The notes under the pieces: model-generated
The model's database searches: none
Told to the model about the DNA's origin: nothing
What the model saw: the letters and a program-made list of their open reading frames with translations, nothing else
Program-made: the position numbers and the translations under genes
In this document: positions 1 through 64,000 of the stretch, piece after piece
How the letters are laid out: the number at the start of each line of letters is the position of its first letter
How positions within the stretch are numbered: position 1 is the stretch's first letter
DNA from: a virus
Lineage: Duplodnaviria; Heunggongvirae; Uroviricota; Caudoviricetes
Length of the DNA stretch: 64,000 nucleotides
Reading direction: 5' to 3' (one strand)
IMG/VR virus record: IMGVR_UViG_3300045988_145635

Positions 1-2
1 TT

Positions 3-644
3 ATCAGCGATCTGAAAGCATTACGTAAGAGCGTAGAAGGTGATAACCATGACGTTGTTATCCATACATCCATTAACAAAGCCATTCCAACAATGCCTGA
101 CGTCGGTATCGATGCGCAGGAGTTAAAGGATATCGGCTTTCGTCTCGTGCTTAGTGGGCATTACCACAACCACAAAGAGGTCATTCCTGGAGTTATCAGT
201 GTCGGTGCGCTGACCCATCAAAATTGGGGAGATGTTGGATCTCTGGCTGGTTACATGATCGTAAACCCGGACGGCAGTTTCAGTCACTACGAAACCAGTG
301 CGCCTAAATTCATTAACCTGGAAGATTATGTTGCCGATGACCAAATTCGCGGCAACTACGTGCGTTTCCGCGCCGTAATCGAGAACGATGAAGAAGGCAT
401 TAAGTACCAGAACATCCTTAAAACAATGGGTGCAAAAGGTGTTGTGTGCAACTTCATCCGTAAGTCATCAATGATGGAAGGGACAGCAAGCACAACGGAA
501 ACCAGCAAAATCGATAGCCTGGGAGAGTCGGTATCTGCTTATTGCAAGATTGTCCACGATACTGACGGCGGATTTGATCTGAGCAAGTTGGATATTTTGT
601 GTCAGGAAATCCTCACCGAAGCGGAGAGTTCGGAGGCTGTGTGA
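3..644 (+). CDS. SbcD/Mre11-like nuclease, C-terminal part (5' end lies outside the window)
   Basis: Frame is open from the window start to the stop at 644; metallophosphoesterase-type motifs GDNHD and SGHYHNH; lies directly upstream of an SbcC-like gene. Confidence 0.55.
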   Translation: MSDLKALRKSVEGDNHDVVIHTSINKAIPTMPDVGIDAQELKDIGFRLVLSGHYHNHKEVIPGVISVGALTHQNWGDVGSLAGYMIVNPDGSFSHYETSAPKFINLEDYVADDQIRGNYVRFRAVIENDEEGIKYQNILKTMGAKGVVCNFIRKSSMMEGTASTTETSKIDSLGESVSAYCKIVHDTDGGFDLSKLDILCQEILTEAESSEAV

Positions 645-873
645 GGCAAAGTCGTTATGGGAGCTTTCGAGACTTTGCCATCACGATGAAAAGACTTGAA
701 CGAGGCCAGACGGTGATGTTTCACAAGCCCTACCCGCCACAAGGAAATCCCGTAGCGTTTTATCTTGGAAGGTTAACAAGAAAAGGCGTATTGAGGCGCA
801 GATCCTTCCCGGCGCATACGGAGTTCAGATTGAAAGAAGGCCAAAAGCTAACACACGGTATCAGAGGTGTTAT

Positions 874-2790
874 ATGAAGTTTTTAAAGCTCCAGGTTGAG
901 AATTTTATGGCTATCGCCAGCGCGGAGGTCGAGTTAGATCAGCGTGGTTTAGTGCTCATTCAGGGTGTTAATAGTGATGATAGTTCCGCATCAAGTAATG
1001 GCTCTGGAAAGTCAACGCTAATGAATAGCCTGATGTGGTGTCTTTATGGCGAAACAGCTCATGGTGTGAAGGGTGACGATGTGTTGTCTACCGACCATGA
1101 AAAGAACTGTCGTGTTGCAGTAACCATCGAGGATGAAGGCAAGAGATATGCGATCATTCGTCACCGTAAACACAAAGAGTTCAAAAATCGGCTTATCGTT
1201 CGTGGTGAAGACGGCGATATGACGAAAGGCAAAGATGCGCTGACGCAAGAGTTCGTCGAGCGTCTGATCGGTGCATCTAAAGAGGTTTTCATGGCTTCCA
1301 TCTATGCGAGCCAAGAAGCTATGCCAGATTTACCTGGAATGTCCGACAAAAACCTCAAAACCATCGTAGAAGAAGCCGCTGGCGTTGACAGACTGACACG
1401 CGCCTACGCTATTGCTCGTGAGCGAGCTAATGCAGCTGCCGCACGTATGGATGTGGTTAAAACCAAATTGGAGTCGACAATCTCGACCATTGAGGCAACA
1501 CAGTCAGAAATTGAGTCAGCGAAAGCCTCCTCTGAATCATGGGAGCAAGAGCGTTCTAAACGTTATGACGATGCCCTGGCTGGGCTGGCCAGTGCCGAAG
1601 TTGAGTTAACGGAAGTTGAACTTGAGATCCGCACTCTTCCCGAACAGATCCGTGATACCGAGAAGGCAATCGAAAGTGAGCGCAAAAAGTTAGCCTCAAA
1701 AGAAGAACATGACGCCAAGTTGCTCAAAGTTCGTGGTGCGATAACTGATATTCGGGCAAGCATCAAAGCTACAGAAAATAGTCAGGCTGATGCAATGAAC
1801 CGCGCGCGTAATTTTAAGACCAAAGCAGAAGAGGTTGGTACTAAAGTGGGATCACCATGCCCTACTTGTGGCAAAGCCTACTGCGAAGAAGATCTATCAA
1901 CGGTGAAGGAGAATTTCATTGAACAAGCACGTCAGGAAATTGGTCAGGCGAAGACACTTGCAGAGGCAATGGCTAAACACAAAACGAATCTTGAGAAAGC
2001 GTTAAGCATTGAGTCTGCCCTTGTTAAAACGACACCTGATGTAACGGCTATCATTGCCCGGATTGAAGAGCTTACGAAACAACTCTCATCTTTGCGTCAT
2101 CGTGAGAAGGAGGTTGTTGCTATTGAGTCTCTTGTGACTCGTGCTCGTACTGAGGTCGATCGTATATCAAAAGAGATTAATCCGTTTATTGCTCTTATCG
2201 CCAGACACGAAGATAACCTGGTATCCAGTAAGTCTACCTTCAAGTCCTTAAAAGATGAGTTGAAGGCTATTCAGGAACAAACGTTGCTATTGGAAAAAGC
2301 TCGTCAGGTCTACTCTCCTGCCGGGGTGCGTTCTCATATTTTGACGTCTGTTACGCCTTTCCTGAATACACGCACTGCCGAGTATCTCAATACGTTGTCT
2401 GACGGGAATATTACTGCTGAGTGGTCGACGATGGATGTCACTAAAAAAGGTGAGTATCGCGACAAATTCAACATTAGTGTGCAGAAGAAAGGTTCAAGTA
2501 AGTCGTTCCAGACCCTCTCTGGTGGTGAGAAGCGGAAGGTTCGCATTGCGTGTTCTTTGGCATTGCAGGATCTGGTTAGTAACCGGGCGAGTAAAAACAT
2601 CGATTTGTTTATCGGCGACGAAATTGACGATGCACTCGATACAGCCGGTCTTGAACGCCTCATGGGTATTCTGGAGTCCAAAGCTCGCGAGCGAGGTACT
2701 GTGCTGATTATCTCCCATAAAGAGATGAAGTCATGGTTCCGGGAAACTATTACGCTGGAAGTTAAAGAGGGGCGCAGCTATGTCGTTTAA
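874..2790 (+). CDS. SbcC/Rad50-like recombination ATPase
   Basis: N-terminal Walker A GSGKST, long coiled-coil with a CPTCG zinc-hook-like motif, C-terminal ABC signature LSGGEKRK and Walker B DEIDD. Confidence 0.85.
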   Translation: MKFLKLQVENFMAIASAEVELDQRGLVLIQGVNSDDSSASSNGSGKSTLMNSLMWCLYGETAHGVKGDDVLSTDHEKNCRVAVTIEDEGKRYAIIRHRKHKEFKNRLIVRGEDGDMTKGKDALTQEFVERLIGASKEVFMASIYASQEAMPDLPGMSDKNLKTIVEEAAGVDRLTRAYAIARERANAAAARMDVVKTKLESTISTIEATQSEIESAKASSESWEQERSKRYDDALAGLASAEVELTEVELEIRTLPEQIRDTEKAIESERKKLASKEEHDAKLLKVRGAITDIRASIKATENSQADAMNRARNFKTKAEEVGTKVGSPCPTCGKAYCEEDLSTVKENFIEQARQEIGQAKTLAEAMAKHKTNLEKALSIESALVKTTPDVTAIIARIEELTKQLSSLRHREKEVVAIESLVTRARTEVDRISKEINPFIALIARHEDNLVSSKSTFKSLKDELKAIQEQTLLLEKARQVYSPAGVRSHILTSVTPFLNTRTAEYLNTLSDGNITAEWSTMDVTKKGEYRDKFNISVQKKGSSKSFQTLSGGEKRKVRIACSLALQDLVSNRASKNIDLFIGDEIDDALDTAGLERLMGILESKARERGTVLIISHKEMKSWFRETITLEVKEGRSYVV

Positions 2791-3538
2791 ATTAAGCCGC
2801 TCGCAGTTTTTGCAGGTATTTGCAGTGATGCAGTCGATAAAACTGATCAATGGGCATACTTCCAATGGTGCGGCTCCACGTATTCTGTGGGGCAGCAACA
2901 ATATTGACGGAGTACAATTCGCCGCGTTGCTTGGTCTAATATCCGAGACGCCATTGATGCAAAGTTTGAAATCACTACCACCTGGATGTATTGCGCCGAT
3001 CCTGATTAATCCTTTTGTTGAGGGGGGATATCTTCCCAACGTCGGGCCTGGGTTTATTGCATCCCATGAAACTGAAGATCTTAACATTAATAGCGAAGGG
3101 TTCTTTGGGGGAATGGGTGCGCATCACTGTATGGCTTTCACGAACCTTATTCGACTTGCCAATAAGCGGGTGGATAGTTTGGCATCGCCAGGTGATGCTT
3201 TTACTGGTTTCCTTATCCAAAGGAGGGATAAAAAGTACAGTGCGGACAAACTACAGTTTGTTGGTAAGTATGGAGAAATGGTAGAAATCGAACTTCAGCT
3301 CCCTCATGTTTTAGCAAACGATAGTGCAGACAGTCGGAGGCTGTTGGGCATCATGCGTCATTTCATAGCAAGTGGTGTAAAACATGCCGCAGATAAACAT
3401 GCCGCAGATAAACGTGTCACGCAGGAAAATGAGTATTCAGACTTTGCAAACTATCCCCAACCAACGTTGCAAACGGCAATAGTAGCCAATTCGTTGGAGG
3501 CGAGATTATTGGAAAACCCTATATGGGGAACATGGTAA
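2780..3538 (+). CDS. hypothetical protein
   Basis: 252-aa ORF co-directional with neighbours; contains a tandem 15-bp duplication (KHAADKHAADK); no recognisable motif. Confidence 0.4.
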   Translation: MSFKLSRSQFLQVFAVMQSIKLINGHTSNGAAPRILWGSNNIDGVQFAALLGLISETPLMQSLKSLPPGCIAPILINPFVEGGYLPNVGPGFIASHETEDLNINSEGFFGGMGAHHCMAFTNLIRLANKRVDSLASPGDAFTGFLIQRRDKKYSADKLQFVGKYGEMVEIELQLPHVLANDSADSRRLLGIMRHFIASGVKHAADKHAADKRVTQENEYSDFANYPQPTLQTAIVANSLEARLLENPIWGTW

Positions 3539-3547
3539 GGAGACTAT

Positions 3548-4117
3548 ATGAGTAAAAAAATCAGCGTAGTTGGTGTTGATCCCTCAATGAGCAACTTTGG
3601 GCTTGCTGTGGGCACTTTAGACCTTGAGACGGACGAACTTGAGATTCACGGCCTTACTCTTGTTGAGACTAAAGCGGGGAGTAACAAAAAGACCGTTCGT
3701 GTGAACAGTGACGATCTGCGCCGAGCCAGTGAAATATGGCGTGTTGCGAAGCCAATCATTGATAAGGCAAATATGGTTTTTTGTGAGCTACCGGTTGGGA
3801 GCCAAAACTCTCGTTCGCAGACGTCTTACGGTATTTGTATCGGTGTACTTGCGTGTGTGGATAAGCCATTGATCCAGGTTACTCCAAACGAAATCAAGCA
3901 TTTTGTCGGCAATAAACTTACTACATCGAAAGAAGAGATTATCCAGTGGGCTACGAAAAAACACCCTAAAGCACCGTGGCTGCGTCGTAAGCAATCTGGA
4001 CAGGATGTTCTCGTGAACAAAAACGAACATTTGGCTGATGCGGTGGCTGCCATCCATACCGGTATGCAAACAGATCAGTTCCGCCAGGTGCGCGATGTTC
4101 TTAAGTCTCTCATTTGA
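3548..4117 (+). CDS. putative RuvC-like Holliday junction resolvase
   Basis: N-terminal VVGVDPS motif and acidic residues spaced as in the RuvC/YqgF fold (CELP, ADAVAAIH); sits between SbcC and nrdA. Confidence 0.45.
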   Translation: MSKKISVVGVDPSMSNFGLAVGTLDLETDELEIHGLTLVETKAGSNKKTVRVNSDDLRRASEIWRVAKPIIDKANMVFCELPVGSQNSRSQTSYGICIGVLACVDKPLIQVTPNEIKHFVGNKLTTSKEEIIQWATKKHPKAPWLRRKQSGQDVLVNKNEHLADAVAAIHTGMQTDQFRQVRDVLKSLI

Positions 4118-4190
4118 TTTCATTGATAGGTAAGTGCTTATCTATTAACATGGGCCACTATATTTAGTGGCCCTCTTTATTTGGTGATAC

Positions 4191-6506
4191 ATGATAAGCA
4201 TCGTAAAACGTAACGGCCAAACAGAGCCGTTATCCGAAGAAAAATACAACCGCGTCGTAATGTATGGCGTAGAAGGCATTCGTGGTGTAAGCGCATCCGC
4301 TGTAGCAATGGGAGCTGCGGCCAGCATTTTTGATGGGATGACCACCAGCCAGTTGCATGAGGCTTTGGTTAAATCTGCCGCTGATTTGATCTCACCAGAA
4401 GCACCAAATTACTCACAGGTGGCTGCCCGCCTGAACATTTTTAAAATCCGCAAAGATGCCTTCGGTCGTTACGACTATCCGAACTTCTACCAACACATTG
4501 TCAAGAACGTTAACAAGGGCGTTTATGACAAGGATTTGCTGACACATTATTCGTTTGAAGAGATCGAAGAACTCGGCAATTACATTAAGCCGAAACGTGA
4601 CGATCTTTTTGGCTATGCAGCTACGGTGCAGTTGCAAAGCAAATACCTCGTTCAAAACCGTGTTACTGGTGAGATTCATGAGGGACCGCAACATATCTAT
4701 ATGCTGGTAGGCATGTGTCTGTTCCAGAATTGGGAAGACGACTGCGCTGGCAAAACACGTATGGAGATGGTCAAAGGTTTCTATGACGTTACAAGTACGT
4801 TCAAACTGTCTCTGCCCACACCAATCATGGCCGGCGTCCGTACTCCAACCCGTCAGTTCTCCAGTTGTGTGCTGATTGAGTCTGGCGATAGTCTGAAAGG
4901 GATTAGTGCAGCTTCAGCCGCAATTATCGACTACGTTTCACGTCGTGCTGGAATTGGTATTGGTTTTGGCCGTATCCGTGCGCTGGGCAGCGAGATCCGC
5001 AATGGTGAAGCCACCCATACTGGAGTTATTCCATTCCTGAAGCATTTCCAGACGGCTGTTAAATCTTGTTCGCAAGGTGGTGTTCGTGGTGGCGCAGCAA
5101 CAGCGTTTTACCCGATCTGGCATCTTGAAGTTGAAAGTCTGCTGGTGGTGAAAAATAACCGTGGTATTGATGAAAACCGCGTTCGCCATCTTGATTACGG
5201 CGTCATGAGTAACCGTCTAATGTACCGTCGACTCGTCAGAAGCGAGAACATCACTCTGTTCAGCCCGCATGATGTGCCTGATATGTACGAAGCCTTCTTC
5301 ACAGACCAGGAGCTGTTTGAAAAGCTGTACCATAAATACGAAGCCGATGATTCAATTCGCAAGAAGTCAGTACCTGCCATTGAGCTGTTCTCATCTCTGA
5401 TGCAGGAACGAGCGTCCACGGGCCGAATTTATATTGCGAACGTCGATCATATTAATGAGCATGGCGCTTTCATTCCTGCTCTTGCACCTGTTCGCCAGTC
5501 AAACCTGTGTATGGAGATCACCCTACCCACCCGTCCACTGGCATTTACCGACGACCCGAACGGTGAGATCGCGCTATGCACTTTATCCGCTTTTAACCTC
5601 GGAGCCATCCGTTCACTGGAGTCTCTTAAAGAGGTGGCGTTCTATGCCGTTGCTGCACTGGATTCGTTACTGGATTATCAAGACTATCCGATGGAGGCAG
5701 CCGAAGTGCCTGCCAAAGCTCGTCGTAGCTTGGGAATTGGTGTAACCAACTTTGCTTATTACCTGGCAAAGAATGGCGTTCGTTATTCTGATACCGCTGG
5801 CAATAAACTGGTGCATGAAACGTTCGAAGCTATCCAGTATTACCTTCTTGATGCCAGCTGCCGACTTGCTGAAGCAAAAGGTGAGTGTGACTGGTTTGAG
5901 CAGACCAAATACGCAATTGGTCAGTTGCCGATCGACCATTACCGTTCTTCATTAGACGAAAGTGGCGAAACCAACTTTGAGTTAAAGATGCCGTGGGAAG
6001 AACTGCGTGAACGTATTGCAAAATACGGCCTTCGCAACTCCACACTGACGGCACAAATGCCATGCGAGACTTCCAGCCAGATCACTAATTCCACCAACGG
6101 CATCGAACCGCCTCGTGGCCCGGTGTCAGTGAAATCTTCTAAGGACGGCATCGTCAAGATGGTCGTGCCTGAGTTTGAAAAACTGAAGGAACAGTATGAA
6201 TACCTGTGGGATATGCCGGACAACCGCGGCTATCTGACAAAGGTGGCGATCATCCAGAAGTTCTTTGACCAGGCTATTTCAGCCAATACCAACTATGACC
6301 CTTCTCGCTTTGAAGGCGATAAAGTCCCAATGATGACGCTACTGTCAGATTTGCTTCTCGCCTACAAGATGGGAGTTAAAACGCTTTACTACCACAACAC
6401 CAGAGATGGGGCAGGAAAGCGTGATGACGACGAACCGCAGAATCCACTGACGCAAGCTGTAGCCGTCGAGCCAGAAGATGAGTGCGACGGAGCCTGCAAA
6501 ATCTGA
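4191..6506 (+). CDS. nrdA: ribonucleoside-diphosphate reductase alpha subunit (class Ia)
   Basis: 771-aa protein collinear with recalled E. coli NrdA, including YLVQNRVTGEI, PTPIMAGVRTPTRQFSSCVLIE and VRQSNLCMEI blocks and the C-terminal CxxC tail. Confidence 0.95.
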   Translation: MISIVKRNGQTEPLSEEKYNRVVMYGVEGIRGVSASAVAMGAAASIFDGMTTSQLHEALVKSAADLISPEAPNYSQVAARLNIFKIRKDAFGRYDYPNFYQHIVKNVNKGVYDKDLLTHYSFEEIEELGNYIKPKRDDLFGYAATVQLQSKYLVQNRVTGEIHEGPQHIYMLVGMCLFQNWEDDCAGKTRMEMVKGFYDVTSTFKLSLPTPIMAGVRTPTRQFSSCVLIESGDSLKGISAASAAIIDYVSRRAGIGIGFGRIRALGSEIRNGEATHTGVIPFLKHFQTAVKSCSQGGVRGGAATAFYPIWHLEVESLLVVKNNRGIDENRVRHLDYGVMSNRLMYRRLVRSENITLFSPHDVPDMYEAFFTDQELFEKLYHKYEADDSIRKKSVPAIELFSSLMQERASTGRIYIANVDHINEHGAFIPALAPVRQSNLCMEITLPTRPLAFTDDPNGEIALCTLSAFNLGAIRSLESLKEVAFYAVAALDSLLDYQDYPMEAAEVPAKARRSLGIGVTNFAYYLAKNGVRYSDTAGNKLVHETFEAIQYYLLDASCRLAEAKGECDWFEQTKYAIGQLPIDHYRSSLDESGETNFELKMPWEELRERIAKYGLRNSTLTAQMPCETSSQITNSTNGIEPPRGPVSVKSSKDGIVKMVVPEFEKLKEQYEYLWDMPDNRGYLTKVAIIQKFFDQAISANTNYDPSRFEGDKVPMMTLLSDLLLAYKMGVKTLYYHNTRDGAGKRDDDEPQNPLTQAVAVEPEDECDGACKI

Positions 6507-6613
6507 CATATGGTGGGGGATATCCCCACCTTCTCTTTGATTTGTAAGCCTTGTTTAAACACATAAGATAACAACTTGTTTAAACGCACCAAAAAAAGAA
6601 AAAGGAAAAACAC

Positions 6614-7756
6614 ATGTCATATTCAACGTTCCGTTTGGGTGCTAATGATGCAACCAAAGAGCCTATGTTCCTCGGACAATCTGTCAACGTGGCACGTTAC
6701 GATCAGCAAAAATACCGTGATTTTGAAAAGTTGATTGAACGTCAATTGTCTTTCTTCTGGCGGCCGGAAGAAGTTGATATTTCGAGCGATCGTATCGACT
6801 TCAACACGAAGCTGCGGGACCACGAACGTCACATTTTTCTGAGCAATCTCCGTTATCAAACGTTACTCGATTCAGTTCAGGGACGTAGCCCAAATGCAAC
6901 GCTGCTGCCGCTTATCTCTATTCCTGAACTGGAAACGTGGGTTGAAACGTGGTCTTTCTCTGAGACTATCCATAGCCGTAGCTACACCCACATTATTCGT
7001 GGCATGGTGGACGATCCGAGTATTGTTTTTGACGGTATTGTTACGGATGAAGAAATCATCAACCGAGCGATCAGTATCTCTGCTGAATATGACAGGCTTT
7101 ATGGGATGACATGCGAGCGCCAGTCGTTAGGTGAGAAGGAGTTTGAACGTCTGTACGTAAATGAATATGGCTGGGAGCCATACCCTTTGCATCGTCAGCT
7201 TTTCCGCACGTTGGTGTCCATTAATGCGCTTGAGGCGATCCGTTTCTATGTAAGTTTTGCATGTACGTTTGCCTTTGGCGAACGGAAGTTGCTTGAGGGT
7301 AACACCAAAATTATGCGCTTTATTGCCCGTGATGAAGCTCTGCATTGCGAAGGAACTGAACGCATGATCCGCTTCATGCGTACCGGTCGCGAAGGTTTAT
7401 TGTGGAAAGAGATTGCTGCTGATGAAGAAAACGTCATTTACGACACCATGAAATCAGTCGCCGAACAAGAAATGAACTGGGCAGACTATCTCTTCAAAGA
7501 CGGTTCGATGATTGGTTTAAACGCGGATATTCTGAAGACCTATGTAAAATACCGCACCAATCTGGCTATGAATCGTCTTGGCCTGAAGGCTTTATTTCCA
7601 GAAGTTACCACAGATCCGCTGGTCTGGATGAACAAGTGGTTGTTAACCGACACACTGCAAATTGCACCACAAGAGGCAGAGCAAAGCACATATCTGGTAG
7701 GTCAGATCGATTCTACCGTGGATAAGGCTTCTCTAAGCCAGTTTGCAGACCTGTAA
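6614..7756 (+). CDS. nrdB: ribonucleoside-diphosphate reductase beta subunit
   Basis: 380-aa protein with long blocks matching recalled NrdB ([38 protein letters not shown]); class A motif immediately upstream. Confidence 0.92.
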
Positions 7757-7833
7757 ACCGATACAAAGCATTATGTGGCCTGGCAACGCTGGGCCACAAT
7801 GGATCACAAGAATTAAGAAGGAACAAAACTAGC

Positions 7834-8703
7834 ATGAACTTTACCAAACTGACTGACCACCTGAAACTTGCCACCGATCGTCTCATTGGATTTAAGCCAG
7901 AACCATATGAGTTGCATGAAGGTCATGGTGTAGCTACTGAAAGTATTTACAAGATGGTCGATCAGTTTCATGAACTCTTCCAGCATCCGAGACGCGTTAT
8001 GCCGACACCAGAGCTGCTTCGTCTCCGTGCAAGCCTGATTCATGAAGAAGCTGTAGTGGAAGGTATTCCAGCCGCAATGAATGGGGATATTGAGCAACTG
8101 CTGGATGCAATGGCCGACTTTTTATACGTTGGTGTTGGTACGATGGTCGCCATCAAAGGTGGTATTTCTACCGGCATGACCTATTACACGCAGGAACAGA
8201 GCATTGATCGCTTTATGCAGACAATTTTTGTGCCCGGTAACACTGTTTTCGATGATATGGCAATGCCATTTCAGGAAGCTCGTGAGGCGTCATATATGCT
8301 CGAAGAGCTGGCAGATAAACTTGAGAACAAGACTGTTAAGGATTCTGAGCTGATTCAGGAACTGCGCCGTGTCATGAACAAAATCTATGTGGCGTGCATG
8401 ATGACCTATCGACTGGCTGATTTCCTCGGTATCAATGTAGTCGAGCTGGTTGGCGAAATTCATCGGTCTAACATGACAAAATTATGGCCTGCTGATGTCG
8501 AGGAACGTCGCCAGGCTGTGGCCAACTGCAAATACGACTCTTCAGACCTGGGATTTCGCCATGCTGATGGTACCGATAAGATGATCGGTTTTCGAATTTC
8601 CGATGGAAAGATTCTGAAGTCTCCAACCTATAGTGATGTCGATTTATCCTCCTTTGTTGAGCAAGCTAAAGCCTCAGCAATGTACGGAATGATCAAAAAA
8701 TAA
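7834..8703 (+). CDS. hypothetical protein, possibly MazG-like NTP pyrophosphohydrolase
   Basis: 289-aa ORF with two E/D-rich helical segments (LIHEEAVVEGIPAAMNGDIEQLLDAMADF; LIQELRRVMNKIYVA) resembling all-alpha NTP-PPases; assignment tentative. Confidence 0.4.
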   Translation: MNFTKLTDHLKLATDRLIGFKPEPYELHEGHGVATESIYKMVDQFHELFQHPRRVMPTPELLRLRASLIHEEAVVEGIPAAMNGDIEQLLDAMADFLYVGVGTMVAIKGGISTGMTYYTQEQSIDRFMQTIFVPGNTVFDDMAMPFQEAREASYMLEELADKLENKTVKDSELIQELRRVMNKIYVACMMTYRLADFLGINVVELVGEIHRSNMTKLWPADVEERRQAVANCKYDSSDLGFRHADGTDKMIGFRISDGKILKSPTYSDVDLSSFVEQAKASAMYGMIKK

Positions 8704-8846
8704 TTGTAGGTAGTTATCTATCTATGTATATTGTGTTAGCGCGTTAAATTCCTGAAACAACTATTCATTTTGGTGGCCTATGGCCACCATTTTTTTATCT
8801 ATCTGGCCTTGTTCCCTCAATAAATGTAAACTCACGTAATGAATAA

Positions 8847-9977
8847 GTGATTACTTATCTTTGTGAGGTTTTTGTGTCACTCCTTTTGAATCGTGAGCAT
8901 ACGAACGGTCAGGTAACAAACGCATCGTATGCAAAAGTTATTGAGACGGTGCTTAAAAGCGGCGTGCAGGCTGATGATCGCACAGGCACTGGTACTTTAA
9001 GCACCTGCTACGTTCCCTCTTACTACATGCTTACTGGTGGGACTGTGCCGCTTATTTCTGGAAAGGCGGTAAATCTTAAGCCACTGCTTGTCGAACTTGA
9101 GTGGTATCTGAAAGGCACGGGCAACATCCAATTTCTCAAGGATAACGGCGTTAAGATTTGGGATGCATGGGCCGATGAGAATGGCGATTTGGGGCCAGTT
9201 TACGGTAAGCAGTGGCGTCGATGGGAAGATACCCGCATCGTGAGCCATAGTGAATATCTGAGCAAGATCGCTACTTTCCGTGAACGCGGGTACAAAGTCG
9301 AGGGATACCTAGGTATCAGTGAAGATCGCGTAGTGCTGTCCCGTGAAATCGATCAGCTACAGCGTATTGTCGATACACTGCGCACGAACCCTACCGATCG
9401 TCGCATCATGCTTAACGCATGGAACGTAGGCGAGCTTGAGGATATGAAACTGCCACCTTGCCACTTTGTCTTCTCTTTGTGGAGTCGTGAGCTTGATTTT
9501 GAAACCCGTTTAACGATGGCAACTGACATTGGTCTTCAACACAGTCGCCTCGGTTACGAGTCTATCTACACCAAGATGCTATACGATCTGGAGATGGACG
9601 GCAGTGTTACTGAAGCTGAACTGGATGAACTTGGAATCCCCAAACGCATCCTCAACTCCTGCCTCGTACAGCGTAGCGTAGACACTTTTGTTGGTATGCC
9701 ATTCAATATTGCTGGCTATGGCATTCTCACTCATTTTCTCGCGAAGATTACGGGTCACATGGCCGGTGCATTTGTGCATTTTGGCTTTGACGTGCATTTG
9801 TACAACAACCACATGGAAGGTGTGTGTGAGCTAATGAAACGACAGGCTCCAGAGCATTCAGATCCGGTCGTTATTTTCCCTCATGAATGGTCAGAGTTGG
9901 ATGATTTCAAATGGGACGAGGTTTTAATTCTTGGCTATGACCCTCTATCGTGGATCAAGGTTCCAGTGGCGGTGTGA
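8847..9977 (+). CDS. thyA: thymidylate synthase homologue with internal insertion
   Basis: DRTGTGT, IWDAWADENGDLGPVYGKQWRRW, active-site LPPCH and DTFVGMPFNIAGY blocks; about 45 extra residues between the PCH and PFNIA blocks; start codon uncertain (ATG 8847 or GTG 8874). Confidence 0.85.
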   Translation: MITYLCEVFVSLLLNREHTNGQVTNASYAKVIETVLKSGVQADDRTGTGTLSTCYVPSYYMLTGGTVPLISGKAVNLKPLLVELEWYLKGTGNIQFLKDNGVKIWDAWADENGDLGPVYGKQWRRWEDTRIVSHSEYLSKIATFRERGYKVEGYLGISEDRVVLSREIDQLQRIVDTLRTNPTDRRIMLNAWNVGELEDMKLPPCHFVFSLWSRELDFETRLTMATDIGLQHSRLGYESIYTKMLYDLEMDGSVTEAELDELGIPKRILNSCLVQRSVDTFVGMPFNIAGYGILTHFLAKITGHMAGAFVHFGFDVHLYNNHMEGVCELMKRQAPEHSDPVVIFPHEWSELDDFKWDEVLILGYDPLSWIKVPVAV

Positions 9978-9978
9978 T

Positions 9979-10392
9979 ATGGCAAGAGGTATGTATGTCT
10001 TATGCGAAATTGAAGGTGTGCTGGCAAATGCCAGCCATCGTAAATCAGTATCTGACGCGGATGCAGGCCAGCTCATTGCCGGTGATGAACTCATTTTCCC
10101 CACCAGCCGTATGTTGCGTGGTTTTGCTCGCTCAGGGGCTGAAGTGGTGCTTATCAGTAGCCGCTCTGAAACTCTTGAAGCGCCAACTAAACGATGGCTG
10201 AAAGATTTTGGCGTTGATTATGACTGGCTTCATCTCGTACCGAATGGCACCAGTTATGAGAAGCATATTAAGCGCACATTAGCGGAGCATAAAGGCGATC
10301 TGCTTATCGCTGCGCTGGTGCACGATCCTCGACTCCGTGCCGCTTTAGCCGACTCTCACCATCGACCGGTCATCTATGAGGTGAGCAAATGA
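9979..10392 (+). CDS. hypothetical protein
   Basis: ATG overlaps the thyA stop (TGATATG); 137 aa; no confident motif. Confidence 0.45.
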   Translation: MARGMYVLCEIEGVLANASHRKSVSDADAGQLIAGDELIFPTSRMLRGFARSGAEVVLISSRSETLEAPTKRWLKDFGVDYDWLHLVPNGTSYEKHIKRTLAEHKGDLLIAALVHDPRLRAALADSHHRPVIYEVSK

Positions 10393-10865
10393 AGATGATC
10401 GCTGCTGTTGGCCGTAACTATGAGATCGGCATAGCGAATGAACTCCCCTGGCGTTGTTCTACCGATCTGAAGCTATTTAAGAGACTCACCAAAAACGCCA
10501 CTGTCGTTATGGGGCGTAAAACGATGGAAAGTCTCAAACGCCCTCTTCCAGAGCGTCATAACCTCGTTTTGACGCGCTCTCATGGCTTTGTACCAAATGG
10601 ATTCTACCCTGCTGGTGTGGATGATGTGTTGCGATTACCAGAGCCTGTGTGGGTGATTGGCGGGGAACAAATTTACTCGCTATTCATGCCGCATGTTGAA
10701 GAGATTTGGCTCTCCCACATCGGCGTTGATGTGCCAAACGCCGATGCATTCTTCCCGGCAAGCATGATGCGTAATTTAGGCTTTGTGCCTGTTGAAACAG
10801 CTTATACCCAACGAGCCAGCGAGGAAGAGCCTGGCTTTTCGCAGATCGTATACAGAAGGTCGTAA
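10389..10865 (+). CDS. dihydrofolate reductase
   Basis: 158 aa; IAAVGRN, LPWRC, VVMGRKT and VIGGEQIY blocks typical of DHFR; translationally coupled to flanking genes. Confidence 0.85.
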   Translation: MKMIAAVGRNYEIGIANELPWRCSTDLKLFKRLTKNATVVMGRKTMESLKRPLPERHNLVLTRSHGFVPNGFYPAGVDDVLRLPEPVWVIGGEQIYSLFMPHVEEIWLSHIGVDVPNADAFFPASMMRNLGFVPVETAYTQRASEEEPGFSQIVYRRS

Positions 10866-11509
10866 TGGATTACCGGATTGGGATCACTGGTGCTCAGGGC
10901 AGTGGGAAAACAACCCTGGCTAAATATATCGACAAACATTACGGAATCCCTTACGTGGATGCTGGTGTCGGAAGTTTGATGAGCCGCCTCGGTGTTCGAG
11001 TAGGTGATTCTATGCCTCTATATGAGCGGCTTCAGATTCAAATGGAAATAGCAAAGCATATAGAGCTACTTACGCGTGGTGTTGAAGGCTTTGTTATCGA
11101 TCGCACACCTGCTGATGTTATGGCCTACACGTTGGATTTGGTCGGCCATACAAATGAAGATCGGTGTATTGAGTTAGCCCTCGATATCGAAAAGTTTTGC
11201 CACAAAACTGCTATTTCAAACTTTAACGCCATTGCTGGCCTACGCCCGGGGGTCGCTCTCTCAGAGCGAGATTACTTGCGGTCACAACGAGCATCATTAG
11301 ACCGTCTGTATGTCGCTCGTATTGATGCGTTGATGTGCGGGGAACTGACAAAAATTCACCTGCATCCGCAAAGGGGAGATCTGCAAACCTTCGTCGTTTC
11401 CAACCGGTATCGCACAGTTGAAGCAAGAGCCAGATCAGTGATGAGAATGCTAGATAACGCTGTAGAAAAGATAGAAAACCGGTTCTGTGGCCGAGTGACC
11501 GTTCATTAG
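10865..11509 (+). CDS. P-loop NTPase, putative (deoxy)nucleotide kinase
   Basis: N-terminal Walker A GAQGSGKTT within the first 20 residues; 214 aa; sits in the nucleotide-metabolism cluster. Confidence 0.5.
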   Translation: MDYRIGITGAQGSGKTTLAKYIDKHYGIPYVDAGVGSLMSRLGVRVGDSMPLYERLQIQMEIAKHIELLTRGVEGFVIDRTPADVMAYTLDLVGHTNEDRCIELALDIEKFCHKTAISNFNAIAGLRPGVALSERDYLRSQRASLDRLYVARIDALMCGELTKIHLHPQRGDLQTFVVSNRYRTVEARARSVMRMLDNAVEKIENRFCGRVTVH

Positions 11510-11570
11510 AAATTGTTCGCCTCTTCGACATTGCGACAATAAAACTCTCAAAATGGGTTAAGGATAAAAA

Positions 11571-11990
11571 ATGTTTAGTGAAATGTTGCTTGAAGATGAA
11601 CTGGATCGGAAAACAACAGAGGCTTTGATTCGTGTAGCGGACGAACATTCCCGGTCGCTTATGAGCGATCGAGAGGCTCGTCTGGCTATTCGTGCCATAT
11701 TCGAAACTGCGCAGGGGCTTGTTGGTACACAAGTGGGTGAAGCCATTAACATCGCCATGTCTCAGTTCAGTGAAGGCAGTAAAAAGCCTCTGTTTCCTAT
11801 GCATTTGATGCTGGCTGGTGGCACGGTGCTTTATATCTCTGTTTGTCTGGATAGCAACCAAATCAATATTCTCAACACTGTGTCAGGTAAGTGGAAAGAT
11901 CCGATTGTCTGTGAAACCAGTGAAGAAACTTTGAAAAAAGCGGCTCAATTTGTACGTAGCGCACTACTTAAGGGCGCTAAGAAGTTGTAA
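11571..11990 (+). CDS. hypothetical protein
   Basis: 139-aa ORF with plausible AAGGA ribosome-binding site upstream. Confidence 0.45.
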   Translation: MFSEMLLEDELDRKTTEALIRVADEHSRSLMSDREARLAIRAIFETAQGLVGTQVGEAINIAMSQFSEGSKKPLFPMHLMLAGGTVLYISVCLDSNQINILNTVSGKWKDPIVCETSEETLKKAAQFVRSALLKGAKKL

Positions 11991-11999
11991 GGAGTTCTG

Positions 12000-12557
12000 A
12001 TGACAACGATTGTTGCAGGCATCGATATCGAGTCTACGGGACTGGATTTCCTTGCTGGTCATAAAATTATTGAAATCGCAATTACCCGCTATGAACTGGA
12101 GACACAGAGACATATTGATAGTCTGGAGATGCGTTTTAACCCTCGCAGAAACATAGATCCGAAAGCTCAAGCCGTTCATGGCATTTCATTGGAACAGCTC
12201 GCAGCTGAACCTTTGTTGTCAAATCATGCCAGCGAAATTGGCGCTTATATGGGGGCATGTAGTGTGTGGGTTGCTCATAACGGCGAAGCATTTGATATAC
12301 CATTTATTCGACACGAGTTTTCAGGGTATGGAGTAAGACTGCCAGAAGTTCCTGTTATAGATACTATGTTATCGGGATTGTGGGCCACAGAAGACGGTAA
12401 ACGTCCCCGCCTTGAAGAGTTGGCCTTCTCTCTTGGCTTTATATACGATCATGCCAAAGCACATAGTGCCTTATATGACACAAACTTAATGATGCAATGC
12501 TTCTTTAAGGCACGTAATAAGTACGGATTTTTTAAATTACCCTCTGAAATTGTGTAA
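12000..12557 (+). CDS. DnaQ-like 3'-5' exonuclease (DEDDh family)
   Basis: Exo I GIDIESTG, Exo II VAHNGEAFDIPF, Exo III HSALYD motifs. Confidence 0.75.
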   Translation: MTTIVAGIDIESTGLDFLAGHKIIEIAITRYELETQRHIDSLEMRFNPRRNIDPKAQAVHGISLEQLAAEPLLSNHASEIGAYMGACSVWVAHNGEAFDIPFIRHEFSGYGVRLPEVPVIDTMLSGLWATEDGKRPRLEELAFSLGFIYDHAKAHSALYDTNLMMQCFFKARNKYGFFKLPSEIV

Positions 12558-12715
12558 AACAAAAGCCTACTTTAAAAAGTTTAAAGTAGGCTTTCTTTTA
12601 AAGAACAGTCGCCTTTCAATCATTTCCTGCCTGTATTTAATACTTTTCCGCCTGATAGGTTTAGTCAAAATGTAGCCATCGAAACGCAAATGTAACCAAA
12701 CAGAAGGAGACTTAC

Positions 12716-13525
12716 ATGAGTTCGGTTGAAAATGTAATGACAAATGATGATCTGGACGAGCTGGCAGCCATGTTGCAATCACTTGATGAACCAGTAAAAA
12801 AAGCTGCGCAGGTTGAAAATACTGATGATATTGACGATCTGCTGCTCGGCCTAGATGCTGGCGTAGCCATGAGTTCTGATGATGTTGCCGAAGAACTGTT
12901 CAATGAAGAAAAAGCAGGTGATTTCAGCTCAGCTTTAAATGAGTTGGAGTTAGCGCATGAGCCTATAAACGTAATTAACGCTGAAAGTGGTGAAGCTGCC
13001 GAAAACGAACCAGAACAGTTGGGGATCATCGAGGTTGAAGGGTGTGTTGAGATTAATGATGAATTAAAAGTTCAACAGTCAAATGATAGCAACACAAATA
13101 AAAAAGCGCGTACTGCAAGAGGTCCTCGTTTTGCTCTAAGTGATAAAGATGATGCGTTTTTCAATAAAGCGGGTTTAGAGAAAGATATTTTTTTAGACGC
13201 TTACGATAACGCGCCTGTCAAAGCAAAGGATAAGATATTAAACCTTCTTAATTGGTTTAGCGGAGGTCCAGATATTAGTGTTTACACGGTAATTTCCATG
13301 AGACACCTTCTCACAGAAAAGAAGGCTACAAGTAATAGTATTAAGATTGCTTTAATGAGCAATCCAGAAAAACCGTATCCGCTTAACACTGCGTCAACTC
13401 AGGCTGGGCAAATGATGGCTGTATTTCCAGCGACAGGAATTGCCGTTAGAGACGGTGGAAATCTAACATTGAACGAAGAATCACCGATCGTTAAGAAGTT
13501 TGTCGCGGAGTACACTATTGGATGA
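12716..13525 (+). CDS. hypothetical protein with highly acidic N-terminal half
   Basis: 269-aa ORF; first ~130 residues are strongly D/E-rich. Confidence 0.5.
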   Translation: MSSVENVMTNDDLDELAAMLQSLDEPVKKAAQVENTDDIDDLLLGLDAGVAMSSDDVAEELFNEEKAGDFSSALNELELAHEPINVINAESGEAAENEPEQLGIIEVEGCVEINDELKVQQSNDSNTNKKARTARGPRFALSDKDDAFFNKAGLEKDIFLDAYDNAPVKAKDKILNLLNWFSGGPDISVYTVISMRHLLTEKKATSNSIKIALMSNPEKPYPLNTASTQAGQMMAVFPATGIAVRDGGNLTLNEESPIVKKFVAEYTIG

Positions 13526-13708
13526 CGTTCCCCTACTGAAAATAAAGCCCATAGAGAGCTTTATAGTGCTGGGTAAGCCAATCACATACCCAGCACCACA
13601 AAAACGCGCCAGAGAGCTTCTCGTTTGCATTTCTGGCGCGTTTTATTTGATTGCCAGACATAAAATCAAATGCAAAAATAGGTATTTACTTACCTATCGA
13701 GAAAGAAG

Positions 13709-14302
13709 ATGATTGCAGCCGAAAAAATCAAACAGCGAAAGCGCGACAACTCTCTTCGTGACCTCTGGAGAACACCTGACTGGCTGTTTTCTGCCATTCA
13801 ACGTTATCTTGGAGTGACATTTGATGTTGACGTTGCCTGCAACAAGGACAATGCAAAGCTGCCTAATTTCATAGGCGTTGAGCGTGATGCTTTGAAATCT
13901 GAATGGGGACAGCCAGGTACAATTGCCTTCCTCAATCCACCCTACTCCAAAATCTCCCCCTGGATTGATGCGGCTATACGTGAGCAGGCTCGCGGAGTTA
14001 CAACAGTGATGCTAATTCCTCAATCCCTAGATACAAAGTGGTATGAGCGTGCAACAGAGTGTGCGAATGAGACGATTATTCTGTCTGGTGGCCGCGTAGC
14101 GTTTGTCGAGCCTGACGTCAATCTGGGTCAGGTAGAAGTAAACATCAACCCAGGTGGCAGTATGCTCGTTGTTTTTCGAGGATTCTGTCAGGACGCTGGG
14201 CACTCTATAAGCAAGATCCCTTTGGACGTCATGAAAAGTCTGGGAGGGTATGATCCTGCGAATGTGATCAGGAAAAAAAGACCATCAAAGAAGGCTGCTT
14301 AG
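13709..14302 (+). CDS. DNA N6-adenine methyltransferase (phage Dam-like)
   Basis: FLNPPYS catalytic motif in a ~190-aa protein typical of small phage adenine methyltransferases. Confidence 0.75.
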   Translation: MIAAEKIKQRKRDNSLRDLWRTPDWLFSAIQRYLGVTFDVDVACNKDNAKLPNFIGVERDALKSEWGQPGTIAFLNPPYSKISPWIDAAIREQARGVTTVMLIPQSLDTKWYERATECANETIILSGGRVAFVEPDVNLGQVEVNINPGGSMLVVFRGFCQDAGHSISKIPLDVMKSLGGYDPANVIRKKRPSKKAA

Positions 14303-14324
14303 TTTGTTCTGGCGTCTGTAATTA

Positions 14325-14381
14325 GCCTGCTTCTGTATATATAAATAACTACATATTAATTATTAATATACGGAAGCAGGC
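14325..14381. repeat. long AT-loop hairpin element, copy 1
   Basis: GCCTGCTTCTGTATATAT ... ATATACGGAAGCAGGC inverted repeat (about 16-bp stem) downstream of the Dam-like gene; near-identical copy at 45681-45736. Confidence 0.7.
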
Positions 14382-14487
14382 TGTTTTGTATCAGAGACTC
14401 CAGACCTGAACATCACTACAGAATCCACTAGAACCCCTTCCCAGACGCTTTAAAATCGATTTTATGAACCACTTTAAGGAAACCAAC

Positions 14488-14715
14488 ATGTCATACCCGA
14501 CTAATGTCGTTGCGCTCGTAGAGAGCGATTTTCTGGCCCAGGCTCGTGAAATGATGAAAGATCGTGAGCAGGCTTTCAACTTGTACGAATGGGCAATTAA
14601 GTGCTTGCATCTTGGCGAGCATCGCGAACTTGTTGAACAGCTTTTAGGTGAGTTGATCAATGAGGTGTTTGCCTTGAATGTTCAACTACATGGTAGAGAA
14701 AATAATCAATCATAA
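14488..14715 (+). CDS. hypothetical small protein
   Basis: AAGGAAA ribosome-binding site 8 nt before ATG 14488; 75 aa. Confidence 0.4.
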   Translation: MSYPTNVVALVESDFLAQAREMMKDREQAFNLYEWAIKCLHLGEHRELVEQLLGELINEVFALNVQLHGRENNQS

Positions 14716-15303
14716 TGATAGATAAGTACAAACTATTCATAAAGTGAATTGTAAGTGCTAAGATCTGATAGTTTCCAGTCGTAGACTGGAGACTCGACCT
14801 GATGGGTGGGGGTAAGCGTCACTGGCGTCAGGTTTAAAAAAAGCTCACTACCAGCGTAGAACTGGTGCCGTTTAGGTGTCGGGGAAGGGGGAACCAAAGT
14901 GAGCGGAGACAAGGGTCACTTTATGATTGTCGAGTCTGGGGTGTTTCGAGAGGTTGAATCCAGTACTCCCCTTCATAAAGTGTGGGAAGATCTCGGTTCT
15001 GGGGTGCTGTCATCCATAACTTCCCAAGTCTAAGCTGGCAGTAGACTTAGACCATAACTTTTCAGGTTATGAAACGACCAGGTTGGTGAGGGATTTTTAT
15101 ACTCACCTCCCTGGGAGAGTATTACCTGAAAAGACAACCTCTCACTTCGTTCGAGGTGAACTTCACTCACTTCGTTCGTTCAGTTCAGGTTTATAAAAAC
15201 CTGTTCTGGGAAGTAATTTGTTTATTTTAATAATTATTAACACGCACGCGTGTGCGCACGCGCGAGGAAAAAAATCGGCGCGGCGCTTGATTCAGGAGTT
15301 TAT
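14716..15303 (+). other. ORF-free structured intergenic region (candidate ncRNA or regulatory region)
   Basis: ~590 bp with no ORF of 60 aa or more in any frame; G-tracts, repeated TCTGGGGTG and CACTTCGTTCG units, and a 25-bp alternating CG/CA tract at ~15240-15268. Confidence 0.3.
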
Positions 15304-15897
15304 ATGACGACGAAGACACCAGCCCGATCGCAAGAAAAAACTCGCAAAAAAGCCAAAAACAAAAATTCTCCCCGCACCAATTCCACAACGCCTGTCGTAG
15401 AGTTCAATCCCCAGCTTAAAACCGTGAAAATCTTCAGTGATGGCTCTTGCCTTAAAAATCCGGGTGGCCCGGGCGGTTACGGTATAGTTCTCCAGTATCG
15501 TGGTGAGGAACGCGAGTTCTCAGATGGTTTTCATAGCACCACCAATAACCGCATGGAGATGATGGGGGCACTTATCGGGCTGGAGCGTTTGAAATATCCA
15601 TGCAACGTTATTTTGCACTCTGATAGCCAGTATCTGAAAAACGGCATGACACAGTGGATGAAATGGTGGAAACGCAATGGATGGATGACTTCTGACAAAA
15701 AACCGGTAAAGAATGTTGATCTGTGGAAGCGTCTGGATGAGGCCGCAAGTCGACATAATGTTCGCTGGAAGTGGGTTAAAGGTCACGCCGGGCATCGTGA
15801 AAATGAAATATGTGATCGACTCGCGAAGATCGCAGCTTTTTCCGCAGCAGATATGCCTCACAAGAAAGATATTGGTTTTGTTTACAACAAGCAGTAA
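15304..15897 (+). CDS. rnhA: ribonuclease HI
   Basis: Strong collinear match to recalled E. coli RnhA ([62 protein letters not shown]); start placed at ATG 15304 after an AGGAG site. Confidence 0.9.
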
Positions 15898-16042
15898 GTA
15901 AGTGTTTACCTATCATTTTAAATCATGTATCTTATCGGCGTCAGGATGACAATGTGTCGGTAAGACACAGTTCCAGGATGGAACGAGAAAGGCGGCTGGC
16001 AATCGCCAGCCGCAACTCTTTCTGACACTGGATGGAGTCCAC

Positions 16043-16537
16043 ATGGCACGTCAAACCTATTTCACTTCTGCAACTAAACGTCCTCGTTCACTACGTCAAA
16101 TTTTGGCCGAATTATTTAGCGGTCGTGTTCTGTCACGTCTTGATGAACTAGAGACTGCCGTTCGGTTGCTGAATGAACGTTTAGATAAGCAAGCGTCAGT
16201 TGTTGCGAACGTGGGGGCGATTGTTACCTCTGGTTCTTCACGCGAAGCGAAAAGTACACGGCCTTTAGTGAAGGAGAAAAACAACAAGGACAGTTCGAAT
16301 GGAAAATTTTCAAAGAAAGAGGCTGAAACCAATGGCCTACGTTCTCATTATAGTTTCACTGGCGACGGTAGCCGTTCCAGCCGGCCAGAGCCTTTTGATG
16401 CCGGGTTCATCCATCACCACACCTCCGTCGACGACAATTACCACCACTCCAGTAGAGCGTCCTGTCACTCTGGATGGGATGACGGTGGATGCGATACCTC
16501 AAGTTCATCCAGTTACTCAGGATCATGCTGTGACTAA
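16043..16537 (+). CDS. hypothetical protein
   Basis: 164-aa ORF; N-terminal ~90 aa look protein-like, C-terminal part is Ser-rich and overlaps an alternative ORF. Confidence 0.35.
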   Translation: MARQTYFTSATKRPRSLRQILAELFSGRVLSRLDELETAVRLLNERLDKQASVVANVGAIVTSGSSREAKSTRPLVKEKNNKDSSNGKFSKKEAETNGLRSHYSFTGDGSRSSRPEPFDAGFIHHHTSVDDNYHHSSRASCHSGWDDGGCDTSSSSSYSGSCCD

Positions 16538-16550
16538 GGCGGTTGTATGA
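16332..16550 (+). CDS. alternative small membrane/secreted protein (overlaps previous ORF in another frame)
   Basis: AGAGG site 9 nt upstream of ATG; hydrophobic N-terminus MAYVLIIVSLATVAVPA followed by a Pro/Thr-rich segment; only one of the two overlapping models is likely real. Confidence 0.3.
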   Translation: MAYVLIIVSLATVAVPAGQSLLMPGSSITTPPSTTITTTPVERPVTLDGMTVDAIPQVHPVTQDHAVTKAVV

Positions 16551-16744
16551 ACTGGTTTTCAAATCACTTTGGAAAAACTTGGCTGGCGATTCTGGCTTTC
16601 ATAGCTCTCATGGCCGCCGGTTGGGTATCGAACATTGTAAAACTCGTTTGCTCTGGTGATCTCCAGTTTCAGGCTGGTATGACCTTGGCTCGTGTTGTTG
16701 GGATTTTTGTTTTTCCAGTCGGTTCGGTACTTGGTTATTTCTGA
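16547..16744 (+). CDS. small membrane protein
   Basis: 65 aa with two hydrophobic segments. Confidence 0.4.
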   Translation: MNWFSNHFGKTWLAILAFIALMAAGWVSNIVKLVCSGDLQFQAGMTLARVVGIFVFPVGSVLGYF

Positions 16745-16798
16745 CGGTTGTTAGTGCATATGCATTGACCGTCTTTTCGTAAGCAATTCATGTAACTA

Positions 16799-16817
16799 GA
16801 AAACAACTTGTTTTAAC
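16799..16817 (+). promoter_or_regulatory. class A palindromic motif (AAAACAA-C-TTGTTTT)
   Basis: GAAAACAACTTGTTTTAAC about 20 nt upstream of ATG 16838. Confidence 0.5.
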
Positions 16818-16837
16818 AAATAACAAAAGGAAAGCAC

Positions 16838-17263
16838 ATGTTAGGTTTATTCAAAAAGAAAACTCGTAAAGCTGTTATCGAGGTCAAAAAAATGGAGAAC
16901 CGAGATGCGGTTGAAGCCACCGTGTGGGGCGCGTACATGATCTCCTATGCCGATGGCACATGCGACGCAAAGGAAATTTCCATTCTTGAGAAAACAATTG
17001 CAGCTCTGCCTGCGTTTTCTCCGTTTGCTGGTGAGATTGCCCAAATGAGCGCCAATATCCGTGCTCAATACGAAGCCTCACCGCGCCGCGCTAATGCCCA
17101 GGCTTTACGTGAGCTGGCTGATGTGGCCGGGACTAATGATGCAGTAGATGTACTGTGTCTGTGCCTTGATATTGCCGACCAAGACGGTATTGGCGAACAA
17201 GAAGAGCTGGCCCTGAAAAAGATCGCACAGGCGCTTCAGTTGTCACTGGATGCTTATCTCTAA
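16838..17263 (+). CDS. hypothetical protein (possible TerB-like fold)
   Basis: 141-aa ORF directly after a class A motif; helical acidic protein, weak resemblance to TerB-type domains. Confidence 0.5.
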   Translation: MLGLFKKKTRKAVIEVKKMENRDAVEATVWGAYMISYADGTCDAKEISILEKTIAALPAFSPFAGEIAQMSANIRAQYEASPRRANAQALRELADVAGTNDAVDVLCLCLDIADQDGIGEQEELALKKIAQALQLSLDAYL

Positions 17264-17527
17264 TGCTTGAGAGATTCCGGCTTGTGACCGTCATTGCTCT
17301 TCTGGTGATGGCGGTGTTGGTGGATTTTACGGGAAAGATGATGTCTGTCATTTCTGATGGCGTCCTCATTGGTCTGGCGATCTACTTCGCTTATCCGCTA
17401 GTCCGTAAAGCAACGTGTTAATGACAAGGGCCAAATGGCCCTTGTGTTTCGTTGACCGAAATAGAGAGTTTGCACCTTTACGTTTAGCTTGCTCCCCTTT
17501 TATGCCACATCACAATAAAGCCAATAA

Positions 17528-17546
17528 GAAAACAACTTGTTTAAGC
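17528..17546 (+). promoter_or_regulatory. class A palindromic motif
   Basis: AGAAAACAACTTGTTTAAG about 15 nt upstream of ATG 17561. Confidence 0.5.
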
Positions 17547-17560
17547 ATTAGGAAAAACAC

Positions 17561-18130
17561 ATGTGCAAGAAATGCAAAGCGATAGCTGATGAACAAAACG
17601 CCTTATTCGAAGAAATGGATGCTAATGAACTGGTCAAAATGTTAGCCATTCTTCGAGGAATAGAAGACGTTTCCATATTTGAGAGAGTGGTTACAGCACT
17701 TAATTTTGAGTCCACCTTTGAAGAGCCAACTCAGGTTGTAGCTTTAGCACATCATTTCGGTGTTCATTATCTTGCTGAAAAAGAGCGCGCTGATAAGTTG
17801 CAGGCGACTTTGGATATGGTGAGCGAGACTCAACGAACTGATGACACTAACAAGAGTGAGGCGATTATTGCCAGCAAAGATCGTGAAATTGCTGGGCTTA
17901 AATCCTCTCTAACGATGTTGATGTCTGCGTTCAATCTTATGTCTTCTCAGGCGGGTTATAAAATGCCATCACTAAACAGCGATGATCCGATGGCCGTTCG
18001 TCAGCTTTTGGGAGCAATGGCCGACCAACTCGACGACACAAAGAGTCGGCTTGAAGACATGATGCGTGAGTTAAGCCATCGACATAACCTCGCAACACAG
18101 CCACACAAAGCCTTTCAAAGCTCTAATTGA
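17561..18130 (+). CDS. hypothetical protein
   Basis: 189-aa ORF after a class A motif. Confidence 0.5.
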   Translation: MCKKCKAIADEQNALFEEMDANELVKMLAILRGIEDVSIFERVVTALNFESTFEEPTQVVALAHHFGVHYLAEKERADKLQATLDMVSETQRTDDTNKSEAIIASKDREIAGLKSSLTMLMSAFNLMSSQAGYKMPSLNSDDPMAVRQLLGAMADQLDDTKSRLEDMMRELSHRHNLATQPHKAFQSSN

Positions 18131-18185
18131 TCTGATATGGCCGCATGATCGGCCATATTGTGTTGATAAAAAACAAGGATGAAAA

Positions 18186-18467
18186 ATGGCATACGGTACA
18201 GGGATTTACAACAATAAAGGAATTAACGTTACTGGCTTCCTTACTCCTATTTTTTTTCTTGATCGATTTACTGCGTCATCAGGCTCTAAGACGTACTCCA
18301 ATCCGCCACCGGGTAAATCGCTACATGCCGTGTGGTCATTGATGCCTCTTAACAACGACAACTACATTAATTTACCTGTTCCAACAGTTACTATTAATGG
18401 AAATACGGTTAGTTGGTCAAATTTATATACGGGGCTTGGTTCTTACATATACACATACTGGGGATAA
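18186..18467 (+). CDS. hypothetical protein
   Basis: 93-aa ORF; stop overlaps the next start (TAATTATG). Confidence 0.3.
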   Translation: MAYGTGIYNNKGINVTGFLTPIFFLDRFTASSGSKTYSNPPPGKSLHAVWSLMPLNNDNYINLPVPTVTINGNTVSWSNLYTGLGSYIYTYWG

Positions 18468-18469
18468 TT

Positions 18470-19084
18470 ATGTTCGGGATGTCAATTACTCAATCAGATG
18501 GAAGTTTGTGGATGAGTCCAGAATTTACTCCGCAAAATCTGATTAATAAAGGGACAATGTCTACATCTAAAGGTTCTGTTTTTCAAACATCAATCCCATC
18601 AAACAAATCATGCTTTTTCTTCATAAAAAGCAGTAATAAGGCGAACATGATGTTTATTCATGAGCATAGTAACGGATACAATGCTCTCAGATTGCATCAG
18701 GTAAATGGTAGCCCCGGAACAATAACAGTTTATGCTTTTTCTGATATGGTGTTACCACATTCTGGCTATGGCATTGCCATGTATAACAGCGCAGGCGCAA
18801 TGGTGTATCACGGTGAGATGATGCCCCTTGATGCGAAACTTATCACTATTTCGGACCCTCAATTTACCATAGATGTGGGGTATCCGTGTGCGGTAATGCC
18901 TGCTATGGTTGGGGTTTATAACTATAGACGAACCGATTACGACAGACCTGTCTATGTAACTATGACCGGTGCAACTGGAAACCAAGTATATAACGGTCAA
19001 TGGTATTCCGGTAATGTCACATGGGATATTAAGAAGATTTATACAAACAAAATCCTGGTTATAAATACCTCAAAGTATGATTAG
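18470..19084 (+). CDS. hypothetical protein
   Basis: ORF-track entry 18413-19084 trimmed to the internal ATG 18470 that follows the upstream stop. Confidence 0.45.
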   Translation: MFGMSITQSDGSLWMSPEFTPQNLINKGTMSTSKGSVFQTSIPSNKSCFFFIKSSNKANMMFIHEHSNGYNALRLHQVNGSPGTITVYAFSDMVLPHSGYGIAMYNSAGAMVYHGEMMPLDAKLITISDPQFTIDVGYPCAVMPAMVGVYNYRRTDYDRPVYVTMTGATGNQVYNGQWYSGNVTWDIKKIYTNKILVINTSKYD

Positions 19085-19187
19085 CAAATACCTTTATTTA
19101 AAGGATTGCCTGTTAATTTCTATTTAGCACCTTTTCATTTTTGAAATAATTGCACCATTAAACAAATCTTTTCTTAATGGTGCAATT

Positions 19188-20873
19188 ATGAATACAGCTC
19201 TTTCCATCATCGACGATGCCAACTCAAACACTGCTATCGATTATCGTCAGGAAATGAACGTCATCCACGAAATTGTGGCCGAGTGCGAGAAGGAGATCGC
19301 CTTCATGTATCAGGTTCACGACTTCGTTTATGGAGACGAACGCCACAACATGATTAATCGCCTGCTGCAACTGAACCACCGACCAGATGAAGAACGCTCA
19401 CGTTTGAATCGAGCTTGGCTGGATAAAGTCGATCTGGAATGGGTGAAACAGAATATTTGGGCCGAGTACTGGAGGAAGGTCACGGATATGACTAACGTTC
19501 TGCTGATCATGCCAGCTTCCCGTCGCGACGAGTGGCGTGAGCAGTTTATCGAGGGTAAGCAGGAAGTCATCAAAACTGACAGAACCGGCTATCAGATGAA
19601 GGTAAAAGAGTTCGTTGGTGTACCGGAGTTCAAAGCAGAAACGGTCATACCCACGATGCTTAATTTGCTGAATGACAGGCACAAATATCTCTCTGAGCGC
19701 GTGTATGGCTTGTTTAAGGCGCTGAGTCCTGCGCACAAGACAAATAAGACAAACGGTTTCAGCGAACGTCTGATAATCGCTGACTGCATTTCTGATTTCT
19801 GGCGGGACAGCGTTAGTGTGAACTATCGCAAAGAGGACTATATCGACGATCTGCGTGTCTTGCTTCATTTCTTCGCGCACAAAGAATTTATTACCATCAA
19901 CCGCACTGCTGAGGTGCTATCAGCTGCGTATCGGGCAAACGACTGCCAGACCGGTGACTGGATGAACGTCGATGGAAATCTGATGCGCGTGAAGATGTTC
20001 AAGAACGGCAACGTTCACTTTGAAATACATCCTGACGTGGCCTGGAAGTTGAATGAGGTGCTGGCTTACAGTATGCCTGCTGCAATCCCCGCGCCATGTC
20101 GCACCGCGCCAAAAACACGGGCACCAAAGCAGTTCGGGTTAATCCAGAAGACGATCTCCGTGCCGGTTCGCACTGCGCTTCGTGACGGGCGATTGAGCAA
20201 AGACAAAGGCGTATGGTACTTCTCTGATTCAGCTCTCCAGAAGTCGCAGGTGGAAGAGCTTGAGCGCACACTGAGCTTCATTGGCGGCGTGCAGGAGAAA
20301 AAGCACTGGCAGTTCCCGTATGACATCGTCCATACGCTAAATACGATTGTGGCTACCGGTTTAATACCGGATACAAAATCACACCAGTTCTACCCTACCC
20401 CACGCTTGATTGCTGAGTACGTTGCCAGAGCCACTGAATTGAAGCCTGGTGAGAAGCTGCTGGAGCCTCAAGCCGGACGTGGGGATCTTCTGGCCTATAT
20501 TAACGCCGATCTGGAAGATGTTACCTGCATAGAAATCGCACCTCTCTTCGCTGATATCCTGCGTGGAAAAGGGTATACGAACACGATTTGCTGCGACTTC
20601 ATAAAGTGGTCTGAGGACAACGTAGGTTATCAGTTCGACAAAATCGTTATGAACCCGCCGTATTCGCTTGGTCGTCATAGAGAGCACACGCTGGCTGCGC
20701 TGGGGCATCTGAAAGTCGGCGGGCGTCTTGTAGCAGTATTGCCGGGCACTGCGCCAATACTGGACTGGATGACGATGGATAATTACGTTTATGCCAGAGG
20801 GAAGTCGTTTACCAACGAGTTTGAAGACACAGGGATCACAGTCAGCGTATACGTTTTCAAACGCGTTAAATGA
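19188..20873 (+). CDS. DNA N6-adenine methyltransferase with large N-terminal domain of unknown function
   Basis: C-terminal region has motif I LLEPQAGRGDL and motif IV VMNPPYS (gamma-type order); N-terminal ~400 aa unassigned. Confidence 0.65.
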   Translation: MNTALSIIDDANSNTAIDYRQEMNVIHEIVAECEKEIAFMYQVHDFVYGDERHNMINRLLQLNHRPDEERSRLNRAWLDKVDLEWVKQNIWAEYWRKVTDMTNVLLIMPASRRDEWREQFIEGKQEVIKTDRTGYQMKVKEFVGVPEFKAETVIPTMLNLLNDRHKYLSERVYGLFKALSPAHKTNKTNGFSERLIIADCISDFWRDSVSVNYRKEDYIDDLRVLLHFFAHKEFITINRTAEVLSAAYRANDCQTGDWMNVDGNLMRVKMFKNGNVHFEIHPDVAWKLNEVLAYSMPAAIPAPCRTAPKTRAPKQFGLIQKTISVPVRTALRDGRLSKDKGVWYFSDSALQKSQVEELERTLSFIGGVQEKKHWQFPYDIVHTLNTIVATGLIPDTKSHQFYPTPRLIAEYVARATELKPGEKLLEPQAGRGDLLAYINADLEDVTCIEIAPLFADILRGKGYTNTICCDFIKWSEDNVGYQFDKIVMNPPYSLGRHREHTLAALGHLKVGGRLVAVLPGTAPILDWMTMDNYVYARGKSFTNEFEDTGITVSVYVFKRVK

Positions 20874-20934
20874 TAGGTAAATACTTACCTAATTTGTGTA
20901 AGAATGTAGTTACTAAACGATAAGAGAAAAACAC

Positions 20935-21639
20935 ATGAACAACCTCCAGTTAGAGCATTTTAACGTCACAGGCCATTCTGATTTTCCTTTCAAGTTTACA
21001 TTGAAAGGTTATGCAGAGGATGCGGTAGGCCAGATCATTATTGATAAAGGCATCGTTAAGTTTGAGGGGGATTTTGATGAATCCGCGAAAACATTCATAG
21101 ACTTCGTTGCCAAACGTTGGAGCGAGCAATGGAAAAACCTGGAAAAGCGCGCCAATGAGTTTGATCGGTTCATGGATGCAATGGATACAGCAAAAGAGGC
21201 TCTTGATGCCGGGACTCCGTTAGATCTGGAGTCACTTTTCAACGGCGAAGTGGCCTCTGCGATGTTTGCCACCATGTTCGCGGGTGAGTTCGTCCGCAGC
21301 GGTGCCAAAAACTACCTTGAGCTGGATTACAACGTCCCTGCAATTGGCGATTTCGTCGTTACCATCCAACGCAAAGAAGGTAAGACGCCAGGTGAACGCG
21401 TCGCAGAGCTTGAGGCCGTTGTGGATCAGCGTAACGGAGAGTGTGACCGTTTGATCAACGAGCTTCATGCACTTCGGGAAGAAAGAATATGCGCGGGTAG
21501 TAATACACGTAATGCAGCGGATATCTACTTCCAGTTAGTTGAGGAATGCCAGATTCCACCAGGTGGCTCTCTTGTCGATTACGTAAGACATTTAATGGCG
21601 GAAGTTAGCTCCAGCCATAAAGATGGTGAGGTGCGCTGA
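20935..21639 (+). CDS. hypothetical protein
   Basis: 234-aa ORF preceded by a class B palindrome and a purine-rich site. Confidence 0.5.
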   Translation: MNNLQLEHFNVTGHSDFPFKFTLKGYAEDAVGQIIIDKGIVKFEGDFDESAKTFIDFVAKRWSEQWKNLEKRANEFDRFMDAMDTAKEALDAGTPLDLESLFNGEVASAMFATMFAGEFVRSGAKNYLELDYNVPAIGDFVVTIQRKEGKTPGERVAELEAVVDQRNGECDRLINELHALREERICAGSNTRNAADIYFQLVEECQIPPGGSLVDYVRHLMAEVSSSHKDGEVR

Positions 21640-22019
21640 TGTTTGGCATTGACGCACAGCGTATAGCCGCTTTTGCAAAAAGCCCTCTTGATAATCCCTT
21701 GTCTCGTAGTGAGCAAATGGAGCTGGCAAGGCTTTTTCTTCACATTCAAAAACAGGCAGACATTTTCAATAACATGCCTAATCAACCTATTCTGGATGGT
21801 CACATCCAGATGGTCATTAACAGTCATGAGAAAGGCTGGGCTGCAATCGTCCCCAGCACAATTACATACAAGTTGGCGAAAGAGGTTCAAGAGTTTCGAA
21901 AAGCCAGTGTCGAATCTGAGTCTACCAAAGCCGCAATAAACACTCTTATTCGCATGGGATTCACATGGAACGGTGGAGCCTACTGGCAAGCACCTCACCC
22001 CATTTTATCCGGCAATTAG
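21639..22019 (+). CDS. hypothetical protein
   Basis: 126-aa ORF whose start overlaps the upstream stop. Confidence 0.45.
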   Translation: MFGIDAQRIAAFAKSPLDNPLSRSEQMELARLFLHIQKQADIFNNMPNQPILDGHIQMVINSHEKGWAAIVPSTITYKLAKEVQEFRKASVESESTKAAINTLIRMGFTWNGGAYWQAPHPILSGN

Positions 22020-22074
22020 ACGCTACAAATCCTTCTGCGTGAATAAATAAAGGCCATAAGTTGTGGCCTTAAAT

Positions 22075-22130
22075 AAATTGTTTTCTGCCTTTTCTTATTT
22101 GTGAAAATAACCACAACTAGAAAACAACGG
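22075..22130 (+). promoter_or_regulatory. class A extended module (AATTGTTTTCTGCC ... TTTGTGAAAAT ... AGAAAACAA)
   Basis: Conserved ~55-bp module also present at 30182-30247 and 34255-34305; ends about 10 nt before ATG 22139. Confidence 0.5.
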
Positions 22131-22138
22131 AGTTAAGA

Positions 22139-22780
22139 ATGTCTAGTATTTCCGAAGCACATATGTTCGCCGCTGGCGCTCATGGTGGCGTTGGTCAGAA
22201 AAGAAAATATACCGGCGAAAACTACATCAACCACCCGGTTGCTGTCCGAGAGATTGTTGCATTGCATGACGGAACCGTGGAGATGCAAATCGCGGCGCTT
22301 CTGCATGATGTGGTCGAAGACACCCATGTAACCATAGAGATGGTTCGTGATCACTTCGGTGAGCGCGTAGCTGAAATGGTTCAGGCTCTGACCAACATTG
22401 CAAGGCCAGAAGACGGCAATCGAATACAGCGTTTCATCATCAATGTCCGGGAGCTGGAGCAAAATCTCGACATGCAGACGCGCATGATCAAGCTGGCTGA
22501 CCTGCTCGACAATACCTCTTCTATCGTGAGTCGCGATCCTGAGTTTTCAGCTATCTACCTTGCAGAGAAAGAGCTGATGCTGGACGTACTTTTTAACGGG
22601 AAGGAGATTGGTGCCAACGCTGATGTTGTCGAGTACATGGAGAGGATAGGTATAGAACACCCGTTGTTATTAAGCGCAAAGGCGAAAGTCACTGAAGGTA
22701 TTGCGCTTCTGAAACCGGTACACATCAAACGTTATGAAAAACACAAATCGCTGATCTGGAGCGCGTGGGAGGCTGCATGA
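22139..22780 (+). CDS. HD-domain (p)ppGpp hydrolase-like protein (RelA/SpoT hydrolase domain only)
   Basis: HPVAVREIV ... AALLHDVVEDT block matching the SpoT/RelA HD hydrolase signature; 213 aa, no synthetase domain. Confidence 0.7.
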   Translation: MSSISEAHMFAAGAHGGVGQKRKYTGENYINHPVAVREIVALHDGTVEMQIAALLHDVVEDTHVTIEMVRDHFGERVAEMVQALTNIARPEDGNRIQRFIINVRELEQNLDMQTRMIKLADLLDNTSSIVSRDPEFSAIYLAEKELMLDVLFNGKEIGANADVVEYMERIGIEHPLLLSAKAKVTEGIALLKPVHIKRYEKHKSLIWSAWEAA

Positions 22781-23319
22781 AGGTCGAAAAAATAGATGTT
22801 CTTTCCTTTGTGCTGACGGATCTGGAACGCCTCGATCCGGTTCGAGTGATGATTGAAAACTACGAACCTGGTAAGGGAAGAATCACCATCACCTGCTACG
22901 GAAAAGCGTGGACTGCGGCTTGGTTTGCTATGGGCGGTGATGATGTGCAGACGTTCATTAAGCGAGTTAGCAACGATTATCTAATCGACAATTTCGACCC
23001 TCAACTGCTAAGCACGGTCGACGATGACAACGATGCAAATCTGCTTTTCGTAAAGTCAGAAATCATAAAGTTACGAAGAGAGAGAGAAATAGACGCCGTA
23101 CTGGCTCGCGAAATGTGGGACGAGGCGGAAAACGCCGATGACGTAAAAGAAAGCTGCTGTTGTTTCGGCGTCGGTAACAAACTGCTGAATCTCTTTGGTG
23201 ATGATCCGTGGTATGCCGACTGGCCAACGGTACCAAACCCGAAATACCAGTATCTGGAACGCATTGTGAACGCGGTACGTGAAGGGCTGAAAGAGTTAGA
23301 TAAGTTAGAGGCATCGTAA
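22777..23319 (+). CDS. hypothetical protein
   Basis: Start set to the ATG overlapping the upstream stop (ATGA). Confidence 0.5.
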   Translation: MKVEKIDVLSFVLTDLERLDPVRVMIENYEPGKGRITITCYGKAWTAAWFAMGGDDVQTFIKRVSNDYLIDNFDPQLLSTVDDDNDANLLFVKSEIIKLRREREIDAVLAREMWDEAENADDVKESCCCFGVGNKLLNLFGDDPWYADWPTVPNPKYQYLERIVNAVREGLKELDKLEAS

Positions 23320-23762
23320 TGAGAGAGAAAATCAAGAACCCGGTCGTCGTATTGTATAAACGGGAAACCAGCGATTCTTATGCGGTATCCATCACTGATG
23401 GAAGCCAGAACATGCACGATGGTCTGCTAATGGCCTCCGTATCTCCTGATGATTCTGACTACCCTTTCGCCACTTTCGCTATGGTTGGTTACTACATGGC
23501 TGCCGAAATTGAGAAGTTGCGTGTTGAGCTGGAGACCGTTAAACAGCGGGAAAAGGATCTGTTTATGGAAAATGTTCGACTTAAGTCAGGTATAGCAGGT
23601 CTGATACACCTCGGTATTCGATATGCGGATGTCGAAGTCATGAAAATAGCTGGAGATGCCCAGCTTTCTACTCCCTGTACTGACAGCATCATAAACAGTA
23701 TTGCATCAGGCGTTTTCACCAAAGAGGGTCAGCATGATGAGAACAGTAGAAGTTCGCGCTGA
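23319..23762 (+). CDS. hypothetical protein
   Basis: 147-aa ORF in the co-directional array. Confidence 0.5.
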   Translation: MREKIKNPVVVLYKRETSDSYAVSITDGSQNMHDGLLMASVSPDDSDYPFATFAMVGYYMAAEIEKLRVELETVKQREKDLFMENVRLKSGIAGLIHLGIRYADVEVMKIAGDAQLSTPCTDSIINSIASGVFTKEGQHDENSRSSR

Positions 23763-23922
23763 AGATGTAATCCCAGGTGATGTGGTCATAACATCTAAAG
23801 GCAAACGATGTGCGGTTAAATCTTTCTGGATGGAAGGTGACAAAGTGACTCTGTTCGGTACAGATGGTTCCGAAACGGATTATGACTACGACGAATTGCT
23901 TGTTGTTGAGAGAGCTATCTAA
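23734..23922 (+). CDS. hypothetical small protein
   Basis: AGAGGG site before ATG 23734; 62 aa. Confidence 0.35.
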   Translation: MMRTVEVRAEDVIPGDVVITSKGKRCAVKSFWMEGDKVTLFGTDGSETDYDYDELLVVERAI

Positions 23923-24575
23923 TGACCACCGTTAACAATAAGAAATGCTACCCAAGCGAGAAATATCTTAATGAGCTGATCACCAACATTGAGTTTGCTG
24001 CAAGGGCACCAGTTGAAGTCGTGAGAGCGATTGCAGCAGAGCTACAGAAGCACCGTAAGGCCTATGCCAATACAGCAGCAACTAAGGATGGTTGGATAAG
24101 CTGTAGTGAGCGAATGCCTGTAATTGGCGAGCTAAATTGGAGAACTAGTTTTCCTTTACTGGTTACGTGTGAGATCGGCGTTATACCTGCTTATTACGGC
24201 TTTGTGAGCGTTAATGGTGATAGGCATTATGGCTTTATGGAGAGTCTTAAATACGGAGACGATAACGGCAACCATCCTCAAACTAATGAATATGGTCTGA
24301 TTAGCAATGTCACACACTGGATGCCACTACCAGAACGCCGCAGGAGTCGAACAGTGAATAAAGCAGAGTTATTTCAGAAAATATCGGCTCTCGCGACTGA
24401 ATGCCACGCTATAGCATCTGAGCTTGATGTTGGCGATGAACGAACCGAGATGTTCGAAATATACAGTGTGCTGCGCAATCTCTGTCGGCGTGGCTACGCC
24501 ACTCAAGTAGGGCGAATGACTAACCCACTACTCTCATCCTGTGATGAGGATGACTCGGATGAGGATGACGAATGA
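23922..24575 (+). CDS. hypothetical protein
   Basis: 217-aa ORF with acidic C-terminal tail; start overlaps the upstream stop. Confidence 0.5.
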   Translation: MTTVNNKKCYPSEKYLNELITNIEFAARAPVEVVRAIAAELQKHRKAYANTAATKDGWISCSERMPVIGELNWRTSFPLLVTCEIGVIPAYYGFVSVNGDRHYGFMESLKYGDDNGNHPQTNEYGLISNVTHWMPLPERRRSRTVNKAELFQKISALATECHAIASELDVGDERTEMFEIYSVLRNLCRRGYATQVGRMTNPLLSSCDEDDSDEDDE

Positions 24576-24955
24576 TGCATAAATCAGTAGCCGGTGAGTT
24601 TCAGAAGGAAGTCGATAATACCACTGATCTATTGGACGATATTTTAAGCATTCTCGCGCTGCTTGAGGCTGGCGATTGGTCAGAACATTGCACTAAAACA
24701 GAGCTAGGCGGTCGGCTTGAAAGAGAGATTACACGACTGATTAGCGATGCCCAAAATGATTTGTCACCTGAGCATCTCCCCTGCGATGTAGTTCTTGTGC
24801 CAGGGATGAGGATACACGAAGGCGTCAGAACGAAAACATTATTAACCGCATTACAGAGAAGAGCCGAACTAAGCTCGCGGATAAAGTTGATGCCATCCAA
24901 AATATTTGATGTCGTCAAATTTATGCCATCGCAACATACTGAGAGAGATAAATGA
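24572..24955 (+). CDS. hypothetical protein
   Basis: 127-aa ORF, overlapping start/stop with neighbours. Confidence 0.5.
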   Translation: MMHKSVAGEFQKEVDNTTDLLDDILSILALLEAGDWSEHCTKTELGGRLEREITRLISDAQNDLSPEHLPCDVVLVPGMRIHEGVRTKTLLTALQRRAELSSRIKLMPSKIFDVVKFMPSQHTERDK

Positions 24956-25578
24956 GCACGGTAGCGAAAGATCTCACAGAAGATATTCTCAATGAAATTA
25001 TTGCTGGTGCAAATACCTCGCTTGAGCAACTTCTTGCGTTAGCACTGAGAGCCGAACGTCGAGACAGAAATCGTTTTTATGAGCGATTACCAGGGAAGCG
25101 ACCAGATAGATCGGATGAAGAAGGTTGCGATATAGACTACATGGAGCCTTCAGAGATTTATCAACTTGGTAAAGATGACGGCTGGAACGCTTATCACGAT
25201 GCTGTGATGAAGTTGGATGAAAAAGTTAAACCTCTTTCTCGACCGGTAGATCACGGTTTCCGCGATAACTGCGAATGCTCTAGTTGCCAGACCACGGCCC
25301 GTATTTGTTCCGAATTGACAGATAAGTCCAGCCTAATCTACGAAGTTAATGTAGGCGGTAATACATGGGTCGAATGCACAAGAGCTGCATACGTAAGAGC
25401 AAAAGACAAGGGTGAATTAACCAGAGTTGTTACCAATCACCCAAATAATGAGCTTAAAGATCACCAGATTCGAGAACTGGTGAACGAGTTGAGAGATATT
25501 GCGGTTCAGTACCACGGAACGCAGCAATTGCGGGAGAAGATTGCCAGAGCAGTGAACAACTCAGTCCGTAAAAAATAA
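24952..25578 (+). CDS. hypothetical protein
   Basis: 208-aa ORF, last gene of the + strand array before the non-coding gap. Confidence 0.5.
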   Translation: MSTVAKDLTEDILNEIIAGANTSLEQLLALALRAERRDRNRFYERLPGKRPDRSDEEGCDIDYMEPSEIYQLGKDDGWNAYHDAVMKLDEKVKPLSRPVDHGFRDNCECSSCQTTARICSELTDKSSLIYEVNVGGNTWVECTRAAYVRAKDKGELTRVVTNHPNNELKDHQIRELVNELRDIAVQYHGTQQLREKIARAVNNSVRKK

Positions 25579-25596
25579 GCAATAGTACGATAAAGA

Positions 25597-25621
25597 GGCC
25601 CCATGCTCTTGATGGGGCCTG
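25597..25621 (+). terminator. hairpin AGGCCCCAT-N7-ATGGGGCCT
   Basis: 9-bp perfect inverted repeat directly after the stop of the 24952-25578 gene; no clean T-run. Confidence 0.4.
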
Positions 25622-26016
25622 TAGCAACTAGCGTTATGGACGCTGGTTTACGTACTCAATGATCGCTTTGATAATCGCGAACATCGGCGGCACGATTTTG
25701 AACAGTAAGTTAACCATAACAGGCCTCACTTAGTTTTATCGCGCCTAGCTGCAAATACCTTTGGGCTTGCCTTTGCAGTTGCAATATCTGTAGTCGCCAG
25801 ATACTTACGGCACGATTTCGAGTTAAGGTAAGGTTTTAGAGTCACCAAAAACCTGGACTTAAATCTTCTTTGAGAACAACGATGTTTAGTAAATGGTCAT
25901 TATTACCTGGTATGACCACTCAACGTTTCTTGATGAATCCAGTACATTCGGTTAATCTTAATTCAGTCGCCAGATACTTATGGCTCAGGAACAGAGCCGC
26001 AAACTCTGTTTCCTTT

Positions 26017-26047
26017 TAAAAAGCCCAGCCTAGTCAACTGGGCTTTT
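26017..26047. terminator. bidirectional rho-independent terminator
   Basis: AAAAAGCCCAG-loop-CTGGGCTTTTT: GC stem flanked by an A-run and a T-run. Confidence 0.6.
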
Positions 26048-26343
26048 TAATGTCTATTTTTAACCCAATGAACCTTCAATACCGCAACATCAGTGTCTTG
26101 CGAATTAAGATAGTGTGTATAGGTTATGCATGCAAGTGCATAACTCTGTGGATAACTCAGGAAGGAAAAAGTAGCTTCCGCGCAATTTAGGCCAGACAAG
26201 GCTTTCGCAAAAGTCAACAGAGAGAAAAAATTTGTTAAAAATAACGTTTGTTGGAATTGTATATATTTATGCCTTTCAATAGTTAGCATCTTATTAACAT
26301 CTTTTTTAAGAGATAGAGTTCAAAAATATATAGCTTCAACATA

Positions 26344-26363
26344 TACTGTATGTGTATACAGTA
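26344..26363. promoter_or_regulatory. LexA (SOS) box
   Basis: TACTGTATGTGTATACAGTA fits CTGT-N8-ACAG with AT-rich centre; 16 nt upstream of the umuD'-like start, overlapping its promoter region. Confidence 0.75.
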
Positions 26364-26379
26364 TTAAGAGGCGAGTATT

Positions 26380-26769
26380 ATGGGCTTCCCTTCTCCTGCG
26401 GCGGATTATGCTGAGAGCCGTATTTCTCTTGATCAGCAGATAATTAGACATCCTTCAGCGACCTACTTCATGAGGGCAGCTGATAGTCATCATCGTGAGG
26501 GAATATTGCAGGGCGCATTGCTGGTGGTCGATTCCTCACTTACCCCGGTTGATGGTTCTCTGCTTGTATGCGCTCTGGATGGGGAATATCGCGTAAAAAG
26601 ATACCGGAAGTATCCACGTCAGCATCTGGAGGATTTAAGAACTGGTAAGAAGGAAGCATTGCCAAAGGATGACGATGGATGCACGGGCAGCAATGCCGTG
26701 TTTGGTGTGATCACTCACATTATCAACGACGCAAGAAGTGGCGAGTTTGATGATTGTCCTGTGATGTAG
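26380..26769 (+). CDS. UmuD'-like protein (UmuD homologue beginning at the position of the RecA-mediated cleavage site)
   Basis: Begins MGFPSPAADY ... HPSATYF, matching UmuD residues directly after the Cys24-Gly25 cleavage site; Ser and Lys retained in ADSH and VKRY; AAGAGG ribosome-binding site; LexA box upstream. Confidence 0.75.
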   Translation: MGFPSPAADYAESRISLDQQIIRHPSATYFMRAADSHHREGILQGALLVVDSSLTPVDGSLLVCALDGEYRVKRYRKYPRQHLEDLRTGKKEALPKDDDGCTGSNAVFGVITHIINDARSGEFDDCPVM

Positions 26770-26780
26770 GAGAACTGTTT

Positions 26781-26806
26781 AGGTGGTGCAATGCACCACC
26801 TTTTTA
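26781..26806 (+). terminator. rho-independent terminator
   Basis: Perfect 10-bp palindrome AGGTGGTGCA/TGCACCACCT followed by TTTTAT, between the convergent umuD'-like and mrp genes. Confidence 0.7.
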
Positions 26807-27907
26807 TCACACTGCGCGGAATGCGATTTCGCCAGGTATTACTTCACCTTGCCAATACATTTGGGCAGCAACGCGATCTGCGAGGTCACGATAAATAGCC
26901 GTAAATTCGCTATCTGGACGACTAATAACGGTTGGTGTTCCGTTATCCAGATCTTCACGAAGAGAGATATGAAGTGGCATTTGGCCTAACAACTGCGTGT
27001 TGTATTTCTCGGCCAGTTTCTGTGCGCCACCGGTGCCAAAAATTGGCTCGTGATGACCGCAGTTACTGCAAATATGCACACTCATGTTTTCGACGATACC
27101 CAGTACCGGCACTTCGACTTTTTCGAACATCACAATGCCTTTCTTCGCATCGATCAGCGCGATGTCTTGCGGCGTAGTTACCACAACCGCACCAGTTACA
27201 GGAATGTTCTGCGCCAGCGTCAACTGAATATCACCAGTGCCCGGCGGCATATCGAGAACGAGATAGTCCAGATCAGGCCATAGAGTTTCCTGCAACATCT
27301 GCATCAGCGCCTTGCTGGCCATCGGTCCACGCCACACCATTGCATTGTCGTCGGTGACCAGATAACCAATAGAGTTGGTTGCCAGGCCATGAGACATGAT
27401 AGGTGCCATGTGAGTACCGTCCGGTGAGGTTGGACGTTGGTTTTCCGCGCCCAGCATGGTTGGAATTGATGGACCATAGATATCGGCATCCAAAATACCA
27501 ACTTTCGCACCTTCAGCAGCCAACGCCAGTGCCAGATTTACCGCCGTGGAGGATTTACCTACGCCGCCCTTGCCTGAGCTGACGGCGATAATGTTCTTAA
27601 CGCCATTAATGCCTGGTTGGTTTTTGACGCGCTTAAGCGTGGCAATGTTGTACGACAGCTTCCAGTCAATAGCCTTTGCGCCAGTGATACGGAGCAGATC
27701 ACCACTACATTGCTCTTTCAGGTCTTCAAAAGGCTTATTCCACACGAAAGGCATGATTAGTTCGACATGCAGTGTGTCATCCATCAACGCAACATGGTGT
27801 AACGCTTTAAGCGTAGTCAGGTTGTGTTTCAGGGTTGGGTGCTGAAAATTAGCCAGCGTACCGGCTACCATTGCTCTCAGGGCATCCGGCGATTTGGACT
27901 CGCTCAT
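26807..27907 (-). CDS. apbC: Fe-S cluster carrier ATPase Mrp/ApbC (host-type)
   Basis: 366-aa protein that matches recalled enterobacterial Mrp almost throughout (SGKGGVGKSSTAVNLALAL, CSNCGHHEPIFG); divergent from metG as in enterobacterial chromosomes. Confidence 0.95.
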   Translation of the reverse strand: MSESKSPDALRAMVAGTLANFQHPTLKHNLTTLKALHHVALMDDTLHVELIMPFVWNKPFEDLKEQCSGDLLRITGAKAIDWKLSYNIATLKRVKNQPGINGVKNIIAVSSGKGGVGKSSTAVNLALALAAEGAKVGILDADIYGPSIPTMLGAENQRPTSPDGTHMAPIMSHGLATNSIGYLVTDDNAMVWRGPMASKALMQMLQETLWPDLDYLVLDMPPGTGDIQLTLAQNIPVTGAVVVTTPQDIALIDAKKGIVMFEKVEVPVLGIVENMSVHICSNCGHHEPIFGTGGAQKLAEKYNTQLLGQMPLHISLREDLDNGTPTVISRPDSEFTAIYRDLADRVAAQMYWQGEVIPGEIAFRAV

Positions 27908-28064
27908 CCCGTCTCCTTTATTTTAATTTGCGCAATTGTCGCCTTGTAGTGTACTCCAGCTACGACATTTAATCATTTATGAGAAATGCTGTTATCACAT
28001 GGCAGACATAAGGCCATTTTGTTACTATCAAGCCCCTTTTCACTACAAAGAAGTAATGCCTACT

Positions 28065-30098
28065 ATGACCCAAGTCGCGAAGAAAATTCTGGTGACGTGC
28101 GCGCTGCCGTACGCTAACGGCTCAATCCACCTCGGCCATATGCTGGAGCACATCCAGGCTGATGTCTGGGTTCGTTACCAGCGAATGCGCGGCCACGAGG
28201 TTAATTTCATCTGTGCCGACGATGCCCACGGTACGCCGATCATGCTGAAAGCGCAGCAGCTTGGTATCACACCGGAGCAGATGATTGGCGAAATGAGTCA
28301 GGAACACCAGACTGATTTCGCAGGCTTTAACATCAGCTATGACAACTATCACTCGACGCACAGCGAAGAGAACCGTCAGTTGTCTGAGCTTATCTATACT
28401 CGCCTGAAAGAGAACGGTTTTATTAAAAACCGCACTATCTCTCAGTTGTACGACCCGGAAAAAGGCATGTTCCTGCCGGATCGTTTTGTAAAAGGCACCT
28501 GCCCGAAATGTAAAGCGCCAGATCAATACGGCGATAACTGTGAAGTCTGCGGCGCAACATATAGCCCGACTGAATTGATCGAGCCGAAATCGGTGGTTTC
28601 TGGCGCTACCCCGGTAATGCGTGATTCCGAACACTTCTTCTTTGATCTGCCTTCTTTCAGCGAAATGTTGCAGGCATGGACCCGCAGCGGCGCGTTGCAG
28701 GAGCAGGTGGCGAACAAAATGCAGGAATGGTTTGAATCCGGCCTGCAACAGTGGGATATCTCCCGCGATGCGCCTTACTTCGGTTTTGAAATTCCGGACG
28801 CGCCGGGCAAATATTTCTACGTCTGGCTGGACGCGCCGATTGGCTACATGGGTTCCTTCAAGAATCTGTGCGACAAGCGCGGCGATACCACCAGCTTCGA
28901 TGAATACTGGAAGAAAGACTCCACCGCCGAGCTGTACCACTTCATCGGTAAAGATATTGTTTACTTCCACAGCCTGTTCTGGCCTGCCATGCTGGAAGGC
29001 AGCAACTTCCGCAAGCCGACCAACCTGTTTGTTCACGGCTATGTGACAGTGAACGGCGCGAAGATGTCCAAGTCTCGCGGTACCTTTATTAAAGCCAGCA
29101 CCTGGCTGAATCATTTTGACGCCGACAGCCTGCGTTACTACTACACTGCGAAACTCTCTTCGCGCATTGATGATATCGATCTCAACCTGGAGGATTTCGT
29201 TCAGCGCGTGAATGCCGATATCGTGAACAAAGTGGTTAACCTGGCCTCCCGTAATGCAGGCTTTATCAACAAGCGTTTTGACGGCGTGCTGGCAAGCGAA
29301 CTGGCTGACCCGCAACTGTACAAAACCTTTACTGATGCCGCTGAAGTGATTGGCGAAGCATGGGAAAGCCGCGAATTTGGTAAAGCTATCCGTGAAATCA
29401 TGGCATTGGCTGACCTGGCTAACCGCTATGTCGATGAACAGGCTCCGTGGGTGGTGGCGAAGCAGGAAGGGCGCGATGCCGATCTGCAGGCGATTTGCTC
29501 TATGGGCATTAACCTGTTCCGCGTGCTGATGACGTACCTGAAACCGGTACTGCCGAAACTGACTGAACGTGCAGAAGCATTCCTGAATACAGAACTGACC
29601 TGGGATGGTATCCAGCAACCGCTGCTGGGCCATAAAGTGAATCCGTTCAAGGCACTGTATAACCGTATCGATATGAAACAGGTGGAAGCACTGGTGGAAG
29701 CATCCAAAGAAGAAGTGAAAGCCACAGCCGCACCGGTAACTGGCCCACTGGCTGACGACCCGATTCAGGAAACCATCACCTTTGACGACTTCGCCAAAGT
29801 TGACCTGCGTGTGGCGCTGATTGAAAACGCGGAGTTTGTTGAAGGCTCTGACAAACTGCTGCGTCTGACACTGGATCTCGGTGGGGAAAAGCGTAATGTC
29901 TTCTCAGGCATCCGTTCTGCTTATCCCGACCCACAGGCATTGATTGGTCGTCACACCATTATGGTGGCTAACCTGGCTCCGCGTAAAATGCGCTTCGGTA
30001 TCTCCGAAGGCATGGTGATGGCTGCTGGCCCCGGCGGGAAAGATATCTTCCTGTTAAGCCCGGATGCTGGTGCTAAACCTGGCCACCAGGTTAAGTAA
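28065..30098 (+). CDS. metG: methionine--tRNA ligase (host-type)
   Basis: 677-aa protein from [25 protein letters not shown] to the C-terminal tRNA-binding domain; essentially identical to recalled E. coli MetG with a handful of substitutions; HIGH and KMSKS motifs present. Confidence 0.97.
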
Positions 30099-30117
30099 TT
30101 AAACAACCTCTGTTCGC

Positions 30118-30146
30118 AATGCCCGGCAACACGCTGGGCATTTTCA
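30118..30146 (+). terminator. metG terminator hairpin
   Basis: AATGCCCGG-loop-CTGGGCATTTT immediately after the metG stop. Confidence 0.55.
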
Positions 30147-30181
30147 TATAGACACAATCCCTTCTGATTTACGCATACCCT

Positions 30182-30247
30182 AAAACAATTTGTTTTCTGC
30201 CTTTTGTTAATTGAGATAATAAGCCACATAAGAAAACAAATTGTTTC
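30182..30247 (+). promoter_or_regulatory. class A extended module
   Basis: AAAACAATTTGTTTTCTGCC ... AGAAAACAAATTGTTT ending a few nt before ATG 30251; marks resumption of phage-type sequence after metG. Confidence 0.55.
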
Positions 30248-30250
30248 GGA

Positions 30251-30559
30251 GTGGTTGAAATGTTGAACATTACCCAAGCCTACCAGGTGGCATTGATCAG
30301 TTCATCTCATACATCAGAGGAAGATGCTCGTCGATTCATGATCGCAAGCAATGAGCTGGATTGGGTTTCGCAAATTGACGGCGGTTGTATTGTCCACGCC
30401 GGGTTACAGGATGATGTCTGGAAAGACGACTTGCGTCGATATGGTATATCCGAAGGCGCGATTGCTAACATTCAGAAAGTACTTGATGTAGGCTTTGACT
30501 CTGTACATTTTGATTGTGGTGCGCCGGTCGTTGAAGGGCTTGAGTGCTGGAACTGGTAA
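30251..30559 (+). CDS. hypothetical protein
   Basis: 102-aa ORF directly downstream of a class A module. Confidence 0.5.
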   Translation: MVEMLNITQAYQVALISSSHTSEEDARRFMIASNELDWVSQIDGGCIVHAGLQDDVWKDDLRRYGISEGAIANIQKVLDVGFDSVHFDCGAPVVEGLECWNW

Positions 30560-30604
30560 CAGATATTAAAGCATTGGTAGTTTGTTTTTAGGATTATCAA
30601 AGAA

Positions 30605-31339
30605 ATGAAAAAGTTGAAAAGTTTAGAAATCCCTGGGACTGGTTATAAATTCTTTATGGACAACGCGGAGTGTGCACCTAACGCGTTGGAAAAAATACAA
30701 AGTCTTATCAACAGCCTTACTGAAGAAGCGAAAGAACTGAAGAGCGAGGCGACAAAGGACAATACAGCTAAAATCCAATGCTTAAATCTCGTTTCTTATT
30801 GTTTATATCAAGTGTCCAAGACACTGATTAAAGGCAATATCTATTACGACGATGAAGACACCTCGACACCTGAAGAAAAAGATAGCGATGAAGAACTCTA
30901 TGAAGATATCTCTACTAGTGCGGGTCACGCTGCCTTCGATGCTATGGGTAAATCGTCAGGCATCAGATCATTTGTTGAACAGAACAATTCGACAATAATG
31001 ATTGAGTACTGTGAACAAACAAGCTCCAAGGCCATACATGTTCTTCACGATGTTGCTGCAGGGGTTCGCTGTGAGGCTGAAGCGGTCAGAAAAGATGTAT
31101 TTGGTGCAGACAGTAATACCGTGAAAGCGTTCATCAACAGTGCTCTGCTAAATTCTTACTCAAACCTTATCGTCAATGCGGCACTATGCGCAAATTCTGG
31201 TGAAGAACACATTGTCATAACCGAAACCAAATATGAGCATCAACAGTCACCAACCATAGAAGAGGTAACTGCATTGGCTATCAAACAGGCGAGTGAAATT
31301 AGTGATGAAATTCTCTCTCTGCTAAACAAAACTAAGTAA
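30605..31339 (+). CDS. hypothetical protein
   Basis: 244-aa ORF with plausible ribosome-binding site. Confidence 0.5.
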   Translation: MKKLKSLEIPGTGYKFFMDNAECAPNALEKIQSLINSLTEEAKELKSEATKDNTAKIQCLNLVSYCLYQVSKTLIKGNIYYDDEDTSTPEEKDSDEELYEDISTSAGHAAFDAMGKSSGIRSFVEQNNSTIMIEYCEQTSSKAIHVLHDVAAGVRCEAEAVRKDVFGADSNTVKAFINSALLNSYSNLIVNAALCANSGEEHIVITETKYEHQQSPTIEEVTALAIKQASEISDEILSLLNKTK

Positions 31340-31446
31340 AACATTGATAATGGCGGTCACAATTTGATTCTTTTCTATAAGAATCCGTTGATCGCCACTA
31401 CTCCCCTTCCATGCCTGGAATCACATCCTTAAATATCAATAGGTTA

Positions 31447-31482
31447 CAGTTGTTTATACCAATAAGAAAACAACTGAATAAC
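31447..31482 (+). promoter_or_regulatory. class A motif, split-palindrome variant
   Basis: CAGTTGTTT-N11-AAACAACTG inverted repeat including CCAATAAGAAAACAA, placed at the start of the AC-rich ORF-free tract. Confidence 0.4.
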
Positions 31483-32337
31483 AGATCAACGAAACATCAA
31501 CGCTTTCACCCGATTTGGTCTAAAAAATTGACGTTTTCACACATCACTGCTTATACCCGTAATTCTACGCAGCAGACAGCGCCACAGCGTCCAATTTTCA
31601 CCACAGACGACCCAACACACTACCAACAAAAACACACGCTCAAAATCGTTCCCGTTGCGTTACATAACCATATAAACAACTTATTTTCAGGAATAACAAA
31701 ACAACTAAATAACACATATGCCATTCCCAAAACAACCAACCTCTTTATGGCAGGCTACCGAAAAGACCCACCTCTTCTTCCCAGGCTACCGGACAACCAA
31801 CCTAACTTTCACAGGCAATCCGAAAACATTCATACGCGCGATACCCACGACACGCCATTACCCAAACAACGAAGAAACACCTGAACCACTGAAACCCCAA
31901 CGAAGCCTGTTACCGCAAGGATTCTCTCAATCCCAAAAGACACGAAACATAACAATCACGGGAAACGCCATTACCCAATACACGAATAACTACAAAAGCC
32001 CTTCACACACTCCAGACAAACAACTCAAACACAATAACGAAAGGAATCGCCCACCTGCCATTACTCCATACACGGAGAAGAACAATCACCAAAACGACGA
32101 GAACACCCCATAGAAGAACCACCGCAAAACGAACGAAACCACATACACCGACAGAGAGAACAACACACCCAATTCACCAACAGAAATAGTCGCCGTATAG
32201 AACGTTCTGGAAGGAGTGAGCATTAACGCCTATAGAGAGGTTGAAACAGATAAAACACGAAGAAAACACAACATGTATAGCGAAGAAGCCAGGTATGTAT
32301 AAGTGGGGAGGGAAGGAGGGGTGTCGCCTCCTTTTTC
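31483..32337 (+). ncRNA. candidate long A+C-rich non-coding transcript (hypothetical)
   Basis: ~850 bp with strong depletion of G and T on the + strand and no credible ORF; begins after a class A-like motif and ends at a GGAGG-loop-CCTCC-TTTTT hairpin (32314-32337). Confidence 0.2.
32314..32337 (+). terminator. rho-independent terminator-like hairpin
   Basis: AGGAGG-GGTGTCG-CCTCCT followed by TTTTT. Confidence 0.5.
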
Positions 32338-32399
32338 GTATTTATTCAACTCCTGATTTTATCCCCCGTAACACCCCTACGGTCAGCCTTCGGTCCATA

Positions 32400-32540
32400 C
32401 AGGGAAAAGGTTGCATCCCGCTACAGAAACGGCTGGGTTGCCTTCGGGGAACGGCTGGGGATTTTCAGGGAAACGGTCGAGTTGCCTGTGTGGATTTCGG
32501 GAAAAGGCTCGATGCCGGTTCAGGAACGGTGGCGTACCGG
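32400..32540 (+). repeat. degenerate tandem repeats, about 6 units of ~20-23 bp (CAGGGAAA-CGG-CTG type)
   Basis: Successive units CAGGGAAAAGGTTGCATCC, ACAGAAACGGCTGGGTTGCC, GGGGAACGGCTGGGGATTTT, CAGGGAAACGGTCGAGTTGCC, CGGGAAAAGGCTCGATGCC, CAGGAACGGTGGCGTACCGG. Confidence 0.6.
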
Positions 32541-32853
32541 TATAGCGTGAGGGAGAGTTGCGGCTGTCCACCTGTAATGTGCGGGAAGAAGAGAGGCGCT
32601 CACGTGCAGGCGAACTTACTTACCGTTGGACTCCCTCTGAATGCCCAGCTACAGCGTAATTGTGCCAGACAGTCAGCGGGTCACAATCGATTTCAGTAGG
32701 TTTTCGGGGAGAGGATTATTCTGCCCACCAGCCACCTTCGGCCACTAAATCAGAATAATGTAAAAAGTGTACTCGGTACTGAACCTGAAAACTCACTGCC
32801 AAAACCACATTCACCGGAATAAAATCCTTTTTCGCCTGTGCGTTATTGCGATA

Positions 32854-32885
32854 ATAACACCAACAAGAAAACATGTTGTTTAAGG
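32854..32885 (+). promoter_or_regulatory. class A palindromic motif
   Basis: TAACACCAACAAGAAAACATGTTGTTTAAGG; upstream half conserved with 35007-35036. Confidence 0.5.
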
Positions 32886-32893
32886 ATTGCTTT

Positions 32894-33223
32894 ATGTTTG
32901 CAAATATCGACATCAACCAAATCAAGAAATTAACTCAAAAAGAGTTTGATCAGTTTTATGAGTTAGAAGGTTGGTCTTCCACTCTGATCAATTCGCGGTG
33001 GGTGCTTGAGCTGATGACTCGTGATGACGCACCTGCTTTGATGATTTGCGACATGGGTGAAGATGCTGACTTTATGGATATGAGCGAATTTTGTGTGGAC
33101 ACATACAACCGCAGCCAGAAGTACTACTTCACATGCGATAGCGAAAATGACGTGATTTCTAAGGTCTATCTTCACCTCGTCCAGCATTGGGACGTTCAGG
33201 AGTTTCTTGAAGTATTCGAGTAA
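32894..33223 (+). CDS. hypothetical protein
   Basis: ORF-track start 32873 lies inside the class A motif; moved to ATG 32894 which follows an AAGGA site. Confidence 0.45.
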   Translation: MFANIDINQIKKLTQKEFDQFYELEGWSSTLINSRWVLELMTRDDAPALMICDMGEDADFMDMSEFCVDTYNRSQKYYFTCDSENDVISKVYLHLVQHWDVQEFLEVFE

Positions 33224-33349
33224 CCCCAACCAAAGCCAGCATTGCTGGCTTAACTTAATCTGTAGCCGCAGGGAAGAACCTGCATATCGCCCATGCACCT
33301 GATCAATATGCTTTGTAGCCGTTTTCTTACTGGTATTATTTACGCCATT

Positions 33350-33370
33350 GAGAAAACAAGTTGTTTACGG
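33350..33370 (+). promoter_or_regulatory. class A palindromic motif
   Basis: GAGAAAACAAGTTGTTTACGG ending 8 nt before ATG 33378. Confidence 0.5.
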
Positions 33371-33377
33371 AGTTGTG

Positions 33378-33689
33378 ATGAAAAAATCATTGGTTCTTGG
33401 TCTGGACAAAGACCAGAAGAGAAAAGAGAAGCCTGCGCTGGTTGCTCAATTAACTTTGCTGGACATCGTTGCCAATGGAACCTCTATTCGTCTGTTCCGT
33501 GAAACGGCGGTGTCTTTCGATAAAAACACCTTTACTCGTTATGTAATGAATGTTCGTCGCCAGCGTGGAAAAGGCTGGGTGGCATTTCAAAGAATGTGGC
33601 CGGAACATCAGCTCGAACTGGCTTTGATGGAAGTTAACCGCGTGGCCCAGCAAGAAATTCAGAGAGCATCAGTGATGGCAATAGCCTGA
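33378..33689 (+). CDS. hypothetical protein
   Basis: Start at ATG 33378 after ACGGAG; 103 aa. Confidence 0.45.
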   Translation: MKKSLVLGLDKDQKRKEKPALVAQLTLLDIVANGTSIRLFRETAVSFDKNTFTRYVMNVRRQRGKGWVAFQRMWPEHQLELALMEVNRVAQQEIQRASVMAIA

Positions 33690-33723
33690 TAATGTGCAAG
33701 TGGTAATTAGTCGACAGTACGAC

Positions 33724-33753
33724 AGCCCCGCCATCCTTACGGGGCTTTTTTTG
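33724..33753 (+). terminator. rho-independent terminator
   Basis: AGCCCCG-CCATCCTTA-CGGGGCT followed by TTTTTTT. Confidence 0.7.
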
Positions 33754-33816
33754 TATTGTAAGTACATACTTACGATCATAGAATATAAAAATAACCAAAA
33801 CACTACGGAGAGTGAA

Positions 33817-34212
33817 ATGACCGTTAAACGCGAAAAACTGACAGTTGATGTTTACTATGCCTCTGAAACCGCCGAAGGTAAGAATGTGGCAAAAATCACC
33901 GTTGTTACGTACAACACCGAAACTGGCGCCGAAGTCCAGGCCAGTACGATCGTGCGTAAAGGTGATGCCTCCGGCGGCGAGTACGAGACTCAATACCAGT
34001 CTATTTTCGATGCAACTGACCCGCTGCTGCTGAAAATCGAGAACTACTTCCGCCAGGTTGATGAAGAGGTGTTTGAAACCATGATGAATATGGTTAACAC
34101 CGTATTCGCCTCCAGCCTGAATACCAGCACCACCTGGATTGGCCAGTACGGTCTGCGCATTACCTCTGGCATTCCTGCCGACACCTTAATCCCTGAAAGC
34201 GTATTCGCTTAA
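33817..34212 (+). CDS. hypothetical protein
   Basis: ORF-track entry 33694-34212 trimmed: its 5' part contains the terminator; ATG 33817 follows a GGAGAG site. Confidence 0.45.
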   Translation: MTVKREKLTVDVYYASETAEGKNVAKITVVTYNTETGAEVQASTIVRKGDASGGEYETQYQSIFDATDPLLLKIENYFRQVDEEVFETMMNMVNTVFASSLNTSTTWIGQYGLRITSGIPADTLIPESVFA

Positions 34213-34220
34213 TCCTCTTT

Positions 34221-34246
34221 AAATGGCGCGTAAACCGCGCCATTTT
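34221..34246. terminator. bidirectional terminator hairpin
   Basis: Perfect 10-bp stem AAATGGCGCG/CGCGCCATTT with 5-nt loop, T-rich on the 3' side. Confidence 0.65.
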
Positions 34247-34254
34247 CTTATACC

Positions 34255-34305
34255 CGATAACAATTTGTTTTCTGCCTTATCTGATTTGTGAAAATGATTT
34301 CACTG
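34255..34305 (+). promoter_or_regulatory. class A extended module
   Basis: CGATAACAATTTGTTTTCTGCCTTATCTGATTTGTGAAAATGATTTCAC, same module as at 22075 and 30182. Confidence 0.5.
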
Positions 34306-34329
34306 AAGCAACTTAATAAGGAAACCATC

Positions 34330-34704
34330 ATGGGACTTGATATCTATATCGAGACACAGCCTAAAAACGATCTGAATAACGAGGCATCCAGAAAGCGGGT
34401 TGCTTACTTCTGTAAGTTCAATGCGCTCGTTGGGTGGATGGAGCGCAACGTAGGTGAAGTCGAAAATTGTGAGCTTTTAGAATTAACGATGAATGACATT
34501 TGTCTTCTGAAAGCTCATTTGATGCACATAAACGAAAGTAATTGCGAAGAGTACTTGCCTACTCGGGAAGGTTTTTTCTTCGGCAGTCAGGAGTACGATG
34601 AAGGTTACTGGCATGATGTGGGGGAGTTGAAAGAGCTTGTGGAAGATCTGATTAAGAACCACGACTTTCACAATAACAGACTGACCTTCTGCGCCTGGTG
34701 GTAA
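34330..34704 (+). CDS. hypothetical protein
   Basis: ORF-track start 34288 is a GTG inside the conserved module; ATG 34330 with AAGGA site preferred. Confidence 0.45.
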   Translation: MGLDIYIETQPKNDLNNEASRKRVAYFCKFNALVGWMERNVGEVENCELLELTMNDICLLKAHLMHINESNCEEYLPTREGFFFGSQEYDEGYWHDVGELKELVEDLIKNHDFHNNRLTFCAWW

Positions 34705-34706
34705 AT

Positions 34707-34850
34707 ATGGGCGATTTCAAGAAACGCCTGAAGGAAAGAGCCGAGATGGTCAGAAAGCAAAACGCCTCTTCTGTCATCAGATACGCAAGGCAGTTTAGTC
34801 GCAACAACAAATCAGTTGAGGAAAAGATCCTTAGCGTAATCGTGCGATAA
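34707..34850 (+). CDS. possible small protein (47 aa)
   Basis: ATG 2 nt after the upstream stop; basic peptide; below the ORF-track size cutoff; followed by a hairpin. Confidence 0.25.
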   Translation: MGDFKKRLKERAEMVRKQNASSVIRYARQFSRNNKSVEEKILSVIVR

Positions 34851-34855
34851 TTATT

Positions 34856-34879
34856 AAGGCCACCAGCATTGGTGGCCTT
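34856..34879. terminator. terminator-like hairpin
   Basis: Perfect 10-bp stem AAGGCCACCA/TGGTGGCCTT with GCAT loop; a related AAGGCCA...TGGCCTT hairpin occurs at 22049-22071. Confidence 0.5.
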
Positions 34880-35006
34880 AAATGACCATCCTGTTTCCCG
34901 CAGGCTAAAACACCAACCTCTTACCTCCAGGCAACCGACAAACCCACCTGTTCCCGTCCGGCTACCGCAACTTTCCACTTTGACGCCTTATTCGTACAAC
35001 GATAAT

Positions 35007-35036
35007 TAACACCAACAAGAAAACAATTTGTTATTT
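35007..35036 (+). promoter_or_regulatory. class A palindromic motif
   Basis: TTAACACCAACAAGAAAACAATTTGTTATTT about 20 nt upstream of ATG 35054. Confidence 0.5.
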
Positions 35037-35053
35037 ACGATAAGGAATTAATC

Positions 35054-35536
35054 ATGAATTTTATCGCTACTGTAAACGCACCCGCACATGGCAATATCGC
35101 TGTAACGTTCTCTGACATTGAAAAACGAGTACTTGGTGCATGGCGCGACAATGAGACGGTAGAACTGTCAGCACAAGAAAAATGCATTATTGCACGCGAC
35201 ATCATTGGCAATCGTCGTTACTCGCGGGTATTTGAGAAAGCGTATGTGGTAAATTCTGGATTCGGAACGTTCGTCTTTCCGGTGCGCTCCGGGCGATTCT
35301 GCCAGTCCAAGTTGATTGAGTTCGCTACGCAGATTTCTGTCTGGATTAAAACTCAATCGTCGTTCAAATTTTCCGACGATGAAGCAGTATCGCAGGGGAT
35401 GCGGATCGCCAACAATGCAATTAAATGCAAAAACATTACGTATACCGCTGGCGTTGATACATGGAAACTGTTTTGCGCTAACTTTATGCTGAATGTATAC
35501 GCAAGCAACCGCATCCACATCCTTGATGGCGTGTAA
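35054..35536 (+). CDS. hypothetical protein
   Basis: 160-aa ORF after a class A motif; followed by a terminator hairpin. Confidence 0.5.
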   Translation: MNFIATVNAPAHGNIAVTFSDIEKRVLGAWRDNETVELSAQEKCIIARDIIGNRRYSRVFEKAYVVNSGFGTFVFPVRSGRFCQSKLIEFATQISVWIKTQSSFKFSDDEAVSQGMRIANNAIKCKNITYTAGVDTWKLFCANFMLNVYASNRIHILDGV

Positions 35537-35544
35537 CTGAGAAG

Positions 35545-35568
35545 AGGGCCAGAAACGGCCCTTTCTCT
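35545..35568 (+). terminator. rho-independent terminator-like hairpin
   Basis: AGGGCC-AGAAAC-GGCCCT followed by TTCTCT. Confidence 0.5.
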
Positions 35569-35570
35569 AT

Positions 35571-35710
35571 AGCCACCAGCTGCCGCAGGGAAATTTTCAG
35601 AAACGGCAAGGAACGCATTCATGAGCCGACGGGAAACGGCCAGGATTTTTTCGGGAAACGGCTGCATTCGCCTTTGTGTAGAAAAAAACATCGGGAAGCT
35701 GGTGGAATCC
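35571..35710. repeat. GGGAAACGGC-type repeats enclosed by a 9-bp inverted repeat
   Basis: CCACCAGCT (35574-35582) and AGCTGGTGG (35697-35705) flank CAGGGAAATTTTCAGAAACGGC, CGGGAAACGGCC and CGGGAAACGGCTG units; same repeat family as 32400-32540. Confidence 0.55.
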
Positions 35711-36084
35711 AACCAGCGGTTGTCGGACAGGTGAGCGGGGAAAATTATGATGACTTTCGTCGCCTGAGACATCCAGATTTCTTTCGTAGCATAATCACAT
35801 ACGTGATTAAGTGGTGTGATTATGTGAAAAATCACGCGCACATAATACGCGAGCGGATACGGAACAAAACAAAATGCCGATCCGCGCCGACAAATAAACG
35901 CGGATCATAAAGCAAGACTAAAAGCCAATGATTAACCATACACCATAACGCAATATAACGCGTTTTAAGCGCGTTAATGCGCTAAGTAATGGGTATATAC
36001 TGGTAAGGATATAAAAGCTCGTCTGTGGCGTTATTTTGGCGCTTATTTTTATGTTGTTGGAGTGAGTCAAAGACAATAAAAAAA

Positions 36085-36148
36085 GCGCCATCATTGGCGC
36101 GTTATGGTGGAAGTATTGGAAACGAAAAAAGCGCCCATAGTGGGCGCT
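36085..36148. terminator. pair of bidirectional terminator hairpins closing the minus-strand island
   Basis: GCGCCA-TCAT-TGGCGC and AGCGCCCA-TAG-TGGGCGCT, both flanked by A-runs upstream and T-rich sequence downstream. Confidence 0.6.
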
Positions 36149-36153
36149 CGATT

Positions 36154-36390
36154 TTATTTATGTAAACTGATTTCAAATCCCATTTCTACAAACGCTTTTA
36201 ACATTAAAAATATATCAGCGTCATTCACGTCTGCTTTTTTTCGCTCCTGGTCGCTCAATAAGTCAATTTTGCGCGTCGTTTCATCTATAAGCTCGACTGC
36301 GCGCCCAGCGTAACCAGCGATCCCAGCGATGCGATTAACATAATATTCGTTATGGACGTTAACGCCAGCGATAAGAACAAACATGATCAA
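36154..36390 (-). CDS. hypothetical protein
   Basis: 78-aa ORF, last gene of the minus-strand array. Confidence 0.35.
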   Translation of the reverse strand: MIMFVLIAGVNVHNEYYVNRIAGIAGYAGRAVELIDETTRKIDLLSDQERKKADVNDADIFLMLKAFVEMGFEISLHK

Positions 36391-36404
36391 GCTCCTTAAA
36401 AAAA

Positions 36405-36608
36405 TTAAATAGAATTTTGAAGTTTTCCGATTAATGCGCTTAAACGTAAGTATTCACGTTTGCGCTTGCAATCTCGCTTGCTGTTAAGCAAATCAGAAAA
36501 CGTAAAATTTAATTGGTCGCGTTGCGCGATCAAATCATCGATTAATTCCAGTTTATAAGCGCGATACTTTGCGCGATATTCCGCGCGGATCTTGTCATAG
36601 CTGACCAT
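36405..36608 (-). CDS. hypothetical protein
   Basis: 67-aa basic ORF; AAGGAG site between the upstream hairpin and the ATG. Confidence 0.4.
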   Translation of the reverse strand: MVSYDKIRAEYRAKYRAYKLELIDDLIAQRDQLNFTFSDLLNSKRDCKRKREYLRLSALIGKLQNSI

Positions 36609-36624
36609 TTTAAAGCTCCTTTAA

Positions 36625-36643
36625 AGCGCCCATAGTGGGCGCT
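36625..36643. repeat. second copy of the perfect hairpin AGCGCCCATAGTGGGCGCT
   Basis: Identical 19-nt hairpin to 36130-36148, here placed between two minus-strand genes directly upstream of a ribosome-binding site. Confidence 0.6.
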
Positions 36644-36655
36644 TGATTCCATTAA

Positions 36656-37306
36656 TTACGCTTTGAAAGCATCAGCTAGATAATTGTAGAAATCATTCTT
36701 GATAAAGCGATATTGCTGCGTACCAGCTTTCGCGCTCCCAGCTCCTTTGACTTTTTCAACAAGTCCAAGACGTTCGCAAAGATTGATCAACTGGTTGGCT
36801 TGAGTATAGCCAGCGTCCAATTTAATCTCGCACGCTTTTTTCGCTTCATTCATTAAATCGAAAACAGCGCCATTGGTGAACGTGTCGATCTCGTCGTTAA
36901 TCATATCGATTAAAGCGAATACACGAGATCCTGACATATCAGCGACGGAATAAACACATTTACCAGCTTTAATGGATTTAACCAGATAAACCAGTTTTTC
37001 CAGTGAATAACTATTAGTCATTGCATCACGGAAAAATACTTCTGGCGCTTGTTTACTTGCTTTGATCGCATAGTAGAAAACAGAGCATAATTTTTCGTCT
37101 TCTACTGCGTTTACGACGTTGTTGATGAAGTAAGCAAGTTTAGTGGTAGCAGCTTGCATATTTGCTTTGTCTGCTTTGGTGTGCGTACCATTTTTATAAT
37201 GTTCATTATATGTTTGAGTTGCCAGATCTGCTTTTTCGCGCAGCTCGTCGGATACAATGGATGCAGCTTCAATGATGGATTTTTTAGAAATGATAATGTT
37301 AGCCAT
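36656..37306 (-). CDS. hypothetical protein
   Basis: 216-aa ORF in the AT-rich minus-strand island. Confidence 0.5.
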   Translation of the reverse strand: MANIIISKKSIIEAASIVSDELREKADLATQTYNEHYKNGTHTKADKANMQAATTKLAYFINNVVNAVEDEKLCSVFYYAIKASKQAPEVFFRDAMTNSYSLEKLVYLVKSIKAGKCVYSVADMSGSRVFALIDMINDEIDTFTNGAVFDLMNEAKKACEIKLDAGYTQANQLINLCERLGLVEKVKGAGSAKAGTQQYRFIKNDFYNYLADAFKA

Positions 37307-37587
37307 GATTTCAATCCTTAGTATAAAATTTAATTGTCGTTAGCGATTTCGCTTTCGATGAGTCCAATTATCGATATGAGAAAAAAGATTGCAAGCGTTT
37401 TTTAATTTTTTTTTGCAGGGCGAAAGTCCTAGAAATAAATACGAGATCGTCGAAGGTGTTCCCTAAATAAATAATCGATTCCGGCTTTAGACCTTATATA
37501 TTTATACGGGGTAGAATTGAAAGAGTATAAAATGAATGGCGTGTAAAATAATAACCGGACTTAGCCGGTTATTACCCTTATAGGAAT

Positions 37588-37887
37588 TTACATCTTTTTT
37601 GCATAGTTCCTGATTTCTTTTATTATATATTCCTGAAAACGCTCCGAGTTTTCGCATTTGTCTTTTGAAGACTCATCAAGTCCCAACTTGCATCCCGCAA
37701 CGATCAGTCCATCTTGATATGCAGCGCCTAAAGCCATGCTTAGGTCTAACATGCACAAATCGTAGTCTTCCGCCTTTGAACACAACTCTGTAGAGACACG
37801 TTGCACTCGTTCAATGCTATTTTCTTGAGAAAATGCGGAAGAGCTAAAAATGAAAGTTAAGAATGTGAATGCTGCTACAGTTTTCAT
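37588..37887 (-). CDS. small secreted Cys-containing protein (paralogue A)
   Basis: N-terminal signal peptide MKTVAAFTFLTFIFSSSAFS; four cysteines with spacing similar to the paralogue at 37963-38259. Confidence 0.5.
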   Translation of the reverse strand: MKTVAAFTFLTFIFSSSAFSQENSIERVQRVSTELCSKAEDYDLCMLDLSMALGAAYQDGLIVAGCKLGLDESSKDKCENSERFQEYIIKEIRNYAKKM

Positions 37888-37903
37888 ATCAATATCCTAA
37901 AAC

Positions 37904-37955
37904 GGTAAAATTCGGTCAACCAAATCGAAGAAAACAAGAATTTTTCTGCCGTCTT
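37904..37955. repeat. 52-bp direct repeat, copy 1 (second copy at 38270-38321)
   Basis: GGTAAAATTCGGTCAACCAAATCGAAGAAAACAAGAATTTTTCTGCCGTCTT, about 94% identical to the copy that encodes the C-terminus of the 38263-38826 ORF. Confidence 0.8.
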
Positions 37956-37962
37956 CATACAT

Positions 37963-38259
37963 TTATCGGACTGACTCTACAGCCTTACGATTGGTGTCAA
38001 AAAGCGCATCAACGAACAGCAATGAAGAGTTGTTCAATTCACATGGTTCATAATTTTCCACCTGTTCACATAGTTGAGCGGTCTTACCTATGTTTATCCC
38101 TAGTTTTACTGCTGCTGAAAGTTGAAACATGCAAACTGGAATATTCTGAGACGTTGAGCATACGTCATGCATCAGCGACTTAATAATTGCAATATCATCC
38201 TTTGCATTGGCTGAAATTGAGTAAACTAAAAATAATGATGTCAATAGTATCGATTTCAT
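37963..38259 (-). CDS. small secreted Cys-containing protein (paralogue B)
   Basis: Signal peptide MKSILLTSLFLVYSISANA; four cysteines. Confidence 0.5.
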   Translation of the reverse strand: MKSILLTSLFLVYSISANAKDDIAIIKSLMHDVCSTSQNIPVCMFQLSAAVKLGINIGKTAQLCEQVENYEPCELNNSSLLFVDALFDTNRKAVESVR

Positions 38260-38262
38260 AAC

Positions 38263-38826
38263 TCAAAAAGGTAAAATTCGTTCAACCCAATCGAAGAAAA
38301 CAAGAATTTTTCTGCCGTCTTTCAACTTAAGTGTGACTAGGCAGGCATCAACGCCATCTGACGTTCCCTCAATTTCGCGGCCGTCTGCCATGTAGACCCT
38401 TATAGATTGGCCGTTTTGATAAGCCTTGCGACATATCTTAAAAAAATCACGACGTGATGGCTGGTTGTCTACATAGTCAGGGTGTATTGTTAGTCTCCCT
38501 TTGAAATCGTAATCAATGCCATCAATTACGCCTGATTCAATTGTGCTAATGCGCTCAAGTGGGAGCCTTATACGATTTTCTTTGTCAAATGGAGTTGGAC
38601 AAAGGTCAACTTTGTTACGAGATGACATGAGACCATAAACGTACATGCAAAACACTTGGCCGTCTTCGAGAGTGACTCTTACAGGAAATTTAGCCCTCCG
38701 CCAGAAGAGCAAGGTGCGTTCAGCATGTTCGTAGTCTCGCGGCCATACTTCAGCCGGTATGCCGTAGGTGATATCTTTCGTCGTCATATCATTATAAAGT
38801 GGTTGGCAATATGTCCATTGTACCAT
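38263..38826 (-). CDS. hypothetical protein
   Basis: 187-aa ORF; alternative start at ATG 38787 would avoid overlap with the lipoprotein gene; its last 19 codons lie in the 52-bp repeat. Confidence 0.45.
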   Translation of the reverse strand: MVQWTYCQPLYNDMTTKDITYGIPAEVWPRDYEHAERTLLFWRRAKFPVRVTLEDGQVFCMYVYGLMSSRNKVDLCPTPFDKENRIRLPLERISTIESGVIDGIDYDFKGRLTIHPDYVDNQPSRRDFFKICRKAYQNGQSIRVYMADGREIEGTSDGVDACLVTLKLKDGRKILVFFDWVERILPF

Positions 38827-39211
38827 CCCAGGTAGTGAAAACCCGATATGTTTTCGAATCGCCCTGCTTTAGCTTTATTTCTCGTTCCATCCTGGAGGGG
38901 TTAAATGCGCAAAGACCTGAACTTTCAATTGATGTCCCAACGATCCACTCTCCTTCGTTAAGGTAGAAAGTTGCTTTTTCACCAGGTTCTAGCTTTGCAG
39001 CCGTTTCTCCATTGATGAAAATGGAAGCGTTACATGCAGAACCAACCAGCCCTTTGTCTCGAACTATTGTTAGACTAGACTCATGTGGTGTTTGATATTT
39101 AAATATTCTGCTTTGAGGTGCATCCTTTGCCTTTGAAATAGATATAGACGAAGACGAACACCCAATTAGTGACGTGGTTAGCATTAGAATCATTAAGTTT
39201 TTTGCTTTCAT
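38792..39211 (-). CDS. putative lipoprotein
   Basis: MKAKNLMILMLTTSLIGCSSSS: signal peptide with LIGC lipobox; 139 aa. Confidence 0.6.
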   Translation of the reverse strand: MKAKNLMILMLTTSLIGCSSSSISISKAKDAPQSRIFKYQTPHESSLTIVRDKGLVGSACNASIFINGETAAKLEPGEKATFYLNEGEWIVGTSIESSGLCAFNPSRMEREIKLKQGDSKTYRVFTTWDGTMDILPTTL

Positions 39212-39238
39212 ATTTGATTGACTATGATTAGTGAGTGG

Positions 39239-39787
39239 CTACATGCTATTCTGAGTTCTGTTGTAAATATCTTTTAAGAGGTCATCTCTTTTTATGTTTT
39301 TACAGACTTTGTCGAAACTTAATTCACCTGATGATATGCAGTTGTTGTATTTTTCGATAAAATTTTTTAATGCCAGATGATTTTTGAAAAGAAAAGAAAA
39401 ACCATAGGGTGACGTGCTATCTCTTATCCATTTCCGAGCACTGGGATAAGTGTATAAATTTGAATGCAACTCCAATTTTCCAGGGGCCACGCCATCACAG
39501 GAGTCCATAATAGCGAACATTTTTGATATATCAAAAGGATAAAAGACTACTCCGCAATTTGTCCTGGTGCCTTCAATATCTTTCACGTATATATAGTGTT
39601 CATAACGATCTTTACGTGAAGTCTTTAACCTGTATTGTATTAGTTTGTGCTCTTCTTTTTGAGAAGAAGTTAGGTGTCTAGGGTTTTCTAAGCAAGATTT
39701 CTGTTTATTTTTTTTATGATAAAAATCCACACAGTCCTTTATTTCCTTTGCACTTAAAAATCTCTTATCAAAAGGTAAGTGACCCAT
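39239..39787 (-). CDS. hypothetical protein
   Basis: GGAGG site 5 nt before the ATG; 182 aa; AT-rich codon usage. Confidence 0.5.
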   Translation of the reverse strand: MGHLPFDKRFLSAKEIKDCVDFYHKKNKQKSCLENPRHLTSSQKEEHKLIQYRLKTSRKDRYEHYIYVKDIEGTRTNCGVVFYPFDISKMFAIMDSCDGVAPGKLELHSNLYTYPSARKWIRDSTSPYGFSFLFKNHLALKNFIEKYNNCISSGELSFDKVCKNIKRDDLLKDIYNRTQNSM

Positions 39788-39927
39788 TCATGCCTCCGGT
39801 TCTAAACATAGGTAAGCCTACAAATATCGTTCAGCCAATCAAGATCTTTTTTCAGCCGGAGGTATATGTTTCAAAAAACGTGACGAATGTCACATGCAGG
39901 TGCTCTCATACACCTGCATGTAGACTA

Positions 39928-40494
39928 TTAATCATTCAATAATCTATATTTTCTTTTGATTAAATCTTCACCTTTTTTGGTGAACACAAAACCAAATTGC
40001 GATTTTTTGTTCAGCCTAAGGACTCTGTTATCCAACGCATCGGTTGATGGAATCAATGTTTGATCATCTATCCAATTTAGTAGCGTAAGAAAGTTCAGCA
40101 GCCTCAACGTTGTTGTGCGAAGCTCTTTCGATATATTTTCAATGCTGGCAATTCGTCTTTCTTTTTTCTCAGGTGGTACAGATAATTGTTCTTGAGGTTT
40201 CGTGGATAGATAATCAATTTCGTTTGCAGCATCGAATGATATATGTGGCGTAATTTTGCTAAAAAAGCCTTTCGCTGACTCACTTGATAATAAACCAGAC
40301 CTATTCATATCGTTTGTTATTCTGTACAGGAGTGGACTGTGTTTCATTTCAGGATAACGTTGATAAAAGTTAAGCAATTCAAAAGCAGCATTAGCGCCAA
40401 CAAGAAAATCAGAAGGATCGCTGACTTTCCAGAAAGAATGATTTTTCTTAGCGCCAGTGGTGTCAACAAATGATAATTCTTTTAACCAACTCAT
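39928..40494 (-). CDS. hypothetical protein
   Basis: ORF-track start 40527 trimmed to ATG 40494, which follows an AAGGAG site at 6-nt spacing. Confidence 0.5.
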   Translation of the reverse strand: MSWLKELSFVDTTGAKKNHSFWKVSDPSDFLVGANAAFELLNFYQRYPEMKHSPLLYRITNDMNRSGLLSSESAKGFFSKITPHISFDAANEIDYLSTKPQEQLSVPPEKKERRIASIENISKELRTTTLRLLNFLTLLNWIDDQTLIPSTDALDNRVLRLNKKSQFGFVFTKKGEDLIKRKYRLLND

Positions 40495-40559
40495 GATGTG
40501 CTCCTTTCTAACAAGTGAGCACATCATAGAATTAGTAGATAGGGGGTAAATATGAAATG

Positions 40560-40838
40560 TTACGGCAACCTGCTCAGTATTTCCTCTAAATCTTTTTTTG
40601 TCATATTGGAGTTTTCATAGATGCGCATGATTTTCTCACGCGTCTTAGCGGAAACCCCAACAGCAGATGTGACTTTGTCAAATTCAGCCATAGTCATCGT
40701 CTCCAGAATGGCATTGATAACTTCAGCCTTAGACATCTTAATTTTTTTCTCTTTGAGTTTTATTTGAAATTTTCCAAGTTTTTCATTGGCCTTATCAGAC
40801 AATGCCACTTGGCAATAAGTTGTTTTTTTTTCGCTCAT
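40560..40838 (-). CDS. hypothetical small protein
   Basis: 92-aa Lys-rich ORF immediately downstream of the helicase gene. Confidence 0.45.
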   Translation of the reverse strand: MSEKKTTYCQVALSDKANEKLGKFQIKLKEKKIKMSKAEVINAILETMTMAEFDKVTSAVGVSAKTREKIMRIYENSNMTKKDLEEILSRLP

Positions 40839-40840
40839 AA

Positions 40841-42400
40841 CTAATCTCGTTTCAGAATTCCAAAATCGAATGCGCCATCAATAGGCAATACACCTTCCGC
40901 AAAGCCAGGTGTGGTGTCGATGATGTGTTTTCGCTCATAAGAGTGAGACAACAGGTATTTGTTGCTAGTGTCAATGAAATCAGTGATAAAACACACGTTT
41001 GCCTGATTCTTCTTGGCTCGTAAGCCACGACCGACACGCTGTCTCATTTCAACTTCTGCTTTCCCACCACCAGCAAGAATGACCGCACCAACGCTTGGCA
41101 CATCAACACCAACATCCAGAATAGTCGAGCCTATTAAAACATCTATTTCACCAGACGCTAAACTGTTCAGCTTTGCTTGCCTTGTCGACTGGTTCGATTC
41201 CCCATAAATGAAGTCAACTCTAAGGCCGGACTCTTTCATCATTTCCATCAGGATTTGCCCGTGGCGTTTAAGACGAACCAGAGTCATACAATTGAGAGAA
41301 TGTTGCTTATAGAGCAATGCTTCGCGAACAATGGCCTCATTACGTCCCAAATTATACACGATCCCCAACTGATAAGCCTTTTGGTAGGCAGTGCTCATAC
41401 CTACTCTAAAATTGAGGTGTTTGTTGGCAAGTTCTGCCTTGATTCTGGCCTCGTCCGGCTTGTAGGCAACTTTATGATAAAGGAAGTATGGTTTTGCCAG
41501 AATGCCTCGATCAATCAGGTACTTTTCTGTGACTTTAATTTCAATTCGCCCGGCCACAGCCATCAGACGCATGTTGGCTTCTGTAGAATCCTTCATGAAC
41601 GGCGTGGCCGTAAGCGCCAGACGATAGTCTGCGTTCACACATAATCTGGCAATGTCATAGAAATTAGAGCCTGAAGACTCATGCGCTTCTTCCAGAATAA
41701 GCAGAGACACACTTGAAAGGAAGCGTTTCACTAGCTCCCGACGTTTGAGGTGGTAGCTCTTTTTATCTGGTGTTGCATCGCGTGGTGGTTCTTCAAGGAA
41801 ACTTGCCAGAGTTTGAACTGTAGCGACGTTGATATGTCGTGATACCTGGAACTCACCCGAGCCAATGACTCCAACCTTTTGGCCCTTTAACCACGGTTCG
41901 CCATTTTCGGCGCGGTAGTCGATGGATCTCTGGAAGTTTTCGGCCATTTGAAACATCAGAACAGAGCGGGTTGTTAAAAATAATGTCATTCGACCGATAC
42001 GTGCAGCTGCTTTGCAGGCAACATTAGATTTCCCGCCACCAGTAGCGATCTGCGCAATCATCATTCCCTCTCGAACCAGTGTTTCCACAGTCTGATCCTG
42101 ATACGCATAATCAGGATTGTATGGGAATGGGTTAACCGCCGGATTTGGTTTTCCAAGCGCCGGGGCTTTGTCTTTGCGGATATGAACACATTTGATGCCC
42201 GCCTTGTTCAAGTTCGCCGCTACAGGCTTGGCAAAGCCAGCAGGGAACGAGTTTTTACTCCAGTTGAACATCGTGCTTGTGCCCTTCCAGTCGCCAGTCT
42301 CGACTTCGTAGCTCAACATCTGTTGCACCAGTTGCTTTACCTTGTCATCTGCGCCAGAAATAAGCGCATTAACTGCGTTAGATACAATCCGAACAGTCAT
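40841..42400 (-). CDS. superfamily 2 helicase
   Basis: Motif I ATGGGKS, motif II LILEEAH (DEAH-type), motif III LTATP, motif VI QRVGRGLR; AAGAGG ribosome-binding site. Confidence 0.8.
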   Translation of the reverse strand: MTVRIVSNAVNALISGADDKVKQLVQQMLSYEVETGDWKGTSTMFNWSKNSFPAGFAKPVAANLNKAGIKCVHIRKDKAPALGKPNPAVNPFPYNPDYAYQDQTVETLVREGMMIAQIATGGGKSNVACKAAARIGRMTLFLTTRSVLMFQMAENFQRSIDYRAENGEPWLKGQKVGVIGSGEFQVSRHINVATVQTLASFLEEPPRDATPDKKSYHLKRRELVKRFLSSVSLLILEEAHESSGSNFYDIARLCVNADYRLALTATPFMKDSTEANMRLMAVAGRIEIKVTEKYLIDRGILAKPYFLYHKVAYKPDEARIKAELANKHLNFRVGMSTAYQKAYQLGIVYNLGRNEAIVREALLYKQHSLNCMTLVRLKRHGQILMEMMKESGLRVDFIYGESNQSTRQAKLNSLASGEIDVLIGSTILDVGVDVPSVGAVILAGGGKAEVEMRQRVGRGLRAKKNQANVCFITDFIDTSNKYLLSHSYERKHIIDTTPGFAEGVLPIDGAFDFGILKRD

Positions 42401-42445
42401 AAACCTCTTTCCTTAGTGCCTTTTGTATGTTATTTGGCTATTATA

Positions 42446-42466
42446 ATAAGTAAGTGATTACTTAGT
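42446..42466. promoter_or_regulatory. class B palindrome (AATAAGTAAGTGATTACTTAG) in a divergent promoter region
   Basis: Sits in the 65-bp gap between the divergently transcribed helicase and ParB-like genes. Confidence 0.45.
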
Positions 42467-42482
42467 GGATTGTAGCAATAAA

Positions 42483-43163
42483 ATGGATGTAAAAATCACG
42501 ATTTTGCAGGTTGATGTTGCCAACCTTCGCCCGAATACCTGGAACACCAATTCGGTTGGTGCGCAGAATTTTGAAAAACTGAAAGGTTCTATCGAAAAAT
42601 TGGGCTTTTTTAAGCCAATTTTGGCTCGTGAACTTGAAGATGGATTTTTTGAAATCCTCGGCGGCGAACATCGCTGGCGTGCCGCTATTGAGCAAGGAAT
42701 TTCAACGGTTCCAGTGCTTTCTGTGGGCAAAATTAGCGATGTCGTAGCTAAACAGATGTCACTGGTGGACAACGAGCGATACGGTGAAGACGACCAAATC
42801 GCATTGCAACGCTTCATTGAAGAAATTCAGTCAGAACTTGACTATCAACTGTCTGAAATCGCCCCGTATGACGACGAAATCTCGATGGTTTTAGCAAAAG
42901 AGGCGGCAATCGACCTTGAAGCACTGGAGGCGTTGTCTCGTGGTAGTGATGGGCCTGTCGATACCGACAAACGAGAGAAAACCGAACGTGTGGGGGCGGA
43001 ACATCAGACCATGCGCTTCAAAGTAACTTTCGATGCGTCAGATCGTGTTGCAGAAACCATAAAAAACATCATCAAAGAGCAGGCTATTAACACCGGTAAT
43101 GAAATGGAGAACGCTGGTGAGGCTCTGGTGTGGCTGGTCGACTACTACAAGGAGCGTATGTAA
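42483..43163 (+). CDS. ParB-like nuclease domain protein
   Basis: ILGGEHRWRAA motif of the ParB/sulfiredoxin fold; ORF-track start 42465 is GTG, ATG 42483 preferred. Confidence 0.65.
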   Translation: MDVKITILQVDVANLRPNTWNTNSVGAQNFEKLKGSIEKLGFFKPILARELEDGFFEILGGEHRWRAAIEQGISTVPVLSVGKISDVVAKQMSLVDNERYGEDDQIALQRFIEEIQSELDYQLSEIAPYDDEISMVLAKEAAIDLEALEALSRGSDGPVDTDKREKTERVGAEHQTMRFKVTFDASDRVAETIKNIIKEQAINTGNEMENAGEALVWLVDYYKERM

Positions 43164-43831
43164 TGACCAAAAAGTTTGAAATCGTATATCGCGACCCGGC
43201 AGATCTTATTCCCTATGAGATGAATGCCAAAAAGCATGATGAACAGCAGATCCGAGATCTGGCCGCAGCCATTAAAAAGCGCGGATTTGACCAGCCAATT
43301 ACGGTCGATAAGAACGACGTAATTATTACTGGCCACGGCCGCCGTGAGGCTGCAATTTTTGCTGGACTTGAGCGCGTGCCGGTTATTGTTCGCGATGATC
43401 TGAGTGATGACGAGGTACGTGCAAAGCGCCTTGAAGATAACCGACTTGCCAGCATTGATTACGATGCAATTAAGCTACAGAAAGAGCTTGAGTCGCTTGT
43501 TCTGGACGATATCGAGGTTTTCGGCTTCGAAGAGCGTGAGTTGAATGTTCTCGTTGGCAGTATGACAGAAGAAATGGACACCGACTCGCTAGTTATCGAT
43601 CTTGGCGAAGAAACTAAACGACAGAAGGATGAACACACCGAGATCAGTCGTGAAGTTGCAGCGGAAGAAGTACGTGTTGTCGACGTATTGGGCTTTAAAA
43701 CGCTCCCTGCTGGCTCTGCCATTGTTGTTGGTGATTTGCTTGCCCATATGGAAGAAATGACGGGAGAAAGCGGGGTAGACGCATTTGTGGCATATGCGGA
43801 GAAGATCTCTTCCGGGGAGATGGCTGCATGA
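43163..43831 (+). CDS. ParB-like nuclease domain protein (second copy)
   Basis: ITGHGRREAA motif; start set to the ATG overlapping the upstream stop (TAATG). Confidence 0.65.
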   Translation: MTKKFEIVYRDPADLIPYEMNAKKHDEQQIRDLAAAIKKRGFDQPITVDKNDVIITGHGRREAAIFAGLERVPVIVRDDLSDDEVRAKRLEDNRLASIDYDAIKLQKELESLVLDDIEVFGFEERELNVLVGSMTEEMDTDSLVIDLGEETKRQKDEHTEISREVAAEEVRVVDVLGFKTLPAGSAIVVGDLLAHMEEMTGESGVDAFVAYAEKISSGEMAA

Positions 43832-44493
43832 GCAAATACATCATCAACGTATCGTTTCAGACACGCGTAAATAAAACCACGCGCACGTTGGAAATCGCTG
43901 AGTCGTTCGGGCTTGGCCTGGACGAAAAAGAGTGGACGCTTTACGACAATCTGGAGCTGGAAGTGAAGCAGGGCGATGTGGTGTACATCACCGGCCAATC
44001 CGGTTCCGGCAAATCCGTTGTGCTGCGCGAGTTGCAACGACAGATGAAGGATGAAGGGCTGTCTGTAGCCTCCATCGATGATTTTACCTTCGATAATGAG
44101 GTTAACGTCATCGATCAGTTGGGCAAAACGACCAGCGATGCGCTTGGGTTGTTATCTATGGCTGGTCTGAACGATGCATATCTGTTTGTTCGCAAGCCTT
44201 CTGAAATGTCAGACGGCCAGAAATATCGTCTCAAGATTGCCAAACTGATTGAGTCAGGCGCTAAAGTGTGGGCTGCTGACGAGTTCGGCGCTGTTCTCGA
44301 CCGTGTAACCGCTCAGGTTGTGGCGTCTAACCTCCAGCGTGCCGCTCGAAAGGTTGGTGCGACGGTAATGGTGGCGACGACTCACGAAGACCTGAAGAAC
44401 GCGCTGCGCCCGGATATGCAGATCACCAAGCACTACAAAGAACGCGTGAAGGTGGAATATCACAATGGTAGTCATGATGAGGTTCATTTATGA
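43828..44493 (+). CDS. ABC-type ATPase-like protein (nucleotide-binding domain only)
   Basis: Walker A GQSGSGKS, signature-like SDGQKYRL, Walker B VWAADEFG, H-loop ATTHE; no transmembrane domain. Confidence 0.6.
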   Translation: MSKYIINVSFQTRVNKTTRTLEIAESFGLGLDEKEWTLYDNLELEVKQGDVVYITGQSGSGKSVVLRELQRQMKDEGLSVASIDDFTFDNEVNVIDQLGKTTSDALGLLSMAGLNDAYLFVRKPSEMSDGQKYRLKIAKLIESGAKVWAADEFGAVLDRVTAQVVASNLQRAARKVGATVMVATTHEDLKNALRPDMQITKHYKERVKVEYHNGSHDEVHL

Positions 44494-45380
44494 CGGACAT
44501 CATCATTAAACGCTACCGCCCTGAAGAGTTTCCGCGTCATCTGGATTTTCTGGAGCGAATGACTGTCACAAAGGGAACTGTAGAGGACTGGCACGCTCTT
44601 AAGTCGCTTCACTACAAAACAGACGGCAAACCTTTCGCGCCAACTTACTATCGCTGCGAACTTGATGACCGTCTGGTGGGCGTCGTGGTTATGGCTTACC
44701 CGAAACTACTGTTGGCACCTCGCCACCGCATGTTTCCTAAGTTGAAACCAACCACTAATACCACCGTGGCTAACCAGTACTGGGGTCGGTACGTGAATAA
44801 CAACTTTGCGGTGATCAGTCGCTCAGTTGTGGATACTCAGTATCGTGGCGTAGGCGTCTCTTATCGAATGATTAACCTGGTTAGCAGGATGCATGACCGG
44901 CCAATCATTGAGATCCAGTCCTCGATGAGCAAATACAATCCCTTCGCCATGAAAGCAGGGTTTAAGTTCATCCGCCCTGAGCGACCGAAGAGCTATGAAA
45001 GTGCACTGCGTGTATTCCAGCGCCATTTCCGTTCCGACCCGGGTGATAACGAGGCGATCGTCAAAGAGTTGTTCGCAATGAGCGAGTCTCGTCGTCGCCG
45101 TGCACTGCGTGATCTGGTGGCGGACTACCACAAGAACAGTTCCCTGGCAAAAGCTGGGCGGAATCGTGGCACGACGATTCAGGACATTGCCGACAGTCTG
45201 GTGGACGAGGCCAGCATTGTGAAGCTGCTCAAGGACATTCACAACCTGAGCTTTACGTCTCCGTTGTATGGTGTGTACCGAAACCCTGACTTTGGTCGTC
45301 GACTGCCTGACACGCTGCCACTGCTGGCATTCGACAAACAACCTTTGGATAAACCGTTAGAAATTGCTTTACCGGCATAA
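44490..45380 (+). CDS. hypothetical protein (possible GNAT-like fold)
   Basis: 296-aa ORF; QYRGVGVSYRMI segment resembles GNAT motif A; tentative. Confidence 0.4.
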   Translation: MTDIIIKRYRPEEFPRHLDFLERMTVTKGTVEDWHALKSLHYKTDGKPFAPTYYRCELDDRLVGVVVMAYPKLLLAPRHRMFPKLKPTTNTTVANQYWGRYVNNNFAVISRSVVDTQYRGVGVSYRMINLVSRMHDRPIIEIQSSMSKYNPFAMKAGFKFIRPERPKSYESALRVFQRHFRSDPGDNEAIVKELFAMSESRRRRALRDLVADYHKNSSLAKAGRNRGTTIQDIADSLVDEASIVKLLKDIHNLSFTSPLYGVYRNPDFGRRLPDTLPLLAFDKQPLDKPLEIALPA

Positions 45381-45389
45381 GGATTTGCC

Positions 45390-45656
45390 ATGACGTTAAC
45401 CGATAAACAAAAGGACATCATCAAAACGCTCAATCTCGGTTATGAGCGAGGTCATTTACTTGATCTGGACGAATTGCTTGAAGTTTTGCCGTACAAGACA
45501 ACCAAGCAAAGTATCCAGTTCTCAATTCGCGCTCTGATAAAAAAGGGGCTGGTGGAGAAAGGGCATACGCGCCAACGCAGTGACAATCGCTATCACCGCC
45601 GGACTCTTGGGTTAACCACTTTAGGTCGAGCCAAAGCGAAGTTACTGGTGATGTAA
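45390..45656 (+). CDS. small putative DNA-binding protein
   Basis: 88-aa basic protein with helix-turn-helix-like segment. Confidence 0.4.
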   Translation: MTLTDKQKDIIKTLNLGYERGHLLDLDELLEVLPYKTTKQSIQFSIRALIKKGLVEKGHTRQRSDNRYHRRTLGLTTLGRAKAKLLVM

Positions 45657-45680
45657 TCGGTCTGGGAGCTTATTTAAAGA

Positions 45681-45736
45681 CCTGCTTCTGTATATATAAA
45701 TAATAAGTAACTTATTAAATATATACGGAAGCAGGC
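45681..45736. repeat. long AT-loop hairpin element, copy 2
   Basis: CCTGCTTCTGTATATATAAATA ... ATATATACGGAAGCAGG, near-identical arms to 14325-14381. Confidence 0.7.
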
Positions 45737-45770
45737 TTAGTAAGACATGCCCAGACCTAATTAAACACCC

Positions 45771-45818
45771 CAGAAAACAAGTTGGTTAGCATATGCAGTA
45801 AACAAGTTGTTTTAGAGC
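45771..45818 (+). promoter_or_regulatory. class A motifs (two adjacent copies)
   Basis: CAGAAAACAAGTTGGTTAGC and GTAAACAAGTTGTTTTAGAGC upstream of the terminase small subunit gene. Confidence 0.5.
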
Positions 45819-45852
45819 GCATGGACGCGCTCTGTGTGTTTTAGAGGGATCT

Positions 45853-46485
45853 ATGACGGTCGAAAAAGACGAGGTAAAAACTCGCCTGACACCAGCGGAG
45901 TGGGCCGAAGCTGAAGCCAAATGGACGTCAGGCGAATATACACTCTCAAAGCTGGAGGAAGAGTACGGCATTCGTCGTGAAACACTCTCCAGACATTTCA
46001 AAAAGCGAGGATTAGAGAAAGGCGCGGACTCTGTTGGGAAGATGGTTCGTGAGTCTCTTAAATCTGACGCAGAGCTTCGCGCTAAAGCCCGTGCGGAAAA
46101 GATAGAAGAACGTCGTACACGTTATGACGGCTGGGCGTATGCGTTGGGGCAGATGGTGATGGTCGAAGTCACTACGGCCAAACGTGAGGGTAAGCCTTTA
46201 GGGGCGATTGAGGATTCTCTCAAGAGCTTACAGAGAGCCAGTAATACCCTTGCAAAATGCTTTGAAGTTTCGTCCAAAGCATTGGGCATGGATCATGCGG
46301 AAAATGACGAGGAAGAAATTCCGAACCTGGTATTTGGTGAGCTTACGCCTTCCCAGGTGGCGAAATTACGTCAGGAAGACGACGAGCCTGAAATCATCGA
46401 TGACGAATTGCTTGAGACGTTGGAAGAAGAAGCTCTAAGCGAATTTGATGCGACAGATGATGGAAGTGAAGGGGAGGACGAATAA
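45853..46485 (+). CDS. putative terminase small subunit
   Basis: Position immediately upstream of the large terminase; N-terminal helix-turn-helix-like region; acidic C-terminus. Confidence 0.55.
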   Translation: MTVEKDEVKTRLTPAEWAEAEAKWTSGEYTLSKLEEEYGIRRETLSRHFKKRGLEKGADSVGKMVRESLKSDAELRAKARAEKIEERRTRYDGWAYALGQMVMVEVTTAKREGKPLGAIEDSLKSLQRASNTLAKCFEVSSKALGMDHAENDEEEIPNLVFGELTPSQVAKLRQEDDEPEIIDDELLETLEEEALSEFDATDDGSEGEDE

Positions 46486-47741
46486 TGGCAATCCCGTCCT
46501 CGCTCAGTCTTGTGCAACTGCATTCTGGACAGATGAAAGTCTTCCAGTCTCCGCATCGATTTAAAGTTGTTTGTGCTGGTCGACGCTGGGGAAAATCCCG
46601 GTTGTCGATCTCCACTATTATTCGTGCGGCGGCAAAGGAAAAAAAGCAAAGGGTCTGGTATGTCGCTCCTACTTACCAGATGGCTCGTCAGATTTTGTGG
46701 GACGATCTACAGGAAGTTCTGCCCCGTAAGTGGGTTAGGAAAAAGAACGACACCACGATGACAATCGTGTTGAAGAACGGTTCGGAGATCGCCCTCAAAG
46801 GTGCTGATAAACCTGACACTCTGCGCGGCGTAGCGTTGCATTTTGTAGTGCTTGATGAATTTCAGGATATGAAGGCTGACACCTGGTACAAGGTGTTACG
46901 ACCTACTCTTTCATCGACACGCGGCGGTGCACTGATCATTGGTACGCCAAAAGGCTTCTCGGAATTTCACAAACTGTGGACTATAGGCCAGAACGTAGAG
47001 CTGCAAAGAAAGGGACAGTGGAAGAGCTGGCAGTTTGTAACTGCTGATTCGCCGTTTGTGCCTACGGCGGAAATTGAAGCTGCTAAGAACGATATGGACC
47101 CTAAATCGTTCGCTCAGGAGTACCTGGCCAGCTTTGAAAATATGTCCGGGCGCGTTTACTACCCGTTCGATCGAAACGTGCATGTTAAACCGCTTCAGTT
47201 CAACCCTCGGTTGCCTATATGGGTAGGACAGGACTTCAACATTGACCCGATGTCTTCCGTAATTTTGCAACCTCAGCCAAATGGTGAGCTATGGGCAATT
47301 GATGAATTGGTGCTCTTTTCCTCTAACACGGCAGAGGTTTGTGATGAGCTTGAGAGACGCTTCTGGCGCTGGAAATCACAGATAACGGTATTTCCAGATC
47401 CGGCAGGTGCTTATCGCCAACATGCTCGCGGGGAGTCTGACGTCGACATATTCAAAGAGAAGGGATTCTTACGTGTCGATTATTCGAAAAAGCACCCGCC
47501 AATTGCGGATCGTGTTAATGCTGTTAACCGAATGCTGATGACCGCATCTGGAGATATCCGGCTGTATATCGATCCGAAGTGCAAGCATTTGATTGATTCA
47601 TTGGAAAAAGTCATCTACAAGCCTGGAACACGAGATATGGATAAGACAGGTGGCATTGAGCATAGTGCAGACGCATTGGGCTATCCAGTACATCGTAGGT
47701 ATCCAGTCAAAAACCGTGTTATTCTTGGTGGCTCTCGATAG
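46485..47741 (+). CDS. terminase large subunit
   Basis: Walker A VCAGRRWGKS and Walker B FVVLDEFQ in the N-terminal ATPase domain; C-terminal nuclease-sized domain. Confidence 0.85.
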   Translation: MAIPSSLSLVQLHSGQMKVFQSPHRFKVVCAGRRWGKSRLSISTIIRAAAKEKKQRVWYVAPTYQMARQILWDDLQEVLPRKWVRKKNDTTMTIVLKNGSEIALKGADKPDTLRGVALHFVVLDEFQDMKADTWYKVLRPTLSSTRGGALIIGTPKGFSEFHKLWTIGQNVELQRKGQWKSWQFVTADSPFVPTAEIEAAKNDMDPKSFAQEYLASFENMSGRVYYPFDRNVHVKPLQFNPRLPIWVGQDFNIDPMSSVILQPQPNGELWAIDELVLFSSNTAEVCDELERRFWRWKSQITVFPDPAGAYRQHARGESDVDIFKEKGFLRVDYSKKHPPIADRVNAVNRMLMTASGDIRLYIDPKCKHLIDSLEKVIYKPGTRDMDKTGGIEHSADALGYPVHRRYPVKNRVILGGSR

Positions 47742-47759
47742 GTAAGTAATTATCTAAGG
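47737..47759. promoter_or_regulatory. class B palindrome (GATAGGTAAGTAATTATCTAAGG)
   Basis: Between terminase and portal genes. Confidence 0.4.
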
Positions 47760-47767
47760 TTATTCAA

Positions 47768-49342
47768 ATGGAATTGAACGACAAACAAATTAAGGATCTG
47801 GTGGTGCGACGCCACCCGGAATACGAAAAGAAAAAAGAACATTGGGACTTCCTCGCCAGCACTTACGCTGGCGGGCGTGGTTGGTTTACAGACAATATCT
47901 TTCGTTACTTTAAAGAGGGAGATCAGGAGTTTAAGGAGCGAGTTGAGCGTGCTTATCGCTTCAACCACACTCGTGAGGTGGTAAACCTCATCAACAAATA
48001 TCTCTTTAAAGAAGACATTCATAGAAATATCGAAGAGGCACCAGAGCAGATCCGCAATTTCTGGAAACGTGCGACTCGCCAGAATGCCTCTATTGACTCA
48101 TTTATGGCCGCTATTGATTTGCAGTCGTCTATTTACGGTCGCATATGGGTTGTTGTCGATAGCACGATGAGTGGTGATGTTGAGTCAGTAGCTGACGAGA
48201 AAAAGAAAGATGCTCGCGCCTACGCCTACTGGATTTCACCTCAGCAAATGCTGGATGTGGCATGGGACGACGACGGGAATATGTTATGGGCGTTAATTGT
48301 GGAAGTCGCTCGCGATGACGCAGATCCTTTTACTTCTACAGGTCAGGAATACCAACGTTATCGTCTGTGGACACAAAACGAGTGGTATCTGTTCCGTGAG
48401 GAAGTGAAGAAGGGGGCTGGTGGAGCAGGTCGTCGTCAGGCAAAAGTTATTTTAGAGGACAGCGGCGCGCATAATCTCGGCGTAGTTCCTGTGTTTCCTG
48501 TTGATTGTATTGGAGAAAGTGAATCACCGTATTTCAGCCCATCGTTGATCGATGATATCGCTTATCTTGATCGTGCGGTTGCAAACTATCTGTCAAACCT
48601 TGATGCCATTATTCAGGATCAGACATTTAGCCAGTTGGCTATACCGGTACAGTCGCTTTTACCTGGTGATGAAAACCACACTAAAGTGCTTGAAATGGGC
48701 ACAAAGCGAGTCTTCACCTACGATTCTGAAGGTGGAAACCAGCCGTTTTATCTGTCACCAGACCCGAAACAAGCTCAGATGATCATCACTACGATTAAGA
48801 CGGTGATTAACGAAATCTACCATTCAGTTGGTGTAGCTGGTGAGCGAACGAAGCAGGACAACGCACAGGGAATCGATAATTCATCTGGTGCCGCAAAAAT
48901 GTATGACTTCCAGCGTGTAAATAGCTTGCTTGTCACAAAAGCAGAGCGTCTGGAAAGGGCTGAACGCCAAATCATGCTACTGGTTGCGAAATGGATGGGG
49001 GTAGATCTGGACGAAGACCACTCTTTAATTGCGTATCCAGAAAGTTTCGATATTCGTGGCCTTACTGATGAATTTTCTGTTGCCGAGAAACTGTCATTAC
49101 TTCAGGCACCGGACTCTGTACGTCGTCACCAGATGGAAATGCTTATTGAGAAGATTTTCCCGAACATTACTGAGGCGATGAAAAAGGAATTTGATAAAGA
49201 TCTCTTGAATTTTCCTCCAAAAAATGATCTAAATACCCTTGAAAATAAGTCAGTACTTACTTATGATCGTGGTGCAGCCCAAGAAAGCGGGCAAGATCAA
49301 CCCCGAGGGAATGGGGACTCATCTACTCAAGAGAACGAGTGA
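47768..49342 (+). CDS. portal protein
   Basis: 524-aa protein immediately after the large terminase; acidic C-terminus; position and size typical of portal proteins. Confidence 0.75.
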   Translation: MELNDKQIKDLVVRRHPEYEKKKEHWDFLASTYAGGRGWFTDNIFRYFKEGDQEFKERVERAYRFNHTREVVNLINKYLFKEDIHRNIEEAPEQIRNFWKRATRQNASIDSFMAAIDLQSSIYGRIWVVVDSTMSGDVESVADEKKKDARAYAYWISPQQMLDVAWDDDGNMLWALIVEVARDDADPFTSTGQEYQRYRLWTQNEWYLFREEVKKGAGGAGRRQAKVILEDSGAHNLGVVPVFPVDCIGESESPYFSPSLIDDIAYLDRAVANYLSNLDAIIQDQTFSQLAIPVQSLLPGDENHTKVLEMGTKRVFTYDSEGGNQPFYLSPDPKQAQMIITTIKTVINEIYHSVGVAGERTKQDNAQGIDNSSGAAKMYDFQRVNSLLVTKAERLERAERQIMLLVAKWMGVDLDEDHSLIAYPESFDIRGLTDEFSVAEKLSLLQAPDSVRRHQMEMLIEKIFPNITEAMKKEFDKDLLNFPPKNDLNTLENKSVLTYDRGAAQESGQDQPRGNGDSSTQENE

Positions 49343-49363
49343 TAAGTAACAAAAGGAATTTTT

Positions 49364-50251
49364 ATGAATCTGTGGCAAATGCTTTTGGCCCGTCGTGGTC
49401 TGATGGATGTCGCTGAAGCGCATGAGCGTGGAGGCGCTGGCGGTGTAGCTGCTGATAATGAGCAGAGTACACAAGATCCTGACAAACAGGGTGAACAAAA
49501 AGAGCAGCCGAAGGGCGATGACGAATACGCTGGCATGACTCAGGAAGAGTTACTGGCCGAGCTTCGTAAAACCAAGAAAGCTGGTGCTGAACTGCTGAAG
49601 GAGAACATGAAGCGCAAAGAGAAAGAGCGCACATTGGCCGATCAGCTTGCTCAGTACGGTGATATCGATCCGGCTCGTGCTCGCCAGCTTTTAGAAGCTG
49701 AACAGGCCGCAGAAAACGCACGTCGTGAGGCGGAGCAAGCTGAACTGGAGCGTCGTGGTGAGTTCGATGCTGTTAAAAAACAGATGATCGAAGCACACCA
49801 GGCAGAGCTAGCACAGCGTGACGAACGTTATGCAGCACTGGAAAGTGAAAACGCATCACTGAAATCTCAATTAGTCGAGATGACCGTGGGCGCTTCCTTC
49901 AGTAACTCTCTCTTCCTACGTGACAAAGTTCTGATGACCCCGGCAAAAGCCCGCGTGATCTACGGTTCTCATTTTGAAGTGGGTGAAGACGGTAGCGTAG
50001 TGGGTTATGACAAACCGGCAGGTCACAAAGAACGAGCTGTTCTGGTTGACGGTGAAGGTAAGCCGTTGCCGTTTGAATCCGCGATTGAACGCATTGTGCG
50101 GGCAGATCCGGAAGCTGACGCATTGATGCGTAGCGAAGCCAAGCAGGGTGTAGGCTCACATTCCAAATCGACCTACACAATATCCCAACCGAAGAACAAG
50201 TCGACTATGGATAAGTTGGCCTCCGGTCTGGGGAAAATTGGACTTAAGTAA
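49364..50251 (+). CDS. putative head scaffolding protein
   Basis: Coiled-coil-rich (EQAAENARREAEQAELERR) 295-aa protein between portal and major capsid genes. Confidence 0.5.
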   Translation: MNLWQMLLARRGLMDVAEAHERGGAGGVAADNEQSTQDPDKQGEQKEQPKGDDEYAGMTQEELLAELRKTKKAGAELLKENMKRKEKERTLADQLAQYGDIDPARARQLLEAEQAAENARREAEQAELERRGEFDAVKKQMIEAHQAELAQRDERYAALESENASLKSQLVEMTVGASFSNSLFLRDKVLMTPAKARVIYGSHFEVGEDGSVVGYDKPAGHKERAVLVDGEGKPLPFESAIERIVRADPEADALMRSEAKQGVGSHSKSTYTISQPKNKSTMDKLASGLGKIGLK

Positions 50252-50276
50252 CATCTAAATCAAAGGGAATTGATAG

Positions 50277-51152
50277 ATGCCATTACTGCGTGAAGAAGCT
50301 GAAAAGCTGTCTAACAACGAACTTGAACAGGGTGTGATCGAAACTATCATCGATCGCGATGACCTGTTTGCCATCCTGCCTTTTATGAAAATTAATTCAA
50401 AGGCATATCTGTACAACCGTGAAAAAACGCTGAGTGAAGCTACCTTCATCGACGTTAACGACACCATCCCTGAAGGTGCAGCAACCTTCGAAGAATGCGT
50501 TGCGAAACTGCGTATTCTGGCTGGTGACGTAGACGTTGATAAATTCCTGGCGACCACTATGGCCGACACCAACAACCAGTTGGCTATTCAGGTTCGTCAG
50601 AAAGTTAAAGGTCTGGCTCGTGCGTTCCGTCGCAACCTGATTTTGGGTGACTCCAGCTCCAACAACAAGGCGTTTGACGGCATTCCACGCCTGATGCACG
50701 CAGATCAGAAGATCGATATCGCCGGTGCATCTATGACTTTCTCTATGTTCGACGAACTGGTCGATGCGGTGAAAGATCTTGGTGCTGACTGCATCATGAT
50801 GCGTTCAGAGCACCTGCGTGCTTACCGTGCGCTGCTGCGTACAGTAAACGTAGGTCCGTCTGAAATCATGATGGAGAACTTCGGTCGTCCGATGCTGTGT
50901 CATAACGGCGTTCCGTTCATCATCAACGACTTCATCCCGACCGATGCTGGCAAAGCAAGCATCTACTGCCTGCATCTGTCAGAAGAGAACGGCGTTACTG
51001 GTCTGTATGGCGGCGATAACGCAGGTATCGTTGTTGAAAACATTGGTACTGTACAGAACAAAGACGCAGTACGTACCCGTGTGAAGTGGTACTGCTCTCT
51101 GGCGAATAAGCACGATAAGGCTATCGCTGCACTGACCAATGTAAAAATTTAA
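50277..51152 (+). CDS. major capsid protein
   Basis: 291-aa protein following the scaffold; highly expressed-type codon usage; strong terminator downstream. Confidence 0.7.
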   Translation: MPLLREEAEKLSNNELEQGVIETIIDRDDLFAILPFMKINSKAYLYNREKTLSEATFIDVNDTIPEGAATFEECVAKLRILAGDVDVDKFLATTMADTNNQLAIQVRQKVKGLARAFRRNLILGDSSSNNKAFDGIPRLMHADQKIDIAGASMTFSMFDELVDAVKDLGADCIMMRSEHLRAYRALLRTVNVGPSEIMMENFGRPMLCHNGVPFIINDFIPTDAGKASIYCLHLSEENGVTGLYGGDNAGIVVENIGTVQNKDAVRTRVKWYCSLANKHDKAIAALTNVKI

Positions 51153-51186
51153 TCAGTGTGGTAGATAAGCAATTATCTATGTTTAA

Positions 51187-51215
51187 GGGTGGGCTATACG
51201 CCCACCCTTTTTGTA
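51187..51215 (+). terminator. rho-independent terminator
   Basis: AGGGTGGGC-TATAC-GCCCACCC followed by TTTTTG, directly after the capsid gene. Confidence 0.75.
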
Positions 51216-51225
51216 GGAGCGAGAA

Positions 51226-52146
51226 ATGCCAGAACAAAAGATGAAGATTACGGAAGAGGCATTTTCGGATTTTACGGGGCATATGTGCCGCGCCGGATTT
51301 ACCAATTCTATCTCCGATGAACCTTTAACCGAGCGGCAACAAAGTCAGCTATCTGCTTGTTTGCAGGCGGTTCCCCTCTCCCAATCCGTAAACATAACCC
51401 CGGCTTCACCGTCAGTTTTGGTTGGGAAAACTGTTCAACTTAGTGCAGGTATTAGTATGGGTAAGAGTGCCAGTTCATTCACCTGGAAGTCAGCGAATGA
51501 TCAAATTGCAACCGTTAACGGCACTGGATTAGTAACTGGTGTAGCACCAGGCAAAGTAAAAATTACTGCAACTGATCAGGAAACCCAGCTTTCCGCTTCA
51601 GTGGAAGTCACCGTAAATCCGGTAGCCGTTCAATCCGTAACGGTAACGCCAGACTCAACCTCTGTTGAGAAAGGGAAATCAGTCAGTCTGAAAGCGAATG
51701 TTCAGCCGTCAAATGCGACGAATAAGGCTGTTACCTGGTCTTCCAAAAATGAAGATAAGGCAACGGTAGACCAGAGCGGGAACGTTACTGGTGTAGAAGT
51801 TGGCACTGCGACGATTGAGATCGTTTCCCAAGATGGCAGCAAAAAGGCAACTGCAACGGTGGAAGTAACTGCGCCTGTTGTAGCTGTTACCGGCGTCGAA
51901 ATCGACCCAAATAGCACAACCGTTGAGGCAAACAAAACTGTTCAGCTGACCGCAAATGTCGAGCCGGCAGGAGCAACAAATAAAACCGTTACTTGGGAAT
52001 CCAAAAATACCGAGTTTGCAACGGTGGATAGCGAAACCGGTGTTGTAACTGGCGTTGCGGCTGGTACTGCCACAATCGAGGTTACTACCCAAGATGGTAG
52101 CCACAAAGCGACAGCGACCGTAGAAGTCACTGCTGCACAGGAATAA
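51226..52146 (+). CDS. Ig-like (Big_2-type) domain protein, probable head decoration protein
   Basis: Three tandem ~90-aa repeats of the pattern TATVDQSGNVTGVEVGTATIEI typical of bacterial Ig-like domains. Confidence 0.65.
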   Translation: MPEQKMKITEEAFSDFTGHMCRAGFTNSISDEPLTERQQSQLSACLQAVPLSQSVNITPASPSVLVGKTVQLSAGISMGKSASSFTWKSANDQIATVNGTGLVTGVAPGKVKITATDQETQLSASVEVTVNPVAVQSVTVTPDSTSVEKGKSVSLKANVQPSNATNKAVTWSSKNEDKATVDQSGNVTGVEVGTATIEIVSQDGSKKATATVEVTAPVVAVTGVEIDPNSTTVEANKTVQLTANVEPAGATNKTVTWESKNTEFATVDSETGVVTGVAAGTATIEVTTQDGSHKATATVEVTAAQE

Positions 52147-52190
52147 TCAATATTGGGCGGCGAAAGCCGCCCAAGTGGAGAGAAAGCGTT

Positions 52191-52625
52191 ATGAAACCAG
52201 CAAAAATTGTTTTATTAGAACCGCAATTTTCCGGTTATTCGGGAATGCTGTGTGGCGTTCAGTTCGAGAACGGGGTGTCCGTAGCGGAGTTGCCTTTTAT
52301 CGATCAGCAAAGGATTTGTGCCTCAATGCGAGCATCAACAGTCGAGGGCAAAAATGTTTCTCCGTCTGCCGCATACAGTGATCGTGGCGAGTTGACCGCA
52401 GACCTGATTACCGAGCCAGCAGCACCTGACATTGTGCCAATGAAACGTGGGACACCAGATGAACCGGCCAAACAGATCCAAACTTTCACACGAGAAGAGT
52501 TGGAGTCAATTGCAGACAATGAAGGCATTGCCGGTCTACGTGTGATTGGTAATCAGGTTGGTGTCAAAGCGAAAGGAATTGTCGAGATGATTGAAGGCAT
52601 CCTGAAAGCACAAGGCGGTGAGTAA
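52191..52625 (+). CDS. hypothetical structural protein
   Basis: 144-aa ORF in the head-tail connector region. Confidence 0.4.
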   Translation: MKPAKIVLLEPQFSGYSGMLCGVQFENGVSVAELPFIDQQRICASMRASTVEGKNVSPSAAYSDRGELTADLITEPAAPDIVPMKRGTPDEPAKQIQTFTREELESIADNEGIAGLRVIGNQVGVKAKGIVEMIEGILKAQGGE

Positions 52626-53458
52626 TGGCGCAGATCGACTCGTATCGTAGCGGTGAAGCTGTTTCCCTTTCATTTGCCTTCAACGTGCTGGATATCGAAT
52701 CTGCTACCTACACAGTAAAGGACAGCACCGGGGCTATTCTCGTTGATGGCGAGCCGCTAGAAATTACCAGCGGTCAAATGTCGATTCCGGTTGTCGTGTC
52801 GGCTGAATATAACCAGCTCTCTGAGAAAGAACGCGATCTGCGGTACGTCATTGTGAAGGCTGTTGCATCGGGTCTGACGCATGAAGAGCGGCAAATGTAT
52901 GTTCTGCTGAATAGTTTTGAACTGTCGATACCAGAACAGTCGTTTGCAACTGTCGCTGATGCTCAAATGCAGGCGATCGATATGCTGAATGGGGACACTT
53001 TGCTGTCGGATGGTGAAGGCTTAATGCGCAAGCGTCTCATTGAGGCTACCAGACGAATTAAAACTTTACCGTTCTCAATCCGCAAAATTCTACGTATCGA
53101 CTTTGACCGATACGATCGCCCTCAAAATATGCTGAATGTGTATGACATTCCGTGGGGAGCAGATGGAGCGTACCGGCATGATTTAGTCGATTGGGAAAAG
53201 ATGACGCAGGAGAAGTTTGAAGAGTTCCCTGACTACTTCAAAGAAGCGTTGATGCTTGCCGTTGTCAACGAAGCGTGTGAGATCGCAAATGGCAATGATG
53301 TTGCCGCAGCACGAGAGGATGGCATTTTGTCAGAGTCCATCGGTGAAACAACCAACATGTACCGTACCGGTAAAGCCGCAAGCGTGCATGTGGCTCGCAG
53401 TACCTGGCGCTTGCTGGTCAGTTACATCAACAACCGTATGATTGTTCGCCGTGCGTAA
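52625..53458 (+). CDS. hypothetical structural protein
   Basis: 277-aa ORF; start overlaps the upstream stop. Confidence 0.4.
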   Translation: MAQIDSYRSGEAVSLSFAFNVLDIESATYTVKDSTGAILVDGEPLEITSGQMSIPVVVSAEYNQLSEKERDLRYVIVKAVASGLTHEERQMYVLLNSFELSIPEQSFATVADAQMQAIDMLNGDTLLSDGEGLMRKRLIEATRRIKTLPFSIRKILRIDFDRYDRPQNMLNVYDIPWGADGAYRHDLVDWEKMTQEKFEEFPDYFKEALMLAVVNEACEIANGNDVAAAREDGILSESIGETTNMYRTGKAASVHVARSTWRLLVSYINNRMIVRRA

Positions 53459-53537
53459 CGCCAGTCGCATTATTTACTTTTGGTCTAAAGGGTTTTTGGC
53501 CAGTAATGAGAGCGACCGACAACAACAGGGAGAGAGC

Positions 53538-53882
53538 ATGAATATTTCATGGCAAACAGAAATTGCGATCTACCGCTTTGGCGCAAAGAACGTTTACGGT
53601 GAGGCGCAATTACAATTCGTCAGGAAGACGAATGTCGGCGTGGTTAAGTTCGAACAGAGTAATGAGAAATCGTCAGTTCGTGCTGATAGCTCTGGTAGTC
53701 GTGGTAAGGCGAGTCTGGAGCTGTTTGATGCTGTGTTAGTTGTCCCTTTAGAAGCGGCTGTACAACTTGATGATGTACTGATCCTTGAAGGTCAAAAATT
53801 AAAGGTGTCCAGTGTTCATCGCCGCTGGGGGCTACGAGGAAGACCTGGGCATCTTGAAGTAGGGGCGAATATATGGGTCTGA
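53538..53882 (+). CDS. hypothetical head-tail joining protein
   Basis: ORF-track start 53442 trimmed to ATG 53538, which follows a GGGAGAGAG site. Confidence 0.4.
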   Translation: MNISWQTEIAIYRFGAKNVYGEAQLQFVRKTNVGVVKFEQSNEKSSVRADSSGSRGKASLELFDAVLVVPLEAAVQLDDVLILEGQKLKVSSVHRRWGLRGRPGHLEVGANIWV

Positions 53883-54346
53883 AATACGATGCGCATCAGT
53901 TCAAACGTGCGGGGAATCGACTCAACAACAGCCAGAAAGCATTTAAGCGATATCTTATTCGGGACATGGAAAAGCTGGCGCGTTTGGTTGAGCGTCTCAG
54001 CCGTGCAATGGCCCCGCTGGAAACCGGATCTCTGGAGACAGCCATCTTTGCCAGGGTGATTAAAGAAGGTTATTCAGGGCTGCGTATTGAGCTTTCTGTG
54101 TCTGGAGCAAAACCACGTCAGGGGCATCCGGGCGTAGAAGTCGGTGACTATGCTAAGTACATGGAGCTGGGTAAATACCGACTCGGTTATCTTTCTCGAA
54201 TGAAGAGCGTGACAAACCCACCAATTGCCGGTGTTAAACCTCGTGTTGGGCCACACTTTCTGGAAAGAGCGGTGGAAATTAGCGAGAAGCAGTTCTCAGA
54301 AGCGATTCTTGAGGCTGCCAGAAAAGCCGGTTTTACGAGAGGTTAA
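53873..54346 (+). CDS. hypothetical tail completion-type protein
   Basis: 157-aa ORF with position and size typical of HK97 gp10-like proteins. Confidence 0.4.
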   Translation: MGLKYDAHQFKRAGNRLNNSQKAFKRYLIRDMEKLARLVERLSRAMAPLETGSLETAIFARVIKEGYSGLRIELSVSGAKPRQGHPGVEVGDYAKYMELGKYRLGYLSRMKSVTNPPIAGVKPRVGPHFLERAVEISEKQFSEAILEAARKAGFTRG

Positions 54347-54347
54347 T

Positions 54348-54731
54348 GTGTTTATTGAAGCGTTTGCAAGTTTGATGCAGAAGGCAAAGATTGGCACGGT
54401 CGGGACTGACATTTTCTGTCACTACTTGCCTGCCAATGTGAAATCTGGCGTCCTGCTTATTAACCCAAATACCGGTATCAGCATCGATCATGAGCTACAG
54501 GGCTTTTATCACGAATCATTCACAATCATTGTGCGTGGTTCGTCAATTACTACGACGGTTGAGAAAGCCAATAAAATCATTGAGATGTTTCCAGTAGAGG
54601 AAACGGAATCTGGTGGTGTTTATTTTCGACTGGTACGACCGATGGCGATGCCAATCATTTATCCCAAAAATGATGGGGCATTAATAGAAGCAGGCATTCC
54701 TGTTGAATTTGCTGGCTATTTATTGAATTAA
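54348..54731 (+). CDS. hypothetical tail protein
   Basis: GTG 54348 after a GAGAGG site, directly following the upstream stop; 127 aa. Confidence 0.4.
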   Translation: MFIEAFASLMQKAKIGTVGTDIFCHYLPANVKSGVLLINPNTGISIDHELQGFYHESFTIIVRGSSITTTVEKANKIIEMFPVEETESGGVYFRLVRPMAMPIIYPKNDGALIEAGIPVEFAGYLLN

Positions 54732-54734
54732 GTT

Positions 54735-54759
54735 AATCGGTAAGTATATACTTACTATT
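54735..54759. promoter_or_regulatory. class B palindrome with perfect GTAAGTATATACTTAC core
   Basis: Located upstream of the major tail protein gene. Confidence 0.45.
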
Positions 54760-54805
54760 AGCGCAATGAATGCGTAGAATTAACGGAAAAAGGAGTTTTC
54801 CATCA

Positions 54806-55552
54806 ATGTCTAATACCCATGTAAAAAACATCAAACTTGGTGCCTGTAAGGTGTCGTTTGGTGGTGTGGATTTGGGTTACACCAAAGGTGGTGTTCAGGT
54901 TGAAGTAGCCACTGAAACGCTGAAAGTCACCGTCGATCAGTTGGGGCAGACCGTAATTTCCGAATTAGTTCAGGGGCGCAACATTACCATCACCGCGCCT
55001 CTGGCTGAGTCTGTACTCCAAAACATGGTTGACCTGATGCCTGGTTCTACTCTGAGCGAAGATGACAACTCTGTCACGATCACATCTGCACAGGGCGTTA
55101 ACCTGATTGATGTGGCGAAGGAGCTGGTTCTGACTCCGCAGGACACCACCGACTATGTGTTGACCATCCCGAAAGCGGCAACCGCGGGCAACTTCACTAT
55201 GACCTACCAGTCTGATGATGTTCGTGTGTTCTCTGTTCAGTTCAGCGCATACCCGGATGATGAAGGCGTTCTGGGCAAAATGAGCGGCCCTAAACCGGTA
55301 AAAACTGTGTCGATCTCACCGGAATCTCCAACCGTAAAAGCTGGAGAAACTGTGCAACTGACAGCCGAAATCACTCCAGCTGATGCCGCAGACAAAACCG
55401 GTGTTTGGGAATCCGAAGACCAGGAAAAGGCCACGGTAGATCAAACGGGTCTGGTACGTGGTGTGGCGCAGGGTTCTACAAATATTTCCTTCACCAGCAA
55501 TAGCGGTGGTAAGAAGGCAACTAAGTCAGTAACGATTAACCCCGCAGATTAA
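54806..55552 (+). CDS. major tail protein with C-terminal Ig-like domain
   Basis: ATG 54806 after AAAAAGGAG; C-terminal 90 aa form a Big_2-like repeat similar to those in the decoration protein; position upstream of the chaperone and tape measure genes. Confidence 0.65.
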   Translation: MSNTHVKNIKLGACKVSFGGVDLGYTKGGVQVEVATETLKVTVDQLGQTVISELVQGRNITITAPLAESVLQNMVDLMPGSTLSEDDNSVTITSAQGVNLIDVAKELVLTPQDTTDYVLTIPKAATAGNFTMTYQSDDVRVFSVQFSAYPDDEGVLGKMSGPKPVKTVSISPESPTVKAGETVQLTAEITPADAADKTGVWESEDQEKATVDQTGLVRGVAQGSTNISFTSNSGGKKATKSVTINPAD

Positions 55553-55607
55553 TCAGTAATTAAGCAGAGGCTCAGGATGGGCCTCTCTTTTAAAAGGATT
55601 TTAACCA

Positions 55608-55925
55608 ATGACCAAATTACTCGATCTCGATTCCATTCTGCCTCCGAAGAAAAGCATCAAATTTGGCGGTCAGGAATATCCCATCGTTGAAATGACGGTA
55701 GGTCTGTTCGTTTCCATCAAGCAGATGGAAGGCAAAGATCTCATGAACATGTCTCCTGTTGAGCAAGTGACAGCTTATGCAGATCTGGTTCGTAAGGTTA
55801 TCCCTTCAGTACCTGACGAAGTTCTTGAAAAACTGACTGTTCCGCAACTCCAGCAGATCTTCACCTTCGCTATGGAAGTGATTGATGAAGAAAACGAAAA
55901 AGCGGCTGGCGAAGGGGCAAAGTAA
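55608..55925 (+). CDS. tail assembly chaperone (lambda G-like)
   Basis: 105-aa acidic protein directly upstream of the tape measure gene. Confidence 0.55.
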   Translation: MTKLLDLDSILPPKKSIKFGGQEYPIVEMTVGLFVSIKQMEGKDLMNMSPVEQVTAYADLVRKVIPSVPDEVLEKLTVPQLQQIFTFAMEVIDEENEKAAGEGAK

Positions 55926-56005
55926 TTTCCCGCGATGAATCCGGGACAAGGACCGTCTCAATAGATCTCGGATTCTATTTCAGTCGTGTAGTTGCTCACT
56001 ACGCC

Positions 56006-56275
56006 GTGTCGCCATTAGAGCTACTGAACGTTCCTCTCACGATGTTCTGGATGCTCAGTCGCAATATAGACCGTCTGCGTGCGGAAGAGGATGTCCGCAA
56101 CTTACAAGTCGCTCGTGCGTCCCAGGCGGATGGCGAGGCTGTGAAGGCGTTCATGGAGGGTTTGCAACTCAGGATTGGAAGACCAGTCGTAACAGATAAA
56201 GTCTACGATCCAAGCCAGGATAAGGCAGACCCTGACGCCAAAGAGCAACTGATGCAAATATTTGGCAGAGGATGA
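56006..56275 (+). CDS. tail assembly chaperone T-like segment (possibly made as a frameshift fusion)
   Basis: The -1 frame is open from 55889 through 56275 and overlaps the end of the G-like ORF; A-rich candidate slip region GAAAAAG at about 55896-55902. Confidence 0.35.
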   Translation: MSPLELLNVPLTMFWMLSRNIDRLRAEEDVRNLQVARASQADGEAVKAFMEGLQLRIGRPVVTDKVYDPSQDKADPDAKEQLMQIFGRG

Positions 56276-59200
56276 CAAGGGAATGTCACAAAACGTAGAG
56301 TTTATCCTGTCGCTGGAAGACAAACAGTTTACAGCGTCAATCGATCGTGCGGGGAAACTGCTTACTCGATTTGGTGAGCAGGTAACAAAGCCTGCTCAAA
56401 AAATCCAAACCTTTGAACGCTCTTTGGGTTCGGTCGCCCGTATCATTGGCGTTCTGGAAAGCAAGCTCGATTCTACGGCAGATAAACTACAGGATGTAGC
56501 TGCCGGTTTTGAGCTTGCTTCAGATGCTACGCGTAAAATGCGTGGCAACATCACCAGCCTCAATTCTGGTCTTAAAGCCCTGATTGAGCGCGTCGATACG
56601 ACAACTTCTTCAGTAGATAAACTCACCGCGTCATTACGTAAAGTGCAATCAGAGCTAAATGATTTCTCTGATTGGGCGACCTATGCAAGCAAAAGCGCAA
56701 GCCGCTTTGGTACGGAGGTCAAAGAAGCCTCTGTGTCCGTGAGTGGCATGAATACGCGCCTTAATACCACGACGAAGCGACTCAGTAATTGGGGTGTCAC
56801 AACGAGTCAGGCTGCCGAGGGACTGAAAAAGGTTCGTGAGCAGATGGACGAAGTTATCGGACGTCAGCAACTGATTAGCAAGCCGGTACGCGTTCGTACA
56901 TCTGGAAGTGGCGATGGTGGTAGCGGGCGGCGTAGCGGCGCTTCTGGCCATAGCGGTAAAAGTAACGAAGGAGGTATGTTCTCTGGCCTTCGTGGCAACA
57001 TTTTCCTGCTTGGCGAGATCGGAGATGCAGCCAGAACGGTTACTGACATCATGTTTGGGTGGCAGAAGCCTATTGTTGAAGCTGCGGCCGAAATGGAACG
57101 TATGCGGGTGATGCTTCGAGGGTTGAATAAGGAGAAGTCCAACCCGGGCCAGGCTGCCGCTGATGATATGAAGTACATCGTAGACATGGCTCAAAATGCG
57201 CCGTTCGCGATGCAGGCGTTAACAGACTCCTTCGTGAAGTTTCGTTCTGCTGGCTTAGATCCAACCGATGGTTCTCTGAAGGCGCTGGTGGACTCCGTTG
57301 CTCGTTTTGGTGGTGATAGTGAGCTGTTGAAACGTGCGGCTGTGGCCGTTCAGCAGATGTCCGGTAAGGGCGTTGTGTCAATGGAAGAGCTACGTCAGCA
57401 ATTAGGTGAAGCCGTTCCTAACGCGATGCAGGCAATGGCAGACGCCGCAGGCATCACTATGGGGGAACTGACTAAAGCCGTTGCCAGCGGTACGGTTGAG
57501 GCAAAACAGGCGTTGTCTCTGATGTTTGTTGGTCTGCGTGCGGAGAATGAGAACGCAGCGAAAGACATGATGCAAACCTACACAGGTGCGCTGGCGCAAC
57601 TTCAGACGTCATTCACGTTATTTGCTGATCGGGTTGGTCAGGCCGGATATCTGGATTCTCTATCGAAGGGGATGAAAGAACTGGCTTCAATCATGAATAG
57701 CGCCGAAGGGATTTCGTTTGCCAATTCTTTAGGTTCGGGGTTAACAACGGCAATCGATGGGTTGCGTCAGCTTGCTCAATGGTTAGCAAAGAACCAAGAG
57801 CTGGTAATTAATCTCGGTAAGGTCGTGGCCGCGATGGTTGCGTTCAAACTGATGCGAGCAGGGATCATGGGGGTAGTTGGCGCTGGGAGCCAGATGGTTA
57901 GCACCTTTGCCACTATGGCGACCGCCATACAGACTCCATTTAACCTCGGCGCTACAGCAGTAACTCGATTCAATCGTGCGGCACGTATGGGGCTGGCTCC
58001 GATCCCCTCTCTTATTTTCGCCATCCGTGGGGCGATTACGGGGCTTAAAGGCGCTTTTGCTGGCTTGACTGCGTTTATTGCGGCGAATCCGATAGGTTTT
58101 GTTTTCACTGCTGCAATGACCGCTGTTGCTGGCTTAATCACGTATATGACCATGCTTCGTAGCGAAACTTCAAAGGTCGTTGACGAGATTAGGAAAATAC
58201 CAGAAGCGATGACGGCGGCCAAACGTGCACAGATGGCGGAGTATAAAGCGCGTCTCGAGCAACAAATCACGCAAAAGGAACAACAGTTAAAATCTGGCGA
58301 AAAGGTGGTTTATGGGCCGGGTATGGCCGGAACCACAGTAAAGATTGATCAGGATGAACGGAAGCGAATAGAAACTGGGCTAAATGATCTTCGTAAGGAA
58401 CTCGATAAAACTACTGGGGCTATTGAACGTGGAGACACAGCTGTTGCAAAACGTCTTGCAAAAGATGCGGCAGAATCACAGATAGAGAAAATACTCGAAG
58501 AGAATAAAGACTTTGCGGCAACATTCGTTAAATCTCGTCAGGAGGCTCTGGAGAAGATTCAGAAAATCAAGGATGACGGTTCACTTTCAGATGACGAAAA
58601 GAACAAGCTATTGGCACCGTTACGTGAAACGGTAAACAAAAGCTATCTGAAACCAGCGCAAGAATTGGTTGATTCACTTTCTTCTCGTAAGAATGCTGTC
58701 GAGGGGCAAATAGCCACTCTTAATGATCAGCTTGAAAAAGCGAAAAAGGAAGGAAACACCGAGCAGATCAAGAAACTGCAAGGCAGTATTCGTGGTTATC
58801 AGGAGAATTTGGAAGTCGTCGCTCAGGAACTGACTCAGGCAGAGTTTAAGAGGGATAACGCGGCCAAAAGTGGTAATGGCTTAATGTCAGTCAATGGAGA
58901 TGTTCTTGGGTTAGGTACAACTGATAAAGCTGCTCAGAAGGCGCTGGCGCAATATATGCGAAACCAGATGGATTCTGCGACTTATCAACGTACTTTGCCT
59001 GACGGCACTCCGATGATGGACTTCGAAGGTAAGCCGATTATTGGGCCTAAACAACTCAAGACGCAGCTTAATTTGCAGAAAGCATCCAGTGCCAGCTCTC
59101 TGGAGAAAATGAGCGATGAAGAGCGTGCCGCAGCCATTGCCGCACTGACTAAAGCTCGTGAACAGGATGCAGCAGCAGCCGAGAAAGCAGCCCAACGATC

Positions 59201-60860
59201 AGCTAACGCCTCGCAGCGTGCGGCCAAGAAGGAACAGGCAGCGCAACAGAAACTGGCAGCCGGATACCAGAAGGCTCTGGACAAAGCCGATCAGCTTATG
59301 GGGCAAATGGGTGAAAGCTCTAAGGCTACGGTATCGTTTGATCAGTCTCTTCGCGATACAACGAAATCGCTGACAGATTTGGCTAATGCGGTTCCTAACG
59401 AGTTCATCACTCAAGAGATGATCGACAAGGCGAAAAAACGTCTTGAAGACCTCAAAAATGCGACACCTGAATATCGCGAGATGTTTAATCGCCGCAATGT
59501 TGAGCAGATGATCTCCACTTGGGCACCGGAGGCGGATTCCATTATTAGTGCTGGCTATACGCCGTCTCGCGAAGAGAAAGTTGCTGATTTCGAAGACACC
59601 TACAACCGCAATCTCAAAGCGTTGATAGAACTTCGTGATAAGGCGTCTGATCCTAAAGTCGTGGCGCTTTATACAAAGAAAATCAATCAACTTATTGCTG
59701 CTGGCAATACCGCGCTCATTAAAGAGACAGGGACTGCGACGCAGAAGTTGGCACTGGAATACGAAAACCTGGCAGAGCAGATCGAAAGCACCTGGACTGA
59801 TTTGTTTAGTGGCTTAACGGATGTCCTGACTGATTTCGTTATTAACGGGAAGATGAGCTTCTCCAGCCTGTCTCAGTCCATTTTGAAAGATATCACCAAT
59901 ATGGTCGTGAAGTCGCAGATCACGCTGCCTCTAATGAACATGTTGGGGATGGGAACCACCGCAGCTGGTAGTTCACAGAGTGGTAATTTGCTCACCGGGG
60001 TTGCTTCCGCCGTTGCCAATCAAGGGGTACGAATGGGCAACACTGTTAACGGCGACAAGTCGGTAGGAGAAGCCACGAAGGAGACGTCCAGTTCGGTAAC
60101 TGGATTGGGGCAAACGACACAGCAGACCACCAGCGCAATTGGCACAGCAACAAATGCGATTGGTAGCTGGGTATCAGGGCTATTTGATAGCACCGAAGCC
60201 AAAGATGCTGAGACAAAAGCAGTGAAGGATTCCATCTTCTCGATGCAGAACCTCAGCTCTGTTACCGGCGCTCTGTCTGCCGCGTTTGCAATGCTTGGAG
60301 CTAATGCTTCCGGCTCTGGTAATAAGTGGTTGAATTTCGGCGCGACAGTTGCATCTGGTTTGGTTTCAGTATGGGCTGGTGGTGGATTCGATGGATTGAT
60401 GTCCGGTTCTTCTGGCTCAACTTCCGGGTTCAACAATCTGACCAGTTCTGCTGCCGATGGCACGAATGGTATTCCTGCAATTCCGAAGTTTGCAAATGGT
60501 GGCATATTCGGAAAAGACGGCGTGATCCCGCTCCGGGCATACCAGAAAGGCGGTATCGCCAACTCACCTCAATTGGCGTTGTTTGGGGAAGGCGATATGA
60601 ATGAGGCGTATGTTCCATTGCCTGATGGTCGAACAATCCCTGTAACGCTCAGTACCGATGGTATGAGTGGAGGAGGAAATGTTCTTTCTCCTGTATCAAT
60701 TGAGATCAACGTCCATAGTGACGGTAGCACAACTGAATCCGGCGATACAGAAAGCATATGGAACAATGCCGCTCAACGGATGAAAGCAATCGCGCTTGAG
60801 ACTATCGCTCAAGAGAAACGCCCTGGCGGATCACTCAACCCAAACACTCAACGTAACTAA
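56262..60860 (+). CDS. tail tape measure protein
   Basis: 1532-aa protein with long coiled-coil regions, Gly/Ala-rich hydrophobic segments and its position in the tail module. Confidence 0.9.
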   Translation: MAEDDKGMSQNVEFILSLEDKQFTASIDRAGKLLTRFGEQVTKPAQKIQTFERSLGSVARIIGVLESKLDSTADKLQDVAAGFELASDATRKMRGNITSLNSGLKALIERVDTTTSSVDKLTASLRKVQSELNDFSDWATYASKSASRFGTEVKEASVSVSGMNTRLNTTTKRLSNWGVTTSQAAEGLKKVREQMDEVIGRQQLISKPVRVRTSGSGDGGSGRRSGASGHSGKSNEGGMFSGLRGNIFLLGEIGDAARTVTDIMFGWQKPIVEAAAEMERMRVMLRGLNKEKSNPGQAAADDMKYIVDMAQNAPFAMQALTDSFVKFRSAGLDPTDGSLKALVDSVARFGGDSELLKRAAVAVQQMSGKGVVSMEELRQQLGEAVPNAMQAMADAAGITMGELTKAVASGTVEAKQALSLMFVGLRAENENAAKDMMQTYTGALAQLQTSFTLFADRVGQAGYLDSLSKGMKELASIMNSAEGISFANSLGSGLTTAIDGLRQLAQWLAKNQELVINLGKVVAAMVAFKLMRAGIMGVVGAGSQMVSTFATMATAIQTPFNLGATAVTRFNRAARMGLAPIPSLIFAIRGAITGLKGAFAGLTAFIAANPIGFVFTAAMTAVAGLITYMTMLRSETSKVVDEIRKIPEAMTAAKRAQMAEYKARLEQQITQKEQQLKSGEKVVYGPGMAGTTVKIDQDERKRIETGLNDLRKELDKTTGAIERGDTAVAKRLAKDAAESQIEKILEENKDFAATFVKSRQEALEKIQKIKDDGSLSDDEKNKLLAPLRETVNKSYLKPAQELVDSLSSRKNAVEGQIATLNDQLEKAKKEGNTEQIKKLQGSIRGYQENLEVVAQELTQAEFKRDNAAKSGNGLMSVNGDVLGLGTTDKAAQKALAQYMRNQMDSATYQRTLPDGTPMMDFEGKPIIGPKQLKTQLNLQKASSASSLEKMSDEERAAAIAALTKAREQDAAAAEKAAQRSANASQRAAKKEQAAQQKLAAGYQKALDKADQLMGQMGESSKATVSFDQSLRDTTKSLTDLANAVPNEFITQEMIDKAKKRLEDLKNATPEYREMFNRRNVEQMISTWAPEADSIISAGYTPSREEKVADFEDTYNRNLKALIELRDKASDPKVVALYTKKINQLIAAGNTALIKETGTATQKLALEYENLAEQIESTWTDLFSGLTDVLTDFVINGKMSFSSLSQSILKDITNMVVKSQITLPLMNMLGMGTTAAGSSQSGNLLTGVASAVANQGVRMGNTVNGDKSVGEATKETSSSVTGLGQTTQQTTSAIGTATNAIGSWVSGLFDSTEAKDAETKAVKDSIFSMQNLSSVTGALSAAFAMLGANASGSGNKWLNFGATVASGLVSVWAGGGFDGLMSGSSGSTSGFNNLTSSAADGTNGIPAIPKFANGGIFGKDGVIPLRAYQKGGIANSPQLALFGEGDMNEAYVPLPDGRTIPVTLSTDGMSGGGNVLSPVSIEINVHSDGSTTESGDTESIWNNAAQRMKAIALETIAQEKRPGGSLNPNTQRN

Positions 60861-60902
60861 CTATCGACTGCCCCCGACGGGGCAGTCTTACAAGGATGTG
60901 AG

Positions 60903-61238
60903 ATGGAAAGACAGACGTTTAATTGGTATCCAGATTACGAATCTGAGAAAAGCGTAAAACCGAATGTAACGGTACTTAATTTTGGTGATGACTACGAGCA
61001 ACGACAGGCTCAAGGTCTTAATCGTATTAAAGAAGAATGGTCGCTAACCTTTACCAGACCATACAACGAAATTAATGCAATCGATGACTTCCTGACTGAG
61101 CGAGCAGGCGTTGAGTCGTTCTATTGGGTTAATCCAAGAGGAAAACGGATTGTAGTTGTATGTGACAGTCATACGGTCAAGCGATATCAGGGGTACTGTG
61201 TCTTAACTGCTACATTCAGACAAGTATTTGAGGCTTAA
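60903..61238 (+). CDS. minor tail protein (lambda M-like)
   Basis: 111-aa ORF immediately after the tape measure gene. Confidence 0.55.
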   Translation: MERQTFNWYPDYESEKSVKPNVTVLNFGDDYEQRQAQGLNRIKEEWSLTFTRPYNEINAIDDFLTERAGVESFYWVNPRGKRIVVVCDSHTVKRYQGYCVLTATFRQVFEA

Positions 61239-61244
61239 GTATCT

Positions 61245-61270
61245 GGATAAGTAAGTACTAATTTACTATC
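61245..61270. promoter_or_regulatory. class B palindrome-like motif
   Basis: GGATAAGTAAGTACTAATTTACTATC followed by a GGCGCT/AGCGCC hairpin. Confidence 0.35.
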
Positions 61271-61320
61271 ATTGTGGCGCTGACAGGATGTTAGCGCCTA
61301 CTTATTTCAAGGATGAAACA

Positions 61321-62019
61321 ATGGGAATTAAAGCTGATATTCAGAGCTTATCTCCCTCTGCACTCATTGAGTTGTTCGTACTGGATATGTCGAACACAAC
61401 TTCAGGGGGGAAGCTATTCTTCCACGCCGGAACAAACGAACTGATGCAACCGGTCGTCTGGCAAGGAGTGACATACGAGCCGTGGCCAATCAAAGCATCA
61501 GGCTTTGACAAAACTGGCCAGGGAACGTTGCCACGTCCAAAAATTCAGGTATCGAACTTTGCCGGAACTGTCTCTGCGGAAGTTCAGGCAAACGACGATC
61601 TTGTTGGCTGCCGCATTATTCGCAAGATGACACTGGCTCGCTTCCTCGATGCCGTTAATTTTAAAGACGGCAACCCAACAGCAGATCCAAACCAACATTT
61701 CCCGGATGAAATGTGGTTTATCGAACAGAAAACTCTCGAAACTCATCAGGTTGTCGAGTTTGAATTGTCCAGTGTGTTCGATTTGATGGGGGTGCAACTG
61801 CCGTATCGTCAGATCATTAAAAACACCTGCCCGTGGAAATACCGAGGGCCAGAATGCGGCTATACCGGTCCATATATCGACAAAAATAACCAGCAGACGT
61901 CTATGTCTGGTGCGGATTACTGCACAAAACGTTATGACGCCTGTAATGCGCGTCGGAATTATTTTGTCGACGGTGTGATCCATTTTGGCGGATTTATTGG
62001 AGCTACGCGGTATGGGTAA
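61321..62019 (+). CDS. minor tail protein (lambda L-like)
   Basis: RFLDAVNF ... NTCPWKYRGPECGYTGP block matching the recalled lambda gpL cysteine region; start set to ATG 61321 after AGGATGA. Confidence 0.8.
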   Translation: MGIKADIQSLSPSALIELFVLDMSNTTSGGKLFFHAGTNELMQPVVWQGVTYEPWPIKASGFDKTGQGTLPRPKIQVSNFAGTVSAEVQANDDLVGCRIIRKMTLARFLDAVNFKDGNPTADPNQHFPDEMWFIEQKTLETHQVVEFELSSVFDLMGVQLPYRQIIKNTCPWKYRGPECGYTGPYIDKNNQQTSMSGADYCTKRYDACNARRNYFVDGVIHFGGFIGATRYG

Positions 62020-62809
62020 TAAAGCAATCCCTGAGCTTGGCTCTGACGTTATGCAGCAAATCTATCTCTGCGCCATAAATCGCTACCCTAATGAAGCGTG
62101 TGGCTTTCTGGTTAGAACTAATGGCGACAAATATCGCTTTATGGAAGCGCGGAATGTTTCAGAGAACCCGCAGAACACTTTTGTAATGCACGTTGACGAC
62201 ATTATGGCGGCAGAGGATGCAGGTGACGTAATCGCAATCTGGCATTCACATACTGATGAATCAGCAGAAGCATCTGATGCCGATCGTGCAGGCTGTGAAG
62301 CGACGGAAGTTCCGTGGATGATTCTGGCTATTCGCAAGAATGTTGAGGGAGATGCCCCTTTCCATTTTAGCGAGATGAATGTGATCACACCTGATGGTTT
62401 CGAAATGCCATACCTGGGCAGACCGTATGTATTTGGCGTATTCGATTGCTGGATGTTGTGTCGGGACTATTTGAAGCGTGAGTTTAACGTCGAACTAAAC
62501 CCGAACGCACACCTGCATATTCCATCGTGGTACACCGGCGATAACGACATTCTCGACCAGAACTACCGAAACGAAGGATTGGTACGGCTTGCGCCCGGAA
62601 CAGAACCTCAACGTGGGGACGTCTTCTTTATCCAATACGGAAAAATGCCTGACCACTGTGCGGTTTATATCGGCGATGGAATGATTCTTCATCACCAGAT
62701 CGACCGTCTTAGTTGTCGTGCTTATTACGGCGGGATGTATCAGAAACATACGACGCATCACTTGCGTCACAGAGACTTGCTCAAGGGAGATGAGACGTGT
62801 CTGAGTTAG
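62012..62809 (+). CDS. tail assembly protein (lambda K-like, JAB/MPN plus NlpC/P60-type)
   Basis: HSHT-x8-SDAD metalloprotease-type motif followed by a Cys/His-containing C-terminal half; start overlaps the L-like stop. Confidence 0.7.
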   Translation: MGNKAIPELGSDVMQQIYLCAINRYPNEACGFLVRTNGDKYRFMEARNVSENPQNTFVMHVDDIMAAEDAGDVIAIWHSHTDESAEASDADRAGCEATEVPWMILAIRKNVEGDAPFHFSEMNVITPDGFEMPYLGRPYVFGVFDCWMLCRDYLKREFNVELNPNAHLHIPSWYTGDNDILDQNYRNEGLVRLAPGTEPQRGDVFFIQYGKMPDHCAVYIGDGMILHHQIDRLSCRAYYGGMYQKHTTHHLRHRDLLKGDETCLS

Positions 62810-63390
62810 TTCATGTGCAGCTTGGCGGCCCTATGGCCAAACATTTTGGCCGCCACTGGCATCTAAAGGTGCGCAATACAAAACAGGCTCTGGATTTAAT
62901 TGAGGCCAACAAGCCTGGGTTTAAAGCATGGATGAAGCGCAATATCAAAACCTATGACCGTTACCACATCCAGATCACCAATAAACAGGGCCACAAGTGG
63001 TCTGTGGACGAGAGTGAATATCAGATGATGGGGCAGTCTGACAACATTGCAAAAATCCGCATTACCCCTGTTCCGCGAGGGAGCGGCGGATCTGCTTTTG
63101 GGTGGTTTCAGACGGTAGTAGGCGCCGCTTTGTTGGTTGTATCGGCGGTAATGATGCCTGCTTTAGCACCTCTCGGTTTGTCACTGATGATGGGTGGTAT
63201 ATCACAAATCATATCGCCGCAAGCCACTAACGAAAGTGTGAGGCAAGCGGATAATTCGAACTCATATTATTTCGACGGCCCTCAAAATACAGAAAACCAG
63301 GGAAACCCAGTACAACTTATCTACGGCGAGGAAATTCTGGTTGGCTCACAGGTTGTGAGTTCTTCAATCACGATTGACCAGCTAATGTAA
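62797..63390 (+). CDS. tail assembly protein (lambda I-like)
   Basis: 197-aa protein with C-terminal hydrophobic stretch; position between the K-like and J-like genes. Confidence 0.55.
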   Translation: MSELVHVQLGGPMAKHFGRHWHLKVRNTKQALDLIEANKPGFKAWMKRNIKTYDRYHIQITNKQGHKWSVDESEYQMMGQSDNIAKIRITPVPRGSGGSAFGWFQTVVGAALLVVSAVMMPALAPLGLSLMMGGISQIISPQATNESVRQADNSNSYYFDGPQNTENQGNPVQLIYGEEILVGSQVVSSSITIDQLM

Positions 63391-63408
63391 ACAAGGATTT
63401 TTTTGAAC

Positions 63409-64000
63409 ATGGAACAGTTCAAGAAGAAAAAGTTACCGCTGTTTATTGCAGGTGCGGGTGGTAAAAAAAGCAGCAAAAGCTCCAGCCGTACACCGGTTGA
63501 AGCCGACGATACCGTAAATTCTCGTGCAATGGCCGCTATCCTCGATCTTCTTGGGGAAGGGGTAATTGGCGGCTTAGTAAATGGCGCAAGATCTATTTTT
63601 ATCGACGATCTGCCGATTGTAAATGAAGACGGTTCCTCCAACTTCAGCGGAATCACATGGGATTTTCGCGACGGTTCACAAGACCAGACTCCAATGTCTG
63701 GCTTTGATTTCGTTGAAACGCCTAAATCCGTCAATATCCAGTTAAAAAAAACACATTATGTAACGGTTTCAATCGATAACGATGAAGCTGATCGGGTTCG
63801 TGTCATCATGAAGTTTCCTTCTTTGCGAAGCATAGATAAAAAAACTGGTGACACGAACGGTACGACTGTTGAGTACAAGTTCCAGATAGCAAATGGCGAC
63901 TCAACATTTGTAGATGTGGTCGCTGAAGGTGAAAAAAGCGTTGGCATTAAGCTAACAGCAAAGAAGACCGGCGTTTATTACCGTAGCTATGAGCTGAAGC
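63409..64000 (+). CDS. host specificity / central tail fibre protein (lambda J-like), N-terminal part; continues past window end
   Basis: Open frame from ATG 63409 to the window end; N-terminal segment LDLLGEGVIGGLVNG ... GSQDQTPMSGFDF parallels the recalled lambda gpJ N-terminus. Confidence 0.75.
   Translation, partial: MEQFKKKKLPLFIAGAGGKKSSKSSSRTPVEADDTVNSRAMAAILDLLGEGVIGGLVNGARSIFIDDLPIVNEDGSSNFSGITWDFRDGSQDQTPMSGFDFVETPKSVNIQLKKTHYVTVSIDNDEADRVRVIMKFPSLRSIDKKTGDTNGTTVEYKFQIANGDSTFVDVVAEGEKSVGIKLTAKKTGVYYRSYELK

Follow-up and report, generated by a model that had tools for sequence, protein, structure and literature searches.

The window (the whole stretch of DNA analysed here, 64,000 nt) carries two near-identical palindromes of 57–59 nt, each located in the 3′ untranslated region of a plus-strand gene (Table 1). 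Copy 1, at the site termed c1, begins 21 nt past the stop codon (14302) of a dam-type adenine methyltransferase gene; copy 2, at the site termed c2, begins 24 nt past the stop codon (45656) of an 88-aa ORF. An earlier note on this DNA had placed both hairpins just 3′ of plus-strand genes, and these distances bear that out. Two ParB/Spo0J-like genes lie 2–3 kb upstream of c2, and the terminase gene terS follows downstream. The interval between copy 2 and terS contains AAACAAGTTG motifs (45772–45811) and then a terminator-like hairpin with a T-run (45813–45834), which is canonical in form, begins 76 nt downstream of c2 and lies directly before terS. The window is 97–99% identical to Escherichia phages CMS-2020a, Cyrano and PhiR41_1, and 77–80% identical to Salmonella phage SSU5 and Klebsiella phage-plasmids. 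Judged by these identities, it is part of an Escherichia coli phage-plasmid of the SSU5/pHCM2 type, of approximately 108 kb. Cyrano is the pLF82 plasmid of strain LF82.

Table 1. Features of the two palindromic sites and their neighbouring genes in the window.
Feature	Positions	Strand	Details
dam-type adenine methyltransferase gene	13709–14302	+	Pfam PF05869, E 2.5e-38; Cyrano annotation
Copy 1 outer stem, 5′ half	14308–14317	+	TCTGGCGTCT; pairs with 14395–14404 in the RNA fold of 14290–14420
Hairpin copy 1 (site c1)	14324–14382	+	17-bp stem, AGCCTGCTTCTGTATAT (14324–14340) with ATATACGGAAGCAGGCT (14366–14382); centre 14341–14365
Copy 1 U-rich tail	14383–14392	+	GTTTTGTATC
Copy 1 outer stem, 3′ half	14395–14404	+	AGACTCCAGA; downstream of the U-rich tail
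88-aa ORF (phrog_900)	45390–45656	+	Last gene of the ParB-like/ABC-ATPase block
Copy 2 outer stem, 5′ half	45659–45666	+	GGTCTGGG; begins 3 nt past the 88-aa ORF stop codon
Hairpin copy 2 (site c2)	45681–45737	+	17-bp stem, CCTGCTTCTGTATATAT (45681–45697) with ATATATACGGAAGCAGG (45719–45735)
Copy 2 outer stem, 3′ half	45750–45757	+	CCCAGACC
Small terminase/DNA-binding protein gene terS	45853–46485	+	Opens the structural block; 116 nt downstream of copy 2

The two hairpins share a common architecture. Each stem comprises 17 pairs, of which 16 are Watson–Crick and one is T·G (at 14334/14372 in copy 1), enclosing a centre of 21–25 nt. The earlier description of a near-identical pair with complementary arms therefore survives careful alignment, with the stem one pair longer than the 16 bp reported and the coordinates displaced by about a base. 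The description of the centre as an AT-rich loop holds in part: the centre is AT-rich, interrupted by a single G or C in copy 1 and by two such bases in copy 2, but in copy 2 it is not an unpaired loop, as it forms a 7-bp apical stem (AATAAGT/ACTTATT; 45701–45707 with 45711–45717) with an AAA/A internal loop and a 3-nt loop at the apex. Both copies also fold stably as RNA. Segments of 81 nt reach −29.6 kcal/mol (z −7.1) for copy 1 and −31.0 kcal/mol (z −8.3) for copy 2, with none of 200 shuffles folding as well, and folding with DNA parameters gives z-scores of −7.4 and −8.4 respectively. A repeat search of the window recovers copies 1 and 2 as a two-copy family (57 nt, 82% identity), and exact matches to the 15-nt arm CCTGCTTCYGTATAT in the window are confined to these four arm positions. 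With filters off, a covariance model built from the family scores copy 2 at 94.1 bits (E 2e-16) and copy 1 at 71.5 bits (E 6e-12); no further copies were found in the window, either with this model (next-best E 0.1) or in an arm search allowing three mismatches. A scan of the whole window against Rfam 15 returned no family at its gathering score.

Each hairpin is in turn enclosed by an outer inverted repeat (Table 1), with which the fold grows to 100–130 nt and the element exceeds the size given in the earlier note. The outer stem, TCTGGG/CCCAGA, is common to both window sites and to a third site, c3, described below: across the three, (G)GTCTGGG(AG) precedes the left arm by 12–27 nt and CCCAGA(CC) follows the right arm after 13–31 nt. 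On the plus strand, CCCAGAC occurs twice in the 64-kb window, each time no more than 70 nt 3′ of a hairpin. At c1 of E. coli the 5′ half, TCTGGCGTCT, is a degenerate version of the motif GTCTGGGAG that characterises the family and is kept at c1 in other lineages, and the TCTGGGA/TCCCAGA columns of an alignment pair in 9–11 of 11 sequences. In the c2 alignment, the 5′ half (45659–45666) occupies columns 41–49, which pair with columns 134–141. When the outer stem is included, folds of 131–141 nt have z-scores of −4.8 (c1), −9.3 (c2) and −5.2 (c3). At c2, the two sides of the outer stem change together: the AnCo3 lineage has AACT/AGTT in place of GTCT/AGAC, and another has GGGG/CCCC in place of GGG/CCC. 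At four positions of CCTGCTTCCG, both sides of the inner stem have changed, with half-changed states also seen; the covariation score is matched by 12 of 500 shuffles, a weak statistic drawn from few independent lineages. The spacers between inner and outer stems measure 12–13 nt on one side against 13–17 nt on the other at c2, and 13 nt against 18–31 nt at c1, and they vary in sequence and length between lineages and between the two sides. Asymmetric internal loops of this kind suit a single strand and would sit poorly with a cruciform or with a fixed protein complex, so that these alignments offer mild evidence for a structure at the RNA level rather than a cruciform. The asymmetry of G·U over C·A pairs on the sense strand (~19 versus 5 cells at c2; 12 versus ~6 in the pooled alignment) was considered as a further test of RNA against DNA and was dropped, since the lineages are too few and too related.

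A search for copies outside the window, as proposed in the earlier note, located the third member of the family, c3, in PhiR41_1 (L007:13116–13170), in the part of that genome beyond the window. Its neighbours are a type Ib parA operon on one side and, on the other, an operon for a 246-aa protein, a DnaB-like helicase and a primase; the 246-aa protein has no relative in Pfam, NCBIfam or PDB. The complete Salmonella AnCo3 and Klebsiella pJN2-26 elements contain exactly three copies in the same three places, and all three sites are syntenic and intergenic in Escherichia, Salmonella and Klebsiella. The c1 site is occupied in Cyrano, AnCo3 and pJN2-26, and orthologues of c2 are present in SSU5, pMT1, Kluyvera and Klebsiella. 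Single copies also occur, at c2 in Yersinia pestis pMT1 and at c3 in a 61-kb Enterobacter plasmid. In a survey of IMG/VR, 97 exact-arm and 163 relaxed-arm matches were examined; all but one of the relaxed-arm instances could be assigned by a neighbouring gene, always to c1, c2 or c3, and the remaining one has no recognisable neighbour. Matches extend to 780 plasmids of PLSDB and to 258 of 5,426 complete E. coli genomes, which carry the element in one to three places each, all of them on plasmids and none annotated. The family is a conserved element of approximately 100 nt, present in three copies, unannotated and without an Rfam family, and no description of the hairpin element or of the virion ends was found in the literature searched on SSU5, pHCM2, pMT1 and Cyrano.

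Conservation of the element is greater than that of the genomes that carry it. Between E. coli, SSU5 and Klebsiella it is ~94.5% identical, versus 77–80% genome-wide, with the AT centre and the outer hexamers kept in sequence beyond what pairing alone would account for. Its position is likewise constant, in that, wherever the upstream gene is co-directional, the element opens a few nucleotides past the stop codon and the inner hairpin starts 21–31 nt past it. Copies within a genome resemble one another, and all three of those in AnCo3 carry one common derived centre. In Klebsiella oxytoca the unit has kept its right half and lost most of the left arm, followed by TCTTTTTTAT; three such units are ~90% alike despite poor folding, and two of them are inverted, 210 nt apart. 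A scan for the K. oxytoca arm returned four loci. Relatives whose TerS is 53–61% identical have other hairpins at the same position before terS, namely one with a recognisable left arm and T8, one that is unrelated in sequence and two long AT-rich regions with short outer stems. A scan of genome contigs with TerS also returned four loci. Several lineages have exchanged the DNA upstream of c3 right up to the left arm, with a constant downstream flank; PhiR41_1-type E. coli elements have a GIY-YIG gene on the other strand upstream of c3, with the c3 hairpin intact. Such strong sequence conservation and resemblance between copies exceed the needs of a plain terminator and could reflect a sequence-specific factor, and the pattern would also allow gene conversion between copies. 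For a recombination hotspot, one of the roles suggested in the earlier note, there are only hints, which come from the resemblance of copies within a genome and from the lineage-variable DNA that extends up to the left arm of c3.

Several features point to transcript ends. Both window copies place a stable RNA hairpin just 3′ of a co-directional gene, as an intrinsic terminator does, and the second feature sought was a U-tract of about five or more U in the 8–9 nt directly past the stem. The 9 nt that follow the last G–C core of the copy 1 stem, CTGTTTTGT, include six T, and across 28 distinct c1 sequences the tails average 5.4 T in 9 nt on the sense strand versus 3.1 on the antisense strand. 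Tails at c3 average 4.9 T in 9 nt sense versus 4.0 antisense, and Klebsiella c3 has T7. These U-rich tails at c1 and c3 are kept although the flanks diverge. The tail of copy 2, CTTAGTAAG, contains three T in 9 nt, the mean over 33 c2 variants is 2.9 of 9, and c2 is without a U-tract in the E. coli, SSU5 and Klebsiella pneumoniae lineages. A terminator scan listed neither window copy because it was limited to loops of 3–8 nt.

Expression in the lysogen is consistent with a transcript end at one of the three sites. The RNA-seq table for LF82/Cyrano (PMC9928086, supplementary file 2) reports gene-level values as log2(FPKM+5), with a floor of 2.32. The par operon genes CYRAN_28–30 are expressed at 5.2–10.8 and CYRAN_31, the next co-directional gene, at 2.3–4.2 (PMC9928086). 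The 193-nt gap between CYRAN_30 and CYRAN_31 holds c3, which lies 24 nt past the CYRAN_30 stop codon, has the tail TCTTTTAAAG and is the sole covariance-model match in that Cyrano locus. At gene level, this amounts to a drop of 3.4–7.9 log2 units across c3 (data of PMC9928086), which suggests that transcription in the lysogen stops at c3 or close to it. The drop at c2 is weak, with CYRAN_123 at up to 6.6 versus terS at 4.9–5.6; it is at most ~2 log2 units in eight of ten samples and absent from the two in which neither gene rises far above the floor. The two neighbours of c1 show background expression in the lysogen (data of PMC9928086). The proposal in the earlier note that the hairpins are strong terminators thus fits copy 1, by its kept U-rich tail CUGUUUUGU, and gains from the expression drop at c3, and it fits copy 2 less well, which has no U-tract, a defining feature of an intrinsic terminator. 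Overall, c1 and c3 look like long intrinsic terminators, and we infer termination at the two window copies.

We consider it somewhat better than even (roughly 55%) that the elements are RNA-level terminator or insulator hairpins at module borders, possibly with an RNase III-sensitive extension similar to λ sib. In this capacity, they would separate three large co-directional gene blocks of the circular SSU5-type genome: c1 would end the replication and nucleotide-metabolism block, after dam; c2 the accessory, immunity and ParB/ABC block, before terS; and c3 the structural, lysis and par block, before the helicase/primase operon. A polymerase arriving from the upstream operon would begin to transcribe the element a few nucleotides past the stop codon, whereupon the GC-clamped 17-bp stem would form. 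At c1 and c3, the stem together with the U-rich tail would release the transcript and so insulate the next block, which would be served by its own promoter between the hairpin and the first gene; promoter-like sequence is present 3′ of the hairpin at c2 and c3. During read-through, the CCCAGA 3′ half of the outer stem would be transcribed as well and the helix would lengthen into an imperfect duplex of more than 30 bp. As this half lies beyond the U-tract, the long duplex would form in read-through RNA only, and it could then be a substrate for RNase III, as at λ tI/sib. RNase III processing sites such as λ sib and the T7 R sites have about two turns (20 bp or more) of near-continuous double-stranded RNA, and the family offers at least 24 bp of such helix, from the 17-bp stem and the 7-bp apical stem (in copy 2), besides the 8–10-bp outer stem. 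The RNase III processing envisaged in the earlier note is thus inferred by analogy and may apply to such RNA. Given that c2 has no U-tract and is followed by a canonical hairpin and T-run, copy 2 may instead serve mainly for transcript processing or stabilisation, or may terminate weakly, with that downstream structure (45813–45834) as a backup.

A different role, which we regard as unlikely though deserving of consideration, is that the palindromes are duplex-DNA sites for a protein of the phage-plasmid, serving as dispersed centromeres, silencing operators or lytic origins. The inner arms and outer hexamers would then be arranged around a bendable AT centre, which in the case of origins would be the unwinding element. 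Such a role would suit the retention of arms, AT centre and outer hexamers in sequence across genera, beyond pairing, the sequence co-variation of copies within a genome, and the persistence of the K. oxytoca unit although it makes a poor hairpin. The surroundings are also suggestive, in that the three copies are 23–50 kb apart on the ~108-kb circle, two ParB/Spo0J-like genes precede c2, c3 adjoins both the type Ib parA operon and the operon for the 246-aa protein, DnaB-like helicase and primase, and c3 stays with its downstream module when the upstream DNA is replaced; moreover, CCAGA(C/A) motifs recur ~20 nt apart 3′ of the hairpins. However, the distance between inner arm and outer hexamer varies (13 to 31 nt) and is asymmetric, an arrangement ill-suited to a fixed protein complex or a cruciform, and the arms tolerate one to three mismatched positions. 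The paired changes in the outer stem at c2 are confined to one lineage, with c1 and c3 of the same genome keeping the standard motif, and a protein site gives no role to the sense-strand U-tails or to the fixed distance from stop codons. Inspection of the sequence showed no IHF or DnaA consensus, and among the neighbours examined no binding protein was identified. It is similarly doubtful that the elements go beyond termination to act as cis-acting switch points for a sequence-specific factor of the phage-plasmid. In one version, a protein of the ParB/ParG type would use them as dispersed centromeres and as silencers of the lytic blocks (as in N15); in another, a sib-like device, antiterminated read-through would turn a stabilising 3′ hairpin into a target of RNase III.

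Two further explanations attach to particular sites. Copy 2 lies at the usual place of a cos or pac site, upstream of terS–terL, and the linear GenBank record of virion-derived SSU5, like the record of Cyrano, starts exactly at its right arm and ends in its AT centre, with no gap or overlap at the break. It is very improbable, in our judgement, that terminase cuts inside this AT centre and that copies 1 and 3 are non-functional or auxiliary paralogues, and this explanation is retained as no more than a weak rival, since the break falls on a repeat boundary and each genome contains the site more than once. Of the three copies, copy 2 is flanked by the longest palindrome (flank duplex z −3.4; 131-nt fold z −9.3), and it is the one that lacks a U-tract. 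On the other hand, miscutting would be likely with three near-identical copies in a genome where a single site is expected, and the break in SSU5 is the start of the shared repeat arm, at which assemblers split contigs at a three-copy repeat. The paper on Cyrano, which is a re-annotated plasmid, reports no end determination; other records of the group are either circular or start at a different point; and in relatives with TerS 53–61% identical, the hairpins at this position are unrelated or degenerate. TerL, at only ~25% identity to T5-like and Jersey-like terminases, is too distant to predict the packaging mode. Even less credit is due to a selfish or neutral repeat, of the MITE/REP kind or produced by ectopic gene conversion, that persists at recombination-prone module junctions and is of no use to the phage. 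The palindromic, terminal-repeat-like structure, the resemblance of the inverted K. oxytoca pair, 210 nt apart, to a miniature element, the exchange of DNA at the left arm of c3 in several lineages (including a free-standing GIY-YIG nuclease gene) and the signs of concerted evolution among copies would all accord with it. Nevertheless, all 162 assignable instances are at the same three syntenic sites with none at a new one, the 5,426 complete E. coli genomes contain no chromosomal copy, no transposase or RAYT partner is present, and the element exceeds neighbouring coding DNA in identity. A REP/MITE-type repeat as such was rejected on the synteny and the absence from E. coli chromosomes. A protelomerase target (telRL) was also considered and rejected, as the related replicons examined are circular and the three copies imperfect; the annotations examined contain no protelomerase.

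The observation that gave rise to this analysis is real, and to it are added a third syntenic copy, conservation across genera, an outer stem, and SSU5 and Cyrano records that are opened in copy 2. The most likely role is an ordinary one, as operon-boundary terminators or processing sites, and if the elements are plain terminators their value is for annotation only. SSU5/pHCM2-type phage-plasmids are common in clinical Enterobacteriaceae and carry resistance genes, and an element that marks the borders of their replication, accessory and structural blocks provides a first handle on operon structure, as well as three precise sites to mutate. The hairpin repeats also explain breaks in draft assemblies and in the SSU5 reference record. 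If the elements are protein-bound or sib-like, they would bear on how the replicon switches between plasmid and phage modes, and were either version of the switch true, plasmid maintenance would be coupled to the lytic programme.

Among known systems, the family resembles in individual respects the intrinsic (Rho-independent) terminators of enterobacteria and their phages, with which it shares a GC-clamped RNA hairpin just 3′ of a stop codon, a sense-strand U-rich tract at c1 and c3 and a gene-level drop across c3. It differs from them in length, as the earlier note had correctly stated (stem-loops of 55–59 nt versus the usual 20–30 nt), in an AT-only centre that is itself paired, in the missing U-tract of copy 2, and in a sequence kept across genera and among three paralogous sites. 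At λ tI/sib, a terminator hairpin lies within a longer imperfect helix whose 3′ half is past the termination point, and RNase III cuts the read-through RNA; the family hairpin appears to be nested likewise in a longer helix that only read-through RNA could form. As with the RNase III (R) sites of T7, several related copies lie between gene blocks, though the internal loop that typifies the T7 sites at their cut contrasts with the almost perfect upper helix of the family, and the family hairpins have no sequence similarity to either λ sib or the T7 sites. The dispersed palindromic centromere or operator sites of plasmid prophages and plasmids, such as N15 sop, RK2 KorB OB and P1 parS, are 13–20 bp long or consist of short boxes with fixed spacing. 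As with these, the palindromes of the family are few and dispersed around a plasmid-prophage, at the boundaries between phage gene blocks, one copy adjoins a par operon and ParB-family genes are present, but the spacing within the family varies and its distance from stop codons is fixed. Finally, REP/BIME elements of E. coli are also intergenic palindromes in 3′ untranslated regions, and REPs can stabilise upstream mRNA; in contrast to REPs, which are ~35 nt long and present in hundreds of non-syntenic chromosomal copies, the family consists of three syntenic copies, with none on any of the 5,426 E. coli chromosomes.

The left border of hairpin c3, the copy of the long hairpin family that follows the par operon, carries different content in different genomes. 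In part of the E. coli lineage, the par operon and the hairpin are separated by an inserted - strand gene whose product has a LEM-3-like GIY-YIG nuclease domain. The same spot holds a 267-aa gene on the + strand in Cyrano and no gene in Salmonella AnCo3. This alternation by lineage between the GIY-YIG gene, the 267-aa gene and nothing marks the c3 left border as a cargo insertion point. A K. oxytoca plasmid carries a pair of diverged family units in inverted orientation; the pair folds at -154 kcal/mol across 478 nt, and the 210-nt core between the units contains a separate hairpin and CCCAGA motifs. Together, the inverted units and their core could constitute a miniature mobile element or a small RNA gene.

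Features near the long hairpins and other repeat families (window positions unless another record is named)
Feature	Position	Strand	Remarks
255-aa GIY-YIG gene (PF22945, E 6e-7)	L007:12233-13000 = PhiR41_1 74232-74999		Outside window
Two inverted long-hairpin units	CP056499.1 1286-1743 (L173)		K. oxytoca plasmid; 210 nt apart
Ordinary terminator-type hairpin, AAAACGCGCCAGA...TCTGGCGCGTTTT	13601-13644		3' of 269-aa gene
CYRAN_81, small ORF	about 14900-15034		Some 520 nt 3' of hairpin c1
20-bp palindrome ATAGGTAAGTnnTTACCTAT, copies 1-5	4126-4145, 8839-8858, 13678-13697, 15894-15913, 20873-20892		
20-bp palindrome ATAGGTAAGTnnTTACCTAT, copies 6-10	42446-42465, 47738-47757, 49245-49264, 51161-51180, 54736-54755		
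Palindromic motif AGAAAACAAnTTGTT, 15 nt each	6566, 16798, 17527, 30180, 30231, 32866	+	
Palindromic motif AGAAAACAAnTTGTT, 15 nt each	33351, 34255, 35018, 45772, 45797	+	

The terminator-type hairpin 3' of the 269-aa gene shows clean compensatory changes across E. coli, Salmonella, Klebsiella and K. oxytoca, and provides a handy yardstick for the drift of a plain terminator stem in these genomes. Downstream of hairpin c1, which follows the dam gene, CYRAN_81 is expressed in the lysogen at about 12-fold over the prophage background, with the adjoining genes silent (PMC9928086 supplementary file 2); one possibility is a moron or small RNA served by a promoter of its own.

A 20-bp palindrome of consensus ATAGGTAAGTnnTTACCTAT forms a second family of repeats in the window and is likewise present in Klebsiella pJN2-26; hairpins c2 and c3 have a similar sequence at their apex (ATAAGTAACTTAT). 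Most of the palindrome's copies in the window occupy short gaps separating co-directional genes, frequently immediately 5' of a start codon, and they could serve as translational or transcriptional operators, or as small mRNA hairpins.

SSU5 and Cyrano are deposited in GenBank as linear records (NC_018843.1 and OV696614.1; record ends L003-L006) that open within hairpin c2, with position 1 and the last base meeting at window 45718/45719, the junction of its AT centre and right arm. The opening could reflect a true end of the genome, or the contig may have broken at a repeat with three copies.

The 15-nt palindromic motif sits 30-50 nt 5' of several start codons that were checked, with two copies ahead of the small terminase gene terS, and has the appearance of a promoter or operator specific to the phage. 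In the structural operon leader (45772-45852), two AAACAAGTTG motifs come first, and a GC-rich hairpin plus T-run (45813-45834) follows just 18 nt ahead of the terS ATG, an arrangement reminiscent of late leaders controlled by antitermination, for example lambda PR'/tR'.

Follow-up and report, generated by a model that had tools for sequence, protein, structure and literature searches.

Evidence for a large structured noncoding RNA gene beside a small helical-protein gene in SSU5-like phage-plasmids

The window (the whole stretch of 64,000 nt analysed) belongs to an SSU5-like phage-plasmid of ~46% GC overall; its GC content of 42-52% does not bear out the "AT-rich phage" of the initial annotation. 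That annotation had singled out positions 14716-15303, upstream of rnhA, as an ORF-free region that could be a structured RNA, a G-quadruplex or Z-DNA-prone regulatory element, or an origin. It had proposed RNA-family searches, G-quadruplex prediction, RNA-seq coverage and conservation in relatives as checks, with a conserved protein gene revealed by homology as one finding that would overturn it. The element described here shares the orientation of all neighbouring genes and sits within a nucleotide-metabolism and replication gene block. PGAP annotates nothing at its position, ARAGORN found no tRNA or tmRNA genes in the 64-kb window, and no description of the element was found in the literature. 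The locus is arranged as follows.

14488-14715, plus strand: gene for a 75-aa three-helix protein (phrog_5343), upstream of the RNA and syntenic with it in all lineages
14736-14764, plus strand: putative sigma-70 promoter, with -35-like TTCATA (14736-14741), a 17-nt spacer and extended -10 TGcTAAGAT (14756-14764)
14771-15215, plus strand: proposed noncoding RNA of ~445 nt, placed by conservation profile, alignments, covariation, strand call and expression
14771-14793, plus strand: 5'-terminal hairpin hp0, GUUUCCAGUC-GUA-GACUGGAGAC
15216-15239: AT-rich, poorly conserved spacer
15240-15264: alternating purine/pyrimidine (CG/CA) tract of exactly 25 nt, ACACGCACGCGTGTGCGCACGCGCG
15304-15897, plus strand: rnhA (RNase HI, 197 aa; PF00075, E = 8.5e-45), the downstream neighbour

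An AlphaFold model (pLDDT 80) predicts a three-helix bundle for the 75-aa protein, which had no PDB fold match at E < 8 and no Pfam or PADLOC family. On the downstream side, the real rnhA start is the ATG at 15304, served by an AGGAG ribosome-binding site at 15294-15298. Only one ORF of at least 60 aa touches 14716-15303, namely the rnhA frame when it is read from a GTG at 15250, upstream of that start; the longest ORF lying fully within the region has 59 aa (minus strand, 14733-14912), in agreement with the ORF-free description, and none of the ORFs there is conserved. The annotation of this locus can be corrected at two points: rnhA start codons are over-extended in SSU5 and some plasmids, where they reach into the RNA, and CYRAN_81, entered as a "hypothetical protein" and counted among the morons, is a spurious ORF that lies within the element.

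CYRAN_81 is the name under which a 44-aa ORF at this site was annotated in one phage record, and reads from the element were counted as those of this "moron" gene (PMC9928086). These entries speak for a small protein gene, or for the mRNA of a hok-type type I toxin, a reading to which we give almost no credence. In relatives, the ORFs inside the element are broken by frameshifts and stops or have lost their start codons, and substitutions fall at the three codon positions in the proportions 123/121/104, without third-position bias; on these grounds the small ORFs were rejected as coding. None of the element's ORFs encodes a hydrophobic toxin-like peptide, and the conserved short hydrophobic-toxin ORF within a folded mRNA of ~400 nt that defines hok/sok-type loci is not present. 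The element encodes no conserved peptide, and no conserved protein gene came to light by homology.

Conservation is highest in the noncoding segment itself. Compared with eight relatives from five genera, the core (14801-15200) shows 88-99% identity, versus 65-84% for the flanking coding sequences; the element is under stronger purifying selection than the adjoining protein genes. It is carried as a single-copy gene by SSU5-like phage-plasmids of E. coli, Salmonella and Klebsiella, and was present in 687 PLSDB plasmids, in 232 of 5426 complete E. coli genomes (4.3%) and on 57 metagenome contigs. One E. coli strain has two full-length chromosomal copies. Apart from copies of the element, the E. 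coli chromosome showed no similarity or complementarity at E <= 0.01 (blastn sensitivity), and a search for antisense targets in the rest of the 64-kb window returned only chance matches of <=12 nt. A metagenome scan with a degenerate 21-mer revealed no new deep lineage, and 8 of its 65 loci were unrelated chance matches. A genome scan with an exact 23-mer yielded phage-plasmid contigs of Kluyvera and Buttiauxella and, beyond these, only a single Acidobacteria match, which overlaps a ribosome-binding site and was judged to be chance. Two viral contigs (L029 and L056) were likewise set aside as chance, the 23-mer lying inside a 442-aa replication-like ORF and the sequences being otherwise dissimilar. 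Another candidate, L109, resembled a divergent homologue and was discarded, its assembly having undergone C-to-T (bisulfite-type) conversion.

Shuffled sequences fold far less well than the region itself (z = -6.0), which has a minimum free energy of -210.8 kcal/mol on the plus strand versus -173.4 on the minus strand. Of the 99 pairs predicted by RNAalifold, 25 are compensatory. The curated fold, with 12 helices that include two pseudoknots, paired 97.1% of alignment cells, compared with 33-50% in slid-partner controls, and contained 26 pairs changed on both sides, compared with 1-6 in those controls; in three of four measures of pairing and covariation, none of 500 shuffles reached the observed values. 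G·U cells numbered 138 and A·C cells 17, and this excess identifies the plus strand as the folded molecule. Covariation was drawn from three lineages (the main lineage, a Cronobacter-like lineage and the single contig L107), so many of the double changes are single evolutionary events common to several rows. At least 10 helices and two pseudoknots are maintained by compensatory substitutions and paired deletions. The elements of the fold, all on the plus strand, are these.

14796-14804 with 14826-14834: helix H1, with a G-rich apical loop GGGUGGGGG
14844-14849 with 14898-14903: helix H2, enclosing a second G-rich segment GGGGAAGGGGGAACC
14917-14926 with 14973-14982, and 14932-14939 with 14960-14968: helices H3 and H3b, whose apical loop GAGAGGUUG enters PKA
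14948-14956 (GAGAGGUUG) with 15135-15143 (CAACCUCUC): long-range pseudoknot PKA (inverted repeat I16)
14983-14989 with 15020-15026, and 15002-15006 with 15011-15015: helices H4 and H4b
15028-15052: hairpin H5, 100% of cells paired, 5 of 10 pairs compensatory
15053-15057 with 15067-15071: hairpin H6, whose loop (15058-15066) forms PKB
15058-15066 with 15125-15133: pseudoknot PKB (inverted repeat I2)
within 15078-15114: helices H7 and H7b, enclosed by PKB
15141-15153 and 15166-15178: two copies of CUCACUUCGUUCG in the 3' domain, the first invariant but for one base
15157-15162 with 15182-15187: helix H8, 3 compensatory pairs
15186-15215: 3' hairpin CAGGUUU-AUAA-AAACCUG, then invariant UUCUGGG, the end of the conserved block

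Compensatory double changes were found in 4 of the 9 pairs of H1 (96.9% of cells paired) and in 3 of the 6 pairs of H2, both strands of which are shortened in concert in L107. The inner stem of H3/H3b is rebuilt with other pairs: the Cronobacter-like clade has ACCAGAC/GUCUGGU, and L010 and L035 have CUGGG/CCCAG. H4 and H4b are paired in 100% of cells, with three and one compensatory pairs, respectively. Of the two pseudoknots, PKA is paired in 96.9% of cells and shows one compensatory change, G-C to U-A, in L107; in PKB, CAGG/CCUG has become CUGG/CCAG in the Cronobacter-like clade (an A-U to U-A swap), and one C-G pair is deleted in concert in L107. The arms of the 3' hairpin covary as well (CAGGG/CCCUG in L015, CAGGGA/UUCCUUG in L035). 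Elsewhere in the 3' domain, several helices have mutually exclusive alternatives, each with partial support, and the CUCACUUCGUUCG copies overlap alternative pairings, in a local hairpin or in H8. RNAalifold also proposed that the G-tract GAUGGGUGGGGG pairs over a long range with CCUCUCACUUCGUUC; this pairing shows no covariation and is in competition with H1 and PKA, both of them supported, and it was left out of the curated fold. Long stretches of the alignment are unpaired and invariant.

The conspicuous sequence features on which the DNA-level readings had been based are real. G-runs are present as GGG-T-GGGGG (14804-14812), GGGG-AA-GGGGG (14881-14891) and GGGG at 14938 and 15001. The repeated units occur in two copies each, CTCACTTCGTTCG at 15141 and 15166 and TC(G/T)(A/G)(G/T)TCTGGGGTG at 14930 and 14993, and they are conserved in relatives, but as bare motifs they are no rarer than chance in the 64-kb window. 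No alternating tract in the window is longer than that at 15240-15264, which can fold into a GC hairpin (the runner-up has 15 nt). Together these features could mark a G-quadruplex, a Z-DNA-prone tract, or a protein-binding origin or partition site, and we consider a DNA-level element of this kind highly improbable. A regex scan that allowed loops of up to 20 nt found no G-quadruplex motif on either strand, and two of the three lineages have interrupted G-runs (GGGTGGAGG, GGGGAGAGGGAGAA), as seen in Cronobacter-like, Klebsiella and L107 sequences. The alternating tract falls outside the conserved RNA core and is polymorphic in length, with 8-12 nt deleted in L005 and L009 and most of it missing in L003; the Z-DNA reading loses its footing there. 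As to an origin of the iteron/DnaA type, the two-copy repeats are the only ones found; neither iterons nor a GATC cluster nor a GC-skew inflection is seen, and replicon typing assigns the plasmids of this group to IncFIB RepA, a replicon whose position was not pinpointed. The compensatory changes and the excess of G·U over A·C cells point instead to a single-stranded plus-strand molecule.

The 5' end of this molecule was inferred from the promoter and its 3' end from the point at which conservation stops (...UUCUGGGAAGUAA). Among 68 distinct upstream variants, the TGnTAnnAT of the putative promoter is kept in nearly all, despite diverged surroundings. Only 8 of 12 consensus positions match, which is why a generic promoter scan missed it; the only minus-strand promoter-like site (14777-14748) faces away from the element. 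In the same 68 variants, the sequence of hp0 varies by lineage, and a hairpin predicted at about -6 to -21 kcal/mol is nearly always found at the same place. No canonical intrinsic terminator was found after the RNA, including between the RNA and rnhA, so the RNA could have been cut from a longer mRNA and persist as a stable product.

In K. oxytoca pCAV1099-111 and 29 further Klebsiella plasmids (30 in total), the site is taken by a second structured region, here called type 2. Like the element described above (type 1), it lies between a small helical-protein gene and, usually, an RNase H gene, has a similar size (~480 nt), follows a promoter-like TTTACT-17-TATGAT and then a hairpin, and is predicted to be densely structured, with compensatory changes. 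The gene downstream of it can likewise be replaced, and in L101 and L102 a reverse-strand gene stands there. Unlike type 1, the type-2 region has within it a terminator-like hairpin that carries a U-run and sits inside a long stem; its 5' end is not G-rich. Neither nhmmer nor a covariance model of the type-1 middle domain gave any sign of homology between the two types, and the type-2 loci had no Rfam match at gathering score and only weak chance matches at E <= 10.

Expression of type 1 can be read from published RNA-seq of Cyrano, a phage-plasmid with 97% identity (PMC9928086 Table 1, S1 Table). CYRAN_81, which lies inside the element, was found at 12-fold over prophage background, with log2(FPKM+5) values of 6.8-10.35 versus 2.6-5.8 for CYRAN_80 and CYRAN_82 (PMC9928086). 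By these values, read here irrespective of strand, the segment stands ~10- to 40-fold above both neighbours, depending on the condition, and exceeds them in lysogens, in culture and inside macrophages. The signal steps up at the putative promoter relative to the upstream gene, and rnhA lies ~15- to 40-fold below the element. The structured-RNA reading of the region thus draws strong support from covariation, from G·U pairs specific to one strand, from promoter conservation and from the published expression values.

The drop in signal toward rnhA is also what attenuation would give, and the RNA might act in cis, as a long leader, processing or antitermination element of the rightward early operon that controls read-through into rnhA and beyond or supplies RNase III/E sites; the RNA-seq signal would then be a stable decay or attenuation product. 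The common orientation of the neighbouring genes and the missing terminator before rnhA agree with such a role, the mutually exclusive pairings of the 3' domain could make a switch, and the terminator-like hairpin of the type-2 analogue points the same way. We nevertheless regard a cis-acting element as unlikely. A leader or riboswitch of rnhA would be expected to keep a constant downstream gene, but rnhA, the downstream gene of most relatives, is replaced by unrelated ORFs in L003, L008 and L009 and the RNA is kept in all three, as the type-2 RNA is beside the reverse-strand gene of L101 and L102. The 3' flank between RNA and rnhA (15216-15300) varies in length and is conserved least of all parts of the region. 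The RNA, with its 445 nt, two pseudoknots and near-invariant loops, is also far larger than known bacterial leaders or put/EAR-type antiterminators. Its position upstream of rnhA is incidental: rnhA is not an obligatory partner of the RNA.

Proximity to an RNase HI gene raises a further possibility, that of a replication primer or R-loop origin RNA, in which a G-rich transcript would hybridize to its template near the AT-rich spacer and RNase HI would process the primer. ColE1 RNA II, of ~550 nt, offers the closest likeness: both are highly structured, plasmid-borne transcripts of ~0.45-0.55 kb with G-rich segments, and the element is followed directly by an AT-rich stretch and then rnhA, lies among nucleotide-metabolism and replication genes, and is expressed while the replicon is in the plasmid state. 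RNA-based origins also have a precedent in extrachromosomal mycobacteriophage prophages (PMC7157519), whose origins resemble the element in being ORF-free transcribed segments of a plasmid-prophage. Those prophages lack repA (PMC7157519), whereas SSU5-like elements carry repA, and the sequences are unrelated. Several further differences make a primer quite an improbable function. The 3' flank, where the transition from primer to DNA would be expected, is the poorly conserved part, with no clear conserved transition site; rnhA appears dispensable for retention of the RNA, although host RNase HI could substitute; and no RNAI-like antisense gene was matched at E <= 10. The interrupted G-runs, the absent GC-skew inflection, the IncFIB RepA typing and the 5' end of the sequence-unrelated type-2 RNA, which is not G-rich, all stand against it as well.

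Searches with the 4227 covariance models of Rfam 15, which include GOLLD, ROOL, OLE, raiA, 6S, CsrB/C, RNase P, group I/II introns, C4 and RNAI, gave no match at gathering score anywhere in the 64-kb window; at E <= 10 over 14300-15500, only weak miRNA/sRNA chance matches appeared, all far under threshold. The immunity RNAs of P1/P7 (c4) and P4 (CI) are comparable as noncoding RNAs expressed by a plasmid-prophage in lysogeny. They are only ~70-80 nt long and act through short complementarity to sites in the same genome, whereas the element has no complementary target in the 64-kb window and no Rfam C4 match. Closer in kind are the large ornate noncoding RNAs, and the element has their descriptive features: more than 400 nt, many covarying helices with pseudoknots, and conserved unpaired positions. 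Like GOLLD, ROOL, OLE and raiA, it spans several hundred nucleotides with well-conserved unpaired positions, and as with them its function cannot be assigned from its sequence alone. GOLLD and ROOL are often found in prophages, and the element is likewise phage-borne; OLE works with small partner proteins encoded nearby, and the element always lies directly downstream of the gene for the 75-aa helical protein. It differs in having no sequence or structure match to these Rfam families and in its hosts, the phage-plasmids of Enterobacteriaceae, and OLE, ROOL and GOLLD are larger. GOLLD, ROOL and OLE are reported to form homo-oligomers in cryo-EM work (PMC12286853).

Together, these data make it very probable that 14771-15215 is a genuine, unannotated gene for a structured noncoding RNA of ~445 nt on the plus strand. 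The RNA would be transcribed from its own weak-consensus promoter with extended -10, would begin with a protective 5' hairpin, and would accumulate as a discrete stable RNA. Once folded, it may act in trans rather than as a DNA structure, an rnhA-specific leader or a replication primer; its most likely role would be to serve the plasmid-prophage state as a scaffold that binds protein or assembles with itself, either for maintenance or lysogeny control or to manipulate the host. This trans-acting scaffold or regulator is put forward tentatively, at somewhat under even confidence. The combined account, an RNA gene together with a trans-acting mechanism, is our best overall explanation and one that we hold to be reasonably probable. 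The near-invariant unpaired nucleotides, the repeated UCUGGGG and CUCACUUCGUUCG and the always-adjoining gene for the 75-aa helical protein fit a ribonucleoprotein or an RNA rich in tertiary structure. More speculatively, the RNA could represent a new class of large, tertiary-structure-rich RNA, either self-assembling or catalytic or the core of a ribonucleoprotein with the 75-aa protein, expressed in lysogeny, including in macrophages, for self-maintenance or host control; the site would then be an exchangeable "RNA cassette" locus, filled in another lineage by a nonhomologous RNA.

Clinical E. coli, Klebsiella, Enterobacter and Salmonella commonly harbour SSU5-like phage-plasmids, which can carry resistance genes. 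In these replicons the best-conserved stretch of the region is an unannotated RNA and not a protein gene, and it is among the more strongly expressed lysogen loci in the one transcriptome examined. Large, intricate bacterial RNAs are rare, and past cases have been ribozymes, ribonucleoprotein cores or unusual assemblies; tractable hosts, such as those of PhiR41_1 (record host E. coli K-12 MG1655) and of Cyrano in LF82, could make the function of such RNAs testable. That a sister lineage carries a sequence-unrelated structured RNA at the same locus suggests that this function is modular and exchangeable.

The 700 bp around the element, a structured + strand RNA of ~445 nt (~14771-15215), matched SSU5-like phage-plasmids in sequence searches, with 97-99% identity to Escherichia phages CMS-2020a, PhiR41_1, and Cyrano and 87% identity to Salmonella phage SSU5. 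PLSDB matches comprised 687 plasmids from Klebsiella, Escherichia, Enterobacter, Salmonella, Citrobacter, and Cronobacter; these were nearly all non-mobilizable, carriers were typed IncFIB (RepA), and sampled records were ~100-120 kb. The element was present in 232 complete E. coli genomes. The initial annotation's "AT-rich phage" was mistaken, as the GC content of the window is 42-52%. By offset from the PhiR41_1 record, a methionyl-tRNA synthetase gene of the phage-plasmid falls at ~29-31 kb of the window. The genes at the locus lie in this order, with the ORF-free interval between the last two:

13709-14302, Dam-type adenine methylase gene
14488-14715, + strand, gene for a 75-aa protein, immediately 5′ of the ORF-free interval
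15304-15897, + strand, RNase HI gene, rnhA (PF00075, E = 8.5e-45)

No functional clue was obtained for the 75-aa protein. Directly 3′ of the methylase gene, a long AT-rich perfect hairpin (AGCCTGCTTCTGTATAT…ATATACGGAAGCAGGCT; 14303-14409) is probably a terminator and was the source of weak chance matches to miRNA precursors in Rfam. In every lineage a short palindrome of differing sequence lies directly past the stop codon of the 75-aa gene (14716-14740 and homologous sites; GGTAAGTACTTACC, AAATAGCnnnnnGCTATTT, and AATATGTA…TACATATT). It could be an RNA hairpin closing the upstream mRNA or an operator just 5′ of the RNA promoter.

Conservation in related phages, which the initial annotation had proposed as a check, was found. 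When 2.4 kb of the window was aligned with eight relatives from five genera, identity per 50-nt bin was 65-84% in the flanking genes and 88-99% across 14801-15200, collapsing at ~15215, where the RNA 3′ end was placed. Because this noncoding block is better conserved than the adjacent genes, the alignment points to a function at the nucleotide level; purifying selection on the element is strong. Pattern scans and searches with the neighboring protein recovered ~150 copies in three lineages: the main one, a Cronobacter-like one, and a single Logan contig (L107). In Buttiauxella gaviniae (NZ_LXEP01000001.1, L092:4880-5150), a 5′-truncated copy retains sequence only from the 3′ strand of helix H2 onward (…CAAAGTGAGCAGAGAG), fused to unrelated GC-rich, apparently coding sequence; the junction looks like a recombination breakpoint within the element. 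A Logan contig from SRR8137545 (L109), at first sight a divergent homologue, was rejected: it carries this locus with T in place of essentially every C, apparently through assembly of bisulfite-converted reads, and could mislead automated collection of homologues. The invariant 23-mer ACAACCTCTCACTNCGTTCGAGG was also found in an unrelated phage contig (IMG/VR contigs L029:6307-6329 and L056), where it forms a local hairpin within a 442-aa replication-organiser-like ORF, preceded by several CAGTGAG repeats and followed by GTGCGCGCACG. This was treated as chance, although the context may be ori-like.

An upstream extension of the rnhA frame to a GTG at 15250 provides the only ORF of at least 60 aa touching the interval, in agreement with the ORF-free status first reported. 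Internal ORFs, including the 44-aa CYRAN_81 of Cyrano, have lost start codons and gained stops and frameshifts in relatives, and substitutions are spread evenly over codon positions (123/121/104). Curated pairs included 138 G·U cells versus 17 A·C cells; reading the minus strand lowered pairing from 97.1% to 89.9%, and the + strand fold was more stable by ~37 kcal/mol. Together, the G·U excess, + strand stability, disrupted ORFs, and even codon-position substitutions indicate, at the level of sequence comparison, that the functional molecule is a + strand, noncoding, single-stranded nucleic acid. The element lacks coding capacity, and a peptide product is scarcely credible. Several public records begin rnhA at an upstream GTG or TTG, so that the CDS crosses the CG tract and overlaps the RNA's 3′ part (SSU5_090, L004:2001-2765; rnhA, L011:1960-2628; window ORF 15250-15897), while others use the ATG equivalent to window position 15304. 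The long versions are probably mis-annotated.

A structured RNA had been among the initial suggestions, and the fold bears it out. Relative to dinucleotide shuffles, folding of the region is better by ~6 standard deviations. From 16 non-redundant copies, RNAalifold predicted 99 pairs, 25 with compensatory double changes. In the divergent copy on the Cronobacter sp. JZ38 plasmid (~61-68% identical), hairpin arms are rebuilt by complementary changes (CACUUUAUGA/UCAUAAAGUG to CACUGUAGG/CCUGCAGUG, and GUCUAAGC/…CUUAGAC to ACCGGGAC/…UCUCGGU). Twelve helices were curated in window coordinates and scored on an 18-sequence alignment against slid partners and 500 shuffles: 97.1% of cells were standard pairs (33-50% in slid controls) and 26 pairs had changed on both sides (1-6 in slid controls), values reached by 0/500 shuffles in either case, with the covariation drawn from three lineages only and many cells sharing a single evolutionary event. 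Within the 3′ domain, mutually exclusive pairings, each somewhat supported, exist for parts of 15141-15203. The conserved + strand fold contains two pseudoknots:

14948-56 with 15135-43, + strand, PKA: apical loop of helix H3, GAGAGGUUG, with CAACCUCUC; G-C becomes U-A in L107
15058-66 with 15125-33, + strand, PKB: loop of helix H6, CUUUUCAGG, with CCUGAAAAG; CUGG/CCAG in the Cronobacter-like clade, and one C-G pair gone from both strands together in L107

Other features noted initially are present: G-runs (14804-14812, 14881-14891, 14938, and 15001), the two-copy repeats CTCACTTCGTTCG and TCTGGGGTG, and a perfect 25-nt alternating purine/pyrimidine tract (15240-15264), the longest in the window. 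The bare repeat motifs are no rarer than chance. The proposed G-quadruplex fails, as no G4 motif was found and other lineages have breaks in the G-runs. The proposed Z-DNA-prone element fares no better, since the tract falls beyond the conserved block and relatives either lack it or carry a truncated form. A function as DNA structure is thus very improbable. The tract, which lies between the RNA and rnhA, is length-polymorphic (homologous positions in L003-L011). Because its 8-12 nt indels in close relatives are not multiples of three and it is absent from the JZ38 plasmid, it is more suggestive of slippage or of instability caused by a hairpin than of a conserved signal.

Upstream of the RNA, sequence diverges strongly among lineages, yet nearly all of 68 distinct variants retain an extended −10, TGnTAnnAT, at a constant distance. 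Directly past the expected start (~14770-14772), every lineage has a hairpin of differing sequence.

14756-14764, + strand, extended −10, TGcTAAGAT
17 nt upstream of the extended −10, + strand, −35-like TTCATA

A generic promoter scan did not report this putative promoter because only 8/12 consensus positions match; we infer it from conservation and expression data. RNA-seq coverage, another check proposed initially, was available for the LF82 phage-plasmid Cyrano (97% identical here). CYRAN_81 (record 78657-78791, OV696614.1; L002:3249-3383), which lies inside the element, was 12-fold above prophage background in LB, and its log2(FPKM+5) was 6.8-10.35 over five conditions, peaking at 6 h inside macrophages, versus 2.6-5.8 for the flanking CYRAN_80 and CYRAN_82 (rnhA) (PMC9928086 Table 1 and S1 Table). 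From these values, the element signal is ~10- to 40-fold above either neighbor, varying by condition. Steady-state signal in lysogens is high and fits a discrete, abundant RNA. CYRAN_81 was published as a lysogeny-expressed "moron" and annotated as a 44-aa "hypothetical protein" (PMC9928086); since this ORF is not conserved, its signal most likely belongs to the noncoding RNA. The same tables place CYRAN_43 ("hypothetical protein") 723-fold above prophage background and CYRAN_98 (LexA-like S24 peptidase) at up to log2 12.3 in macrophages.

No canonical intrinsic terminator was found 3′ of the RNA. This and the drop in expression past the element would suit a cis-acting leader or processing element, but the downstream gene is variable, making this reading unlikely. 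The RNA does lie just upstream of rnhA in the window, as first described; a partnership is not borne out, since other genes follow it in L003, L008, and L009. The element is independent of downstream gene identity, and rnhA is no obligatory partner. The rnhA neighbor and the AT-rich flank would also accommodate a ColE1-like or mycobacteriophage-like primer or R-loop RNA (precedent for the latter in PMC7157519). We consider this improbable given that rnhA is dispensable, the 3′ flank is unconserved, no RNA I was found at E ≤ 10, and the plasmids are typed as carrying a RepA replicon. The suggestion of an origin likewise found no backing in iterons, GATC clusters, or skew changes, none of which was found, and the plasmids are typed IncFIB (RepA). 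The block 3′ of the RNA carries small accessory genes (L105:4105-4416; window ~16838-17263), among them a weak Tad2-like (PF11195) match in an Enterobacter contig and TerB/TciA-like genes, so the RNA may border a variable region of accessory or anti-defence genes.

In a sister lineage of 30 Klebsiella plasmids (e.g., NZ_CP011594.1, pCAV1099-111), the same small helical-protein gene (51% identity) is followed by a ~480-nt sequence-unrelated noncoding region, type 2 (L096:2795-3243; L097, L099-L103), and usually an RNase H gene, although the downstream gene is replaceable. Type 2 has a conserved promoter-like TTTACT-17-TATGAT followed by a hairpin, 153 predicted pairs (15 compensatory), and an internal terminator-like hairpin with a U-run inside a long stem; its palindrome after the small-protein gene is TAAGTAAnnnnTTACTTA. 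Neither nhmmer nor a covariance model of the type-1 middle domain detected similarity to our element (type 1), and type 2 had no Rfam match. Because an unrelated structured noncoding region occupies the same slot, large structured RNAs appear to occupy the locus as cassettes. In a distant relative, Moellerella wisconsensis plasmid NZ_CP129024.1 (L098:3178-4149), a 113-aa ORF directly follows the small helical-protein gene, and then come a 970-bp ORF-free region, matching neither RNA type, and a type I restriction gene.

The RNA-family search proposed initially returned no Rfam 15 match at gathering score in the whole window and nothing relevant at E ≤ 10 in the region. ARAGORN found no tRNA or tmRNA, antisense targets were found neither in the window nor, at blastn sensitivity, in E. 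coli chromosomes, the 30 RefSeq records listed of the 232 carrier genomes had no annotation at the site, and full-text literature searches found no description of the element. In kind it resembles the large ornate bacterial and phage RNAs GOLLD, ROOL, OLE, and raiA (PMC12286853), but has no detectable homology to them or to any Rfam family. We therefore filed it as a new RNA family within that descriptive kind; the chance that it is also a new functional class is substantial, though less than even. For its mechanism we tentatively favor a trans-acting scaffold or regulatory RNA, because unpaired nucleotides hardly vary from genus to genus, some motifs are repeated (two or three copies of UCUGGGG, two of CUCACUUCGUUCG), and the small helical protein gene is always adjacent. 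Whatever the mechanism, the RNA is probably transcribed from its own constitutive promoter, stabilised by its 5′ hairpin, and active as a folded molecule. The carriers are widespread clinical phage-plasmids and live in genetically tractable hosts; existing annotation of the site is in error, with a spurious ORF and, probably, over-extended rnhA starts.

Follow-up and report, generated by a model that had tools for sequence, protein, structure and literature searches.

A DUF4942-methyltransferase fusion protein of SSU5-like phage-plasmids, a candidate orphan DNA adenine methyltransferase

The gene at positions 19188 to 20873 of the window (the whole 64,000-nucleotide stretch of viral DNA that was analysed) codes for a protein in which a conserved N-terminal module centred on the domain DUF4942 is joined to a minimal N6-adenine methyltransferase (MTase) domain. 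With a probability of about one half, we read it as a solitary, gamma-type, SAM-dependent DNA m6A MTase that is carried as accessory cargo of the phage-plasmid, whose N-terminal module would engage DNA and whose purpose would be anti-restriction or self-marking. The family is not novel; it is common and has already been catalogued on phages and plasmids. What is unusual is a catalytic domain reduced to its minimum, without a target recognition domain (TRD), in combination with an N-terminal module that exceeds the MTase in conservation, is also encountered on its own, and is without structural relatives. The features of the gene and its upstream region are the following.

19146..19189, plus strand: perfect 16-bp inverted repeat (hairpin) with a 12-nt loop, from the sequence
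19188..20873, plus strand: DUF4942-MTase protein, complete ORF of 561 aa, homolog of SSU5_095 and Cyrano CYRAN_90, from the ORF list
19188..19433, plus strand: variable, acidic, helical N-terminal segment, aa 1-82, from AF2 secondary structure, conservation and charge
19434..20117, plus strand: DUF4942 core, aa 83-310, conserved, basic and able to exist alone, from Pfam PF13708 and conservation among 136 representatives
20118..20372, plus strand: variable alpha/beta "bridge" domain, aa 311-395, which travels with the MTase, from pLDDT (76-91), conservation and chimeras
20373..20870, plus strand: minimal gamma-class (TaqI/EcoKI-like) N6-adenine MTase Rossmann domain, aa 396-561, from Foldseek, profiles, PADLOC and hhalign
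20385..20402, plus strand: motif X region QFYPTP with the "TP" cap, aa 400-405; Q400, Y402, P403 and T404 at least 91% conserved
20463..20489, plus strand: motif I EPQAGRGDL, the SAM-binding loop, aa 426-434; E426 and G430 100%, P427, A429 and G432 at least 96% conserved
20652..20663, plus strand: motif IV NPPY, the catalytic loop, aa 489-492; N489 and P491 100%, P490 98% conserved; aligns with NPPY of M.TaqI

The single, unbroken ORF runs on the plus strand from an ATG at 19188 to a stop codon at 20871-20873, and its hundreds of full-length homologs identify it as a genuine gene. The window represents an SSU5-like phage-plasmid, with a nucleotide identity of 97.9% to phage Cyrano and 89.7% to SSU5; the E. 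coli plasmid CP057798 codes for a protein that is 100% identical. SSU5_095 carries the annotation "DNA methyltransferase", and the family of the same label, PHROG 6263, is matched from end to end (aa 1-561 against profile positions 1-548 of 548, E 3.9e-299). The first-pass annotation had described an MTase fused to an N-terminal domain of roughly 400 residues and of unknown function. Its restriction of MTase similarity to the C-terminal third holds, since the Pfam, PADLOC and TaqI matches are confined to approximately aa 396-561 and the remaining ~395 residues have none; these residues are, however, not one domain but a composite of three sub-modules, and the domain-structure prediction proposed as a check resolves them into acidic helices, the DUF4942 core and the bridge, all N-terminal to the MTase domain. 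Nor is the N-terminal part anonymous, given the match of aa 140-295 to Pfam DUF4942. The fusion is real, but neither novel nor a one-off; it is a fixed and widespread architecture, catalogued as Pfam DUF4942 plus PHROG 6263.

The same architecture of approximately 510-580 residues was found in Proteobacteria, on phages, prophages, IncHI2 plasmids and chromosomes (614 sequence clusters); among the best 150 of these 614 clusters, nearly all combine the N-terminal module with the MTase. A search of plasmid proteins returned at least 5000 matching records; of those listed, about 2100 align over 80% or more of its length, and most of the others correspond only to the MTase domain, in small leading-region enzymes. 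The gene is kept in hundreds of SSU5-like elements, and occasional truncated alleles occur among close relatives. Representatives of 350-400 residues that consist of the N-terminal module only were considered as split genes, and this was rejected; the two that were examined are probably truncated, because they stop 30-70 bp from a contig end.

The sequence of the catalytic domain bears out both motifs quoted in the first-pass annotation, EPQAGRGDL and NPPY, and the motif order X-I-(II, III)-IV is that of the gamma class; a strict regular expression was satisfied in 122 of 135 representatives, the others carrying variants. Across the conservation set of 136 representatives, which share at most 50% mutual identity, the motif set X/I/II/III/IV is invariant (E426, G430, E449, D470, N489, P491) and E449, D470 and F471 are at least 96% conserved; the catalytic and SAM-binding residues are intact, and the enzyme is not degenerate. 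The "TP" cap together with the NPP(Y/F) signature characterizes the EcoKI/TaqI-like MTase clade (PMC5512222). The AF2 model of the whole protein (pLDDT 82, pTM 0.68) has a C-terminal Rossmann fold, with a pLDDT of ~87-94 across most of aa 400-520, and a Foldseek search of the PDB retrieved TrmN, HsdM StySJI and TaqI with E-values of 1e-7 to 1e-6; PmtA, the PH1948 RNA MTase and DIMT1 were also among the top matches. The NPPY motif and the Rossmann fold are found in RNA and protein MTases as well. When the family profile was searched against PDB sequences, DNA adenine MTases ranked ahead of RNA MTases (TaqI, 8e-4; the adenine MTase 7vru, 1.7e-3; EcoR124II HsdM, 7.6e-3). Pfam matches in this region were N6_Mtase, RrnaAD and MTS, the latter two with scores near that of N6_Mtase, and the PADLOC models for mad2 (E 1e-15) and Type II MTase (MTase_II, E 4e-10) matched here. 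To judge from this homology, the protein would transfer a methyl group to the N6 position of adenine in DNA.

The chain continues for 69 residues beyond NPPY, so that a C-terminal recognition domain is absent; in all representatives, motif IV lies 63-88 residues from the C-terminus, and recognition can therefore not be C-terminal in any of the homologs. Neither a C-terminal TRD in the style of M.TaqI was found among the representatives, nor a conserved neighbour that could be a candidate S subunit among 67 loci. After clustering of the ORFs from these 67 loci, no conserved partner gene (restriction endonuclease, S subunit or helicase) was recovered; the largest neighbour cluster comprised 10 loci, every one from a single plasmid lineage. 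Because no neighbour gene is conserved across loci, the enzyme looks like an orphan, or solitary, MTase. Its gene occupies accessory or nin regions of phages, in some cases beside NinG, as well as plasmids; in the window, PHROG assigned the 10 flanking ORFs to accessory families only (a second MTase, RNase H, a TciA-like protein, a membrane protein, an HD hydrolase and unknowns). The second DNA MTase of the element, at 13709-14302, is unrelated to the one described here.

The N-terminal sub-modules differ in conservation and charge. Residues 1-82 have a mean pairwise identity of 19%, a pI of 4.9 and a net charge of -7; the AF2 model shows aa 1-16 as disordered and helices at aa 20-48 and 52-62. 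The core is matched by Pfam PF13708 at aa 140-295 (E 1.2e-20; 74.5 bits against a gathering cut-off of 25), and in per-member Pfam scans DUF4942 was detected in all 26 aligned homologs. Its invariant residues are W95, L179, S180, H183, T185, N186, W258, H277, N289 and L292, and aa 123-145 form a clade-specific beta-hairpin insert. It is the sole basic domain of the protein (family median pI 9.1, with 10 conserved K/R positions), and this charge is poor evidence for DNA binding. With a mean pairwise identity of 45% among the 136 representatives, the core is at least as conserved as the MTase domain (42%); among close relatives, the respective identities are 96% and 78%. On these sequence comparisons, the core does not appear to act like a diversifying recognition domain and seems too conserved for a classical specificity domain.

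For the core, the PDB yielded no related fold, Foldseek with the full model returned MTase matches but none for the N-terminal module, and a BFVD search with that module found only two uncharacterised phage proteins of ~250-270 residues; in the profile search against PDB sequences and the per-member Pfam scans, aa 1-395 matched nothing but DUF4942. In the literature searched, DUF4942 comes up in only five papers, in passing each time, and no paper characterising DUF4942 or this MTase was found. A zincin reading of H277-x3-H281, by analogy with HExxH, was rejected; H277 is located in a strand, E279 does not occupy the required position, and the stand-alone forms have not retained H281.

Of the structured segments of the protein, the bridge varies most, with a mean pairwise identity of 26% among the 136 representatives, and was the least identical of core, bridge and MTase in 125 of 153 close pairs. 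Natural chimeras swap bridge and MTase together, with a breakpoint near aa 300-312, and a match to phrog_9133 covers aa 328-560. The 85 residues of the bridge, adjoining the MTase, would thus be a better candidate for a specificity element than the DUF4942 core; the variability of the bridge may also simply reflect low constraint.

Phages and genomic islands also code for stand-alone DUF4942 proteins of approximately 250-290 residues, with no MTase gene beside them; examples are found in Pseudoalteromonas phage PS_L5 (251 aa), in SPI-3 beside rhuM, and as L0010 of CP4-like islands, and no source found gives these proteins a name. Their homology extends over aa 83-295 (hhalign 98.4%; Pfam DUF4942 E 2e-46); they share W95, P146, F176, N186, D221, L222, G274, H277, N289 and A293 with the fused forms, but lack the bridge and the MTase domain and carry Y in place of H183 and D in place of R223. 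DUF4942 must be able to function by itself, since it also occurs without an adjacent MTase. With some hesitation, it can be suggested that DUF4942 is an unrecognised autonomous module of mobile elements with a fold unlike the solved ones, either a new type of DNA-engaging or base-presenting domain in place of the classical TRD of a gamma MTase, or an anti-defence or enzymatic effector acting at N186/D221/H277/N289.

The 3' arm of the inverted repeat immediately upstream covers GGTG, the likely Shine-Dalgarno sequence, and reaches two bases into the ATG. The RNA hairpin folds at -20.6 kcal/mol (z -5.7), and none of 200 shuffled sequences was equally stable; it may control translation or serve as an operator element. 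The hairpin is kept in Cyrano and degraded in SSU5 and in the Kluyvera, Klebsiella and Morganella relatives. A conserved riboregulator was rejected, the hairpin being lineage-specific and without a consensus structure across relatives, and its sequence does not recur within the window above chance.

In the preferred reading as a solitary DNA m6A MTase, aa 396-561 form a stripped-down Rossmann module without a recognition domain of its own, and the N-terminal 395 residues are its fixed partner. The basic, highly conserved core would dock the enzyme on nucleic acid, possibly by generic or structure-specific DNA binding; the bridge would position the DNA and may determine sequence preference, as a part that is exchanged between alleles along with the MTase domain; and NPPY would methylate the flipped adenine. 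The element's own DNA would be methylated, both as plasmid and in virions, and would in this way be pre-protected against the restriction systems of new hosts. Orphan MTases are established anti-restriction cargo of phages and plasmids (PMC11541004; PMC7736820). Against an anti-restriction purpose stands the consideration that an MTase synthesised after entry cannot shield the incoming genome itself.

The same domain architecture could be interpreted as a miniature polyvalent protein with two functions, in which DUF4942 is an autonomous anti-defence effector, an enzyme or inhibitor whose action does not depend on methylation and which is simply joined to the MTase. This tentative possibility is favoured by the stand-alone occurrence of DUF4942 in phages and genomic islands, by the location of the CP4-like island copies near KlcA-type antirestriction, RadC and CbtA/CbeA genes (PMC6980539), by a polar set (N186, D221, H277, N289 and an acidic residue at 262) that is kept in fused and stand-alone forms, by a core that evolves more slowly than the catalytic domain, and by the frequency of this MTase module in polyvalent proteins (PMC5512222); yet DUF4942 has no likeness to a catalytic or inhibitor fold and no recognisable metal or nucleotide motif, a TRD-less MTase requires some substrate-binding partner, and the order and length of the fusion are constant over hundreds of clusters, which suggests that the DUF4942 and MTase parts cooperate. 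A different role for the same DNA m6A enzyme, namely epigenetic self-regulation of the phage-plasmid (replication, packaging or lysis-lysogeny) instead of restriction evasion, appears unlikely. The second MTase on the element means that the two enzymes may have divided roles, phage-plasmid P1 is annotated with adenine methylation sites in regulatory regions, and the gene is retained across the SSU5-like elements; portable anti-restriction cargo is nevertheless a better fit to its presence on unrelated phages, IncHI2 plasmids and chromosomal islands without conserved neighbours, the allelic exchange of cassettes fits an arms race, and the truncated alleles suggest a dispensable gene.

A substrate other than DNA, either an RNA such as rRNA or tRNA or a protein such as a translation factor, conserved in the host and recognised as an invariant target by DUF4942, would suit the extreme conservation of the N-terminal module. 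The weak Pfam/NCBIfam matches to RrnaAD/KsgA/Erm and MTS and the appearance of TrmN, the PH1948 RNA MTase and DIMT1 among the top Foldseek matches point in the same direction; this alternative is improbable in view of a profile search that places the DNA MTases TaqI, 7vru and HsdM first, the match to the Type II DNA MTase HMM, homology to the DarB MTase, the TP-helix and NPPY of the EcoKI/TaqI DNA clade (PMC5512222), and loci where phage DNA methylases are typically encountered, the nin region among them. Homologs in a few phage records are labelled "RE endonuclease" or "DNA restriction methylase", one of the 26 members has a weak Pfam Eco57I match, and the order of N-terminal domain, connector and gamma MTase superficially resembles a single-chain, Type IIG/IIL-like restriction-modification enzyme with a nuclease in its N-terminal part. 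Such an enzyme is highly improbable here; the N-terminal module contains no PD-(D/E)xK, HNH, PLD or GIY-YIG signature and no lysine that is at least 90% conserved, the C-terminal TRD of Type IIG enzymes is absent, the PADLOC REase_MTase_IIG match is marginal and limited to the MTase region, and phages and plasmids carry the protein as an orphan.

Orphan methylases aid phages and plasmids in crossing restriction barriers, and the carriers of this gene include SSU5-like phage-plasmids with resistance genes in Enterobacteriaceae and IncHI2 resistance plasmids; knowledge of the target motif would inform host range as well as the engineering and transformation of such elements. Characterisation of DUF4942 might show a new mode of DNA presentation to a methyltransferase. 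If DUF4942 is an independent effector, thousands of clinical plasmids and phage-plasmids would carry an anti-defence factor with two activities; if it is merely a DNA clamp, the finding would be routine.

Among known systems, M.EcoGIX and M.BceJIII are plasmid-borne, single-strand-specific orphan m6A MTases that evade restriction during entry (PMC7736820). Membership in their family was rejected, since they are beta-class enzymes of ~27 kDa with a DPPY motif, in contrast to the gamma order, NPPY and 561 residues found here (PMC7736820). The likeness is a functional analogy only. Fusions of ParB-like domains to MTases offer a second analogy, and no more than that; their MTase is probably of the beta class. 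They combine an orphan adenine MTase with an N-terminal, DNA-engaging domain that is not a TRD (PMC5512222); this N-terminal domain is ParB/Srx-like with nicking or NTPase activity, whereas no ParB similarity was found in the present protein. Identity with Mad2 of the MADS system was rejected, as the PADLOC mad2 match is partial (aa 394-523 against profile positions 265-401 of 492).

M.TaqI and HsdM of EcoKI and EcoR124II share the TP-capped helix, the order of EPxxGxG and NPPY, and the Rossmann fold with the catalytic domain described here. M.TaqI has its own C-terminal recognition domain of ~180 residues, which has no counterpart in this protein; HsdM uses a separate HsdS and bears an N-terminal helical domain. 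The sole additional parts of the present protein are the N-terminal DUF4942 core and the bridge. In fold and profile searches, core and bridge resembled neither the extra parts of M.TaqI nor those of HsdM. The leading regions of IncF and IncI plasmids code for an uncharacterised 187-residue "class I SAM-dependent methyltransferase" that aligns with aa 398-553 (hhalign 99.6%), including NPP(F/Y)SxG...H, and sits among ssb, psiB and antirestriction genes. It lacks the N-terminal module and directly follows a DUF3560 gene; DUF3560 was rejected as a split equivalent of the N-terminal module (hhalign 0.3%).

The MTase domain is also homologous to that of the P1 protein DarB (hhalign 94.8%, E 5.5e-8, aa 389-520 against DarB aa 80-228), a domain also present in polyvalent proteins of phages and plasmids (Iyer et al. 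2017, PMC5512222); aa 396-522 are matched by PHROG families that comprise giant proteins. DarB, with 2255 residues, includes a fused SF2 helicase and is a virion-packaged protein; the present protein has no helicase domain, and its gene belongs to an accessory block, outside the structural genes. In DarB-like dyads, the MTase is fused C-terminally to an SF2/SNF2 helicase and N-terminally to LPD36. In the alignment with DarB, only the MTase domain is matched; DarB has no match to the N-terminal module. Both DarB and the DUF4942-MTase protein occur in mobile-element, anti-restriction settings.

The gene at 19188-20873 on the + strand is a single unbroken ORF of 561 aa; its nucleotide identity is 97.9% to CYRAN_90 of Escherichia phage Cyrano ("DUF4942 domain-containing protein") and 89.7% to SSU5_095 of Salmonella phage SSU5 ("DNA methyltransferase"), and E. 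coli plasmid CP057798 encodes a 100% identical protein. Judged by sequence, the window is an SSU5-like phage-plasmid. The first-pass annotation had confined the recognizable methyltransferase (MTase) part to the C-terminal region, with the motifs EPQAGRGDL and NPPY, behind a ~400-residue N-terminal domain of unknown function. Both motifs are present (aa 426-434 and aa 489-492), with QFYPTP (aa 400-405) on their N-terminal side, and all MTase similarity indeed falls within aa ~396-561. The preceding 395 aa are, as proposed, without MTase similarity, but AF2 modelling and conservation divide them into three sections, the second of which is DUF4942:

aa 1-82, variable acidic helices (19% mean pairwise identity, pI 4.9)
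aa 83-310, DUF4942 core (45% mean pairwise identity, vs. 42% in the MTase domain)
aa 311-395, bridge, alpha/beta, well folded but variable (26% identity)

The C-terminal domain has weak Pfam matches to N6_Mtase, RrnaAD and MTS, PADLOC matches to mad2 (E 1e-15) and to Type II MTase models (4e-10), and matches to PHROG families that comprise giant phage proteins and carry the annotation DNA methyltransferase. A profile built from 26 homologs had its best PDB sequence matches in M.TaqI (8e-4), the adenine MTase 7vru (1.7e-3) and EcoR124II HsdM (7.6e-3). The AF2 model of the protein is confident (pLDDT 81.7, pTM 0.68), and Foldseek matched it to Rossmann MTases, including HsdM and TaqI. Since E426, G430, N489 and P491 are invariant in all 136 representatives of a sample with at most 50% mutual identity, and E449, D470 and F471 are at least 96% conserved, the catalytic domain looks active. 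After NPPY 69 aa remain, and motif IV lies 63-88 aa from the C-terminus in all representatives, too short a stretch for a C-terminal recognition domain like that of TaqI.

The DUF4942 core is the sole basic domain (family median pI 9.1, ten conserved K/R positions); W95, L179, S180, H183, T185, N186, W258, H277, N289 and L292 are invariant, and the hairpin at aa 123-145 is clade-specific. Close relatives show a steeper conservation gradient (core 96%, bridge 86-88%, MTase 78% among 60 unique IMG/VR sequences); of these three segments, the bridge has the lowest identity in 125 of 153 close pairs. The homolog P0044 shares 94-96% identity with the window protein over aa 83-310 and only ~50% over aa 311-561, where it matches the Klebsiella-clade allele P0079 at 99-100% identity. 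This chimera breakpoint, at aa ~300-312, and the match to PHROG 9133, which spans bridge and MTase as one unit (aa 328-560), show that the true modules are helices plus DUF4942 core and bridge plus MTase. P0044 and the homolog P0045 are natural chimeras of an E. coli-type N-terminal half and a Klebsiella-type bridge-plus-MTase half; a further homolog, P0047, carries a third bridge allele.

Profile searches of PDB and Pfam found no relatives of the N-terminal part other than DUF4942 itself, and BFVD yielded only two matches, uncharacterised phage proteins of ~250-270 aa. A stand-alone DUF4942 protein of 251 aa (Pfam E 2e-46; hhalign 98.4% to aa 83-295) is encoded by Pseudoalteromonas phage PS_L5 (contig L087, 2698-3453); no MTase was found near its gene, which is oriented divergently to an ssb/recombination block, with a gene for a DUF6291 protein after it. 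Another adjoins rhuM in SPI-3 of Salmonella Infantis (contig L090, 5707-6591), with no MTase nearby; it is apparently in two ORFs and may be a pseudogene. In CP4-like islands, stand-alone DUF4942 occurs near klcA, radC and cbtA (PMC6980539). None of the sources examined names a function for these proteins, and papers refer to DUF4942 only in passing; the fused architecture is uncharacterised. Because stand-alone forms exist and share W95, P146, F176, N186, D221, L222, G274, H277, N289 and A293 with the fused form, the core is an autonomous module that is under strong constraint and has a conserved polar site; strong conservation and stand-alone occurrence rule it out as a classical, fast-evolving target-recognition domain (TRD).

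When aa 1-395 were searched with phmmer against 1.84 billion representatives, 614 clusters matched, and proteins of 510-580 aa with the match N-terminal make up nearly all of the best 150; the joining to the MTase is not a chance fusion. Full-length homologs occur in Alpha-, Beta- and Gammaproteobacteria, both chromosomally and in prophages, in 41 phage records and 306 IMG/VR contigs, at ~30% identity on IncHI2 conjugative plasmids, and in the nin region of Aeromonas phage vB_AsaM-56, between ant and ninG. No conserved neighbour gene was found among 67 loci, the most frequent occurring in at most 10, and therefore the gene behaves as an orphan. On IncHI2 plasmid pS15 (L003 4742-5905, 3560-4333), a 387-aa ParB-type-HTH protein is encoded directly upstream of the full-length homolog, which also has a Dam-family MTase in its vicinity and lies a few kb from repHI2. 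Prematurely ended ORFs (52, 332 and 341 aa) in 3 of 76 viral-contig copies (IMG/VR loci L093-L170) indicate that the gene is occasionally lost from otherwise intact SSU5-like elements. In the window, its surroundings include:

13709-14302, + strand, second, unrelated DNA MTase, 197 aa (phrog_111, E 1.6e-65), ~5 kb upstream
16838-17421, upstream, P1 TciA/TciB-like pair, 141 aa and 52 aa (phrog_632, "tellurite resistance")
19146-19189, perfect 16-bp inverted repeat with 12-nt loop, directly upstream of the MTase start codon and overlapping it
22139-22780, downstream, HD-domain metal-dependent phosphohydrolase, 213 aa (phrog_990)

With the second MTase, whose counterpart Cyrano labels "Adenine methyltransferase", this accessory block of the phage-plasmid contains two orphan MTases; the TciA/TciB-like pair and the phosphohydrolase are typical moron/accessory cargo. 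The likely Shine-Dalgarno GGTG and the first two bases (AT) of the ATG fall within the hairpin (RNA fold -20.6 kcal/mol, z -5.7); since the hairpin is kept only in the E. coli clade, including Cyrano, and is no longer intact in the SSU5, Kluyvera, Klebsiella and Morganella relatives, it is possibly a lineage-specific translational or operator control element. A terminator-like GC-rich hairpin (GGGGGCGAAAGCCCCC, then a T-run) lies upstream of the homologs in SSU5 (L002 ~5880-5900) and Kluyvera (L005) and is absent upstream of the window copy, where the preceding gene differs, which suggests a separate transcription unit beginning with the MTase and a recombination point at the upstream junction.

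The best-supported reading, to which we assign a probability of about one half, is a gamma-type DNA m6A MTase that mobile elements carry as an orphan, with an N-terminal module engaging DNA and a role in anti-restriction. MTase substrate, target motif and DUF4942 function are inferred. The TRD-less catalytic domain would rely on the N-terminal module to engage DNA; the basic core would be the invariable part that docks, and specificity would most likely come from the variable bridge. That phages and plasmids carry orphan MTases as cargo against restriction is established (PMC11541004; PMC7736820), and the accessory and nin-region positions, portability and allelic cassette exchange are consistent with such a role. 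It is unlikely that DUF4942 has an independent second activity, making the protein a mini-polyvalent one, and rather less likely that methylation is regulatory instead of protective. RNA or protein as the substrate is improbable: RNA MTases do appear among the Foldseek results, but DNA adenine MTases outrank them in the 26-homolog profile search. A single-chain restriction-modification enzyme is poorly supported and very improbable, as no nuclease signature was found in the DUF4942 core.

Pfam (DUF4942) and PHROG (6263) already list the family, which is abundant; the gene as such is therefore no discovery. Sequence and fold place the protein among gamma-class N6A MTases, from which it differs in having no TaqI-like C-terminal TRD; this absence and that of a nuclease signature argue against a Type IIG enzyme. 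The TP-capped helix and NPP(Y/F) of the EcoKI/TaqI-like gamma MTase clade (Iyer et al., PMC5512222) are both present. The MTase domain of P1 DarB matches aa 389-520 (hhalign 94.8%, E 5.5e-8); a DarB-type dyad was rejected because the protein has no helicase. Identity with Mad2 was rejected as well, the PADLOC match being limited to the MTase region, as was an enzyme of the M.EcoGIX type, which is beta class with DPPY (PMC7736820). The same minimal MTase module is also found by itself in IncF leading regions, where it makes up a 187-aa protein (hhalign 99.6%); on plasmid pT257A (L004 5506-7477) it follows a 453-aa DUF3560 protein after 46 bp, and both are surrounded by ssb, psiB and antirestriction genes. 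Although DUF3560 shows no relation to DUF4942 (hhalign 0.3%), the pair could correspond to a TRD-less MTase and its partner, here encoded by two genes.
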